Source: an uncultured Candidatus Saccharibacteria bacterium
GTDB taxonomy: Bacteria; Patescibacteriota; Saccharimonadia; UBA4664; CAZJNH01
DNA: 39,954 nt
Assembly: GCA_964547425.1 (NCBI GenBank)
Contig: CAZJNH010000001.1
Location: 71,295-111,248 of the forward strand
Direction: 5' to 3'
Both the position numbers and the translations under genes were made by a program. This document shows positions 1 to 39,954 of this stretch, piece by piece (position 1 is the first letter of the stretch; each line of letters begins with the position of its first letter). A model generated the notes under the pieces. That model had not been told where the DNA came from. It was given only the letters and a program-made list of their open reading frames with translations, and did not search any database.

Positions 1-884
1 TCTGAAACCGGCAAATTACGGGCGGCGGCAAACTCTTTGGTGATTGGAACAAACCGGACCCCCAGGAATGGCCGGATGATTTTGCCGCTGCGTTTATAGC
101 TGTCGATCACCGGTTTGGCTTCGTTGATCGGGATAGCAAAACCGATGTTTTGAGCTCCTCCGGCGACAGCGGTGTTAATCCCAAGTACCCGCCCATCCAC
201 ATCAACTAATGGGCCCCCGGAGTTTCCCGGGTTAATCGCGGCGTCGGTCTGGAATAGGTTCTGCAACGATTCACTGGATCCCAACTCGTCCCCGGCCTCA
301 ATTGGCCGGCCCAGGCCTGAGATAATGCCGTCGGTAACTGTGTTTTCAAATTGGCCCAGAGCATTACCGATAGCAATTACTTTCTGACCGATCTCCGTTT
401 TCGAAGAGTCGCCTAGCTGAATCGCCTTAAGTCCTTTTGCGTCGATCTTTACCAAGGCCAGATCATTTGAAGGATCTCTGGCAACAACCTTACCTTTATG
501 CTGTTTGCCGTCATCGGTAAAGACCGTCACCGACTGCGTACCGGCAGGCACGACGTGTTTGTTGGTTAGAATCAGCCCGTCGGAGGTCACAATCATACCG
601 GTACCGGCGCCGCTGATTTCCTGGGCGCCAAAGAAACTGTCGGCGACTTCTCTGGTCGTAATACTAACTACACTTGGCGAAACCTTTTTGGCCGCCGCGA
701 CCACAGCCGAATTTTCCTGGACCACCAAAGCTTTGCTGGTGACCGACTGCGGCGCAAGATGCTGCCAAACCCAGCCGCCGGCCACTCCTCCGACCAACCC
801 GAAAAACAGTGCCATAATAACCAATTTCTCCACGATAGATCGGGACAAGCTCTGCTGGGTTGTTTGAGTCTGTTCGTCCGCCAT
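1..884 (-). CDS. htrA: HtrA/DegP-family trypsin-like serine protease (3' end outside window)
   Basis: Manual translation from ATG 884: N-terminal TM segment, ILTNKHVV (His), DLALVKI (Asp), QTDAAINPGNSGGPL (Ser). Absent from the ORF track because it is truncated. Confidence 0.93.
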   Translation of the reverse strand, partial: MADEQTQTTQQSLSRSIVEKLVIMALFFGLVGGVAGGWVWQHLAPQSVTSKALVVQENSAVVAAAKKVSPSVVSITTREVADSFFGAQEISGAGTGMIVTSDGLILTNKHVVPAGTQSVTVFTDDGKQHKGKVVARDPSNDLALVKIDAKGLKAIQLGDSSKTEIGQKVIAIGNALGQFENTVTDGIISGLGRPIEAGDELGSSESLQNLFQTDAAINPGNSGGPLVDVDGRVLGINTAVAGGAQNIGFAIPINEAKPVIDSYKRSGKIIRPFLGVRFVPITKEFAAARNLPVS

Positions 885-901
885 TGACCTTAAGTATACA
901 A

Positions 902-1675
902 CTAAATTGAGCCGCTCCACTTGGTGCCGACGGCGACTATAACGATCAAAAGCAAACCAATTAATAAGTACTCCGCCAGCCGCCAGCGCCCGAGTTTAGA
1001 GTCTTTGTGGGCCAGATAAATACTGGCAAAAACGTACCCCAATGCGGTAATTACCAAGGCCGCCTGCGGCAAAATCACCCAGCCGTTGTGCCAGATATAG
1101 TTAACCAGCCAGATCGAAAAAACATAGGCGCATTCGCAGGCAATTAACGCCCAGGCTGTGGCCAGCAGCGGCCGAGCCCTCTCTTCATATGGGTCGAGCA
1201 GCCAACTGGCGGAGGTGTAGGTAGCGGCGTACGTTAAAAGCAGCAACACAATTATTGGCCACCGCCAGACCGCACCGGCCAAGAAAATCGCCCAGAGACT
1301 AACAAACTGCAAAGCCCCGCTTGCCACCAGCCGGCCGGCGCCGGCCAATTCACTCGACAACGCCATTAAAACCGCCGCGTACCCCGCCGCTAAAACCACC
1401 GCCGTAATCCAGTTCGTCGCGAGCAGTATGACCAAACTAAAGCTAATCCCAAACAGCACGCGGACCGCTAGCAGCAATTTGCGTTTGTCAGCCCGAACGA
1501 GCTGATATAAGGCCGCCAGTAAAACTACTGCGCTGGCTAAAAGGCCCCATTTGGCATTGACCGGATGATCCTGGCTAACCCAGCCAAAATGGTCAATCCA
1601 CAGAATAATTGCCGGCACAATAACGGCCGAGCCGACCTGAGCAAAGCGACTAAAAATCTTAGATAGCGGCTTCAT
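902..1675 (-). CDS. Multi-pass membrane protein, unknown function
   Basis: 257-aa ORF with many hydrophobic segments; starts 2 nt after the LCP gene stop. Confidence 0.75.
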   Translation of the reverse strand: MKPLSKIFSRFAQVGSAVIVPAIILWIDHFGWVSQDHPVNAKWGLLASAVVLLAALYQLVRADKRKLLLAVRVLFGISFSLVILLATNWITAVVLAAGYAAVLMALSSELAGAGRLVASGALQFVSLWAIFLAGAVWRWPIIVLLLLTYAATYTSASWLLDPYEERARPLLATAWALIACECAYVFSIWLVNYIWHNGWVILPQAALVITALGYVFASIYLAHKDSKLGRWRLAEYLLIGLLLIVIVAVGTKWSGSI

Positions 1676-1677
1676 CG

Positions 1678-3075
1678 CTACAACTGGTAACTGGACCCGG
1701 CGATCACCACGATCTCGGCGGTTTCCCCGGCTGGTTTAGCGGCCTTGATCGCCTTCACTCCGAACCTCCGCTCCAGATAGTTGATGGTGTAAGGTTTCTT
1801 GCCGCCTGAATAATCGTAAATCACACTCGCGGTGTAGTTTTGCCGTTTGGCGGTGGTAGTAGAAACCACGTTGTAACCGTAGCCCTTGAGCAACCGGGTG
1901 ACCTCGGTAGCAAAACCACTGCGGTAGGTACCGTTTTGGACTTCTACCGTGGCATTTTCTTGCTTTATGAAGCTGTCCGGGAACAGTGTGTGAGTTAGAA
2001 TCCGGATGTCGATGTAGTTGTTCAGACCAGCCCGCGGAACCTCGATCGAACCGGCGCCGGCAATGTTGCCAAACATCAATAAACCTTCCGGCGTTGTGTC
2101 GAGCACTTTGCGGGGCGCGGCATTGCCGTCGATGTCTTTAACGATCGAGATCAGCTGCTTAAGGTCCGTAAACGATAGATCGGTCCGGATGTGGCCGCCA
2201 ACTGTGTCGATAAGTTCAGCTACTTTTTTGGGGTTGGTTAGGGTTCCGACCGAGAAAACCTTTTCCTTGAGAGCCACCAGGATTTTTTGCTGGCGGGCTG
2301 CCCGGTCGAAGTCGCTCGTCGTCTCGCGGGAACGGGCATACTTAAGCGCCAAATCGCCGTTCATATGCTGTCGCCCTGGAGCGATATTTAAAACTAGATA
2401 TCCATTGCGGTCGTCGGGATAGTAAGGATCGTAAAGCCGTTTATCGACGGTCACATCCACTCCGCCAACCTCGTCGATCGCTTTGCGGAAACCGTAAAAG
2501 TCCGCCCGGACATAATAGTGAATCGGCAGGTCGAGGATTTTTTCGACGGTGGCCTTAGCCAATGCCGGGCCGCCGCCTGGCAATTTAAGCTGCTCACCAT
2601 AGGCATGGGCGGCGTTGATTTTGGCGTAGCCGTATTTACCATTCTCACCAATTTGGACATACAGGTCCCGCGGTATCGACAGAGCCGCGGCCTGCTTGGT
2701 TTTGGGATCAATACTGACAACCATCATAGTGTCAGACAAAGTCCCGCCAGGATGGTTCTCCCCGCCAACACCAAGTAGCAAAATGTTAATCCGGCCGTCG
2801 CCCTCTTTGTGGAGGCGGTCAGGGCTAATATCCCCCGACAAAGCTGGGGCGCTGCTGGCGGTTGTGAACACTCGCCGCAGGGCAAGTAAGGTTTTGATAC
2901 CAAAGAATATACCTACAACGACCATCAAACCGGCAAGCACCAATAAAACCTTCTTCCAAAGTTTGAGGTGTTTAAACCGCTGCCTTAAAGTTTTTTTCTT
3001 CACTTCGGGGGCGCCTTCCATTTCGACTATTTCTTCGGTTGGTTGTTTGCGCCAGAACTTCAATCTCAATTTCAT
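1678..3075 (-). CDS. LCP (LytR-CpsA-Psr) family protein with C-terminal LytR_C domain
   Basis: INILLLG, SDTMMV, LSIPRDL, KINAAHAYG, ALKYARSR, DFDRAARQQ; C-terminal VEVQNGT. Start moved to ATG 3075 (TAAACT 8 nt upstream); the longer ORF overlaps lepB. Confidence 0.9.
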   Translation of the reverse strand: MKLRLKFWRKQPTEEIVEMEGAPEVKKKTLRQRFKHLKLWKKVLLVLAGLMVVVGIFFGIKTLLALRRVFTTASSAPALSGDISPDRLHKEGDGRINILLLGVGGENHPGGTLSDTMMVVSIDPKTKQAAALSIPRDLYVQIGENGKYGYAKINAAHAYGEQLKLPGGGPALAKATVEKILDLPIHYYVRADFYGFRKAIDEVGGVDVTVDKRLYDPYYPDDRNGYLVLNIAPGRQHMNGDLALKYARSRETTSDFDRAARQQKILVALKEKVFSVGTLTNPKKVAELIDTVGGHIRTDLSFTDLKQLISIVKDIDGNAAPRKVLDTTPEGLLMFGNIAGAGSIEVPRAGLNNYIDIRILTHTLFPDSFIKQENATVEVQNGTYRSGFATEVTRLLKGYGYNVVSTTTAKRQNYTASVIYDYSGGKKPYTINYLERRFGVKAIKAAKPAGETAEIVVIAGSSYQL

Positions 3076-3156
3076 ACCGCTTAAGTTTACACTAGATTCG
3101 GTTGCGTGATCTATGAGTTTAACCGAGAGAGTATTATACCGTATACTTGCAAAGGT

Positions 3157-3933
3157 ATGGAAAAAAAATCCGAGGCTACTCCCCCACACTCTGCGCCCAA
3201 AACTCCTCAGCAAGAAGCTGAGGCTTTGCTTGAGGTGCTGACCCACCCTAAAACCGAGCAAGACGCCGAGGCCGCCGAAGCTCCGGAAACACCGGCCGCC
3301 AAAACTATGTCGGTCGTCGGCAGCACCGCCAAACTGCTGTTTAGCTGGCTGATCACCCCGGCCGCAATCGTGTTGGTCCTGCACTTTTTTGTCTTCCAGG
3401 CCTACCAGGTAGTTGGCAGCAGTATGGTGCCGACTTTACACAACTCCGACTACCTGATTATTTCCAAGGTCGGCCCTACCTTCTCTAAACTCCGCGGCGG
3501 AGCCTCCAAACACGCATACTTTATTCCGAAGCGCGGGGAGATCGCGGTGTTTATTGCTCCGCCCAGCCCAACCCAAACCTTCGTTAAGCGGGTAGTTGGC
3601 CTACCCGGTGACCGAGTGGTGGTTAAAGACGGCAAGATCACGGTCTACGACAAAGCCCACCCCGAGGGGATCAATCCCGACGCGACCCACCAGGTCAGCG
3701 ACCCGATCACCCTGGGCAATGACGATCTCGTGGTTCCGCCCGGAAATCTCTATGTGGTTGGAGACAACCGTATTCCCGGCGCGTCGTTTGACTCGCGGGA
3801 CTGGGGGCTTTTGCCGGCCGAGAACATCATTGGCGTCGCGATCCTGCGCCTGCTCCCTATCTCCGACCTCCGCTTACTGGATATCAGCTTACCGCTGCCA
3901 CCCTTTCTCAATAGCTTCGCCCAGCTTCCGTAA
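3157..3933 (+). CDS. lepB: Signal peptidase I
   Basis: GSSMVPTL (Ser), FVKRVVGLPGD (Lys), VGDNR, SFDSRDWG. Confidence 0.95.
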   Translation: MEKKSEATPPHSAPKTPQQEAEALLEVLTHPKTEQDAEAAEAPETPAAKTMSVVGSTAKLLFSWLITPAAIVLVLHFFVFQAYQVVGSSMVPTLHNSDYLIISKVGPTFSKLRGGASKHAYFIPKRGEIAVFIAPPSPTQTFVKRVVGLPGDRVVVKDGKITVYDKAHPEGINPDATHQVSDPITLGNDDLVVPPGNLYVVGDNRIPGASFDSRDWGLLPAENIIGVAILRLLPISDLRLLDISLPLPPFLNSFAQLP

Positions 3934-4791
3934 CTCTTCTTCGGTCTGGAAATGAATTACCAGCCTTCCGCCGGCGGCGGTCGGTACAGTTTTGACTTTG
4001 TGGCCAATCAGCCGGCTTAACTTCTTGGAGATTTCATCTTCACCCTTAAACCCGGCGATCCGCTTCAGTCCGCCGGCCGCGTCACCTTTAGCTTGCTTGA
4101 GTCCCCGGGCAAACTCCTCGATCTGCCGAACCGTCCAGCTGTGCTTTAAGGTCAACGCCATCGCTTCCAGCTGCTTGGTCGAGTCGCCAACCATCAAAAT
4201 TACTCTTGCATGGCCCTCGCTCAATTTACCGCCGGCCACCGCCGCTTTTACCTGATCCGGCAATTCAAGCAGTCTTAAACTATTGTTGATTGTTGAACGG
4301 TCGCGGCCGATCCGTCGGGCGATCTCAGGCAAACTCAAATTAAACTGGTCGGCCAGTTTGCGGTAGGCGGTAGCGGTTTCGATCGGGTTTAGTTCTTCCC
4401 GCTGTAAGTTTTCGATTAAGGCCAGTTCCAGCTTTTGCTGTTCATCAAAACTGCGGACAATAGCCGGCACGGTCGTTAAAGCAATTTGCTTAGAAGCCCG
4501 CAGCCGGCGCTCGCCGGCGATCAGCTGATAGCGGCTCCCCGATTTGGTCAGCACCAAAGGCTGCAAGATACCATGGATTTTGATTGAATCGGATAACGCG
4601 TCCAGTTGGCGTTGGTCAAAACTTTGACGCGGTTGCTGCGGATTGGGGTCGATCTTATCCGCATCGATTTGGATTATCTCTTCGCCCACCCTCTGGCCGG
4701 ACCTATTTTTTTTGGCGGAAGGGTCATAACGCAGCTCGACCATTTCGGTCGGAATAACAGACATTAGCCCATCCTCTAATCCTCTCGGCAT
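3889..4791 (-). CDS. parB: ParB/Spo0J chromosome partitioning protein
   Basis: PNPQQPRQSF, GILQPL, IAGERRLRA, ALIENLQRE, HTH, LSEGHAR. Start taken at ATG 4791. Confidence 0.93.
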   Translation of the reverse strand: MPRGLEDGLMSVIPTEMVELRYDPSAKKNRSGQRVGEEIIQIDADKIDPNPQQPRQSFDQRQLDALSDSIKIHGILQPLVLTKSGSRYQLIAGERRLRASKQIALTTVPAIVRSFDEQQKLELALIENLQREELNPIETATAYRKLADQFNLSLPEIARRIGRDRSTINNSLRLLELPDQVKAAVAGGKLSEGHARVILMVGDSTKQLEAMALTLKHSWTVRQIEEFARGLKQAKGDAAGGLKRIAGFKGEDEISKKLSRLIGHKVKTVPTAAGGRLVIHFQTEEELRKLGEAIEKGWQR

Positions 4792-4846
4792 AACCAAAAA
4801 ACTCCCTTTCAAGAGTTAGTTTAGCACCATCACGCTTGTGTTTGAA

Positions 4847-4883
4847 CAAAAGAAAAGAGCCAGACGCGTCTGCGCCTGACTCT
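4847..4883 (-). terminator. Intrinsic terminator
   Basis: AGAGUCAGGCGC-agac-GCGUCUGGCUCU followed by UUUCUUUU. Confidence 0.75.
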
Positions 4884-5229
4884 CTTGTGCCCGGATGGGT
4901 GCCCTTTCCGGAATGTGAATTCGAGCGGGCTCACTCGACGAAAAAACTGGACTCGATGCCGGGCCGCAAGAAGACGTATCCGTAAGGCTCCGGAACGTTC
5001 TTGATTCGGCACCGAGCCAGCGGAGCGGTTGCTGTGCTCAACGGGCCGCGGGCGCGGCTGCAACCGATCCTGAAGAACTGAGCGAGCCAACTTAGTTGTC
5101 CGCCCCGACTTACCAACAAGCGGCTCGCTCAATACTTTACGAAGTAGTCATCCACTTCTACTTCGTGCTTTTCAAATACTGGAGGGGGCCGAAGCCCCCT
5201 GCCAGGTGTTTCGGGTGTGGATGGGGTGC
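4847..5229 (-). ncRNA. Candidate large structured non-coding RNA, family unknown
   Basis: Seven consecutive stem-loops plus a terminator; G-U wobbles and a c(UUCG)g loop favour the minus strand; upstream promoter-like sequence; no ORF with recognisable signals. Confidence 0.55.
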
Positions 5230-5234
5230 AACAC

Positions 5235-5270
5235 AAAATACCAAACTTGACCGCTTCGGTCAATGTTTGG
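5235..5270 (-). promoter_or_regulatory. Hairpin after rplU containing a sigma70-like promoter
   Basis: Inverted repeat CCAAAC-a-TTGACCG-aag-CGGTCAA-GTTTGG; TTGACC-17 nt-TATTTT on the minus strand. Confidence 0.5.
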
Positions 5271-5576
5271 TTACTTGGCGATGGATGTGATTTTGATCTG
5301 TGAGTATTTCTGTCGGTGCCCGGTCAGCTTCTTGACCCGTTTCTTGGACTTGAACTTCATAATCTTAATCTTGTCGCCCTTGGCTTCGCCCAGAATATCG
5401 GCCTTAACCTTTACTCCCTCAACCATCGGTTTACCGACTTGGATTTTGTCGCCGTCAATTAAAAGCAGCGGCGCGAACTCGGCCTTGTCTTTGCCAAGGT
5501 TCAATAATTCCACGTTTAAGGTCTGGCCAGCTTCGACCAGATACTGTTTGCCGCCTGTTTGTATAACTGCTTTCAC
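5271..5576 (-). CDS. rplU: 50S ribosomal protein L21
   Basis: AVIQTGGKQY ... GHRQKYSQIKI; GTG start. Confidence 0.97.
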   Translation of the reverse strand: MKAVIQTGGKQYLVEAGQTLNVELLNLGKDKAEFAPLLLIDGDKIQVGKPMVEGVKVKADILGEAKGDKIKIMKFKSKKRVKKLTGHRQKYSQIKITSIAK

Positions 5577-5585
5577 AATCCAGAC

Positions 5586-5614
5586 ATACTACCAAACCAC
5601 TCCATATCTGTAAA
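5586..5614 (-). promoter_or_regulatory. sigma70-like promoter of rplU
   Basis: TTTACA-17 nt-TAGTAT, 9 nt before the GTG. Confidence 0.6.
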
Positions 5615-5627
5615 GTAACGACGGTGT

Positions 5628-5666
5628 AAAGAAAAGAGGCTGCGTGAATGGATATCACGCAGCCTC
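5628..5666 (-). terminator. Intrinsic terminator of ORFan pair
   Basis: 12-bp perfect stem GAGGCTGCGTGA/TCACGCAGCCTC plus U-tract; overlaps the stop codon. Confidence 0.7.
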
Positions 5667-5972
5667 CGGGACAAAGAATCCCTCGATGTCCGACAGCATT
5701 TCGTCGGTCAACGTCTGGAACATAGGTGGCATCGAGAGTGGTTTGTTGAAATCTATGTAGGACCACTCCACCGCCCGCTTGATCAATCGATCGAAGTCCC
5801 TTCGCCAATCGCCACTAGCGATCGCCAGGTTGCGCAGTGACCGCAACCACAGCCAACTCGCGAACTGATCGACACTCACCTCCGATACAGCCACCGGCAC
5901 CTGGTAGCACCAGATGTAGGCGTGCATCAGCTCAAGCGCCTCTCGCGCATGCCACGAGCGCCAACGTCTCAT
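5655..5972 (-). CDS. Hypothetical protein (105 aa)
   Basis: AGGAGG SD before ATG 5972; ends in a terminator. Confidence 0.65.
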   Translation of the reverse strand: MRRWRSWHAREALELMHAYIWCYQVPVAVSEVSVDQFASWLWLRSLRNLAIASGDWRRDFDRLIKRAVEWSYIDFNKPLSMPPMFQTLTDEMLSDIEGFFVPEAA

Positions 5973-5982
5973 CTCTCGCCTC

Positions 5983-6405
5983 CTAGGCAGCTCGACGCAG
6001 ATCGACAGGAACTCCTGTCCAATCAACGTACAGGTCTCGCGCCGCGTCACGCACTTCCCGGAGCAGTTCGATCCGCTCTTCGGTGTAGTGCGGACGGTGA
6101 TTCCCAGAAACCGTTCGGCGCGGGATTGCCAGCAACTCGGTGGTCACGACTCGACAGGTAGCAAATGTGCCGAACCGGATGTAGTGCAACCCATCGCAAG
6201 TCCGGCGCCAGTCGCAACCATACGCCAAGCAGTGCGTATGGAGAAACTCCCGACAGATGTATCTGTCCTCCCACCGCCAGTCGTAGTACAGTGCTTCGAA
6301 GGTCAGTACTGCCTTGATTCGCTTGAAACCACGTTCTACGGCGATTTCGGCGAACTCGTGCTCGCTGAACAGGTTCGACTCAACGTCGTACCACTCTTTG
6401 CCCAT
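5983..6405 (-). CDS. Hypothetical protein (140 aa)
   Basis: AAGGGG SD-like sequence; upstream promoter TTGCCA-17-TAGTAT; stop abuts the SD of the next ORF. Confidence 0.65.
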   Translation of the reverse strand: MGKEWYDVESNLFSEHEFAEIAVERGFKRIKAVLTFEALYYDWRWEDRYICREFLHTHCLAYGCDWRRTCDGLHYIRFGTFATCRVVTTELLAIPRRTVSGNHRPHYTEERIELLREVRDAARDLYVDWTGVPVDLRRAA

Positions 6406-6465
6406 CCCGCACCCCTTTGTCTCGGTGCTTCGCCCTCCGCCAGCTGACGGATTCGAATGGCGAGA

Positions 6466-6494
6466 ATACTACACCTCTTTTACGCTTATGGCAA
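6466..6494 (-). promoter_or_regulatory. sigma70-like promoter
   Basis: TTGCCA-17 nt-TAGTAT immediately after the rodA stop. Confidence 0.6.
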
Positions 6495-6497
6495 TAG

Positions 6498-7607
6498 TTA
6501 GCGGCCGAATTGGATTTTGCGATGCCGGATGGCTATAGATTCGAGCAGACCGATGGAGATCAGGCCGACGATCAAGCTTGTGCCCCCGTAGGATACGAAA
6601 GGCAGTGGGATTCCGGTGACGGGCAACATTCCCAGGTTCATCCCGATATTAATGAAGACATGGATAAGCAGCATACTGGCAATCCCGACCGCCATCAGCA
6701 TGCCGAACCGGTCTTGGGCTTTGGCGGCGATCTGAAACGCCCTCAAAAACAGCAAGCCAAAAAGTATCAGCAGTAACATCCCCCCAATGAATCCTAATTT
6801 CTCGGCCACGACCGCGAAAATGAAGTCGGTGTGTTGGGAGGGCAAAAAGTTTAATTGGCTCTGCGTCCCCGCGCCCAGCCCCCGCCCTTTTAGCTGGCCA
6901 CTGCCGACCGCTATAGTTGCCTGCAGCACGTTGTAACCGCCTCTAAGTGGATCGGCGGTGGGATTTAAGAACGTCGCCAGCCGAGCCCGTTGGTATGGTT
7001 TCATTACTTTAATTGCCACCGGAATCATCGCCGCGCCAATCCCTAGAAGCGCCAAAAAGTGGCTAGCCTTAACCCGGCTAACGAGCACCATGACCGTCCA
7101 AATAACCGCATAAACGATCGCCGTACCAAGATCCGGCTGGATCAAAACTAAGCCGGCCGGGATTAGAACATAGACAAGCGATAGCACTAAGTTTTTCGGC
7201 CGGTCCATTTCGTCGTAGTGGCTCGACAAGAACTTAGCCAGAACTATGATGACGACGATTTTCGACAGTTCCGACGGCTGAAATTGGAAGAATCCCAGGT
7301 TAATCCAGCGAGTCGCGCCCAAAGCCGAATGACCGCGGACCGATACCCAACCGAGCAAAACCAGCATTATGCCGTAAAGCCAGCGGCTGAATTTACCCCA
7401 GACGCGGTAGTCAGTTAGGGCAGCTCCGAACAGCGCTCCGGCTCCGAGAATTGTAAAGATAATCTGGTTACGAACGTCGACCGGGACCGTCACGCCCTCA
7501 GCCTTGAAGCCAAGCGAATACAAAACGATTAGCCCGACGCTAACTAACAGCGCCGCTAGAGCAAACAGCCACCAGTCAAAATTCCGCCAAACTCTCGCAT
7601 TAAACAT
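6498..7607 (-). CDS. rodA: SEDS peptidoglycan polymerase RodA
   Basis: GATRWI, FQPSELSK, QPDLGT, HTDFIF, PVTGIPLPFVSYGG. Confidence 0.93.
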   Translation of the reverse strand: MFNARVWRNFDWWLFALAALLVSVGLIVLYSLGFKAEGVTVPVDVRNQIIFTILGAGALFGAALTDYRVWGKFSRWLYGIMLVLLGWVSVRGHSALGATRWINLGFFQFQPSELSKIVVIIVLAKFLSSHYDEMDRPKNLVLSLVYVLIPAGLVLIQPDLGTAIVYAVIWTVMVLVSRVKASHFLALLGIGAAMIPVAIKVMKPYQRARLATFLNPTADPLRGGYNVLQATIAVGSGQLKGRGLGAGTQSQLNFLPSQHTDFIFAVVAEKLGFIGGMLLLILFGLLFLRAFQIAAKAQDRFGMLMAVGIASMLLIHVFINIGMNLGMLPVTGIPLPFVSYGGTSLIVGLISIGLLESIAIRHRKIQFGR

Positions 7608-7625
7608 TCCAGATCAGTATAGCAA

Positions 7626-10466
7626 TTAAGCTTTTTCGATGCCGATCGTCAGGTTTTGGCCATCAACAAGAACTTGTTTGGTTTCACCAGTAATCTGGTT
7701 CGACAGTGATTCAGCCAAAGTTTCGGATTTGATCAGGTCGGTATGGGCCAAAATGGCGGCAGAAATTCCGGAATCCATACTCGAGAGACTTAATTTAATC
7801 CGGTCATCCACTTTGAGATCAATTTCTTTGCGCAGCTGCTGAATATGGCGAATTATTTCTCTCGCCATGCCTTCTTGCTTAAGCTTCTGAGTAATTTTAG
7901 TGTTCAATGTGGCCTCAAACTCCCCCGTCCCCTTCTGTTTGGCTGATTTGACGTTCACCTCTTCGGCAATGATATTAACCAGCTGTTCAGGCAATTTTTG
8001 GGCCGCGGTAAACTCCAAATCGGCCAATGGCTGGCGAACTTTGATCTTGGCTTCCCCTCTTTGAGCCAGCCCTTCCTGCACTACCCTTCTTGCCAGATCC
8101 ATCTGCTCCAGTAAATCCTTTTCGAACTCCCCCCCCTCCGGCCAATCAGTGTAATGCACCGACTCGCTGGCCAGCTCTCGATACATTTTGTCGGCCATAA
8201 ACGGTGCCCAGGGCGCTAGCAACTGGCAGATTCTGGTCAATACAAACCACAGTGTCTGGTAAGCCTGCTCCTTGTCGCTGTCACTCTCACTTTTCCAGAA
8301 ACGGCGGCGGCTTCGGCGAACGTACCAGTTGGATAAGTCGTCGACCAGCTCCTGGATTTGCCGCAACGCTGCAGCAATTTGATACTTATCCGCCTGCTTA
8401 GTAACCTCCGAGATCGTTTGGTTCAACCGGGCTAGAATCCATTGGTCCAGCAAATTTTCCGAGTCTGGCTTCTGGCTGCTGGCCCCTGGATCCCAGTTAT
8501 CAATCTCCGCGTAAGTAGTAAAAAAGGAATAGGTGTTCCACAGCGTCAGAAAGACGTTGCGCTGAACGTCACGGATCGAATCCTGATCCAACCGGGTGGC
8601 TTCGGCGTACATCAACGGACTTGAAAGCAGGAAAAACCGGACACTATCCGCGCCGTACTTTTCAAACAACTCCTCGACCGGCGGGAAATTCTTTAATCTC
8701 TTGGAGAGTTTCCGCCCGTCCGCTGCCAGGATTAAACCGCTAGCCACAACGTCGGTATAGGCGGGTTTGTCAAATAATGCCACACCCAGCACATGCAAAG
8801 TGTAAAACCAGAGGTGGACTTGCTCGATAGCTTCAACGATAAAGTCGGCGGGAAATGAGGCTTCAAACTCTTCTTTGTTCTCGAATGGATAGTGGTCTTG
8901 GCCGTAAGGCATCGAGCCAGACTCAAACCAGCAGTCAAAAACTTCATCGATCCGCCTCGCCTCTTTACGGCATTCGGCACAGGTAACCTTTACCTCATCG
9001 ATGTCGGGCTTATGCAATTCCTTCACCGATCGGCCGGCGTTTTTTTCCAGCTCCGCTACGCTACCGAACACGGTGAAGTGTCCTTGATCGCAGCGCCAGA
9101 CCGGGATCGGCGTGCCCCAAAACCGGTTGCGGCTAATCGCCCAATCTTTGGCGCCCTCCAGCCACTTTACGAACCGGCCGGTTTTGACGTGGGCCGGTAC
9201 CCAATTGGTTTCTTTGCCCGCCTTCACCAGCTGATCCCGAATCTTCGTGACCTCCACAAACCAGGTCGAAATGGCGTAATAAAGGAGCGGCGTTTCGCAG
9301 CGCCAGCAAAACGGATAGGTGTGTGGTTCGTACTCCGCCGAAAAAACCAAATCGCGTTTAGTCAGGTCTTCGATAATCGTTTTATCGCCGTCTTTGAAAA
9401 ATTGTCCCTTGGCGATATCTTCGGTAATCTTGCCATTAGCGTCGACGGTGCTTAAAACCGGCAAGCCGTATTCCTGGCCGAAAGCCAAGTCGACTTCACC
9501 GAACGCAGGAGCGACGTGCAATATGCCGGTACCCTCTTCCAGACTGACTTCATTTGAGGCGTAAACCACGTAGGCCTTGGGCTCGTCGGTCGCCTTATAT
9601 AGCGGCTCGTACTTCAGCCCGACCAGTGCTTTACCCTTACGGGTAGATTCAACGTTAAATTCATGGCTTTTGAGGTCAAGTACTTCCAACCGATCTTTGG
9701 CCAAAATCAATCTGCCGTGGCCCTTAACCTCAACGGTCGCGTAGTCGGCTTCGGCCTGAACGGCCAGCGCCGCGTTTCCCGGCAAACTCCACGGCGTCGT
9801 GGTCCAAGCTAGCATATAAGCGTCTTCATCCTTGAGTTTGAACTTCACAAACAGACTGGGATCCATAACGTTATCTTGGTACCCGTCGTTCATCTCGAAG
9901 TTGGACAGAGGCGTGGCACAGCGCGGGCAGTAAGGCAGAGACTTAAACCCTTCGTAGACCAAACCTTTTTTGTAGACTTCCGAAAACACCCACCAGACGC
10001 TTTCCATATATTCCTGGTCTAGTGTGGCGTAGGTGTCGTCAAAGTCGGCCCAGCGCCCAATCCGGTGGTGCATCCGTTCAAAGTCGCCGCGGTGCTTAAA
10101 CACCACCGCCCGGCAAGCCTCGATAAACTTATCGATGCCGTGGTCGACAATGTCTTGTTTATTATTGAATCCCAAGTCTTTTTCGACCTGATACTCGACC
10201 GGTAAGCCGTGGGTGTCGTAGCCCAGCCGGCGCGGCACGTGGTAGCCCCGCATCGTTTTGTAGCGGGCGACGGCGTCTTTGATCGCTGCTTGCTCGATAT
10301 GACCGTAATGGGGCTCGCCGTTGGCAAAGGGAGGGCCGTCGTAAAACCGAAAGCGCTTGCTGCCTTTGCGCGACTCCAAACTTTTTTGGAACGCTTTTTC
10401 GCCGTCCCAAACCTTGAGCATTTCAGCTTCAAACTCCGGTAAATTTGGTTGTTCGGCTTTCTTCAT
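7626..10466 (-). CDS. ileS: Isoleucine--tRNA ligase (IleRS2 type)
   Basis: DGPPFANGEPHYGH, WTTTPWSLPGN, DWAISRNRFWGTP, KLSKR; C-terminus lacks the IleRS1 zinc finger. Confidence 0.97.
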   Translation of the reverse strand: MKKAEQPNLPEFEAEMLKVWDGEKAFQKSLESRKGSKRFRFYDGPPFANGEPHYGHIEQAAIKDAVARYKTMRGYHVPRRLGYDTHGLPVEYQVEKDLGFNNKQDIVDHGIDKFIEACRAVVFKHRGDFERMHHRIGRWADFDDTYATLDQEYMESVWWVFSEVYKKGLVYEGFKSLPYCPRCATPLSNFEMNDGYQDNVMDPSLFVKFKLKDEDAYMLAWTTTPWSLPGNAALAVQAEADYATVEVKGHGRLILAKDRLEVLDLKSHEFNVESTRKGKALVGLKYEPLYKATDEPKAYVVYASNEVSLEEGTGILHVAPAFGEVDLAFGQEYGLPVLSTVDANGKITEDIAKGQFFKDGDKTIIEDLTKRDLVFSAEYEPHTYPFCWRCETPLLYYAISTWFVEVTKIRDQLVKAGKETNWVPAHVKTGRFVKWLEGAKDWAISRNRFWGTPIPVWRCDQGHFTVFGSVAELEKNAGRSVKELHKPDIDEVKVTCAECRKEARRIDEVFDCWFESGSMPYGQDHYPFENKEEFEASFPADFIVEAIEQVHLWFYTLHVLGVALFDKPAYTDVVASGLILAADGRKLSKRLKNFPPVEELFEKYGADSVRFFLLSSPLMYAEATRLDQDSIRDVQRNVFLTLWNTYSFFTTYAEIDNWDPGASSQKPDSENLLDQWILARLNQTISEVTKQADKYQIAAALRQIQELVDDLSNWYVRRSRRRFWKSESDSDKEQAYQTLWFVLTRICQLLAPWAPFMADKMYRELASESVHYTDWPEGGEFEKDLLEQMDLARRVVQEGLAQRGEAKIKVRQPLADLEFTAAQKLPEQLVNIIAEEVNVKSAKQKGTGEFEATLNTKITQKLKQEGMAREIIRHIQQLRKEIDLKVDDRIKLSLSSMDSGISAAILAHTDLIKSETLAESLSNQITGETKQVLVDGQNLTIGIEKA
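8464..8491. repeat. Degenerate 7-nt tandem repeat inside ileS
   Basis: TCTGGCT TCTGGCT GCTGGCC CCTGGAT. Confidence 0.5.
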
Positions 10467-10481
10467 TAGATGTAAATTCTA

Positions 10482-10742
10482 TCAGCCAAAGATCCGAGCC
10501 GCTAGGATCTGGAGGGCTTGGAGCAAAAAGAAAGTTACTAGCGGCGAAAAGTCGATACCGCTACTCGACGGAAGCAGTTTGCGAACCGGCGCCAAAACCG
10601 GTTCGGTCAGCTCGAAGATCAGCCGGCTAAACCAGTTGGTAGAGCCGGGCATAATCCAGCTCATTAGCACCCGGGCGAGCAGCAAAAAGTTAAAGACCAG
10701 AACGAAAAGATTTATAAAAACGAGAATGACGACTGGACTCAT
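10482..10742 (-). CDS. yggT: YggT family membrane protein
   Basis: RVLMSW, LTEPVLAPVRK, GIDFSPLV; ATG 10742 overlaps the upstream TGA (ATGA). Confidence 0.92.
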   Translation of the reverse strand: MSPVVILVFINLFVLVFNFLLLARVLMSWIMPGSTNWFSRLIFELTEPVLAPVRKLLPSSSGIDFSPLVTFFLLQALQILAARIFG

Positions 10743-11002
10743 GTCCGGTGCGCCAGGTAGCTGACTTCGGTGACCAGCGGCAGTTCGTCTTGCCATTTGG
10801 CAACCATACTGCCATCGAGGCGGACTAAAACCAAAGCCGGATGGCTCATAACGTCATAAAGATCGCGCTGGCCAATCCCCTCGCGGCTTTCGAATTCGAT
10901 CAGCTTGGTATCAACTTTATTAATCTCCAGCTCTCTCATAAACTCTTTAACTTTGCGCTCCTCCGGCCCGTTGTCCGGCGTATAAAAAACATAAGCAGTC
11001 AT
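10739..11002 (-). CDS. Hypothetical protein, possible thioredoxin-like fold without CxxC
   Basis: 87 aa; YDVMSHPALVLVRLDG resembles the thioredoxin cis-Pro strand; TATACT 7 nt before ATG; coupled to yggT. Confidence 0.7.
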   Translation of the reverse strand: MTAYVFYTPDNGPEERKVKEFMRELEINKVDTKLIEFESREGIGQRDLYDVMSHPALVLVRLDGSMVAKWQDELPLVTEVSYLAHRT

Positions 11003-11010
11003 ATCAGCCA

Positions 11011-11045
11011 GTATAAGGTATGAGGTATTTGGTATGAAGTATCTA
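11011..11045. repeat. Degenerate 7-nt tandem repeat, 5 units
   Basis: GTATAAG GTATGAG GTATTTG GTATGAA GTATCTA. Confidence 0.65.
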
Positions 11046-11053
11046 AACGCGAA

Positions 11054-11083
11054 GAGGGCCCGGTCTTCAAAGACCGGGCCCTC
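11054..11083 (-). terminator. 13-bp perfect inverted repeat after nrdJ
   Basis: GAGGGCCCGGTCT-tcaa-AGACCGGGCCCTC. Confidence 0.7.
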
Positions 11084-11089
11084 ACGCAC

Positions 11090-13426
11090 TTATTGCGTTG
11101 CTACTGCCCCGACGGCCTGCGGGATCTCGCAGGATTCGGTGCTGCAGTACTTCTCGCCGGCTGCATCCCAGGCTCCGGGATCGTCGTACAGACGGTCCCA
11201 ATCGACCGCCTTGACGTTGTCCCAGGCCTCCTGAAAGACCTCAGGTTCCACCCGCTGATATGGCATCTGCGGGTAAACGCCCTCTTGGTCCGGCAGGAAG
11301 GACAGGGACTTGAGCCTTCCGTCCATCGCACGGATGACCGCGGGGATCTCCTTGGCTTCGGTGACGAGGTTGAAGCTGGCCGTGACCGAGACGGAGTTGT
11401 CGCTCCACCAGGTCTGGCACTGCTCCGCCAAGTGCACCTTCTCCCAAACAGAGACCTCGCGCTCCGGCCGGATGTCCGGACCCTTCGTCGGGCAAGAGAT
11501 CACCACGCCGAACTCAGGATTCTGCACGTTGGGCTCGACGTGGTAGCCGGCTTCTTGCATCGCCTTGACCACGGGGTGACCTTCGGTCTCCCGCACGGTC
11601 CGGATGTACTGGCCGCGCTCCTTCGGCCAGTGGCAGCCCGGCGTGACGCCGAAGAGCAGACTGACCGTACCCGACGGCTTGATGGTCGTGACCTTGATCG
11701 ATTCACGCACACCGAGCCACTCCGAGTAGATCTTGTCCCAACGCCGGATCTCCTTGTAGCCGGCGTCCTGCCACTGCTTGAGCTCGTGCCACCCGTGCTG
11801 CTCGACGAACATGGCGAGACCCGTCATCGAGGTGCCGATCCGCCGGTTGCGGATCATAACCTCGTTGGTCTCCTTCCAGTGTGTCATGAGCAGCGTAACC
11901 GTCTTGCCGTAGAGATACCCGAACTTCAGCGTCCGCATGTAGTCCTCGAAGCTGCGGCAGTTGGTGGGATACGTCTCCACCAACGTGCACAGCTCGTTGT
12001 GCTCCAGCGGCTGCTCACCGCACGGGTTCACTCCGGCGACACGGTAGTCCCGGTTGTCCGGCGGGTCGGCCAGCCGGCCGAACTGCTGGCACATGTCGAG
12101 CCAGTAGATCCCCGGCTCGCCGCTGACGGCGTTGAGCTCGCCCAAGTGGTCGAGCTTGGTACCGACCGTGACGCTGGCCGAGTTGTTCGACGTGTAGCCC
12201 CAACCGCCGTCCGGGTGCATCAGCCAGTTACCCTTCGGGTCGTCCGGGTCGACCTGCGGGAGACCATCCGGTCCGGGAACGTATCCCAACCGAACCGCGT
12301 TGACGAACGGGTTCTTGAGGTTGAGGAAGTCCTCGTCGTTCGGATCTCCCAGCGCGATCTCCGCCGAACTGCGGACGTTGGCCGCCACGACGCACTTGCC
12401 CTCCATGTTCATCTGATCGACGATGTCGGTGGAGGTCAGCTTCTCGCCGCTGCGGTAGTTGTACTTCGCCCGCATCCGCTCGTGAAGCTGGATGAGCGGG
12501 TCTGGTCCAGCAGCAGTACCGCCAAAACCGTTGATCGGCGTGCCGCGCTCACGGATCTCACTGTAGTCGAACCTTACCTCCCGCTGATCGGGGAGCAGGT
12601 ACGACCTGAGCAGCATGCCCGTCGACTCGATCCAGCCTTCACGGCTGTCGTCGACCACGACCGGCTCGTCCTTGTTGCTCACCGGCTGGTGAAGGGTCAG
12701 CGCACCCGCGCCCTTGGTGTCGAAACCGACACCGACGCCGAGCATACTCATCTCCATCAGCCGCATGAACGGGAAGGCCGGGTCACCGTCGCCGATGAAC
12801 GCCGTCGACAAGAAACCGCAGTTCTGCAGAGCACTGGAGTTGTGCAGTCCGTTCACGAAGAACGTGCCCATCATCCAAAACCCTCGACCCGGCGGGCTCC
12901 ACTTACCGCTGAACAAGCGCTCGAAGGCTTCTTCCGCCGAAGTGTGAGCCGTCTCCTCGTCCCACGGCAGGTTGTAGTGCACGGCGTGGTCCTTCTGGAT
13001 CGAGTACTCACCTTCGATCAGTCGCCGGCACCCCTCCCAGTAGCGCTCCTTGGTGCCGTCGACCTTCTTGCGCGAGTACTTGGTGAGCCAGTTGTACTCG
13101 CCAAGTGTGTTGCCTGCGCCCATCGGGAAGCCCCACCTCGGGATTCGATCCTTGTACTGCTCGACGAACTCGTCCTTCAGCCGGTACGAGAGGTAGTAGA
13201 ACTCCTCGTCACGCTCTCGGCTCTCTCCAGCCTGCGCCCGTTCCTTCGCGAACAGATGCAGTCCCGGGAGGAACGTCTTCGACGGGTCTTTCTTGTCGGC
13301 CTCGCTCTTGGTGCTCGCCCAACCGCCGGCACGAATGCCGCGCTTGGACAAGACTCGCTTGGCCCGACGCTTCGATGCCCTGCCGTTCGGCTTGGCGTCG
13401 ACTGGTGTTTCCAGAACATCGGTCAT
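11090..13426 (-). CDS. nrdJ: Class II (adenosylcobalamin-dependent) ribonucleotide reductase, monomeric RTPR-like
   Basis: PPGRG, LQNC, GVGVGFD, NPCGEQPL..ELCTL, RRIGTSMTG, TTIKPSGTVS, C-terminal YCSTESC; no small subunit gene nearby. Confidence 0.9.
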   Translation of the reverse strand: MTDVLETPVDAKPNGRASKRRAKRVLSKRGIRAGGWASTKSEADKKDPSKTFLPGLHLFAKERAQAGESRERDEEFYYLSYRLKDEFVEQYKDRIPRWGFPMGAGNTLGEYNWLTKYSRKKVDGTKERYWEGCRRLIEGEYSIQKDHAVHYNLPWDEETAHTSAEEAFERLFSGKWSPPGRGFWMMGTFFVNGLHNSSALQNCGFLSTAFIGDGDPAFPFMRLMEMSMLGVGVGFDTKGAGALTLHQPVSNKDEPVVVDDSREGWIESTGMLLRSYLLPDQREVRFDYSEIRERGTPINGFGGTAAGPDPLIQLHERMRAKYNYRSGEKLTSTDIVDQMNMEGKCVVAANVRSSAEIALGDPNDEDFLNLKNPFVNAVRLGYVPGPDGLPQVDPDDPKGNWLMHPDGGWGYTSNNSASVTVGTKLDHLGELNAVSGEPGIYWLDMCQQFGRLADPPDNRDYRVAGVNPCGEQPLEHNELCTLVETYPTNCRSFEDYMRTLKFGYLYGKTVTLLMTHWKETNEVMIRNRRIGTSMTGLAMFVEQHGWHELKQWQDAGYKEIRRWDKIYSEWLGVRESIKVTTIKPSGTVSLLFGVTPGCHWPKERGQYIRTVRETEGHPVVKAMQEAGYHVEPNVQNPEFGVVISCPTKGPDIRPEREVSVWEKVHLAEQCQTWWSDNSVSVTASFNLVTEAKEIPAVIRAMDGRLKSLSFLPDQEGVYPQMPYQRVEPEVFQEAWDNVKAVDWDRLYDDPGAWDAAGEKYCSTESCEIPQAVGAVATQ

Positions 13427-13536
13427 GTTCTCATTACCTTTCTCTCGAATCTTCGGTTGTCAAAGTCCCCCTAGCGATTTTTTTTGGCGCTAGCCCCATC
13501 CAACTTCCCTAAGCTGGATGAGGTAAGCAACAAAAA

Positions 13537-13992
13537 TTAAGCGGGGCGGTTTTTGAGCCGGGCTACCTCCGCTTCGAAACTGGCCAAGTCGGTAAAGCTG
13601 CGGTAAACGCTGGCAAACCGAACATAGGCCACGTCATCGATGGCCATTAACTTATTCATTACGAGTTCGCCGATACTGCTTGCTGCAACCTCGGCCTCCC
13701 CCTTGGCCCGTAACTCTCTTTCGATTTGGTCGACCACTTCTTCGATTAAGGCGACCGCCACCGGCCGTTTTTCGCAGGCTCGGTATATGCCTCCGGAAAT
13801 TTTTTCGCGGTCAAACAGTTCTCGCCGGCCATCCTTTTTGACTACCGCTAGTTTCGACCTTTCGGTTCGCTCATAGGTGGTAAAGCGGTAACCACAACGC
13901 AAGCACTGGCGGCGGCGGCGAATGCTTAAACCATCCGCGTCGCGGCTTTCGATGACCTTGCTGTCGATGTAGTCACATTCATGACACTTCAC
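13537..13992 (-). CDS. nrdR: Transcriptional repressor NrdR
   Basis: CxxC, RRRRQCLRCGYRFTTYE, ATP cone, VAYVRFASVY. Confidence 0.97.
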   Translation of the reverse strand: MKCHECDYIDSKVIESRDADGLSIRRRRQCLRCGYRFTTYERTERSKLAVVKKDGRRELFDREKISGGIYRACEKRPVAVALIEEVVDQIERELRAKGEAEVAASSIGELVMNKLMAIDDVAYVRFASVYRSFTDLASFEAEVARLKNRPA

Positions 13993-14001
13993 TTTTGCAT
14001 A

Positions 14002-14017
14002 CCCCCATATTTAGCGT
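14002..14017. promoter_or_regulatory. Putative NrdR box
   Basis: CCCCATATTTAGCG matches 10 of 14 positions of the core CACWATATATWGTG; lies just upstream of nrdR-nrdJ, below a TTGACA at 14054-14059. Confidence 0.5.
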
Positions 14018-14108
14018 AAGCGACTTACATCATAACGCTAATGGTCGAGGGGCTGTCAAGACTTTTTCGAGCGAAGCAAGAAAAATAAGATAAGAAATCG
14101 CGAAAACT

Positions 14109-14138
14109 AAAAAACTCCAGCGGGCGCCGGAGTTTTTT
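14109..14138 (-). terminator. Terminator after ftsZ
   Basis: AAAAAACTCC ... GGAGTTTTTT hairpin with flanking A/T tracts. Confidence 0.7.
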
Positions 14139-14143
14139 ATGAG

Positions 14144-15391
14144 TTAATCTACCTTCTTTCTAATAAACGCCGGGATGTCGATGTCATCTTCTTCTAGTCC
14201 GACTTCAGTCCAATCGGCGGCCTGCTCCACCTTTTCGTCTTTTGGATCACCCAGCGGTTTATCTTGGGTGGCATCAAACGGCTCCGGCTCAATACTCGCC
14301 ACCGGCTCCATAATCTCCTCTACTTCGGTCACCTCTTCGACGATTTCGGCCGGGCGTTCATTGATGAACGGGGTGCGGGTACCTGAGGCGTAGGAAGTAA
14401 AGCCGTACTGCGGCTGCTGGTGCTGTTCGATCTTTTTCTTGGACTCAAAACCAGTAGCAACAACCGTAATCTTAATTTCATCATCCAGAGTTTCGTCTAA
14501 GACGGCACCGAAGATAATGTTGGCATCGGGATCGACAGCGTCGGTGATGGTCTTGGCAGCCTGATCGATTTCGTGCATACCCATATTGCGGCCGCCGGTG
14601 ACGTTAAACAGCACACCTTTGGCGCCGTTAACTGAAATCTCTAGCAACGGCGAATCGATGGCCTGCTGAGCCGCTTCAACCGCCCGGTTCTCACCGCTTG
14701 AGCGGCCGATACCCATTAGGGCGGTGCCGGCGCCCTGCATAATGGCTTTGACGTCGGCGAAGTCGAGGTTGATTAAACCTTGGATCGTAATCAGATCGGA
14801 AATGCCCTGGACACCCTGGTGCAAGACGTCGTCGACGATCCCGAAGGCTTCAATAAGTGAAGTCTTGCGGTCGATCATCGCCAGCAGCCGGTCGTTTGGA
14901 ATCGTAATTAATGCGTCAACTTTGCCGCGCAGTTCGTCGATTGACTTGTCGGCTACCCGCTTACGCCGTTCGCCTTCAAACGTAAACGGCTTCGTGACGA
15001 TAGCAATTACCAATGCCCCGCTATCCCGCGCGGCCTGAGCGATTAACGGGCTGGCACCAGAACCGGTACCGCCGCCCTCTCCGGCCGTAATAAAGACCAT
15101 GTCGGCGCCTTTAAGAGATTCATAAATGTCAGCCTCACTCTCTTCGGCCGCCCTGCGCCCCACCTCTGGGTCAGCGCCAGCACCAAGCCCGCGAGTCGTA
15201 GTTTTACCAATATGGACCTTGCGCGGCGCGTGTGAATTGTGAAGAGCCTGGGCGTCGGTGTTAACCGCCACAAACTCCACTCCTTGCAATTTAGCTTTGA
15301 TCATTCGATTGACGGAAGCTGATCCGCCGCCGCCTACGCCCACCACTTTGATGCGGGCAAAGGTTTCGATCTCGGGCAGAATCTCTGCCAT
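14144..15391 (-). CDS. ftsZ: Cell division protein FtsZ
   Basis: GGGTGSG tubulin motif, [10 protein letters not shown]-terminal DIPAFIRK. Confidence 0.98.
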
Positions 15392-15440
15392 AATCTGATT
15401 TTCTCCTTACCACAGTCCGCCTCAGGCGGATACAACAAGC

Positions 15441-15469
15441 AGTATATGCATACCATTTTTTTAATGCAA
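15441..15469 (-). promoter_or_regulatory. sigma70-like promoter of ftsZ
   Basis: TTGCAT-17 nt-TATACT; leader has hairpin TCCGCC-tga-GGCGGA and an AAGGAG SD. Confidence 0.55.
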
Positions 15470-15577
15470 ATTATTTGTTCGGGCAAATTAGCTCAAAAAA
15501 ACGCACACAAAAATTACTCGGAAATTACAAAAAATGCCTTCAAAGAGGCATTAAAGTTATTAATTCTTATGCTTATT

Positions 15578-16807
15578 TTAAGGCAATAAATTGCGTAAAG
15601 TTTTCTTAATTCGGTCTACGGTATGGCTGATTTTGGCATTGGCGTTACCCTCTATCGCGGTTGCCGTCATGTTCTCAAGCATCAGCCCAATCGCCGCGGT
15701 ATAGCCAGGTTCACTGACTTTTTCGGCTAAGCCTGAAAGCCCTTCTACTTTCCCGATTGCGACCGGCAGCTTGAGTGCTTCTTTAGCAAATTCGGTAATG
15801 CCTGCTAGCTTGGCGCCGCCGCCGGTGAGAACAACACCGCCAGGTAAAAGAGCGTCCTTGCCAATCTTTTTCAGCTCGGCTCTAACCAGTTCAAAAATCT
15901 CATCGAGCCGAGCGTTCACGATGTTGGCGAGATCCTTGCGCGGCACCAAGGCGTCCTCCCCGTCCAGTTCTTCGATCCTGATTTTGTCGTTGTTTGCGGC
16001 TTTACCGGCGTGAACGTATTTGAGTTTAATTTTCTCGGCGGTTTCGACCGAAGTCCTAAGTCCTATCGCGATGTCGTTTGTGATATGCCCCGCGCCAATG
16101 GGCAAAATACTGGAGTAAGCGATATCACCTTCCTCGAAAACGGCGATCCCGGTGGTGCCGGCGCCGATATCAAGCAGGGCGACGCCCAGCTCCTTCTGGC
16201 GTTTAGACAAAACGGCTCTGGCTGAAGCGATCGGTACCAGAACCTGACTGGCGATATCGATCCCGGCCTGGTAGATCGCCCGGTGCAAATTCTTCATCGC
16301 CGGAGTCGCCCCCGTCACGATGTGGGTTTCAACTTCTAGCCGAACGCCGTGCATGCCGACCGGATCGTGAATGCCGGTTTGGTCATCAACGGTATAATTG
16401 CGCGGAAACACTTGCAGGATTTCGCGGTTCTGGGGCAAATTCAAGGCCGTTGCCGCCTCCTCCGCCCGGTGTAAATCTTCGACACTGATTTCCTGGTCTG
16501 CCCGGCCAACAGCAATTACGCCCTTAGAGTTTTGGCTCCCGACGTGCCCGCCGTCGATACTGATCGTGGCACGGTCGATCACCACTCCGGAAATCCGCTC
16601 GGCTTCGTCAACCGCCGCCGTAATTGAGCTGACGGTTTCCTCTACATCGGTCACAATCCCTTTACGCAAACCCGTGCTCGGCGCGACGCCCACTCCGATA
16701 ATACTCGGCTTGGCGGCGCCTTCCTCGGCGATACCGACGATGCAAGTCACCTTGCTCGAACCGATGTCGAGACCAATATACGCTTGTTCCGGTTGTGCTT
16801 TAGCCAT
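15578..16807 (-). CDS. ftsA: Cell division protein FtsA
   Basis: GLDIGSSKV, LLDIGAGTT, VVLTGGGAKL, C-terminal amphipathic helix. Confidence 0.97.
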   Translation of the reverse strand: MAKAQPEQAYIGLDIGSSKVTCIVGIAEEGAAKPSIIGVGVAPSTGLRKGIVTDVEETVSSITAAVDEAERISGVVIDRATISIDGGHVGSQNSKGVIAVGRADQEISVEDLHRAEEAATALNLPQNREILQVFPRNYTVDDQTGIHDPVGMHGVRLEVETHIVTGATPAMKNLHRAIYQAGIDIASQVLVPIASARAVLSKRQKELGVALLDIGAGTTGIAVFEEGDIAYSSILPIGAGHITNDIAIGLRTSVETAEKIKLKYVHAGKAANNDKIRIEELDGEDALVPRKDLANIVNARLDEIFELVRAELKKIGKDALLPGGVVLTGGGAKLAGITEFAKEALKLPVAIGKVEGLSGLAEKVSEPGYTAAIGLMLENMTATAIEGNANAKISHTVDRIKKTLRNLLP

Positions 16808-16819
16808 GGCTAGAGATCA

Positions 16820-17572
16820 TTATACTCGTTTAGTTAAGATTTCTGATCCGGATTCGGTGACCAGAACCGTGTGTTCAAACTGCGCCGCCAAGCTGTGGTC
16901 GGCGGTTACAACCGTCCAGCCGTCTGCATCGATCTCCATTTTGCCGCTGCCCAGGCATGCCATCGGTTCAATCGCGATCGTCATCCCGGCCACCAACTTT
17001 GGCCCGGTGCCGGCTTGTCCAACATTGGCGACTTCTGGGTCCTCATGCAGCTCACGCCCAACCCCGTGACCGCTTAGCCTTTCAACCGGCCGTAAGCCAG
17101 ATGCCGCCAAAGATTGCTCGATTACAGCGGAAATGTCACCAACCTTGGCGCCAGCACGAACCTGGGCGATAGCCAAGCTCAAGGCATCCTCGGTCGATGA
17201 GAGCAGCTTCCTCGCTTCGGCGGAAACCTCTCCCACCGGTACCGTGACTGCGCCGTCAACGATCATTGCGTCAAGTTTTACGCCAAAATCGAGCCCAACT
17301 AAATCGCCTTCCTTAATAACGCGTCCGCCCGGAATCCCATGAACCACTTGATCATTAATCGACACGCAAATCGTTGCCGGAAAGCCCTCATGACCCAAAA
17401 AAGCGGCCTCCCCGCCGCGTTGTTCCAGTTGCTGCCGCGCCAGGCTATCGATCTTCTGCGTAGTCATCCCCGGTCTTAACTCGCCGGATAAATACCCCAA
17501 AACTTCCGCCAAAATCCGCCCGCCCTTACGCATCGCCTCAATTTCGGCTGGAGTCTTAACTAAGCCAGTCAC
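16820..17572 (-). CDS. map: Methionine aminopeptidase, type I
   Basis: SINDQVVHGIP, GHGVG..LHEDP, AIEPM, AAQFEHT. Confidence 0.96.
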   Translation of the reverse strand: MTGLVKTPAEIEAMRKGGRILAEVLGYLSGELRPGMTTQKIDSLARQQLEQRGGEAAFLGHEGFPATICVSINDQVVHGIPGGRVIKEGDLVGLDFGVKLDAMIVDGAVTVPVGEVSAEARKLLSSTEDALSLAIAQVRAGAKVGDISAVIEQSLAASGLRPVERLSGHGVGRELHEDPEVANVGQAGTGPKLVAGMTIAIEPMACLGSGKMEIDADGWTVVTADHSLAAQFEHTVLVTESGSEILTKRV

Positions 17573-18102
17573 AGCGCTGCCTCGATCTGGCGATAAATTG
17601 TTTCAATGCTCTGGCTGCCGTCGATCTCGGTCAAAACGCCCTTTTGGCGGAAATAGTCGATCACCGGCATCGTCATAGAATGGTAATCCTTCCACTTTTG
17701 TTCAAACAGCTGGTCGCTATCGTCTGAACGTTTGCGGCCATGAATCCTAGTAATCGCCAGCTCCGGGGTAATGTTCAGATAAATCGCTTTTACGTTGACG
17801 CCGCCTCGGTCAACGAGGTAATTATCGAGCCACTGCGCATCCCTTAAAATCCGCAGACAACCATCGAGCACTACTCCTTGACCCGGTTTAACTTGATCCA
17901 GCTTTGATTTCAACATCGCTTCGATATCGGCCGACTCGGCCAGTTTGCCTTGAGACAGCAGTTGTTTAATCTTTGGGTCGTCGCTGGCTCGGAGTAAATC
18001 TCCCGTCGAAACGTACGCGTAACCTTTTTTCTCGACTATTAATTTTGCCTGCAAACTTTTGCCCGACCCGGTTGGACCCATCACTACAATTACCGGCCCC
18101 AT
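17569..18102 (-). CDS. adk: Adenylate kinase family protein (short LID)
   Basis: GPTGSGKS P-loop, STGDLLR, LDGCLR, RSDD. Confidence 0.85.
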   Translation of the reverse strand: MGPVIVVMGPTGSGKSLQAKLIVEKKGYAYVSTGDLLRASDDPKIKQLLSQGKLAESADIEAMLKSKLDQVKPGQGVVLDGCLRILRDAQWLDNYLVDRGGVNVKAIYLNITPELAITRIHGRKRSDDSDQLFEQKWKDYHSMTMPVIDYFRQKGVLTEIDGSQSIETIYRQIEAAL

Positions 18103-18467
18103 AGCTTCTCCAAAATCGCCGGCACAAAGATAGCCGCGCCCAGCAAAAACGCGCCGACGGACGCGACCAGTACCGCCCCGGCCGCCATGTCTTTAACTAA
18201 TTTAACTTCCTCGGAATGCTCGGGCTTGATGATGTCGAGGATTTTCTCGATCGCACTATTAAAAATCTCCGCCAAAAACACCAAAAGTACCGCAAAGAAA
18301 ACCGCCGCCAGCGCCTGGTTGCTCAAATCGAGTAGCAAACCCGACACCAGGACCAAAATTGCCACCGCCAAATGAATCCTGGCGTTTAATTCGTGCGTCA
18401 GTATGTAGCGCAGCCCTTGGAGGGAGTAGCGGACGGCGGCGACTAAACTGTAGTGCTGTCGGCTCAT
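18090..18467 (-). CDS. dgkA: Diacylglycerol/undecaprenol kinase
   Basis: AEIFNSAIE, KDMAAGAV. Confidence 0.92.
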   Translation of the reverse strand: MSRQHYSLVAAVRYSLQGLRYILTHELNARIHLAVAILVLVSGLLLDLSNQALAAVFFAVLLVFLAEIFNSAIEKILDIIKPEHSEEVKLVKDMAAGAVLVASVGAFLLGAAIFVPAILEKLWGR

Positions 18468-18913
18468 TTGTAGTCCAGCTTTCGATAATTTAATCCAGCT
18501 GCTTTTAGTATAGCGGTCTGGTGCTTATCCATTAAAGCCTGCTCGCTAGCGGTCTGGTGGTCAAATCCCAAGATGTGGAGCAAACCGTGCACGAGTAACG
18601 TACCTAGTTCGTCCTCCAGCTTCACCCCAGCCGACTCGGCCTGGCGCTCGGCTGTCTCCAAACTAATCGCGACGTCGCCCAGTTCATCCTCGCCGCTATA
18701 GGGAAAACTCAGAACGTCGGTTGGCGTGTTGATCCCAGCAAACTGTTCGTTTAAAGCCGAGATTTCGGCGTCACTAACTAGCTTTAAATTTATTGTGCCG
18801 GCTTTGTCGGGCAGATCCCGTTGAGCGTTTAAACCTGTCGCAATCCGGTCGATGAAGTTCAAGCTAAAACCTGGCGGCATTGTCCCCGTCGGATTAACCG
18901 TGATTTTAGGCAC
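18464..18913 (-). CDS. ybeY: rRNA maturation factor YbeY
   Basis: PTDVLSF, HGLLHILGFDH. Confidence 0.95.
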   Translation of the reverse strand: MPKITVNPTGTMPPGFSLNFIDRIATGLNAQRDLPDKAGTINLKLVSDAEISALNEQFAGINTPTDVLSFPYSGEDELGDVAISLETAERQAESAGVKLEDELGTLLVHGLLHILGFDHQTASEQALMDKHQTAILKAAGLNYRKLDYK

Positions 18914-19346
18914 TTAATTTTGCGCGGACGACGGCTGAAATCGCCGCCCCGTCGGCCTGTCCGGCGGCCTTTTCCCGAACCTTGCTGATGACTTGCCCCA
19001 TTTGTGCAACTGAGTTTGCGCCGGTTTCGGCGATCGCTTCGTCTACCAGTTTTTCCAGATCGGCCTGGCTCATCTTCTCCGGCAAATAACCTTCAATAAT
19101 AGCAAGCTCGGCCTTCTCGGGATCGGCCAAATCCTGCCGGCCAGCAGACTCATAAGCCTCGATCGAATCACGGCGCTGTTTGGCCTCTTTTTCCAGTACC
19201 GCTAGCTCTTCCGGCTCCGAAAGATCATGGCCCAAATTAATCTTTTGATTATGCAGTCCCGACTTAATTAAACGCAAAACAGCCACTTTGTCGCTGTTAC
19301 CAGCTTGCATGGCTGCCTTTAAATCTTGCTCGATCTTCTCTAGCAC
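18906..19346 (-). CDS. yqeY: GatB/YqeY domain protein
   Basis: KQRRDSIEAY, ELAIIEGYLP; follows rpsU. Confidence 0.92.
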   Translation of the reverse strand: MLEKIEQDLKAAMQAGNSDKVAVLRLIKSGLHNQKINLGHDLSEPEELAVLEKEAKQRRDSIEAYESAGRQDLADPEKAELAIIEGYLPEKMSQADLEKLVDEAIAETGANSVAQMGQVISKVREKAAGQADGAAISAVVRAKLSA

Positions 19347-19351
19347 ACTGC

Positions 19352-19561
19352 CTACTTATATATAAATTGCTTGGCGCGGGCTTCTTTGCGTACCCGCTTG
19401 CGAATGGCGATCTCCCGAGCCTCCCGCTTAGACAGCGGTTTCTCGAAGTACTGCTTACGCCGGGCCACACCCAAAACACCTGCTAGCTGGACCTTCTTGT
19501 TGAAGCGCCGGAGCAGGTTTTCGAGAGTTTCTTTGTCGTCTTTGCGGGTAACTTGTAGCAT
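19352..19561 (-). CDS. rpsU: 30S ribosomal protein S21
   Basis: ETLENLLRRFNKKV, YFEKPLSK; ATG 19561. Confidence 0.88.
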   Translation of the reverse strand: MLQVTRKDDKETLENLLRRFNKKVQLAGVLGVARRKQYFEKPLSKREAREIAIRKRVRKEARAKQFIYK

Positions 19562-19608
19562 GAACCCTAGTATTTTACAGGTTATCCCAGATCTATTCAA
19601 GCATTAGA

Positions 19609-19639
19609 ATAGGCTCCCTTCATTGAGAAGGGAGCCTAT
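19609..19639 (-). terminator. 13-bp perfect inverted repeat after ORFan
   Basis: ATAGGCTCCCTTC-attga-GAAGGGAGCCTAT. Confidence 0.7.
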
Positions 19640-19641
19640 CG

Positions 19642-19932
19642 CTATTCCTCGCCACAGGGGTTGATGCCAGCCGCTAGCGGGTGCAGAACCCCAATTACTT
19701 GGCCGCTCTCATCTAACACGGCAGTTACCAGCCTGAGATAGCCTCGTTCCGTACGAATTGCCCGGATGCCATAGCGCCCCGGATCATCCAGAAAGGTGTC
19801 GCGCGGCAACACTGGAGTGTTCGCCGGCAGAACGTACTGGGTAAAGAGATTGGCGTTGAGCCGCTCAGCCTCTTCCCACTCCTCCTCTGTGCCGAGTGCT
19901 TCTACGAGTCGCCTAGCGTCAGCTTCGTCCAA
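19642..19932 (-). CDS. Hypothetical protein (96 aa)
   Basis: GGGAGGTG SD before TTG; TTGAAC-17-TAGAAT promoter overlapping the HIT stop; downstream hairpin. Confidence 0.65.
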   Translation of the reverse strand: MDEADARRLVEALGTEEEWEEAERLNANLFTQYVLPANTPVLPRDTFLDDPGRYGIRAIRTERGYLRLVTAVLDESGQVIGVLHPLAAGINPCGEE

Positions 19933-19986
19933 AGTTCACCTCCCGATCGATAAGCTCACCAATTCTAATCTGATAAATTGCTCAGT

Positions 19987-20298
19987 TCAACCCTTAGAAC
20001 CCAAAACGTGAAAGTGAATATGATCGATTTCCTGGCCCGCCCGCAGACCGTTATGTAGCCGGACCTCGTATCCGCCCTTTAGTCCCGCATCGTGAGCAAC
20101 TTCCCGGACCGCCATTAGCAGTTTTCCGGCGAAGTTTTCGTCCTTTACGGCATCCAGATTCTCGACGTGTTGCTTTGGAACGACCAACAGATGAACCGGC
20201 GCCTTGGGATGAATGTCCTTAAAGGCGGCGGCGAAGTCGTTTTCCCACACCAAAACTTCCTTTTGGTGGTTGGCGATTTTGCAGAATAAACAGTCCAT
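19987..20298 (-). CDS. HIT (histidine triad) family protein
   Basis: DCLFCKI, DIHPKAPVHLLVVPK, GQEIDHIHFHV. Confidence 0.94.
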   Translation of the reverse strand: MDCLFCKIANHQKEVLVWENDFAAAFKDIHPKAPVHLLVVPKQHVENLDAVKDENFAGKLLMAVREVAHDAGLKGGYEVRLHNGLRAGQEIDHIHFHVLGSKG

Positions 20299-20317
20299 AA
20301 ATACAGTATAAACGTTT

Positions 20318-20348
20318 GAGAGCCCCCGGGTTGGTCCCAGGGGCTCTC
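20318..20348 (-). terminator. Hairpin after ORFan pair
   Basis: GAGAGCCCC ... GGGGCTCTC. Confidence 0.6.
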
Positions 20349-20361
20349 TCGCTCCGCTTCG

Positions 20362-20640
20362 CTAGCGGTTTCTTCCGAAACTGACCTTCTGTCGGAGTCC
20401 GGCGGTGAAGGCGCCAACGCCATGCTGCCGTTTGACCGGCTTCTGCTTGGGCTCGCTCTTGGGTTCGGATCTAGCCTTGGCCAGAACCGGCTCCAAGGGA
20501 TCGCCCTTGAGTTGAAGATCCGCCAGCACACTGGCGATCTTCTCATCACTCCAGCCCTCCTCGACGGCCTGGGCATGGAGCACCTGGTCCTTCTCCCACA
20601 AGTTACGCAGCTTTGCCCGTTTTTCTCGGGTTGCCGACAA
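20362..20640 (-). CDS. Hypothetical protein (92 aa)
   Basis: GAGGAGG SD before TTG; SEPK repeat; terminator downstream. Confidence 0.65.
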   Translation of the reverse strand: MSATREKRAKLRNLWEKDQVLHAQAVEEGWSDEKIASVLADLQLKGDPLEPVLAKARSEPKSEPKQKPVKRQHGVGAFTAGLRQKVSFGRNR

Positions 20641-20670
20641 CTCGCCTCCTCTTTGGCAGCGGATGTTCTC

Positions 20671-20928
20671 TTACTTAACGACTTGGAGCCTCGCCGGATG
20701 TCCGCCGGCCGGATGACGCGGAATGGTTTCCTGCCGCTCTTTCGGCTGCATACGCAGGTGGTTCGATGCCCCGCGGATCAACGAAATTGGCAGGGGGTGG
20801 TACAACCTGGCTACTTCGCTCGCGATCACCGCCCGTTCGCCGGACTCGACCGCGCCAAAGTGGTCGTAGTAGAGCTCGATCAGCTCCTTGATGGCCTCTT
20901 CTTTTCGCTCTTTTTGCGTCCGCTTCAT
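20671..20928 (-). CDS. Hypothetical protein (85 aa)
   Basis: GGGAGG SD; upstream promoter TTGACA-17-TATACT. Confidence 0.65.
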   Translation of the reverse strand: MKRTQKERKEEAIKELIELYYDHFGAVESGERAVIASEVARLYHPLPISLIRGASNHLRMQPKERQETIPRHPAGGHPARLQVVK

Positions 20929-20966
20929 CCACACCTCCCGAGGTTGTGAAGACTGCGAATTTCGAG

Positions 20967-20995
20967 AGTATAGTCCTTATTGTTATATCTGTCAA
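20967..20995 (-). promoter_or_regulatory. Near-consensus sigma70 promoter
   Basis: TTGACA-17 nt-TATACT. Confidence 0.75.
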
Positions 20996-21041
20996 TCCAG
21001 ATTGGCAGAGACCTTTCCCGAGAAAAAGTTGGCTTTAGGGG

Positions 21042-21070
21042 TTGACAAATACCGCTTATGCTGCTAAAAT
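21042..21070 (+). promoter_or_regulatory. sigma70 promoter with extended -10
   Basis: TTGACA-17 nt-TAAAAT with TG extension; spacer contains CGCTTATGCT. Confidence 0.75.
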
Positions 21071-21193
21071 ACCGCCTTGTAACTGAAAAAGGCGTGTCTT
21101 TTGACAGGTCTTTTTTGTTGCCCCTCTTGCTTAAACGGACGGGGTAAAAACCGTCTAGAGAGGTGTGGGTGGAAAAGGAGACTTTTCTTTCAC

Positions 21194-21763
21194 ATGCGTA
21201 GAATTCTGGTGCTAGTGACGACCGTGTTTGCGGCCATCAACCCGACCGGATTCTCACCTTTAGCCGCCTTTCAGGTGGCGACCGCCCAGGCCAAAAGCGT
21301 GGGTGAGCAGATCAAGACCATTCCTTTCAAAATGACATTAGCCACTACTGCCTTAAACCCGTTGCAAATCGAGGAACAAAAGCCCGACTTTGCCACGGAG
21401 GTCAGCATCCCGATCCGGGAAGCTGCCAAAAAGGCTGCTCTAAAGGCCAAGCAAAAGGCTGAAAAAGCCCGTTTGGCTGCCATGCAGTACGCTCCGAAGG
21501 CCACCGTCGTTATCGTTAATACCGGTGACGCTTGGGCCCAGTTGCGTTTCTGTGAGGCCGGTGGTGACTACCACAAAAACACTGGTAACGGCTTTTACGG
21601 CGCTTACCAGTTCGACTACAGCACTTGGGGTGGTTACGGTGGTTATGCTACCGCTAACCTTGCTCCGCCGAAGGTGCAGGATGCTAAGGCCCGGATGACC
21701 CAAGCCGCTCGTGGCTGGTACCCATGGCCTGCCTGTGCCCGTCGCTTGGGCTTAATCAAATAA
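21194..21763 (+). CDS. Secreted resuscitation-promoting factor (Rpf)-type transglycosylase domain protein
   Basis: Signal peptide, Ala/Lys-rich linker, WAQLRFCEAGG, NTGNGFYGAYQF..STW, GWYPWPAC; AAGGAGA SD. Confidence 0.9.
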   Translation: MRRILVLVTTVFAAINPTGFSPLAAFQVATAQAKSVGEQIKTIPFKMTLATTALNPLQIEEQKPDFATEVSIPIREAAKKAALKAKQKAEKARLAAMQYAPKATVVIVNTGDAWAQLRFCEAGGDYHKNTGNGFYGAYQFDYSTWGGYGGYATANLAPPKVQDAKARMTQAARGWYPWPACARRLGLIK

Positions 21764-21771
21764 GCCCTCCT

Positions 21772-21800
21772 AAAAAGTCCCCTCTACGGAGGGGCTTTTT
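21772..21800 (+). terminator. Intrinsic terminator, possibly bidirectional
   Basis: AAAAAGTCCCCTC-tacg-GAGGGGCTTTTT. Confidence 0.8.
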
Positions 21801-21814
21801 AGTTTGTATTAATC

Positions 21815-21843
21815 TTGACAAAGCATAACTATTATGCTACAAT
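21815..21843 (+). promoter_or_regulatory. sigma70 promoter with palindromic operator-like spacer
   Basis: TTGACA-17 nt-TACAAT; AGCATAA-cta-TTATGCT at 21822-21838. Confidence 0.75.
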
Positions 21844-21893
21844 TGTTCCCTATTTTGGTAGATTGTCTACCGAAATCGAACCAAGGAGCCAAG

Positions 21894-22202
21894 ATGACTT
21901 TCGCTGAGTTGCTCGAACAAGCACGAGCAGAGTTCCGAAGTGACGATCCGTTTCCTCACGCCGAACGCCGTAGGGCGGCAGTTGAGGTGACATCTCTGCG
22001 AAGCTTCGACGAGATCATCGAAGTGATCGTCGAAACGCAGGAGCGATATCTGCCTGATTACTCGGGCATGTTCGCAGGAACAGCCGGCAGTGTCGAAAAG
22101 ATGTGCCGCGAGGTCGTCGCGTGCCTTATCGATGCCGAGCTCCGGCGCCAATTCAATCCTCAGTACGTCTACCCGCGCAGGCTCACCCGCAGCCCCTGGT
22201 AG
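21894..22202 (+). CDS. Hypothetical protein (102 aa)
   Basis: AAGGAG SD before ATG 21894; promoter upstream; two hairpins downstream. Confidence 0.7.
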   Translation: MTFAELLEQARAEFRSDDPFPHAERRRAAVEVTSLRSFDEIIEVIVETQERYLPDYSGMFAGTAGSVEKMCREVVACLIDAELRRQFNPQYVYPRRLTRSPW

Positions 22203-22211
22203 ATCATACTC

Positions 22212-22272
22212 GAGAGGGGGTCGGCTCGCCCGGCCCCCTCTCACCCCAGCCCCGCAGTTTATGCGGGGTTTT
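22212..22272 (+). terminator. Tandem hairpins / terminator
   Basis: GAGAGGGGGTCGG/CCGGCCCCCTCTC, then GCCCCGCA/TGCGGGGT plus U-tract. Confidence 0.7.
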
Positions 22273-22273
22273 T

Positions 22274-23551
22274 CTATTCCTTATTAACTCGCTTTTGGAT
22301 TTCGGTCATGACTCGGCCTCGGGGAATCGTCTCCTGGGCACCGTTTTGCATGTCTCGGAGGATCACCACCTTATCAAACACTTCTTTCTGCCCAATGATC
22401 AGAGCATAAGGGGCTTTCGTCTTATTGGCCTTCGAGAGCTGAGAGGCAATCCCGTCTTTTTCAACCGATCCAACGGCCGAAATATCATTGTCCAGCAGCT
22501 GTTCAATCAATCTGAAGGCGTCTATCCTGGCCGGTTCTCCGAGAGACGCCACAAACACGGTAGGCGGATCGGCTCCCGGCAATTCGGCACCCGCTCCCTC
22601 AAGCTCAAGTAGCACCCGTTCTATACCTATCCCAAACCCTATACCTGAGGTCCTAGGCCCTCCAAGCTCCTCGGCCAACCCGTCGTAGCGGCCGCCGGCG
22701 CCGATACTCGATTGGGCGCCCTCTCTGGCACCATAGAACTCAAACACAGTTCGGTTATAGTAATCCAACCCCCTAACCAAGCGGTGGTTCAGGTCATACG
22801 GCACCTGCAGTTCATCCAGATACTCGAGAACCCCTCTGAAGTGGGTGTGGCAGGGCTTGCAAAGGTAGTTTAAGATCTGCGGCGCACCTTCCAGAATGGC
22901 TTGGCAGCCCTCATCCTTACAGTCGAGTACTCGAAGCGGATTAGTCTTCAGGCGGGCGTTGCAGTTCTCGCACAGTTGCTTGCGGTGCCCCTCCAGGTAC
23001 TCTGTTAAAACCCGAATGTACTTGGGCCGGCAGTTGGCGTCTCCGATACTGTTAAGCTGAAGCACCACTCCAGATACGCCCAGATTGCGGTAAAAGCGCA
23101 GGGCCAGCATCATTACCTGGGCGTCTAAGCTTGGGGATTCATCCCCAATCGCCTCAATCCCAACCTGATAATGCTGCCTCTGGCGGCCGGCTTGCGGTCT
23201 CTCGTACCGGAACATCGGCCCGATGTAGTACAGTTTGACCGGCTTGGGCAGGCTGCCCATTCCGTGTTCCAGATAAGCCCTCATAACAGGAGCCGTTGAC
23301 TCGGGGCGCAGCGCTACCTTATTGCCCGATTTATCCTCGAATTCATACAACTCCTTCGAGACGATGTCGGTCTCTTCGCCAACGCTGCGGTGGAATAGCT
23401 CGGCGTCCTCAAGGATCGGGGTTGCGATTTTCCCATACCCTGCGGCCCGGGCCAGCTTCTCAAAAGTGGCGGCCACCAGATCAAACTTCGCCTCCCGCCC
23501 AGGCAAAATATCACTCATCCCCCTCACTGATTGGAACTTCTTGGTCGCCAT
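22274..23551 (-). CDS. hisS: Histidine--tRNA ligase
   Basis: LRPESTAP, FRYERPQAGRQR, LVRGLDYY, GGRYDGL. Confidence 0.98.
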   Translation of the reverse strand: MATKKFQSVRGMSDILPGREAKFDLVAATFEKLARAAGYGKIATPILEDAELFHRSVGEETDIVSKELYEFEDKSGNKVALRPESTAPVMRAYLEHGMGSLPKPVKLYYIGPMFRYERPQAGRQRQHYQVGIEAIGDESPSLDAQVMMLALRFYRNLGVSGVVLQLNSIGDANCRPKYIRVLTEYLEGHRKQLCENCNARLKTNPLRVLDCKDEGCQAILEGAPQILNYLCKPCHTHFRGVLEYLDELQVPYDLNHRLVRGLDYYNRTVFEFYGAREGAQSSIGAGGRYDGLAEELGGPRTSGIGFGIGIERVLLELEGAGAELPGADPPTVFVASLGEPARIDAFRLIEQLLDNDISAVGSVEKDGIASQLSKANKTKAPYALIIGQKEVFDKVVILRDMQNGAQETIPRGRVMTEIQKRVNKE

Positions 23552-23606
23552 GTATCTGTTAGCCAGATTAGCACACGCCGAAGGAGGCCAGCAACCAGCC
23601 TACATC

Positions 23607-23635
23607 TTGACAAACGCTTATGCTTGGTGTATAAT
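23607..23635 (+). promoter_or_regulatory. Perfect consensus sigma70 promoter
   Basis: TTGACA-17 nt-TATAAT; spacer contains CGCTTATGCT. Confidence 0.8.
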
Positions 23636-23685
23636 TGTGCCTTCGTTTCGGTAGAAGACCGGAACCGTACCTTAAGGAGTGATAG

Positions 23686-24357
23686 ATGGACGCAGGGAGA
23701 ACTTACTTCCTGTTCGCGCTGGCCGTTCTGCTCGCGATCGTCGAGTTCGAGGCGGAAGGCCGCTTCGGGTGGGGGCAGAACTTCCCTACCTGGTACCGCG
23801 TGACGACGAAGCCGGCGAAGTGGTTGGCGATCATTCAGAAACCTCTGACTGGCTACCACTCGCCGCTGACGCTGTTTACCTTCGGCATCTTCGTCTGGCC
23901 GATGATAGACACTGGACACGTCACCCTAATCGGGGTCGTCCAGGCGTTTTCGTTCTACCTCGTATGGGCGACGGTCTGGGATTACTCCTGGTTCCTGCTC
24001 AACCCTCACTACGGACCGCGGAACTTCCGCCGGAACCGGGTGTGGTGGTTTAGCCAGGAGCCGTGGCTGTTCCGACTGATCCCACAGCGGTACATCATAG
24101 GTTGGTCGCTGTCGCTGGCGCTCGCCACGCTGATCGGTTACCTGGATCCCAAGCAATCTTGGTTCCAGGGATTCCGGGCCGAGGTGTGGCAGATGCAGTG
24201 GTACCTGATCGGAGTGTTTCTCCTCGGCACCATCGGCCGGCACTTCTACCTCCGCTACTACTTCTACATGCGCCGCGATGGCAACAGCCACGACGAGCGC
24301 GACCAGGCCGGCATCTTCCCTTCTGGGGTTGCTGCCAGCCCACCCGCCCCCCGCTAG
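23686..24357 (+). CDS. Hypothetical aromatic-rich membrane protein
   Basis: TAAGGAG SD; about 5 hydrophobic segments; WDYSWFLLNP; GC-rich codons. Confidence 0.75.
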   Translation: MDAGRTYFLFALAVLLAIVEFEAEGRFGWGQNFPTWYRVTTKPAKWLAIIQKPLTGYHSPLTLFTFGIFVWPMIDTGHVTLIGVVQAFSFYLVWATVWDYSWFLLNPHYGPRNFRRNRVWWFSQEPWLFRLIPQRYIIGWSLSLALATLIGYLDPKQSWFQGFRAEVWQMQWYLIGVFLLGTIGRHFYLRYYFYMRRDGNSHDERDQAGIFPSGVAASPPAPR

Positions 24358-24364
24358 GCCTTAT

Positions 24365-24396
24365 GAAAGGCCCCTCACGCGGGGGGCCTTTCTTTT
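24365..24396 (+). terminator. Intrinsic terminator
   Basis: GAAAGGCCCCTC ... GGGGGGCCTTTC followed by TTTT. Confidence 0.75.
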
Positions 24397-24400
24397 GGTT

Positions 24401-26554
24401 TTATTTAATCCGGTAAACGCCTGTTACTTGCGGCAGCCGTTCGAGCTTTTTGATCAGAGACGCCAGGATATATAGGTCCAGAATCTCCACATCCAGATCG
24501 GTTTCGACCTTATTGTCCTTTAAATCCCGGCTCTTAATGCCGGTAATATTGATGCCCAGGCTGGAGACTGATGAGGTGATGTCACGCAGCAGGCCGATAC
24601 CGTTGTCGGCCATTACCCGCAGCCGCGCCTTGGTTTGCTGGCCTTTAATCTCCCAGTGGCAGGCCACCATCCGGTCGGGATCATCATGAGGCACGTTGGC
24701 GCAGCCGCGGCGGTGGATGGTCACGCCGCTGCCCCGGGTAATGTAGCCGATAACCGGCGTTGGATAGGCCGGCTTGCAGCACTGGCCCAGCTGGTAACTC
24801 AAGTTAGGCTGTTTGGCGATAATGATTTTGCCGGTAGCGGTTTCAGGTTTTTTGGCGACGATCCGCGGCAGTACACGTTCAGTCGGCGGGAACAGCTTTT
24901 TCAGCACTGCGCCGACGGTCAGCATTCCCTCTCCCACAGCCGACATCACATCATCCAAAGATTTATAGGGCACCCCTTCGAGTAGTTCTTTAATCTGCTG
25001 TTTGGGAACCTCTTCGATGCGCTTCAATCCCCAAGCCTTCAGGCTTTGGTCGATCAGCGCCTTACCTTGAATGAGGTTGCTCGACTTGTCCTGGCTACGA
25101 AACCAGGCACGGATTCGGTTGCGAGCCGCGGCGGTTTTGACAAACCCCAGCCAGTCCCGGTTCGGTGCCGGGTCTTTTTTGGTTTGGATCCGTACTACGT
25201 CCCGGTTATCTAAACGGGTATCGAGCGGCACCATTTTGCCATTCACGGTAGCGCCGGCGGTTCGCAGGCCAACATCGGAGTGGACTGTAAAGGCAAAATC
25301 AACCGGCGTGGCGCCCTCCGGCAGGTCGTACAAATCCCCTTTTGGCGAGAAGACAAAAATGCGGTCTTCGAACAAATCCAGCTTCAGCGACTCCACCAAA
25401 TCCTGGCTGGGATCCGGGCTGGCATGGATCTCGGTCAGCTTGCGCACCCATTCCAGCTGTTTCGGCACCTTACCGGCCATGGCGCCGCCCTTATAGGCTT
25501 TGGACTTTTTCCATTGGTCGTAAAAAAAGTGGGCCGCCAGACCATTTTCGGCTAACTCATGCATTTGGGGTGTGCGGATTTGGATTTCGGTAATTTTACC
25601 GTCCAGCGCGAACACGGTGGTGTGCAGTGACTGGTAGCCGTTGGGCTTGGGTACGGCGATGTAGTCTTTGATCCTGTGGATCAGCGGCTTGTAATGCTGA
25701 TGGATCACACCCAGCGCCTTGTAGCAGTCGGCCTCGGTCGGAACTATAATCCGCACCGCCGTTAAATCGTGAATATCGTCTATATCCTCTACCTTCTCTA
25801 GTTTTTTAAATATGCTATAGAGATGTTTTTGGCGGCCTTCGATACTAAGGGCCTCGACTCCGCCGGCTTCAAGTTCGTCCTTAATCTGGCGTTTGAGCTT
25901 GGCCAGGTAACGGTTGGTTTCTTTGGTGACGGCCTTAACCCGAGCCTCAATATCTTTATAGGCCTGGGGGTTAATGTAATGAAAACTCAAATCCTCTAGC
26001 TCCCCTTTCAGCTGACCCATACCCAGCCGGTCGGCCAGGGGCGCGTAGATGTCGAGCGTTTCTTCAGCGATGCGTTTTTGGTCGGCCATCGGCAAAGCTC
26101 TGAGGGTTTTGAGGTTGTGCAGGCGATCGGATAGTTTGATCAGAATTACGCGCAAGTCTTTGGACATGGCCAGCAGTAGTTTACGGATGTTTTCACTCGA
26201 GTCCTGCCGGCGGGTTTCAGCTTGGGTAACGGATGAGAGGTCGACTTGGCCCAGCTTAGTGACGCCCTCGACTAAACCGGTGATCTCTGGACCGAATTTG
26301 TCGCTTAACTGTTTAGGAGTGGTTTCTGTATCTTCTAGGGTGTCGTGCAGAAGCGCGGCGGCGATGGCTTCGCTGTCTAGCTTGAGGTCACCCAGGTACT
26401 GCGCGACCTCGACGGGATGGGAAATAAAAGGCTCGCCGCTTTTGCGCTTCTGATTGGCGTGCGCTCGGGCGGCAAACTCTTCGGCCTCTTTAATTAGCTT
26501 CAGCTCCGACGATTTAAACTTTTTGTCGTCCAGCGAAACGGCGGTTTTGCTCAC
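24401..26554 (-). CDS. rel: Bifunctional (p)ppGpp synthetase/hydrolase (Rel/SpoT)
   Basis: RKSGEPFISHP, LHDTLED, RIKDYIAVPKPNGYQSLHT, EIQIRT, TGS, CC and ACT domains. Confidence 0.96.
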   Translation of the reverse strand: MSKTAVSLDDKKFKSSELKLIKEAEEFAARAHANQKRKSGEPFISHPVEVAQYLGDLKLDSEAIAAALLHDTLEDTETTPKQLSDKFGPEITGLVEGVTKLGQVDLSSVTQAETRRQDSSENIRKLLLAMSKDLRVILIKLSDRLHNLKTLRALPMADQKRIAEETLDIYAPLADRLGMGQLKGELEDLSFHYINPQAYKDIEARVKAVTKETNRYLAKLKRQIKDELEAGGVEALSIEGRQKHLYSIFKKLEKVEDIDDIHDLTAVRIIVPTEADCYKALGVIHQHYKPLIHRIKDYIAVPKPNGYQSLHTTVFALDGKITEIQIRTPQMHELAENGLAAHFFYDQWKKSKAYKGGAMAGKVPKQLEWVRKLTEIHASPDPSQDLVESLKLDLFEDRIFVFSPKGDLYDLPEGATPVDFAFTVHSDVGLRTAGATVNGKMVPLDTRLDNRDVVRIQTKKDPAPNRDWLGFVKTAAARNRIRAWFRSQDKSSNLIQGKALIDQSLKAWGLKRIEEVPKQQIKELLEGVPYKSLDDVMSAVGEGMLTVGAVLKKLFPPTERVLPRIVAKKPETATGKIIIAKQPNLSYQLGQCCKPAYPTPVIGYITRGSGVTIHRRGCANVPHDDPDRMVACHWEIKGQQTKARLRVMADNGIGLLRDITSSVSSLGINITGIKSRDLKDNKVETDLDVEILDLYILASLIKKLERLPQVTGVYRIK

Positions 26555-26613
26555 AACAGGAGTATTTTAGTCCCATCGTGCCTATACTTCCACAGAAAAA
26601 ACGGAACACTCGC

Positions 26614-26766
26614 CTATTTGGCGCGGACCTGCAAAGCAAAAACCGGCTCACTTCTAGCAATGAAGTTTACCGGGCGGACAGGCTGGCTGACTCGGATCAC
26701 TGGGCGATAAAGGCTGGAGTCACCGACGACTTTAATGGTGTGGACTTTGAAGAACTTTGCGAACAT
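26614..26766 (-). CDS. Small hypothetical protein (50 aa)
   Basis: MFAKFFKVHTIKVVGDSSLYRPVIRVSQPVRPVNFIARSEPVFALQVRAK; AGAAAGGA SD; below the ORF-track cutoff. Confidence 0.5.
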   Translation of the reverse strand: MFAKFFKVHTIKVVGDSSLYRPVIRVSQPVRPVNFIARSEPVFALQVRAK

Positions 26767-26821
26767 TTTGGTTTCCTTTCTTTTGGCGCACTTTTTGTTT
26801 ATTAATTGATCGCGAACTAAC

Positions 26822-27109
26822 TTAGGCGCGGCCTCGCATCTGGGAGGCCTTTAGTACCATGCTCTGCAGGTCGCGGAACAGGTAGAACTGCTGGTTGGCC
26901 GAGTAAACGCGGGAGTTGCCGTCCTTGGCGCTGGTCACAAATCCGGCCTTTTCTAGGCGGATCAGCTCGCGCTGGACGTTGCCCGGGTCCTCTTTAATCA
27001 TTTTGGCCAAGCCGCGAACGTGGATTCGAAAATCAGGGTGCTTGGTATAAACGGCGACAATTTTTCGCCGGGTTTTCGATGTAATAAACAGGTCGAGAAT
27101 CGCCACCAC
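26822..27109 (-). CDS. Winged helix-turn-helix transcriptional regulator
   Basis: LFITSKTRRKI, HVRGLAKMI..DPGNVQRELIRLEKAGFV..GNSRVY; AAGGAGG SD. Confidence 0.85.
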   Translation of the reverse strand: MVAILDLFITSKTRRKIVAVYTKHPDFRIHVRGLAKMIKEDPGNVQRELIRLEKAGFVTSAKDGNSRVYSANQQFYLFRDLQSMVLKASQMRGRA

Positions 27110-27199
27110 ACCCTCCTTTGAATCTAGGTCTAATTTACAACATTACTTTCCATAATGCAAATGCTTAAAATAGTTGCTCAAAGGTTATACAATATGGTT

Positions 27200-27433
27200 A
27201 TGCTTGAGAACTGCACTCACCCGAACCCGATCCAAACCAGCGCCGGCCACTTCTGTTTGCTGTGTGGGCATCTTCTCGACAACTCAGTTCCGCCTCCTCC
27301 GGCCAAGCCGACCGCGGTGGCGATTGAACCCATCGCCGCTCCTCAGATTTCCAAAGTCCACGTCGCCGTCAAATCCGCCTCAACTCCGCTTCTCAACCAT
27401 AGCTCCGCCCCGATCCATGAAGCATCATACTAA
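27200..27433 (+). CDS. Small hypothetical protein with possible zinc ribbon and Pro-rich tail
   Basis: CTH ... CLLC; TACAAT 6 nt before the ATG. Confidence 0.5.
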   Translation: MLENCTHPNPIQTSAGHFCLLCGHLLDNSVPPPPAKPTAVAIEPIAAPQISKVHVAVKSASTPLLNHSSAPIHEASY

Positions 27434-27442
27434 CTTCTTGTA

Positions 27443-28339
27443 CTAGCTTCTAGCTCTCTTGGTCTGCCAGTTGTGGTAGGTCACGAGCAGTGGTGAGGCG
27501 TTGAAGATCGAGGAGTAAGTTCCTGACGCGATACCGGCCAGTAAAGCTAAGACGAATAGTTTGATCGATTCTCCCCCGAACAGATATAACGAAAGTAATA
27601 CCAAAAGCACCGTCAATGAGGTAGTCAGCGAGCGAGCCAGGGTTTCGTTCATACTGTCGTTGACCACTTCCTCAAACGGTTTGCGTTCACGGCGCAGGTT
27701 TTCCCGCACCCGGTCGAACACCACAATCGTGTCATGGACACTAAAGCCGATCACGGTTAGTACCGCCGTCACAAACAAGGCGTCAACTTCGACCTTGAAT
27801 AACCAACCGAGGATCGAGAACAGGCCAATTAGAAATAGCGCGTCATGGATCAACGCTACAATAGTGGCTAGCCCAAAACTAATCGGTTTTACCGGTGGAG
27901 GCGCATTGCGAAAAGCGAAGCCGATGTAGACGACGATCGCTAAGGCAACTAAGATAATCGCTTTGATAGCGCTTCTAGTTAGATCTTTACTGACGGTCGG
28001 GCCGACGTTATTGAATTCGATTTCGCTGTGCCCGGACTTTGCTAGATCGTCTTTGAATTGTTTGTGGTGCGTTTCGGCGGTTTTGGAGTCGGAGGCGTCC
28101 CGATAGCGGATGAGGGTACGGTCGCCGCTTTCCGGCGTAATTGTAATGTCAGAAAGGCCTAGATTTTTTATCAGCGGTGTCACTTGTGCCTGGGTTACAC
28201 TACCCTGGACTTCAATAGCTGAGCCGCCGGTAAAGTCGATGCCCAGGCGCAAGTGGTTCACAAACAGCGAAATCACTCCTGGCAGGATTAGGACCGTTGA
28301 AATGGCGTACCAGATTTTTCGGTGGCCGATAATGTTCAC
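27443..28339 (-). CDS. secF: Protein translocase subunit SecF
   Basis: GIDFTGG, GFSVHDTIVVFDRVREN, GTYSSIF. Confidence 0.97.
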   Translation of the reverse strand: MNIIGHRKIWYAISTVLILPGVISLFVNHLRLGIDFTGGSAIEVQGSVTQAQVTPLIKNLGLSDITITPESGDRTLIRYRDASDSKTAETHHKQFKDDLAKSGHSEIEFNNVGPTVSKDLTRSAIKAIILVALAIVVYIGFAFRNAPPPVKPISFGLATIVALIHDALFLIGLFSILGWLFKVEVDALFVTAVLTVIGFSVHDTIVVFDRVRENLRRERKPFEEVVNDSMNETLARSLTTSLTVLLVLLSLYLFGGESIKLFVLALLAGIASGTYSSIFNASPLLVTYHNWQTKRARS

Positions 28340-29694
28340 GCTTCGGCCTCCAGTCCTTCTAGTCCGTAGAGCTTAGGGTTGCGTCCCGCGTGGGTTCGGA
28401 TCAGCATCCGCATAAAGGTTCGGCTGACGACCACGGCGGTAAACATACTGACAAGTACTCCAATCGCCAGCGTCACGGCAAAGCCTTTGATCACGGTTGA
28501 GCCAAAGTTATACAAGATAACAGCGGATATAAGGGTTGTGACGTTTGAGTCGCGGATGCTCGGCCACGCGCGGTCAAAACCCGCCTCAAGCGCCGCGACG
28601 AAACTTTTGCCTGAGCGCAATTCTTCTTTCATCCGCTCAAAAATTAGAATGTTGGCATCTACCGCCATACCGATTGAAATAATAAACGCCGCGATGCCCG
28701 CCAGAGTTAAGGTTAGAGGGCTGAAGATGAACCACCCGCCCGGGATAAACACGCTTAATTTGAAGTAGCTGACCATCAGGACCGTATATATAAGCAAGGC
28801 CGATACCGCGACGAGGCCGGCTAGCCGGTAGTAAAAAATCATAAAGCCGGCCAAGACGATAAGACCTATTAGACCTGCGACCAAACTGCGAGCGATTGCT
28901 TCTTTACCTAAAGTCGGCCCGACAGTGTGTTGTTCGCCCAGGCTAATTGGCACCGGCAAAGCTCCGGCGTTAATCTCTAAGGCGATATCTTTGGCTTGTT
29001 TGATGTCGAAATTACCCTGTAGTTGAGCCGTACCATCAGTAATAGCCGAGGATACGGTAGCCGGTCCGAAGATCAGTTGACTATCAAGGAAGGTGGCTAA
29101 CTGTGTGCCCGTTTTATTTATACGGGTTGTCACATCAGCGAATCTTTTTGTTGAGTCCCCCGCCTTCATTCTTAACCGTACGATAGGCTGGCCAGCACCG
29201 GTCTGGCCAGAAAAGTCAGCATCCGCTCTATCAACATCTTTGCCCGAAATACCGGTGTTTACGCAGTATGATCCTTGGAAACAAGGCATTCCACCCGATG
29301 ATTTATTTGTGGTGACTTCCAGAAAAATTAGATTAGCTTGCTGCCCCAATATTCGAATCGCCCTAGAGATGTCGCGTTCGCCGGGCAATTCCACGATGAC
29401 ACGGTTTTTCCCTGCTCTCTGCACGGTCGCCTCGTTTGTACCTGTGCTGTTTACTCTCTTCTGGAGGGCACCGATTAGACTATTCATCGCTCCTTCCTGG
29501 TTGGAGGATGGAATGCTATCAAGATTTGCTAGATAAACCAAGTGGGCGCCGCCCTGGAGGTCGAGGCCGCGTTTAACCTGCAGATTTTGCCTGAGGCCAA
29601 CGTAGCGCAATATGTTGCGCTCTTTTGGGTAAGCGACAATCAGCGCGAACGCCGACAATAGTAAAATCAGATAGAATTTAGTCTTTAGCTTCAT
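28336..29694 (-). CDS. secD: Protein translocase subunit SecD
   Basis: GLDLQGG, AGALPVP, VGPTLG, GMAVDANILIFERMKEE; ATG 29694. Confidence 0.97.
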   Translation of the reverse strand: MKLKTKFYLILLLSAFALIVAYPKERNILRYVGLRQNLQVKRGLDLQGGAHLVYLANLDSIPSSNQEGAMNSLIGALQKRVNSTGTNEATVQRAGKNRVIVELPGERDISRAIRILGQQANLIFLEVTTNKSSGGMPCFQGSYCVNTGISGKDVDRADADFSGQTGAGQPIVRLRMKAGDSTKRFADVTTRINKTGTQLATFLDSQLIFGPATVSSAITDGTAQLQGNFDIKQAKDIALEINAGALPVPISLGEQHTVGPTLGKEAIARSLVAGLIGLIVLAGFMIFYYRLAGLVAVSALLIYTVLMVSYFKLSVFIPGGWFIFSPLTLTLAGIAAFIISIGMAVDANILIFERMKEELRSGKSFVAALEAGFDRAWPSIRDSNVTTLISAVILYNFGSTVIKGFAVTLAIGVLVSMFTAVVVSRTFMRMLIRTHAGRNPKLYGLEGLEAEA

Positions 29695-29730
29695 GTACTG
29701 AAGTATTTTAACAGATATACTAAACAGGCA

Positions 29731-31668
29731 ATGAGTGAGGGCAAAAAATACTATTTGGTGTCTCCGGCTGGTTACGGCGCGACCGACCGATTTGAGTTTA
29801 CTTATCAATCTGATCAGGACTTGCCCGTCGGGTTACTGGTTAAGGTGCCGTTGCTCCGCCGCAGCGTCTGGGGAGTTATTACCGGCTCGACTTCGAAACC
29901 CGACTTCCCGACTAAAACGATCCAAATTCCGGAAGTCAGATACCAGATTCCAGACGCTTTAGTTGAATTAGCGCGGTGGATGTTCAGCTACTATCTCGCT
30001 TCCCCCGCTGCTGTTTGGCAGACCATTTTGCCCGCCGGGCTCGACAAGCCGCCGAAAACGAGCCGGTTTAGCTACGATGCCCCTAAAATAAACTGGCCGG
30101 AGCAAAAGCCGAGCGCGGATCAAGTCAAAGCCTTGGCGGCGGCCAAAAAAGACCCTGGCCCATTTTTGCTTCATGGAGTAACCGGCTCCGGCAAAACCCA
30201 CATCTACATTGAGCTTGCCAAAGAAGCGGTCAAGGCTGGTAAATCGGTAATCATTCTAGTGCCAGAAATCGCGCTGACGCCGCAGATCATCGCCCGCTTC
30301 CATGAGGTGTTTGGCGACAAAGTTATCTCGCGCCACTCACGGATGACGCCGGCCCAAAAGTTCATTAACTGGCAGGAGATTCTAAATTCCAAAGATCCGA
30401 AAGTCATCATCGGTCCCCGCTCCTGCCTGTTTTTGCCGGTTAAAAACCTTGGCCTGATTGCCATCGACGAGTGCCATGAAACTTCCTATAAATCTGAGCA
30501 GGCGCCCCGCTATCAAGCCGACGCGGTTGCTGCCAAGCTGGCCCATCTACACGGAGCAAAATTAATCCTCGGCAGCGCCACACCGAGTTTGTCACAGGTT
30601 TTCCTGGCTCAAAACGATAGGCTTAAATTGCTGGAAATGACTGAACGGGCTGGCGGCCAAACGAAGCCGGTTGGTGAAATAATCGATCTTAGAATTAAGT
30701 CTGGCGGCAGCAGCCGGTTTATATCCAAGCAACTCGAGCAGGCCCTTGGTGAAAGCCTGGCGGCCGGCAAGCAGTCGCTGCTTTTTCTTAACCGCCGCGG
30801 CAGCGCCACCACCCACATTTGCGGCAATTGTGGCTACGTTTCACTCTGCCCCAACTGCCAACTGCCCCTCACCTTCCACCAGGATAAACTTCGGCTAATC
30901 TGCCACCACGACGGCTACCAATCGGCTCCCCCATCGGCCTGTCCCGACTGCGGGCAACAAGCCTTTCGCTACCTCGGCGGCGGTACTCAGCGAATCGAAT
31001 CGGAGATCAAATCCATGTTTCCCGAAGCCCGCCTGGCCCGACTCGACAAAGATACCGCGACCGCCAACTTCGTTAACCAAACCCACGCCGATTTGCACGC
31101 CGAAAAAATCGACATCTTAATTGGCACCCAAATGATCGCTAAAGGCCTAAACCTGCCGCTAATGGACACCGTTGGGATCATCCTCGCCGACACTATGCTT
31201 TATATGCCCGACTACACCGCGACCGAGCGGACATACCAACTGATCAGCCAGGTTAGCGGCCGAACAGGGCGAGCCGGGGAGCCCGGTAAAGTCATTATCC
31301 AAACCTACTCCCCCGACCACCCGGCGATCGTCGCGGCCGCCAACTCAAGTTTTGATGAGTTCACCGAGGCTGAACTGGCACAGCGCAAACTGCTAAAGTA
31401 TCCTCCTTACATTTATTTGGCCAAACTAACCCTATCCGCTAAGTCAGCCGACAAAGCGTCGCAGGAAGCTCATAAACTAGCTGACCAACTCAAACGACAG
31501 CCAGAAATCGAAGTCCTGGGACCCGCCCCAGCCTACCGCGAACAGTTTGGCGGCAAGTTCCACTGGCAATTAATTCTAAAATCCCCACGCCGTTCCTCGC
31601 TCGTTGCAGCCGCCCAAACCATACCTACCAGCTGGACCGTTGACCTCGACCCAGTCAATTTGCTCTAA
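29731..31668 (+). CDS. priA: Primosomal protein N' (replication restart helicase)
   Basis: GVTGSGKT, DECHE, GSATPS, Cys cluster, GTQMIAKG, QVSGRTGR. Confidence 0.97.
   Translation: MSEGKKYYLVSPAGYGATDRFEFTYQSDQDLPVGLLVKVPLLRRSVWGVITGSTSKPDFPTKTIQIPEVRYQIPDALVELARWMFSYYLASPAAVWQTILPAGLDKPPKTSRFSYDAPKINWPEQKPSADQVKALAAAKKDPGPFLLHGVTGSGKTHIYIELAKEAVKAGKSVIILVPEIALTPQIIARFHEVFGDKVISRHSRMTPAQKFINWQEILNSKDPKVIIGPRSCLFLPVKNLGLIAIDECHETSYKSEQAPRYQADAVAAKLAHLHGAKLILGSATPSLSQVFLAQNDRLKLLEMTERAGGQTKPVGEIIDLRIKSGGSSRFISKQLEQALGESLAAGKQSLLFLNRRGSATTHICGNCGYVSLCPNCQLPLTFHQDKLRLICHHDGYQSAPPSACPDCGQQAFRYLGGGTQRIESEIKSMFPEARLARLDKDTATANFVNQTHADLHAEKIDILIGTQMIAKGLNLPLMDTVGIILADTMLYMPDYTATERTYQLISQVSGRTGRAGEPGKVIIQTYSPDHPAIVAAANSSFDEFTEAELAQRKLLKYPPYIYLAKLTLSAKSADKASQEAHKLADQLKRQPEIEVLGPAPAYREQFGGKFHWQLILKSPRRSSLVAAAQTIPTSWTVDLDPVNLL
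29922..29956. repeat. Degenerate 7-nt tandem repeat inside priA
   Basis: CCAAATT CCGGAAG TCAGATA CCAGATT CCAGACG. Confidence 0.5.
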
Positions 31669-31686
31669 ATCAGGTAAAATTAGGCT

Positions 31687-32235
31687 ATGAACCGAGAAGA
31701 CATAGTCACATTACCGGACAAGCGGTTAAAGCAAAAATCGAAGCGGGTGAACATAATCGACGCTTCGGTTAAAAAAATCGTCAAGCAAATGACCGAGGCT
31801 ACCTTGGATTGGGAAGATCACCGGGAGCATGAATCGGCGGCGGCCTTGGCGGCGATTCAGATTGGGCAGGCCTACCGGGTGGTGATTGTGCGGCGGGATT
31901 TGGAGAAAAAGAAAAAGCGGGATTTTGACGTTTTCATAAACCCGGAAATTGTTAAACACGAGGGCGAGCCGGAGGAAGACTTGGAAGGTTGTCTTAGCAT
32001 TAATGGCATTTACGGAACCGTTGCGCGTTACCCAGTCGTAAAGGTTAAAGCCCTCAACCTAGCCGGAAAAGAAGTTAAAGTGACCGCGAAAGGGTTTCTG
32101 GCGCGGGTGTTCCAGCACGAGCTGGACCACTTGGACGGCAAAGTTTTTTTGGAAAGAGTGACCGACCGCAACAAGCTCTTCGAACTCCAACCCTCGGGCG
32201 AATTTACCCCAACAAAGCTCAAGGCCGATGCTTAA
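31687..32235 (+). CDS. def: Peptide deformylase
   Basis: LAAIQIG, EGCLS, QHELDHLDG. Confidence 0.95.
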   Translation: MNREDIVTLPDKRLKQKSKRVNIIDASVKKIVKQMTEATLDWEDHREHESAAALAAIQIGQAYRVVIVRRDLEKKKKRDFDVFINPEIVKHEGEPEEDLEGCLSINGIYGTVARYPVVKVKALNLAGKEVKVTAKGFLARVFQHELDHLDGKVFLERVTDRNKLFELQPSGEFTPTKLKADA

Positions 32236-33088
32236 GGACCGATTATTTTTCTTCGGGACTTCAGACTTTAGCGCTCCGGCGCTGGAGGCTTTAATTAAGG
32301 CCAATTTTAATATCGTAGCCATCATTACTAAACCGGATAAGCCGGGCGGGCGCGGGCAGAAGATTATTGAACCCAAGGTGAAGAAGGTCGCTCAGGTTCA
32401 CAATATCAAAATTTTTCAGCCACTGAAGTTTAAGGACATACGCGAAGAACTTGAGGCACTCAAGCCGGACGCCGGCGTGGTTGTGGCCTACGGCAAAATT
32501 ATTCCGCAATCGATTATCGATCTGTTTCCCAAAGGCTTAATTAATACCCATGCTTCTCTGCTCCCGAAATATCGAGGGCCAGCGCCGATCGAGGCCGCGA
32601 TTCTAGCCGGTGATAAAGAAACCGGGATTACTTTAATGCAGATTGATGCCGGCATGGATACCGGCCCGGCTTACGTTGATGAGAGCATCAATATAGAAAG
32701 CAGCGACCGGCTCGAACTCTACGATAAATTATCGAAAATGGGCGCTGAGATGCTGGTTAAGTACCTACCGGATATCCTAAGTGGCAAACTCAAACCAAAA
32801 TCGCAGGACGATTCAAAAGCTACGGTTATCGGCATGATCAGTAAAGAAGACGCCGAAATCGACTGGAACCAACCCGCCGAGCAAATTGAACGTAAAATCC
32901 GCGCCCACCTCGGCTGGCCGGGCTCCAAAACTAAACTCGGCAATACCGAAGTCACTGTCACAGCCGCCCACGTCGGGGAGCCCGAATCAAAAGATCTAGC
33001 CAAGGGTAACCTAATCATTGACCGACTCAAACCCGCAGGCAAAAAAGAAATGACCGGACGCGAGTTCCTCGCCGGCCACACAATGTAA
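32228..33088 (+). CDS. fmt: Methionyl-tRNA formyltransferase
   Basis: FFGTSDF, VVVAYGKI, NTHASLLPKYRGPAPI, MDTGP. Confidence 0.97.
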   Translation: MLKDRLFFFGTSDFSAPALEALIKANFNIVAIITKPDKPGGRGQKIIEPKVKKVAQVHNIKIFQPLKFKDIREELEALKPDAGVVVAYGKIIPQSIIDLFPKGLINTHASLLPKYRGPAPIEAAILAGDKETGITLMQIDAGMDTGPAYVDESINIESSDRLELYDKLSKMGAEMLVKYLPDILSGKLKPKSQDDSKATVIGMISKEDAEIDWNQPAEQIERKIRAHLGWPGSKTKLGNTEVTVTAAHVGEPESKDLAKGNLIIDRLKPAGKKEMTGREFLAGHTM

Positions 33089-33118
33089 CTCAATTTCCCT
33101 AAAAACATGTATTTCTCC

Positions 33119-33149
33119 AACCTGTTAAGGGTGTAACCCTTTTCAGGTT
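33119..33149. terminator. Hairpin between convergent fmt and rbfA
   Basis: AACCTG-tt-AAGGGT ... ACCCTT-tt-CAGGTT. Confidence 0.55.
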
Positions 33150-33155
33150 AGCAAA

Positions 33156-33476
33156 CTACAGGTTTTTGAGGACGCGGGAGATTTGTTCGGCGTACTCGCC
33201 GCCGTGGTCCAGTTGGAAGTGAAGGCGGGGTACGAATTTGGTGGTCATCCGGCGGTTGACGCTTTGCTGGACATCGCGGCGGACTTCGGCGATTTGCTGC
33301 ATCACCTCTTCACCGTTATCGCTTAAAGTTCCGATCCACACCGTAGCCTGTTTTAAATCCGGCGAAACCTCAACGCCGGTTACAGTTACTAGTGAAGTTC
33401 GAGGCAAAAACTCCGCCAGCGCCAAGGCCACTTCGTGCTGAACCACGCTTTCGACCTTCTCCGTTCGTTTTGACAT
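33156..33476 (-). CDS. rbfA: Ribosome-binding factor A
   Basis: VTVTGVEVSPDLKQATV, KFVPRLHF; TAATG coupling to infB. Confidence 0.93.
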   Translation of the reverse strand: MSKRTEKVESVVQHEVALALAEFLPRTSLVTVTGVEVSPDLKQATVWIGTLSDNGEEVMQQIAEVRRDVQQSVNRRMTTKFVPRLHFQLDHGGEYAEQISRVLKNL

Positions 33477-35242
33477 TAGAGCCTCCGGGCTTTTTCTTCT
33501 GTGGTGAAAAACTGCAGCCGGTCGCCGACTTCGATTTTGTCGTGGGTAGAGATTTCCATCCCGCACTGTTCGCCGGCATTAACTTCTTTGGCGGCCTGCT
33601 TCTCTTTTTGCAGACTGGTTATTGTGCCTCGGCCAACCTCTTCTCCACCCCGCAAAATCTTGACCTGCAGTTTGGGCTCTACCTTACCCTCTTTGACTTC
33701 ACCGCCGCAGATCACATTGGCTTTTGTGGTTTTAAAAACCGCCAAAATTTCTAGTTCACCAACGACGTGCTCAATCACTTCCGGCGGTAGCATTTCACTC
33801 AAGACATCACGCAGATCATCGAGTAATTCATAAATAACTTTGTATAGCTGGATCTGAATTTGCTCTCGGCTAGCCAGCTGCTTGACCAGGGAATTAACCC
33901 CGACGTTGAACCCAAGCACTAGGGCTCCGGCCGTCTTAGCTAATGTAATGTCGTTTTCGCTAACGTCACCCAGACCGCTTTGGATGACTTTGACCGCCAC
34001 CTCTTCATTGCGCAAATCCTTGAGGCTATCGAGCAGTGCCTCGAGCGAGCCTTGCACGTCAGCTTTAATCACCACATTGAGCTCTTTGACCTTACCCGCG
34101 GTAATAGCGCTGGCAATGTCAGAGGCCTCAATTTTTTTAACCTTAACCATACTCTTGGCTTGGGCCGAACGTTTGCCGGAGGTGGCTTTTTCGCGGGCCT
34201 TTTGCTCGCTATCGACCCCGTAGAAAATCTGGCCGAAGGCCGGGGTATCCTTAAATCCGGTCACGATTGCCGGCATTCCGCCGGTGGCTTCTTTAATCCT
34301 CTTGCCCCGGTCATTTTCGAGGCTGCGGACTTTGGCGTAGGTGTCGCCGGCTACGATGTAGTCGCCAACTTTTAGTGTTCCATTATTAATCAAAACCGTC
34401 GCCACCGGTCCCCGCCCGCTCTCAACATGCGACTCAACCACCATTCCCTCACTCGGACCTTCTTTTCGCGTCTTGAGCTCTTCGATATCGGCAACCAGTA
34501 AAACCATATCAAGCAGCTGATCGATGCCGGTGCCATCTTTGGCGGAAACCTCGGTCATGACCGTATCGCCACCCCACTCCTCCGGCGTTAATTGGAGTTC
34601 GGCTAATTGAGTTTTAACTCGGTTAACATCCGCCCCTTCTTTATCTATCTTGTTGATAGCGATGACCATTTTGACCCCAGCCGCTTTGGCGTGGTCGATG
34701 GCTTCTTTGGTTTGCGGCTTCACGCCGTCATCGGCCGCGACCACAATGATTGCGACATCCGTCATCTTGGCACCGTGCGCACGCAAAGCCGAGAATGCCT
34801 CGTGCCCGGGGGTGTCGAGAAAGGTAATCCAGCGGTCCTTTCGTTTCACCTGGTAGGCGCCGATGTGCTGGGTAATGCCGCCGGCTTCGCCGCTAATAAC
34901 GTCGGTTGAGCGAATGGCGTCAAGCAGTTTGGTTTTGCCGTGATCAACGTGGCCCATCACCGCCACTACCGGCGGGCGGGCGATGCCATCGGTGACCTTT
35001 TCGATCGTCGGGGCATCTTCCGGCTCTTCCTCTTTTTCCGGTTCGGCCTCAAAACCGAGGTCGGTCGCGATAATTGCGGCGGTTTCGTAGTCGATCATCT
35101 CGTTGATCGTGGCCATAACGCCGTTTTTCATTAACTCGCCGATCACCTTAGTAACCGGCAAGCCCAGCTTCTCGGCAAACTCACCCACCCGAATGGCTTC
35201 GGGCAGTTCGACTTTGGTCTTGGCGGTTGGCTGATCGTTCAT
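33476..35242 (-). CDS. infB: Translation initiation factor IF-2
   Basis: [31 protein letters not shown]. Confidence 0.98.
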
Positions 35243-35257
35243 AAAGTACGATCAGCG

Positions 35258-36415
35258 TTAAGACTGATCGGCGTCCTTGGCTTTTTTAGTTACCTTGGCG
35301 GCTTTTGCGGCCGGTTTTTTAACTGTGGCTTTGGACTTAGACGCTTTGCCCGCGACCTGTTTCAGCGACAATGATAACTTGTGGGCCTCGGTGTCTACGT
35401 CGATAACCTTGAACTGCTTGTTCTCACCCAGTTTTACCAGGCTCGCCGGATCCTCAACCGTTTCGTCGGCCAGTTCCGAAACATGCACCAAAGCTTCGAT
35501 CACCGGAGTCACCTGAACGAAAGCACCGAACGGAGTAATACGGGTGACTTTGCCTTCAACTAAGTCGCCAACTTTGTAGTTTTTGATCTCTTTTAGCCAT
35601 GGGTCATCGGTCAATTGCTTAATCGACAGGCTTAGTTTGTCTTTGTCGATGGCTATAATTTTGGCTTTGATCTTTTCGCCAACCTTGACGTAGGCGCTAG
35701 GGTTGTCCACGCGGTCCCAGGCGATCTCGGAAATGTGAACCAATCCTTCGATGCCTTCAACGTTAACGAAAATTCCAAAGTCTACTACTCCAGTGACGAG
35801 ACCTTCAATGCTGTCGCCGACCTTCAGTTTAGATACCCGCTGGGCGGTGTCTTCACGCAAGGCCTCTTTTTCCGATACGATCAGCTTGTTCTCACGTCGG
35901 TTGAGGTCAAGAATCCTCACCCGCAGCGGTTTGTTGATTAGGCTAGTTAAACGCTGCAAAATCTCGTCTTTGTCGGCGCCGGCGACGCGGGGATAATGTT
36001 CGGCAGCTAGTTGGGAGACCGGCAAAAAGCCGCGAATGCCTTCGCACTCAACCAGTAAACCGCCTTTATTGGCGTCATAAGCTTCAAGGTTAAACACTTC
36101 ACCTTTTTCGAACCGGGCTTCGAGTGCCTCCCAGCCCTTTTCTTTGGCCACACGCTTTAGCGACAGCACGGCAAAACCGCCGTCGGCCTCCGGATCGAGC
36201 ACGCTGGCACCGATGACGTCACCGACCTTGATCGGCTCAGAGTGGTCGACTTCTTTGCCCACGACCAAACCGGTCCCGCGCTGGCCGAGATCCAGCCAAA
36301 CGCCGTTTTTTTCGATATCAATCACCCGGCCTTCAACCGAATCCCCAACCTTCAGGGCTTCGATCTCGGTCTCACCGAGCAGATCCTCCATACTGATTGC
36401 GCTTTTGGTAGCCAT
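35258..36415 (-). CDS. rpsA: 30S ribosomal protein S1 (four S1 domains)
   Basis: ANKGGL..IRGFLPVSQL, EGLVHISE, EALVHVSE. Confidence 0.93.
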   Translation of the reverse strand: MATKSAISMEDLLGETEIEALKVGDSVEGRVIDIEKNGVWLDLGQRGTGLVVGKEVDHSEPIKVGDVIGASVLDPEADGGFAVLSLKRVAKEKGWEALEARFEKGEVFNLEAYDANKGGLLVECEGIRGFLPVSQLAAEHYPRVAGADKDEILQRLTSLINKPLRVRILDLNRRENKLIVSEKEALREDTAQRVSKLKVGDSIEGLVTGVVDFGIFVNVEGIEGLVHISEIAWDRVDNPSAYVKVGEKIKAKIIAIDKDKLSLSIKQLTDDPWLKEIKNYKVGDLVEGKVTRITPFGAFVQVTPVIEALVHVSELADETVEDPASLVKLGENKQFKVIDVDTEAHKLSLSLKQVAGKASKSKATVKKPAAKAAKVTKKAKDADQS

Positions 36416-36456
36416 AAATTTAACTGGTCTATTTTACCGGCTAACAGCGCTTCTGT

Positions 36457-36810
36457 CTACAGGGAGTAGCGGCGGCGGTATGGGCGCAGTTTGGTTGAAC
36501 CAAACCCGACTGCAGCAGCCGGGATAACTAATAGCCAGACATTGGTACTGCCGGTTTGAGGTGTGCTGGTCGGCAGACTGCCGCCACCAACACTCCCGGA
36601 AGCTTGGACTTTTGAAGAGCTGGGCTGGCTTTTGGTTTTGTTAGACGCGGCGGGCTTCCCTACCTTCTGGTCGGCCTGCTCTTTAGCTTGCTGTTCTTTT
36701 CTGATCTGATCCTGGCGCTGTTGGTTGCCGTACAAGAACGTGGCCACAACGATCGCACCAATGATCAGGATCCCGCCCAGGGTTTTTAGGAAGTCTCGAT
36801 TGAGATTCAC
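36457..36810 (-). CDS. Hypothetical membrane/surface protein
   Basis: N-terminal TM, low-complexity linker, TPQTG + hydrophobic stretch + basic tail; GAGGGGG SD. Confidence 0.7.
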   Translation of the reverse strand: MNLNRDFLKTLGGILIIGAIVVATFLYGNQQRQDQIRKEQQAKEQADQKVGKPAASNKTKSQPSSSKVQASGSVGGGSLPTSTPQTGSTNVWLLVIPAAAVGFGSTKLRPYRRRYSL

Positions 36811-36916
36811 GCGTCCCCCTCACTTAATTTAGATATAAAAGTTATACGATAAAGCGAGCTTGCGTGCAAGGAAAATGGCTTAAGAAAGCCAAAAGCATAA
36901 GCGGTATAATTAGATT

Positions 36917-37747
36917 ATGTATATCGGCGTGGACATCGGCGGAACTAAAATTTTGGTCGCATCCGCAGATCTGGAAGGTAAGGCGGTCTCGCAGCAAAAG
37001 ATCGCGACGCCCGCCAAACCCGACATTGGCCTCGAAGCTATTATCGACATTATCCACGCTGTCGCCAGACAAAACGACATCAAAGCAATTGGCATTGCGG
37101 CGCCCGGTCCGCTTGACTGGGAAGCCGGGGCGATCGGCGCTTCACCAAATCTGAAATGGAGAGGCGCCCAACTAGTTAAAACCCTGGAACGCCACTTCCG
37201 GGTGCCGGTGGTTTTAGAAAACGACGCCAACGCCGCCGGACTGGCTGAGGCCAGGCTCGGCTCCGGCCGGGGCCACAATCCGGTACTTTACGTAACCATA
37301 AGCACCGGCATTGGCACTGGGCTGGTTATTAACGGGCACACCTACCGCGGCGCCCACGACACCGAGGGTGGACATATGATAATACAGCCCGGCGGCGAAA
37401 AATGCGGCTGCGGCGGGCATGGGCACTGGGAGACACTGGTTAGCGGCCCGGCTTTCCATCGCCGATTCGGCAAACTGCCGGCCGAAGTCACGGACCCGAA
37501 AATTTGGGACGAATACGCCAAGGATTTAGCCCACGGCCTCGCCAATCTTTGCGCGGCGCTATCTCCCGGGATCATCGTGATTGGCGGCGGCGTCGGCACC
37601 CACTACAACCAGTTCATCAAACCGCTTGAGAAGCACCTGAAAGAGCTATACCTAATCTATCCCGCGCCCAAAATTGCCTTGGGAAAATTCCCTGAAACCG
37701 CCGCCGTCTATGGCGCAATTATTCTGGCTCGAGAGCTTAGTTCTTAA
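36917..37747 (+). CDS. ROK family sugar kinase (glucokinase-like)
   Basis: GVDIGGTK, LENDANAA, GIGTG, EGGH, CGCGGHGHWE. Confidence 0.93.
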   Translation: MYIGVDIGGTKILVASADLEGKAVSQQKIATPAKPDIGLEAIIDIIHAVARQNDIKAIGIAAPGPLDWEAGAIGASPNLKWRGAQLVKTLERHFRVPVVLENDANAAGLAEARLGSGRGHNPVLYVTISTGIGTGLVINGHTYRGAHDTEGGHMIIQPGGEKCGCGGHGHWETLVSGPAFHRRFGKLPAEVTDPKIWDEYAKDLAHGLANLCAALSPGIIVIGGGVGTHYNQFIKPLEKHLKELYLIYPAPKIALGKFPETAAVYGAIILARELSS

Positions 37748-37785
37748 GCTTGTAGTGCCTAAGTAGCGCGGGTGTATACTCGTCC

Positions 37786-38274
37786 TTGAGTGGAGGGCGC
37801 ACAAGTTTGGATTTATTAAAACACTTCTCGGATATCAACTTCGTTCCTGGCCGCTACTTTATGTGGTCACCAGCCACCGAAACCGTCACCTACGACACCC
37901 GCCGGATCAAAACCGACAACGGCAAAATCGCCTTACTCCACGAAATCGGCCATGCCCGACTCAATCATCGAACATATAAATACGATATGGAACTGCTCCA
38001 CATGGAGATGGAAGCTTGGGACGTGGTGCGGCAGCTAGCGCCCGGATTCGGCTTAAAAATCGACGAAGAGCACATCGCCCAATGCATCGAAACCTACGAC
38101 GAATGGCTCTCGAAACGCGCTACTTGTCCCGACTGTGCCAACTTCAGCTTGCAAAAAGACCGCGACATTTACCGCTGCTTTGCCTGCGGCTCAAAGTGGA
38201 GCGTCAACTGGCGCAAAGACCGCCGCGTCACCCGCCGCGTCGTCGAACGCTGGGTCCACCCTTCCCTCGTTTAG
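37786..38274 (+). CDS. Putative zinc metallopeptidase (HExxH) with C-terminal zinc ribbon
   Basis: LLHEIGH, EMEAW, CPDC ... CFAC. Confidence 0.75.
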   Translation: MSGGRTSLDLLKHFSDINFVPGRYFMWSPATETVTYDTRRIKTDNGKIALLHEIGHARLNHRTYKYDMELLHMEMEAWDVVRQLAPGFGLKIDEEHIAQCIETYDEWLSKRATCPDCANFSLQKDRDIYRCFACGSKWSVNWRKDRRVTRRVVERWVHPSLV

Positions 38275-38275
38275 C

Positions 38276-38962
38276 CTACTGCTCGTACCAACGAACCCGG
38301 TCAATAAGAACCGTGCCCGATAGAACCTTGGCTCGAAATTCAATTCCGTCGTTGATGCCTGCTAGTAACCAGTTGTACGGTTGATAGCTCACACCCGATG
38401 TACCACAGTAAAACGCCACCCCTCTACCGCTACGATGCACTTCGCTATTCAAGTCAAATACAAACTTCATCGTATTCCAGTCTGCTGCCGACGCAGAGTC
38501 GCAGGTGTAGGATTGTTTGTCCGCGGCTTCTGTCATGTCATTTTTGCCGTTAAAAGCTGAGACTTGAGTCCAAAACGAGCCTTTGCTTAAAAACTTGAAT
38601 CGAAACTCCACCACATATTTGTGCATGTGTCGGGTATTATAGTCATAACTAACGTTCCAGCTTAGATATGGACCAAACCAAGGCCAGTAATAAGGCCCCG
38701 TGTTGCTAGTAGCTTTATAAGCATAACCACCACTAGCACCCGATGCGCTGACCCGACTGCCACCGTGGTTGCAAACAATATGCCGTGAGGAGCAAGAGCT
38801 AGAGGTGCCACTTTCCTCGCCCCAAAAACTGGTGCTTGATGCAAGGCTTTGGTAGACAAAAAAGCCGCCGATGGCGGCGACCAACAATAACGTAATAATC
38901 GTGGCAGGTGATTTAAAGTTAATTTTTCGATTCAGAAGCTTGGTTTTTGATTTTCTGGGCAT
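38276..38962 (-). CDS. Hypothetical secreted or membrane-anchored protein
   Basis: Basic N-terminus + TM, Ser-rich linker, aromatic beta-rich domain; TTGACG-17-TATGCT upstream. Confidence 0.7.
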   Translation of the reverse strand: MPRKSKTKLLNRKINFKSPATIITLLLVAAIGGFFVYQSLASSTSFWGEESGTSSSCSSRHIVCNHGGSRVSASGASGGYAYKATSNTGPYYWPWFGPYLSWNVSYDYNTRHMHKYVVEFRFKFLSKGSFWTQVSAFNGKNDMTEAADKQSYTCDSASAADWNTMKFVFDLNSEVHRSGRGVAFYCGTSGVSYQPYNWLLAGINDGIEFRAKVLSGTVLIDRVRWYEQ

Positions 38963-39016
38963 GAATAAACCTGGACAAAGCATAAGCATTTTTCCCGGGT
39001 TCGTCAAATCAGACAA

Positions 39017-39046
39017 CTAAAAAAGACCCGCGGGGGTCTTTTTTAG
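39017..39046 (-). terminator. Intrinsic terminator, possibly bidirectional
   Basis: CTAAAAAAGACCC-gcgg-GGGTCTTTTTTAG. Confidence 0.8.
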
Positions 39047-39067
39047 AGTGAGTTAGAGTTATCTAAC

Positions 39068-39262
39068 TTAAGCAGCCTTTTTGCGGCGACTAGCCTGTCC
39101 GCCCTTCCGGCCTGCAACGCGTGCAAGTTCCGGGTTTTTGGCGAATCCGCCCCCTCGGCTAATGGAGCCGCCTTTGCGACCGATTCGCTCGTAGAAAGCC
39201 ACGCCGTAGCGCTGCTTGTTGGTGGTGGCAGCTTTAATGCCGCCAGTTTTGGTTCCGGCCAT
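39068..39262 (-). CDS. KGG-repeat general stress-type small protein
   Basis: FYERIGRKGG, ELARVAGRKGG; AGGAG SD before ATG 39262. Confidence 0.85.
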   Translation of the reverse strand: MAGTKTGGIKAATTNKQRYGVAFYERIGRKGGSISRGGGFAKNPELARVAGRKGGQASRRKKAA

Positions 39263-39401
39263 TTTTCGTCTCCTATTTAATTGCGTTAAAGCTATTCTGC
39301 CCGACAAGCAGAATAACCGCTTTGGCCATAATGCCAAAAAGCTTAAGTTAATTCACCGAAACTTTTGGCGACCGTCTCAGCCGCCTACTTGAGAGAGCAA
39401 C

Positions 39402-39430
39402 ATATTATAACAAAACACTAATGCTGTCAA
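39402..39430 (-). promoter_or_regulatory. sigma70 promoter of KGG gene
   Basis: TTGACA-17 nt-TAATAT. Confidence 0.7.
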
Positions 39431-39443
39431 TACCTTTTGTGCT

Positions 39444-39575
39444 TTATTTTTCGGGTGGTTTTGGCAGCTCGCGAGACTCTTCAGCGACTGTGTCCTCAGT
39501 CAATTCCTTGACCTCGGCTTCAGTCTCCTCCCGCTTAGCGTGCTCCCACTCCGGCCGATTCGTTTGATTCGTCAT
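39444..39575 (-). CDS. Small acidic hypothetical protein (43 aa)
   Basis: MTNQTNRPEWEHAKREETEAEVKELTEDTVAEESRELPKPPEK; TATAAT 7 nt before the ATG. Confidence 0.55.
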   Translation of the reverse strand: MTNQTNRPEWEHAKREETEAEVKELTEDTVAEESRELPKPPEK

Positions 39576-39595
39576 TACAGTAATTATAACGCAAC

Positions 39596-39623
39596 GAGGC
39601 CGGGGATGAATCTCCCCGGCCTC
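39596..39623 (-). terminator. 11-bp inverted repeat
   Basis: GAGGCCGGGGA/TCCCCGGCCTC directly after the stop codon. Confidence 0.6.
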
Positions 39624-39823
39624 TACTTGAGCGACAGACCGCGAGCGGCCAGCAGCTTTTGGACTATACCGATCTCGCTCTGGTCGAGGTGCAGCTTCTT
39701 GAGTTGCTGGATCGATACTTCAGCCAAATCCGCGTACGTCTTGACCTTAAGCGAGCCGACAACGGCAGCGATGTTGCGGTTGTCGAAATGATGCGCCCAG
39801 ACATATTCATTACCGCTTTCCAT
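39623..39823 (-). CDS. Stand-alone RNA polymerase alpha-CTD-like protein (66 aa)
   Basis: DLAEVSIQQLKKLHLDQSEIGIVQKLLAARGLSL resembles the RpoA C-terminal domain; GGAGG SD; hairpin downstream. Confidence 0.6.
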   Translation of the reverse strand: MESGNEYVWAHHFDNRNIAAVVGSLKVKTYADLAEVSIQQLKKLHLDQSEIGIVQKLLAARGLSLK

Positions 39824-39867
39824 TAGAGCCTCCAGCTCGCCGATCGAGCCATACTACTCCTAAACAC

Positions 39868-39895
39868 AAAAAGACGCGAATAAACGCGTCTCTTT
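39868..39895 (-). terminator. Terminator downstream of 5S rRNA
   Basis: AGACGCG ... CGCGTCT plus U-tract. Confidence 0.7.
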
Positions 39896-39900
39896 GCATA

Positions 39901-39954
39901 AACCCGGCACTACCTACTTTCCCAACAATCTAGTGTTAGTATCATCGGCGCTTG
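39901..39954 (-). rRNA. rrf: 5S rRNA, 3' portion (truncated by window)
   Basis: Minus strand CAAGCGCCGATGATACT ... GGGAAAGTAGGTAGTGCCGGGTT matches the 5S 3' half pattern GCCGAUGGUA..GAGAGUAGG..GCCAGG. Confidence 0.88.

What the first reader, a model, noticed from the sequence alone, without database searches (positions are those of the whole stretch)
4847..5229. Unannotated, about 380-nt, highly structured RNA candidate between rplU and parB
Seen, reading the minus strand 5'->3': hairpin with c(UUCG)g loop (5179-5205); 9-bp stem (5139-5166); 10-bp stem UGAGCGAGCC/GGCUCGCUCA (5079-5131); stem CGGUUGC/GCAACCG with an inner hairpin (5026-5066); long bulged stem (4947-5020); hairpins at 4921-4938 and 4891-4911; then an intrinsic terminator (4847-4883). 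The loop GUGGAUG (5149-5155) is complementary to the upstream CAUCCAC (5217-5223), a possible 7-bp pseudoknot. G-U wobbles occur in the minus-strand reading. A TTGACC-17-TATTTT promoter sits just upstream. I see no RNase P (GAGGAAAGUCC), tmRNA (tRNA-like ends) or 6S (single rod) hallmarks. Inference: an independently transcribed large ncRNA of unrecognised family, the best candidate here for a new system.
Basis: partly seen in the sequence, partly recalled or inferred. Interest (0 to 1): 0.85.

Follow-up and report, generated by a model that had tools for sequence, protein, structure and literature searches.

The report
Orphan structured RNA downstream of rplU
A roughly 380-base gap between two housekeeping genes of a tiny-genome soil bacterium folds into a chain of unusually stable hairpins, keeps that shape in a sister species, matches no known RNA family and encodes no protein, so it is most likely a new, narrowly distributed non-coding RNA of unknown function.

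Summary
The fold is far better than shuffles (z -6.75). The gap ranks 1 of 120 among this genome's long non-coding gap-strands. A promoter-like site and a 15-bp intrinsic terminator flank it.

It matches no Rfam family. The genome's RNase P RNA and tmRNA lie elsewhere. The ORFs inside it score as non-coding and are not kept in the relative.

One same-genus genome (G001) has a homologue between rplU and parB. Seven to eight base pairs there changed on both sides and stayed paired, and the 8-nt apical loop of hairpin H5 is invariant.

Nothing credible was found in 150 other relatives, 80 ParB-anchored metagenome loci or a pattern scan of species genomes.

A co-occurring strain variant keeps H1, H2 and H5 but replaces H3 and H4.

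Verdict: a real, genus-restricted structured RNA element of an unrecognised family. Independent transcription and function are unproven, and the pseudoknot is not supported beyond chance. The genome holds several other comparably structured gaps.

The parts
5235..5263 (-). Sigma-70-like promoter TTGACC-17-TATTTT with TG before the -10. Its -35 lies inside a 7-bp hairpin (5247-5263) followed by a U-rich run, which also looks like the rplU terminator.
   Evidence: 9 of 12 matches; the hairpin is listed as terminator-like. G001 has the same layout at L002:1073-1107. Function is inferred, not shown.
5206..5229 (-). Predicted unpaired C/A-rich 5' leader. It contains CAUCCAC (5217-5223), which is complementary to the H2 loop.
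   Evidence: Centroid structure. Pseudoknot test: 107 of 2000 shuffles reach a 7-bp match. The strain variant differs here at 5208, 5211 and 5212.
5179..5205 (-). H1: 11-bp hairpin with one bulge and a C(UUCG)G tetraloop.
   Evidence: The four listed substitutions of the strain variant (5169, 5177, 5208, 5211) and its one-base insertion behind 5212 all fall outside this stem. Six further substitutions were not printed.
5139..5166 (-). H2: perfect 9-bp hairpin with the 10-nt loop AAGUGGAUGA.
   Evidence: (inverted repeat I3, 100% complementary).
5073..5137 (-). H3: 23-bp bulged hairpin. The outer stem UGAGCGAGCC/GGCUCGCUCA is conserved in G001.
   Evidence: helix 1 has 3 pairs changed on both sides. 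RNAalifold counts 2. H3 is replaced by other sequence in the strain variant.
5022..5070 (-). H4: GGA/UCC + CGGUUGC/GCAACCG stem with an inner 5-bp GCCC-loop hairpin. It is 49 nt here and about 21 nt in G001.
   Evidence: only the 5 basal pairs are shared and they do not vary. It is replaced in the strain variant.
4946..5021 (-). H5: 76-nt bulged rod, the conserved core. Invariant between the two species are the apical loop GAGCCUUA (4983-4990), GGUGCCGAA (5005-5013) and CUUCUUGCG (4965-4973).
   Evidence: 5 inner-stem pairs changed on both sides and 2 outer pairs changed G-U to G-C or A-U. The 57 nt at 4964-5020 are also kept in the strain variant, with one inserted base.
4921..4938 (-). H6: 7-bp hairpin with loop AGCC. 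G001 has a longer, non-alignable hairpin at this position.
4891..4911 (-). H7: CCGGA...UCCGG hairpin with an 11-nt loop. G001 has a CCGG...CCGG hairpin at the same relative place.
   Evidence: Centroid. G001 fold. The comparison is by my reading of those folds.
4843..4886 (-). Intrinsic terminator: 15-bp stem, 4-nt loop, then CUUUUCUUUUG.
   Evidence: The weak Rfam hits McaS and ctRNA fall only on this hairpin. G001 has a non-homologous terminator at L002:1658-1683.
4818..4846 (-). Probable own promoter of parB: TTCAAA-17-TAAACT preceded by TG. The block TGCTAAA(C/A)T is shared with G001 just upstream of its parB.
   Evidence: My reading. The scan tool did not report it (8 of 12 matches, below its threshold).
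5271..5576 (-). rplU (ribosomal protein L21), the upstream neighbour.
   Evidence: Pfam Ribosomal_L21p, E 6.4e-30. 84% amino-acid identity to G001.
3889..4812 (-). parB, the downstream neighbour.
   Evidence: Pfam HTH_ParB 4e-32 and ParB_N 3.7e-30. 58% amino-acid identity to G001.

Best explanation
This is a lineage-specific non-coding RNA gene of about 380 nt on the minus strand.

Proposed working:
- Transcription starts about 5227, from a sigma-70-type promoter that overlaps the rplU terminator hairpin.
- The RNA folds as it is made into a chain of local hairpins (H1-H7).
- It ends at a 15-bp intrinsic terminator (4853-4886), just upstream of parB's own promoter.
- The part under selection is the 76-nt bulged rod H5, with its invariant 8-nt apical loop GAGCCUUA and invariant internal-loop strands, together with the outer stem of H3.
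- The other hairpins are exchangeable modules that differ between species and even between co-occurring strains.

I infer that the RNA acts in trans as a stable scaffold whose H5 loop is read by a protein or RNA partner. I do not think it is a leader of parB.

Shown: structure well above chance, non-coding nature, strand, compensatory conservation, and absence from known families.
Inferred: the transcript ends, independent transcription and the trans-acting mode.
For: Structure:
- z -6.75 on the minus strand against -3.59 on the plus strand.
- 8 G-U pairs among the 113 pairs of the minus-strand centroid cannot form on the plus strand.
- Rank 1 of 120 gap-strands in the genome, above the RNase P gap.

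Signals:
- Promoter-like site and terminator in the window.
- The same terminator-overlapping-promoter layout after rplU in G001.

Non-coding:
- ORFs 4830-5132 and 4931-5119 have codon scores -14.5 and -0.6, against +65.4 for parB and +37.3 for rplU.
- Neither ORF has a Pfam hit.
- The G001 region carries 5-8 stops in each forward frame.

Conservation:
- A single-sequence covariance model of H3-H5 finds G001 at 54.3 bits, E 2e-13, in the syntenic rplU-parB spacer.
- 96.3% of cells are paired, and 8 of 63 pairs changed on both sides, against 0-2 when the partner is slid by 1-3 columns.
- An independent RNAalifold fold gives 49 pairs, 7 of them compensatory.
- The two species are far apart: ParB 58% amino-acid identity, parB DNA 68-73% where alignable. 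H5 at 73% with invariant loops is therefore as conserved as coding DNA.

Not a parB leader:
- In G001 a separate 457-nt unit with its own promoter (10 of 12 matches) and terminator lies between the RNA's terminator and parB.

Strain variant:
- It keeps 4964-5020 of H5 while H3/H4 are replaced.
Against: - No expression data of any kind. The promoter and terminator are consensus matches only.
- Only two species sequences. The alignment used for pair counts was fitted to the model's structure, which biases it towards pairing.
- With two sequences no statistical covariation test such as R-scape is possible.
- H1, H2, H6, H7 and the terminator are not alignable with G001, whose RNA would be about 575 nt. 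The 'family' therefore shares barely 180 nt.
- Module replacement between strains with an identical rplU could equally mean weak constraint on most of the RNA.
- No partner is identified. No extended complementarity to any other place in the genome was found (best hit 16 nt, E 0.05, inside a coding gene).
- The loop 8-mer and its complement occur at chance frequency in the genome: 22 observed, 21.5 expected.
- At least six other gaps in this genome fold nearly as well. High hairpin content may therefore be a general property of this lineage's spacers.
Confidence: 0.5

Rival explanations
1. It is the long 3' untranslated region of rplU, or an RNA processed from it. Transcription reads through the weak hairpin at 5247-5263. 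The hairpin array stabilises the rplU message against 3' exonucleases and insulates parB from the strong ribosomal-protein promoter.
For: - The element directly follows rplU in G000, in G001 and in the strain variant.
- The hairpin after the rplU stop has only a 7-bp stem, and the U run that follows it is interrupted.
- Most hairpins are exchangeable, as expected if only stability matters.
- In this window H5 is followed by UUUUUU.
Against: - Promoter-like sites with an extended -10 sit at the same place in both species.
- An invariant 8-nt loop and invariant internal-loop strands in H5 are not needed for mere stability.
- A cost of 380-575 nt is high in a 706-kb genome with about 90% coding density.
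Confidence: 0.22
2. It is a hairpin-rich spacer with no sequence-specific function. Stable local palindromes accumulate and turn over in this lineage's intergenic DNA, and the resemblance to G001 is residual common descent.
For: - Several other gaps of the same genome fold at z -6 to -7.7.
- The element is not found beyond the genus.
- H3/H4 are replaced in a strain whose rplU is identical.
Against: - Seven to eight double-sided compensatory changes, with 96% of cells still paired, between species whose parB DNA is only 68-73% identical.
- Perfect conservation of the unpaired loops.
- Strand asymmetry through G-U pairs.
- No other copy in the genome.
Confidence: 0.13
3. It is a cis-acting leader or attenuator that controls parB through its terminator.
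For: It lies upstream of parB on the same strand and ends in a strong terminator about 35-55 nt before the parB start.
Against: - In G001 a 457-nt unit with its own promoter and terminator separates the element from parB.
- A conserved extended -10 (TGCTAAAnT) lies between the terminator and parB in both species (my reading).
- I saw no alternative anti-terminator pairing in the fold.
- None of the 80 ParB-anchored metagenome loci has the element.
Confidence: 0.07
4. It is a DNA-level element: a replication origin, a ParB-binding centromere or another protein-binding palindrome array.
For: - It lies next to parB.
- The two arms of the proposed pseudoknot resemble inverted DnaA-box-like ATCCAC motifs. 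The consensus is recalled from memory, and the match is my reading.
Against: - dnaA is on another contig.
- GC skew shows no switch near 5 kb.
- No parS-like site within 3 mismatches in the whole window.
- The region is 58% G+C.
- G-U pairs favour RNA.
Confidence: 0.03
5. It is a diverged member of a known RNA family (RNase P, tmRNA, 6S, SRP RNA) or a small protein gene.
For: The size is similar to RNase P RNA and tmRNA. No 6S or SRP RNA was detected anywhere in the genome.
Against: - RNase P RNA (254.7 bits) and tmRNA (106.3 bits) are on contig C3.
- No Rfam hit at E <= 10 other than on the terminator.
- The genome has no Ffh/FtsY that could bind an SRP RNA.
- The fold is a chain of hairpins, not a rod.
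- Coding scores are negative.
Confidence: 0.03

Closest known systems
Orphan large structured bacterial ncRNAs (OLE, ROOL, GOLLD, raiA motif; names recalled, all curated in Rfam)
   Same: Large intergenic RNA with much conserved secondary structure, no coding capacity, restricted lineage and unknown biochemical function.
   Different: No Rfam model matches. Its known distribution is two species of one genus, not hundreds of genomes. The structure is a string of local hairpins, with no supported multi-helix junction or pseudoknot. Most modules are not conserved.
CsrB/RsmZ-type protein-sponge RNAs
   Same: About 370 nt, many successive hairpins, own promoter and intrinsic terminator; acts in trans by binding a protein.
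   Different: GGA motifs are not enriched: 6 observed against 6.2 +/- 2.1 in shuffles. No CsrA gene was found in the genome.
6S RNA / Ms1 (RNA-polymerase-binding RNAs)
   Same: Stable, highly structured housekeeping-type sRNA with its own transcription unit. No 6S was detected in this genome, so that niche is formally open.
   Different: No long rod with a central bubble. No RF00013 match in the region at E <= 10.
3'UTR-derived sRNAs and protective 3' hairpin arrays of ribosomal-protein operons
   Same: Sits immediately after a gene's stop codon and supplies the terminator at the end of the unit.
   Different: Much longer than typical examples. It has a conserved promoter-like site of its own and an invariant apical loop.

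Membership tests
Bacterial RNase P RNA (RF00010) | Match to the covariance model (P4 and the conserved core); one copy per genome. | tested here: not met
   No hit in the window. The genome's RNase P RNA is at G000:C3:25755-26128, 254.7 bits.
tmRNA (RF00023) | tRNA-like ends and a tag reading frame. | tested here: not met
   ARAGORN found 0 genes in the window. tmRNA is at G000:C3:42308-42650, 106.3 bits.
6S RNA (RF00013) | Single long rod with a central bubble; match to the model. | tested here: not met
   No match in the region at E <= 10 or in the genome. The centroid is a chain of eight separate hairpins, H1-H7 plus the terminator, scored as ten helices.
SRP RNA (RF00169, RF01854) | Helix-8 motif that binds the Ffh M domain; Ffh present. 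| tested here: not met
   No model hit in G000. PF02978 and PF00448 gave 0 hits in G000. No ORF carries both a DT[AS]GR motif and a P-loop.
CsrB/RsmZ sponge RNA | Many GGA motifs in hairpin loops; CsrA/RsmA encoded. | tested here: not met
   GGA 6 observed against 6.2 expected; 1236 of 2000 shuffles reach the observed count. PF02599 gave 0 hits in G000.
Cis-regulatory leader or riboswitch of parB | Element and regulated ORF in one transcript, with adjacency conserved across species. | tested here: not met
   G001 has a 457-nt unit with its own promoter and terminator between the element and parB. The element is absent from the 80 ParB-anchored loci.
MITE/REP-type repeated palindromic element | Several copies per genome. 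| tested here: not met
   nhmmer of the 458-nt gap against the whole genome finds only itself at E <= 1. The R1 model finds 1 match in G000.
Independent sRNA gene | Own promoter and own terminator. | tested here: met
   Consensus matches at 5263-5235 and 4886-4853, with the same layout in G001. These are pattern matches, not proof of function.
Independent sRNA gene | A discrete transcript with a primary 5' end. | not testable with these tools
   No RNA data could be laid on the region. See Tried and rejected.
Conserved structured RNA family (Rfam-type standard) | Statistically supported covariation across many homologues. | tested here: inconclusive
   Only 2 sequences are available. They give 8 of 63 pairs or 7 of 49 pairs with compensatory change, against 0-2 in slid controls. 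No formal test is possible.

The most novel reading that the evidence does not exclude
The element is one of a set of at least six unannotated, large, highly structured RNAs in a 706-kb reduced genome that appears to lack the SRP pathway. Its invariant H5 rod would be the binding core of a lineage-specific ribonucleoprotein. Its other hairpins would be swapped between strains as modules, which would be an unusual, cassette-like way for a bacterial ncRNA to evolve.
Probability: 0.15. Interest if true: 0.7.

Novelty: new member of a known kind. Interest (0 to 1): 0.45.

Why it matters
Very little is in print about non-coding RNAs of ultra-small, host-dependent bacteria. My four literature searches listed no paper on them, but I read no abstracts or full texts in depth.

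A 700-kb genome that spends 380-575 nt on a hairpin array and keeps one rod of it invariant across deep divergence is paying for something. If the RNA is expressed, H5 gives a defined bait for finding its partner.

The modular replacement of hairpins between strains would be a useful case for studying how new RNA structures arise.

The wider point is that this genome's best-folding gaps outscore its own RNase P RNA. That suggests a pool of unannotated RNAs in this lineage.

Tried and rejected
Homologue searches
- BLAST of the 441-nt region against 60 relatives found only G001, 73% identity over 84 nt.
- A ParB-anchored scan of metagenome contigs kept 80 loci, best 57% identity. blastn and nhmmer found no homologue in them. 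None has rplU next to parB: tblastn with L21 hit 1 of 90 loci, namely L002. Model R1 gave 0 matches at E <= 10.
- R1 over 151 genomes. The hits in G105 (20.6 bits) and G052 (13.5 bits) were rejected. The G105 hit lacks H5 and lies inside a 145-aa ORF.
- R2 over 41 genomes of the order. The G003 hit (21.3 bits) was rejected: the whole inner part of H5 is missing, and it overlaps a 410-aa ORF on the other strand.
- Gapped pattern scan of genome contigs: 22 hits in unrelated phyla, close to my rough expectation of about 30 chance hits. The best R1 score among them was 17.6 bits, with many non-pairs. The viral-contig scan gave 1 hit and no R1 match.

Expression
- No RNA holder was listed: 4 DNA runs from one soil study. 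Contigs cannot show expression.

Rival identities tested
- Trans targets: blastn-short against the genome gave nothing better than a 16-nt match (E 0.05), which lies inside a coding gene without a hairpin.
- Motif enrichment: none. A second GAGCCTTA in gap C4:39691-40812 sits in an unrelated context.
- parS, direct repeats, origin of replication and CsrA: all negative.
- The MAFFT alignments A1-A3 mis-aligned H3 and the inner H5 stem. I therefore built a single-sequence model from a self-alignment (A4) and re-aligned by structure (A5).

Literature
- For some searches I saw search listings only.
- In PMC11665869 a term search returned 0 occurrences.
- In PMC10633639 it returned 3 unrelated passages on 'intergenic'.
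- I found no paper describing this RNA or loss of SRP in this phylum. Absence from these listings is weak evidence.
- Supplements were not requested.

The related soil contigs seen could therefore not be fetched.

Full report
**What is there**

The region lies between rplU (5271-5576, Pfam Ribosomal_L21p, E 6e-30) and parB (3889-4812, HTH_ParB and ParB_N), all on the minus strand.

The ViennaRNA centroid reproduces them almost base for base:
- H1 5179-5205, UUCG loop
- H2 5139-5166
- H3 5073-5137
- H4 5022-5070
- H5 4946-5021
- H6 4921-4938
- H7 4891-4911
- a 15-bp terminator at 4853-4886

A TTGACC-17-TATTTT promoter-like site with an extended -10 lies at 5263-5235. Its -35 sits inside a small hairpin that also looks like the rplU terminator.

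**Is it more than chance?**

- Minus-strand MFE is -172.6 kcal/mol, z -6.75 against 100 dinucleotide shuffles, none as good. The plus strand gives z -3.59.
- Eight of the 113 centroid pairs are G-U and cannot form on the plus strand.
- I folded 1033 windows of 383 nt on both strands of contigs C1 and C3. After correcting for G+C, the candidate lies 2.7 sd below the mean. RNase P RNA lies 1.4 sd below and tmRNA 0.9 sd below.
- A crude codon-usage gene finder called 733 genes, 90% coding, and 98 gaps of 200 nt or more. Among the 60 gaps of 250-720 nt, each strand folded against 12 shuffles, the candidate gap on its minus strand ranks 1 of 120 (z -7.9).
- It is not alone, though. Six other gaps reach z of about -6 to -7.7 on at least one strand. 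The RNase P gap is at -4.9.

**What it is not**

- Rfam 15 gives no gathering-level hit in the 40-kb window. At E <= 10 it gives only chance matches (McaS, ctRNA) on the terminator hairpin.
- ARAGORN finds nothing.
- The genome's RNase P RNA and tmRNA are on contig C3.
- 6S and both bacterial SRP RNA models find nothing in the genome. The genome also lacks the SRP54 GTPase and Ffh M domains, so an SRP RNA reading has no protein partner.
- No CsrA is encoded, and GGA motifs are at chance frequency.
- It is not repeated in the genome.
- It is not an origin or centromere: dnaA is on C9, there is no skew switch and there is no parS.
The homologous G001 stretch has 5-8 stops in each frame.

**Relatives**

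DNA search of 60 relatives found only G001, the other species of the genus in the collection. There the rplU-parB spacer is 1091 nt and folds with z -10.

MAFFT mis-aligned the stems. I therefore built a covariance model from the window's H3-H5 alone (R1). It finds G001 at 54.3 bits, E 2e-13.

On the resulting alignment:
- 96.3% of cells pair.
- 8 of 63 pairs changed on both sides: 3 in the H3 outer stem and 5 in the H5 inner stem.
- Slid controls give 0-2 such pairs.
- RNAalifold, folding the alignment on its own, gives 49 pairs with 7 compensatory.
- The apical loop GAGCCUUA and the strands GGUGCCGAA and CUUCUUGCG are identical in both species.

This holds although ParB is only 58% identical in protein and parB DNA is 68-73% identical where alignable.

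Caveats: there are two sequences only, the alignment was fitted to the model, and H1, H2, H6, H7 and the terminator are not alignable.

Beyond the genus nothing credible appeared:
- R1 on 151 genomes and R2 on 41 gave only low-scoring hits that lack H5 and lie in ORFs.
- 80 ParB-anchored metagenome loci gave nothing.
- A gapped H5 pattern over all species genomes returned 22 hits in unrelated phyla, about the chance number, none with the structure.

**Strain-level variation**

Four DNA runs from one soil study hold the sequence. Laying their contigs showed a second haplotype.
- In X3 a 1168-nt contig covers 5139-5800 with 10 substitutions and 1 insertion in all. The 254-nt variant contigs of the other three runs show the same count within 5139-5242, so rplU is probably identical.
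- The five changes that were printed all lie outside the H1 stem.
- The variant joins 5139 to 5020, skipping H3 and H4. From the contig lengths, about 92 other letters stand in place of those 118. That is my inference.
- It then matches 4964-5020 of H5 with one inserted base.

H5 is therefore kept in all three versions, and the other hairpins behave as replaceable modules. Contigs of more distant relatives (rplU with 29-50 differences in 224-283 nt) also occur in these runs, but could not be fetched.

**How it most likely works**

The promoter-like site overlapping the rplU terminator recurs in G001.

In G001 a separate 457-nt unit lies between the element's terminator and parB. It has its own promoter (10 of 12 matches) and terminator and folds at z -5.1.

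In both species a TGCTAAAnT extended -10 precedes parB. This is my reading; the scan tool did not call it.

This argues for an independent RNA gene rather than a parB leader. A 3' UTR of rplU remains a serious rival, because nothing here shows a primary 5' end.

The invariant loops of H5, in a rod whose stems co-vary, point to recognition by a partner. No partner RNA is suggested by complementarity, so I favour a protein ligand. That step is inference only.

**The pseudoknot**

The 7-nt complementarity is real. However, about 5% of shuffles of the unpaired bases produce one (107 of 2000), and G001 offers no test. It is unsupported, not refuted.

**Verdict**

This is a genuine, genus-restricted structured RNA element of no known family. 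It is the best-folding gap in its genome, with limited but consistent compensatory evidence. Transcription, boundaries and function remain open.

I rate it a new member of the broad kind 'lineage-specific structured bacterial ncRNA', with moderate interest.

Noticed in passing
whole genome G000 and relatives (not in the window): The SRP pathway appears to be missing.
- In G000: no SRP54 GTPase domain (PF00448), no Ffh M domain (PF02978), no ORF with both a DT[AS]GR motif and a P-loop, and no SRP RNA.
- PF00448 gave only marginal hits limited to the P-loop end of the domain in 6 of 41 genomes of the order (4 nominally at the cut-off, at most 24.5 bits). In a phylum-wide sample 0 of 61 were over the cut-off.
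- RF00169 was found in 0 of 61 relatives.
- Controls rang in 14 of 14 genomes for the proteins.
- I found no paper stating this in the listings.
- It needs an independent check before it is believed.
   Followed up: partly
G000:C1:5454-6065 (L106:55-666, minus); C3:20531-20910 (L105:332-711); C1:47253-47671 (L104); C1:67220-67767; C1:68035-68485; C5:58548-58942: Other long gaps of the same genome fold almost as far above shuffles as the candidate (z about -6 to -7.7). The five that were scanned (all but C5:58548-58942, which was not sent to Rfam) have no Rfam gathering hit. The first two are conserved in G001: 78% over 266 nt and 73% over 190 nt. They may be further unannotated RNAs.
   Followed up: partly
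L002:1692-2148 (G001): Between the element's terminator and parB, G001 carries a second unit that G000 lacks.
- It has a TTGACA-17-TAGTAT promoter and an 11-bp terminator.
- About 370 nt fold at z -5.1.
- It contains a GGGUUCGACUCCC stretch that looks like a tRNA T-arm.
- ARAGORN found nothing, and no tRNA or tmRNA family matched at E <= 1.
   Followed up: partly
window 4964-5242, seen in runs X1-X4: A co-occurring haplotype with probably the same rplU has about 10% divergence in the RNA's first 100 nt. It replaces H3/H4 with other sequence and keeps H5. The assembly graph breaks at 4965-4986 and 5227-5242.
   Followed up: partly
window 5655-6050 and 5983-6405 (minus): Two overlapping hypothetical ORFs upstream of rplU have no Pfam match. 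The first has a 47%-identical counterpart at the same place in G001, so it is probably a real lineage-specific gene. My crude gene finder did not call it.
   Followed up: partly
window 11001-13000: G+C rises to 0.61-0.64 against about 0.53 elsewhere in the window.
   Followed up: no
window 38275-39622 (G000:C1:109569-110916): A 1348-nt stretch in which my crude codon-usage gene finder called no gene. It has no Rfam hit and was not examined further.
   Followed up: no
G000:C1:34754 (outside the window): rpmA (L27) lies about 41 kb from rplU rather than next to it. The usual rplU-rpmA linkage, which I recall from memory, is therefore broken in this genome.
   Followed up: no
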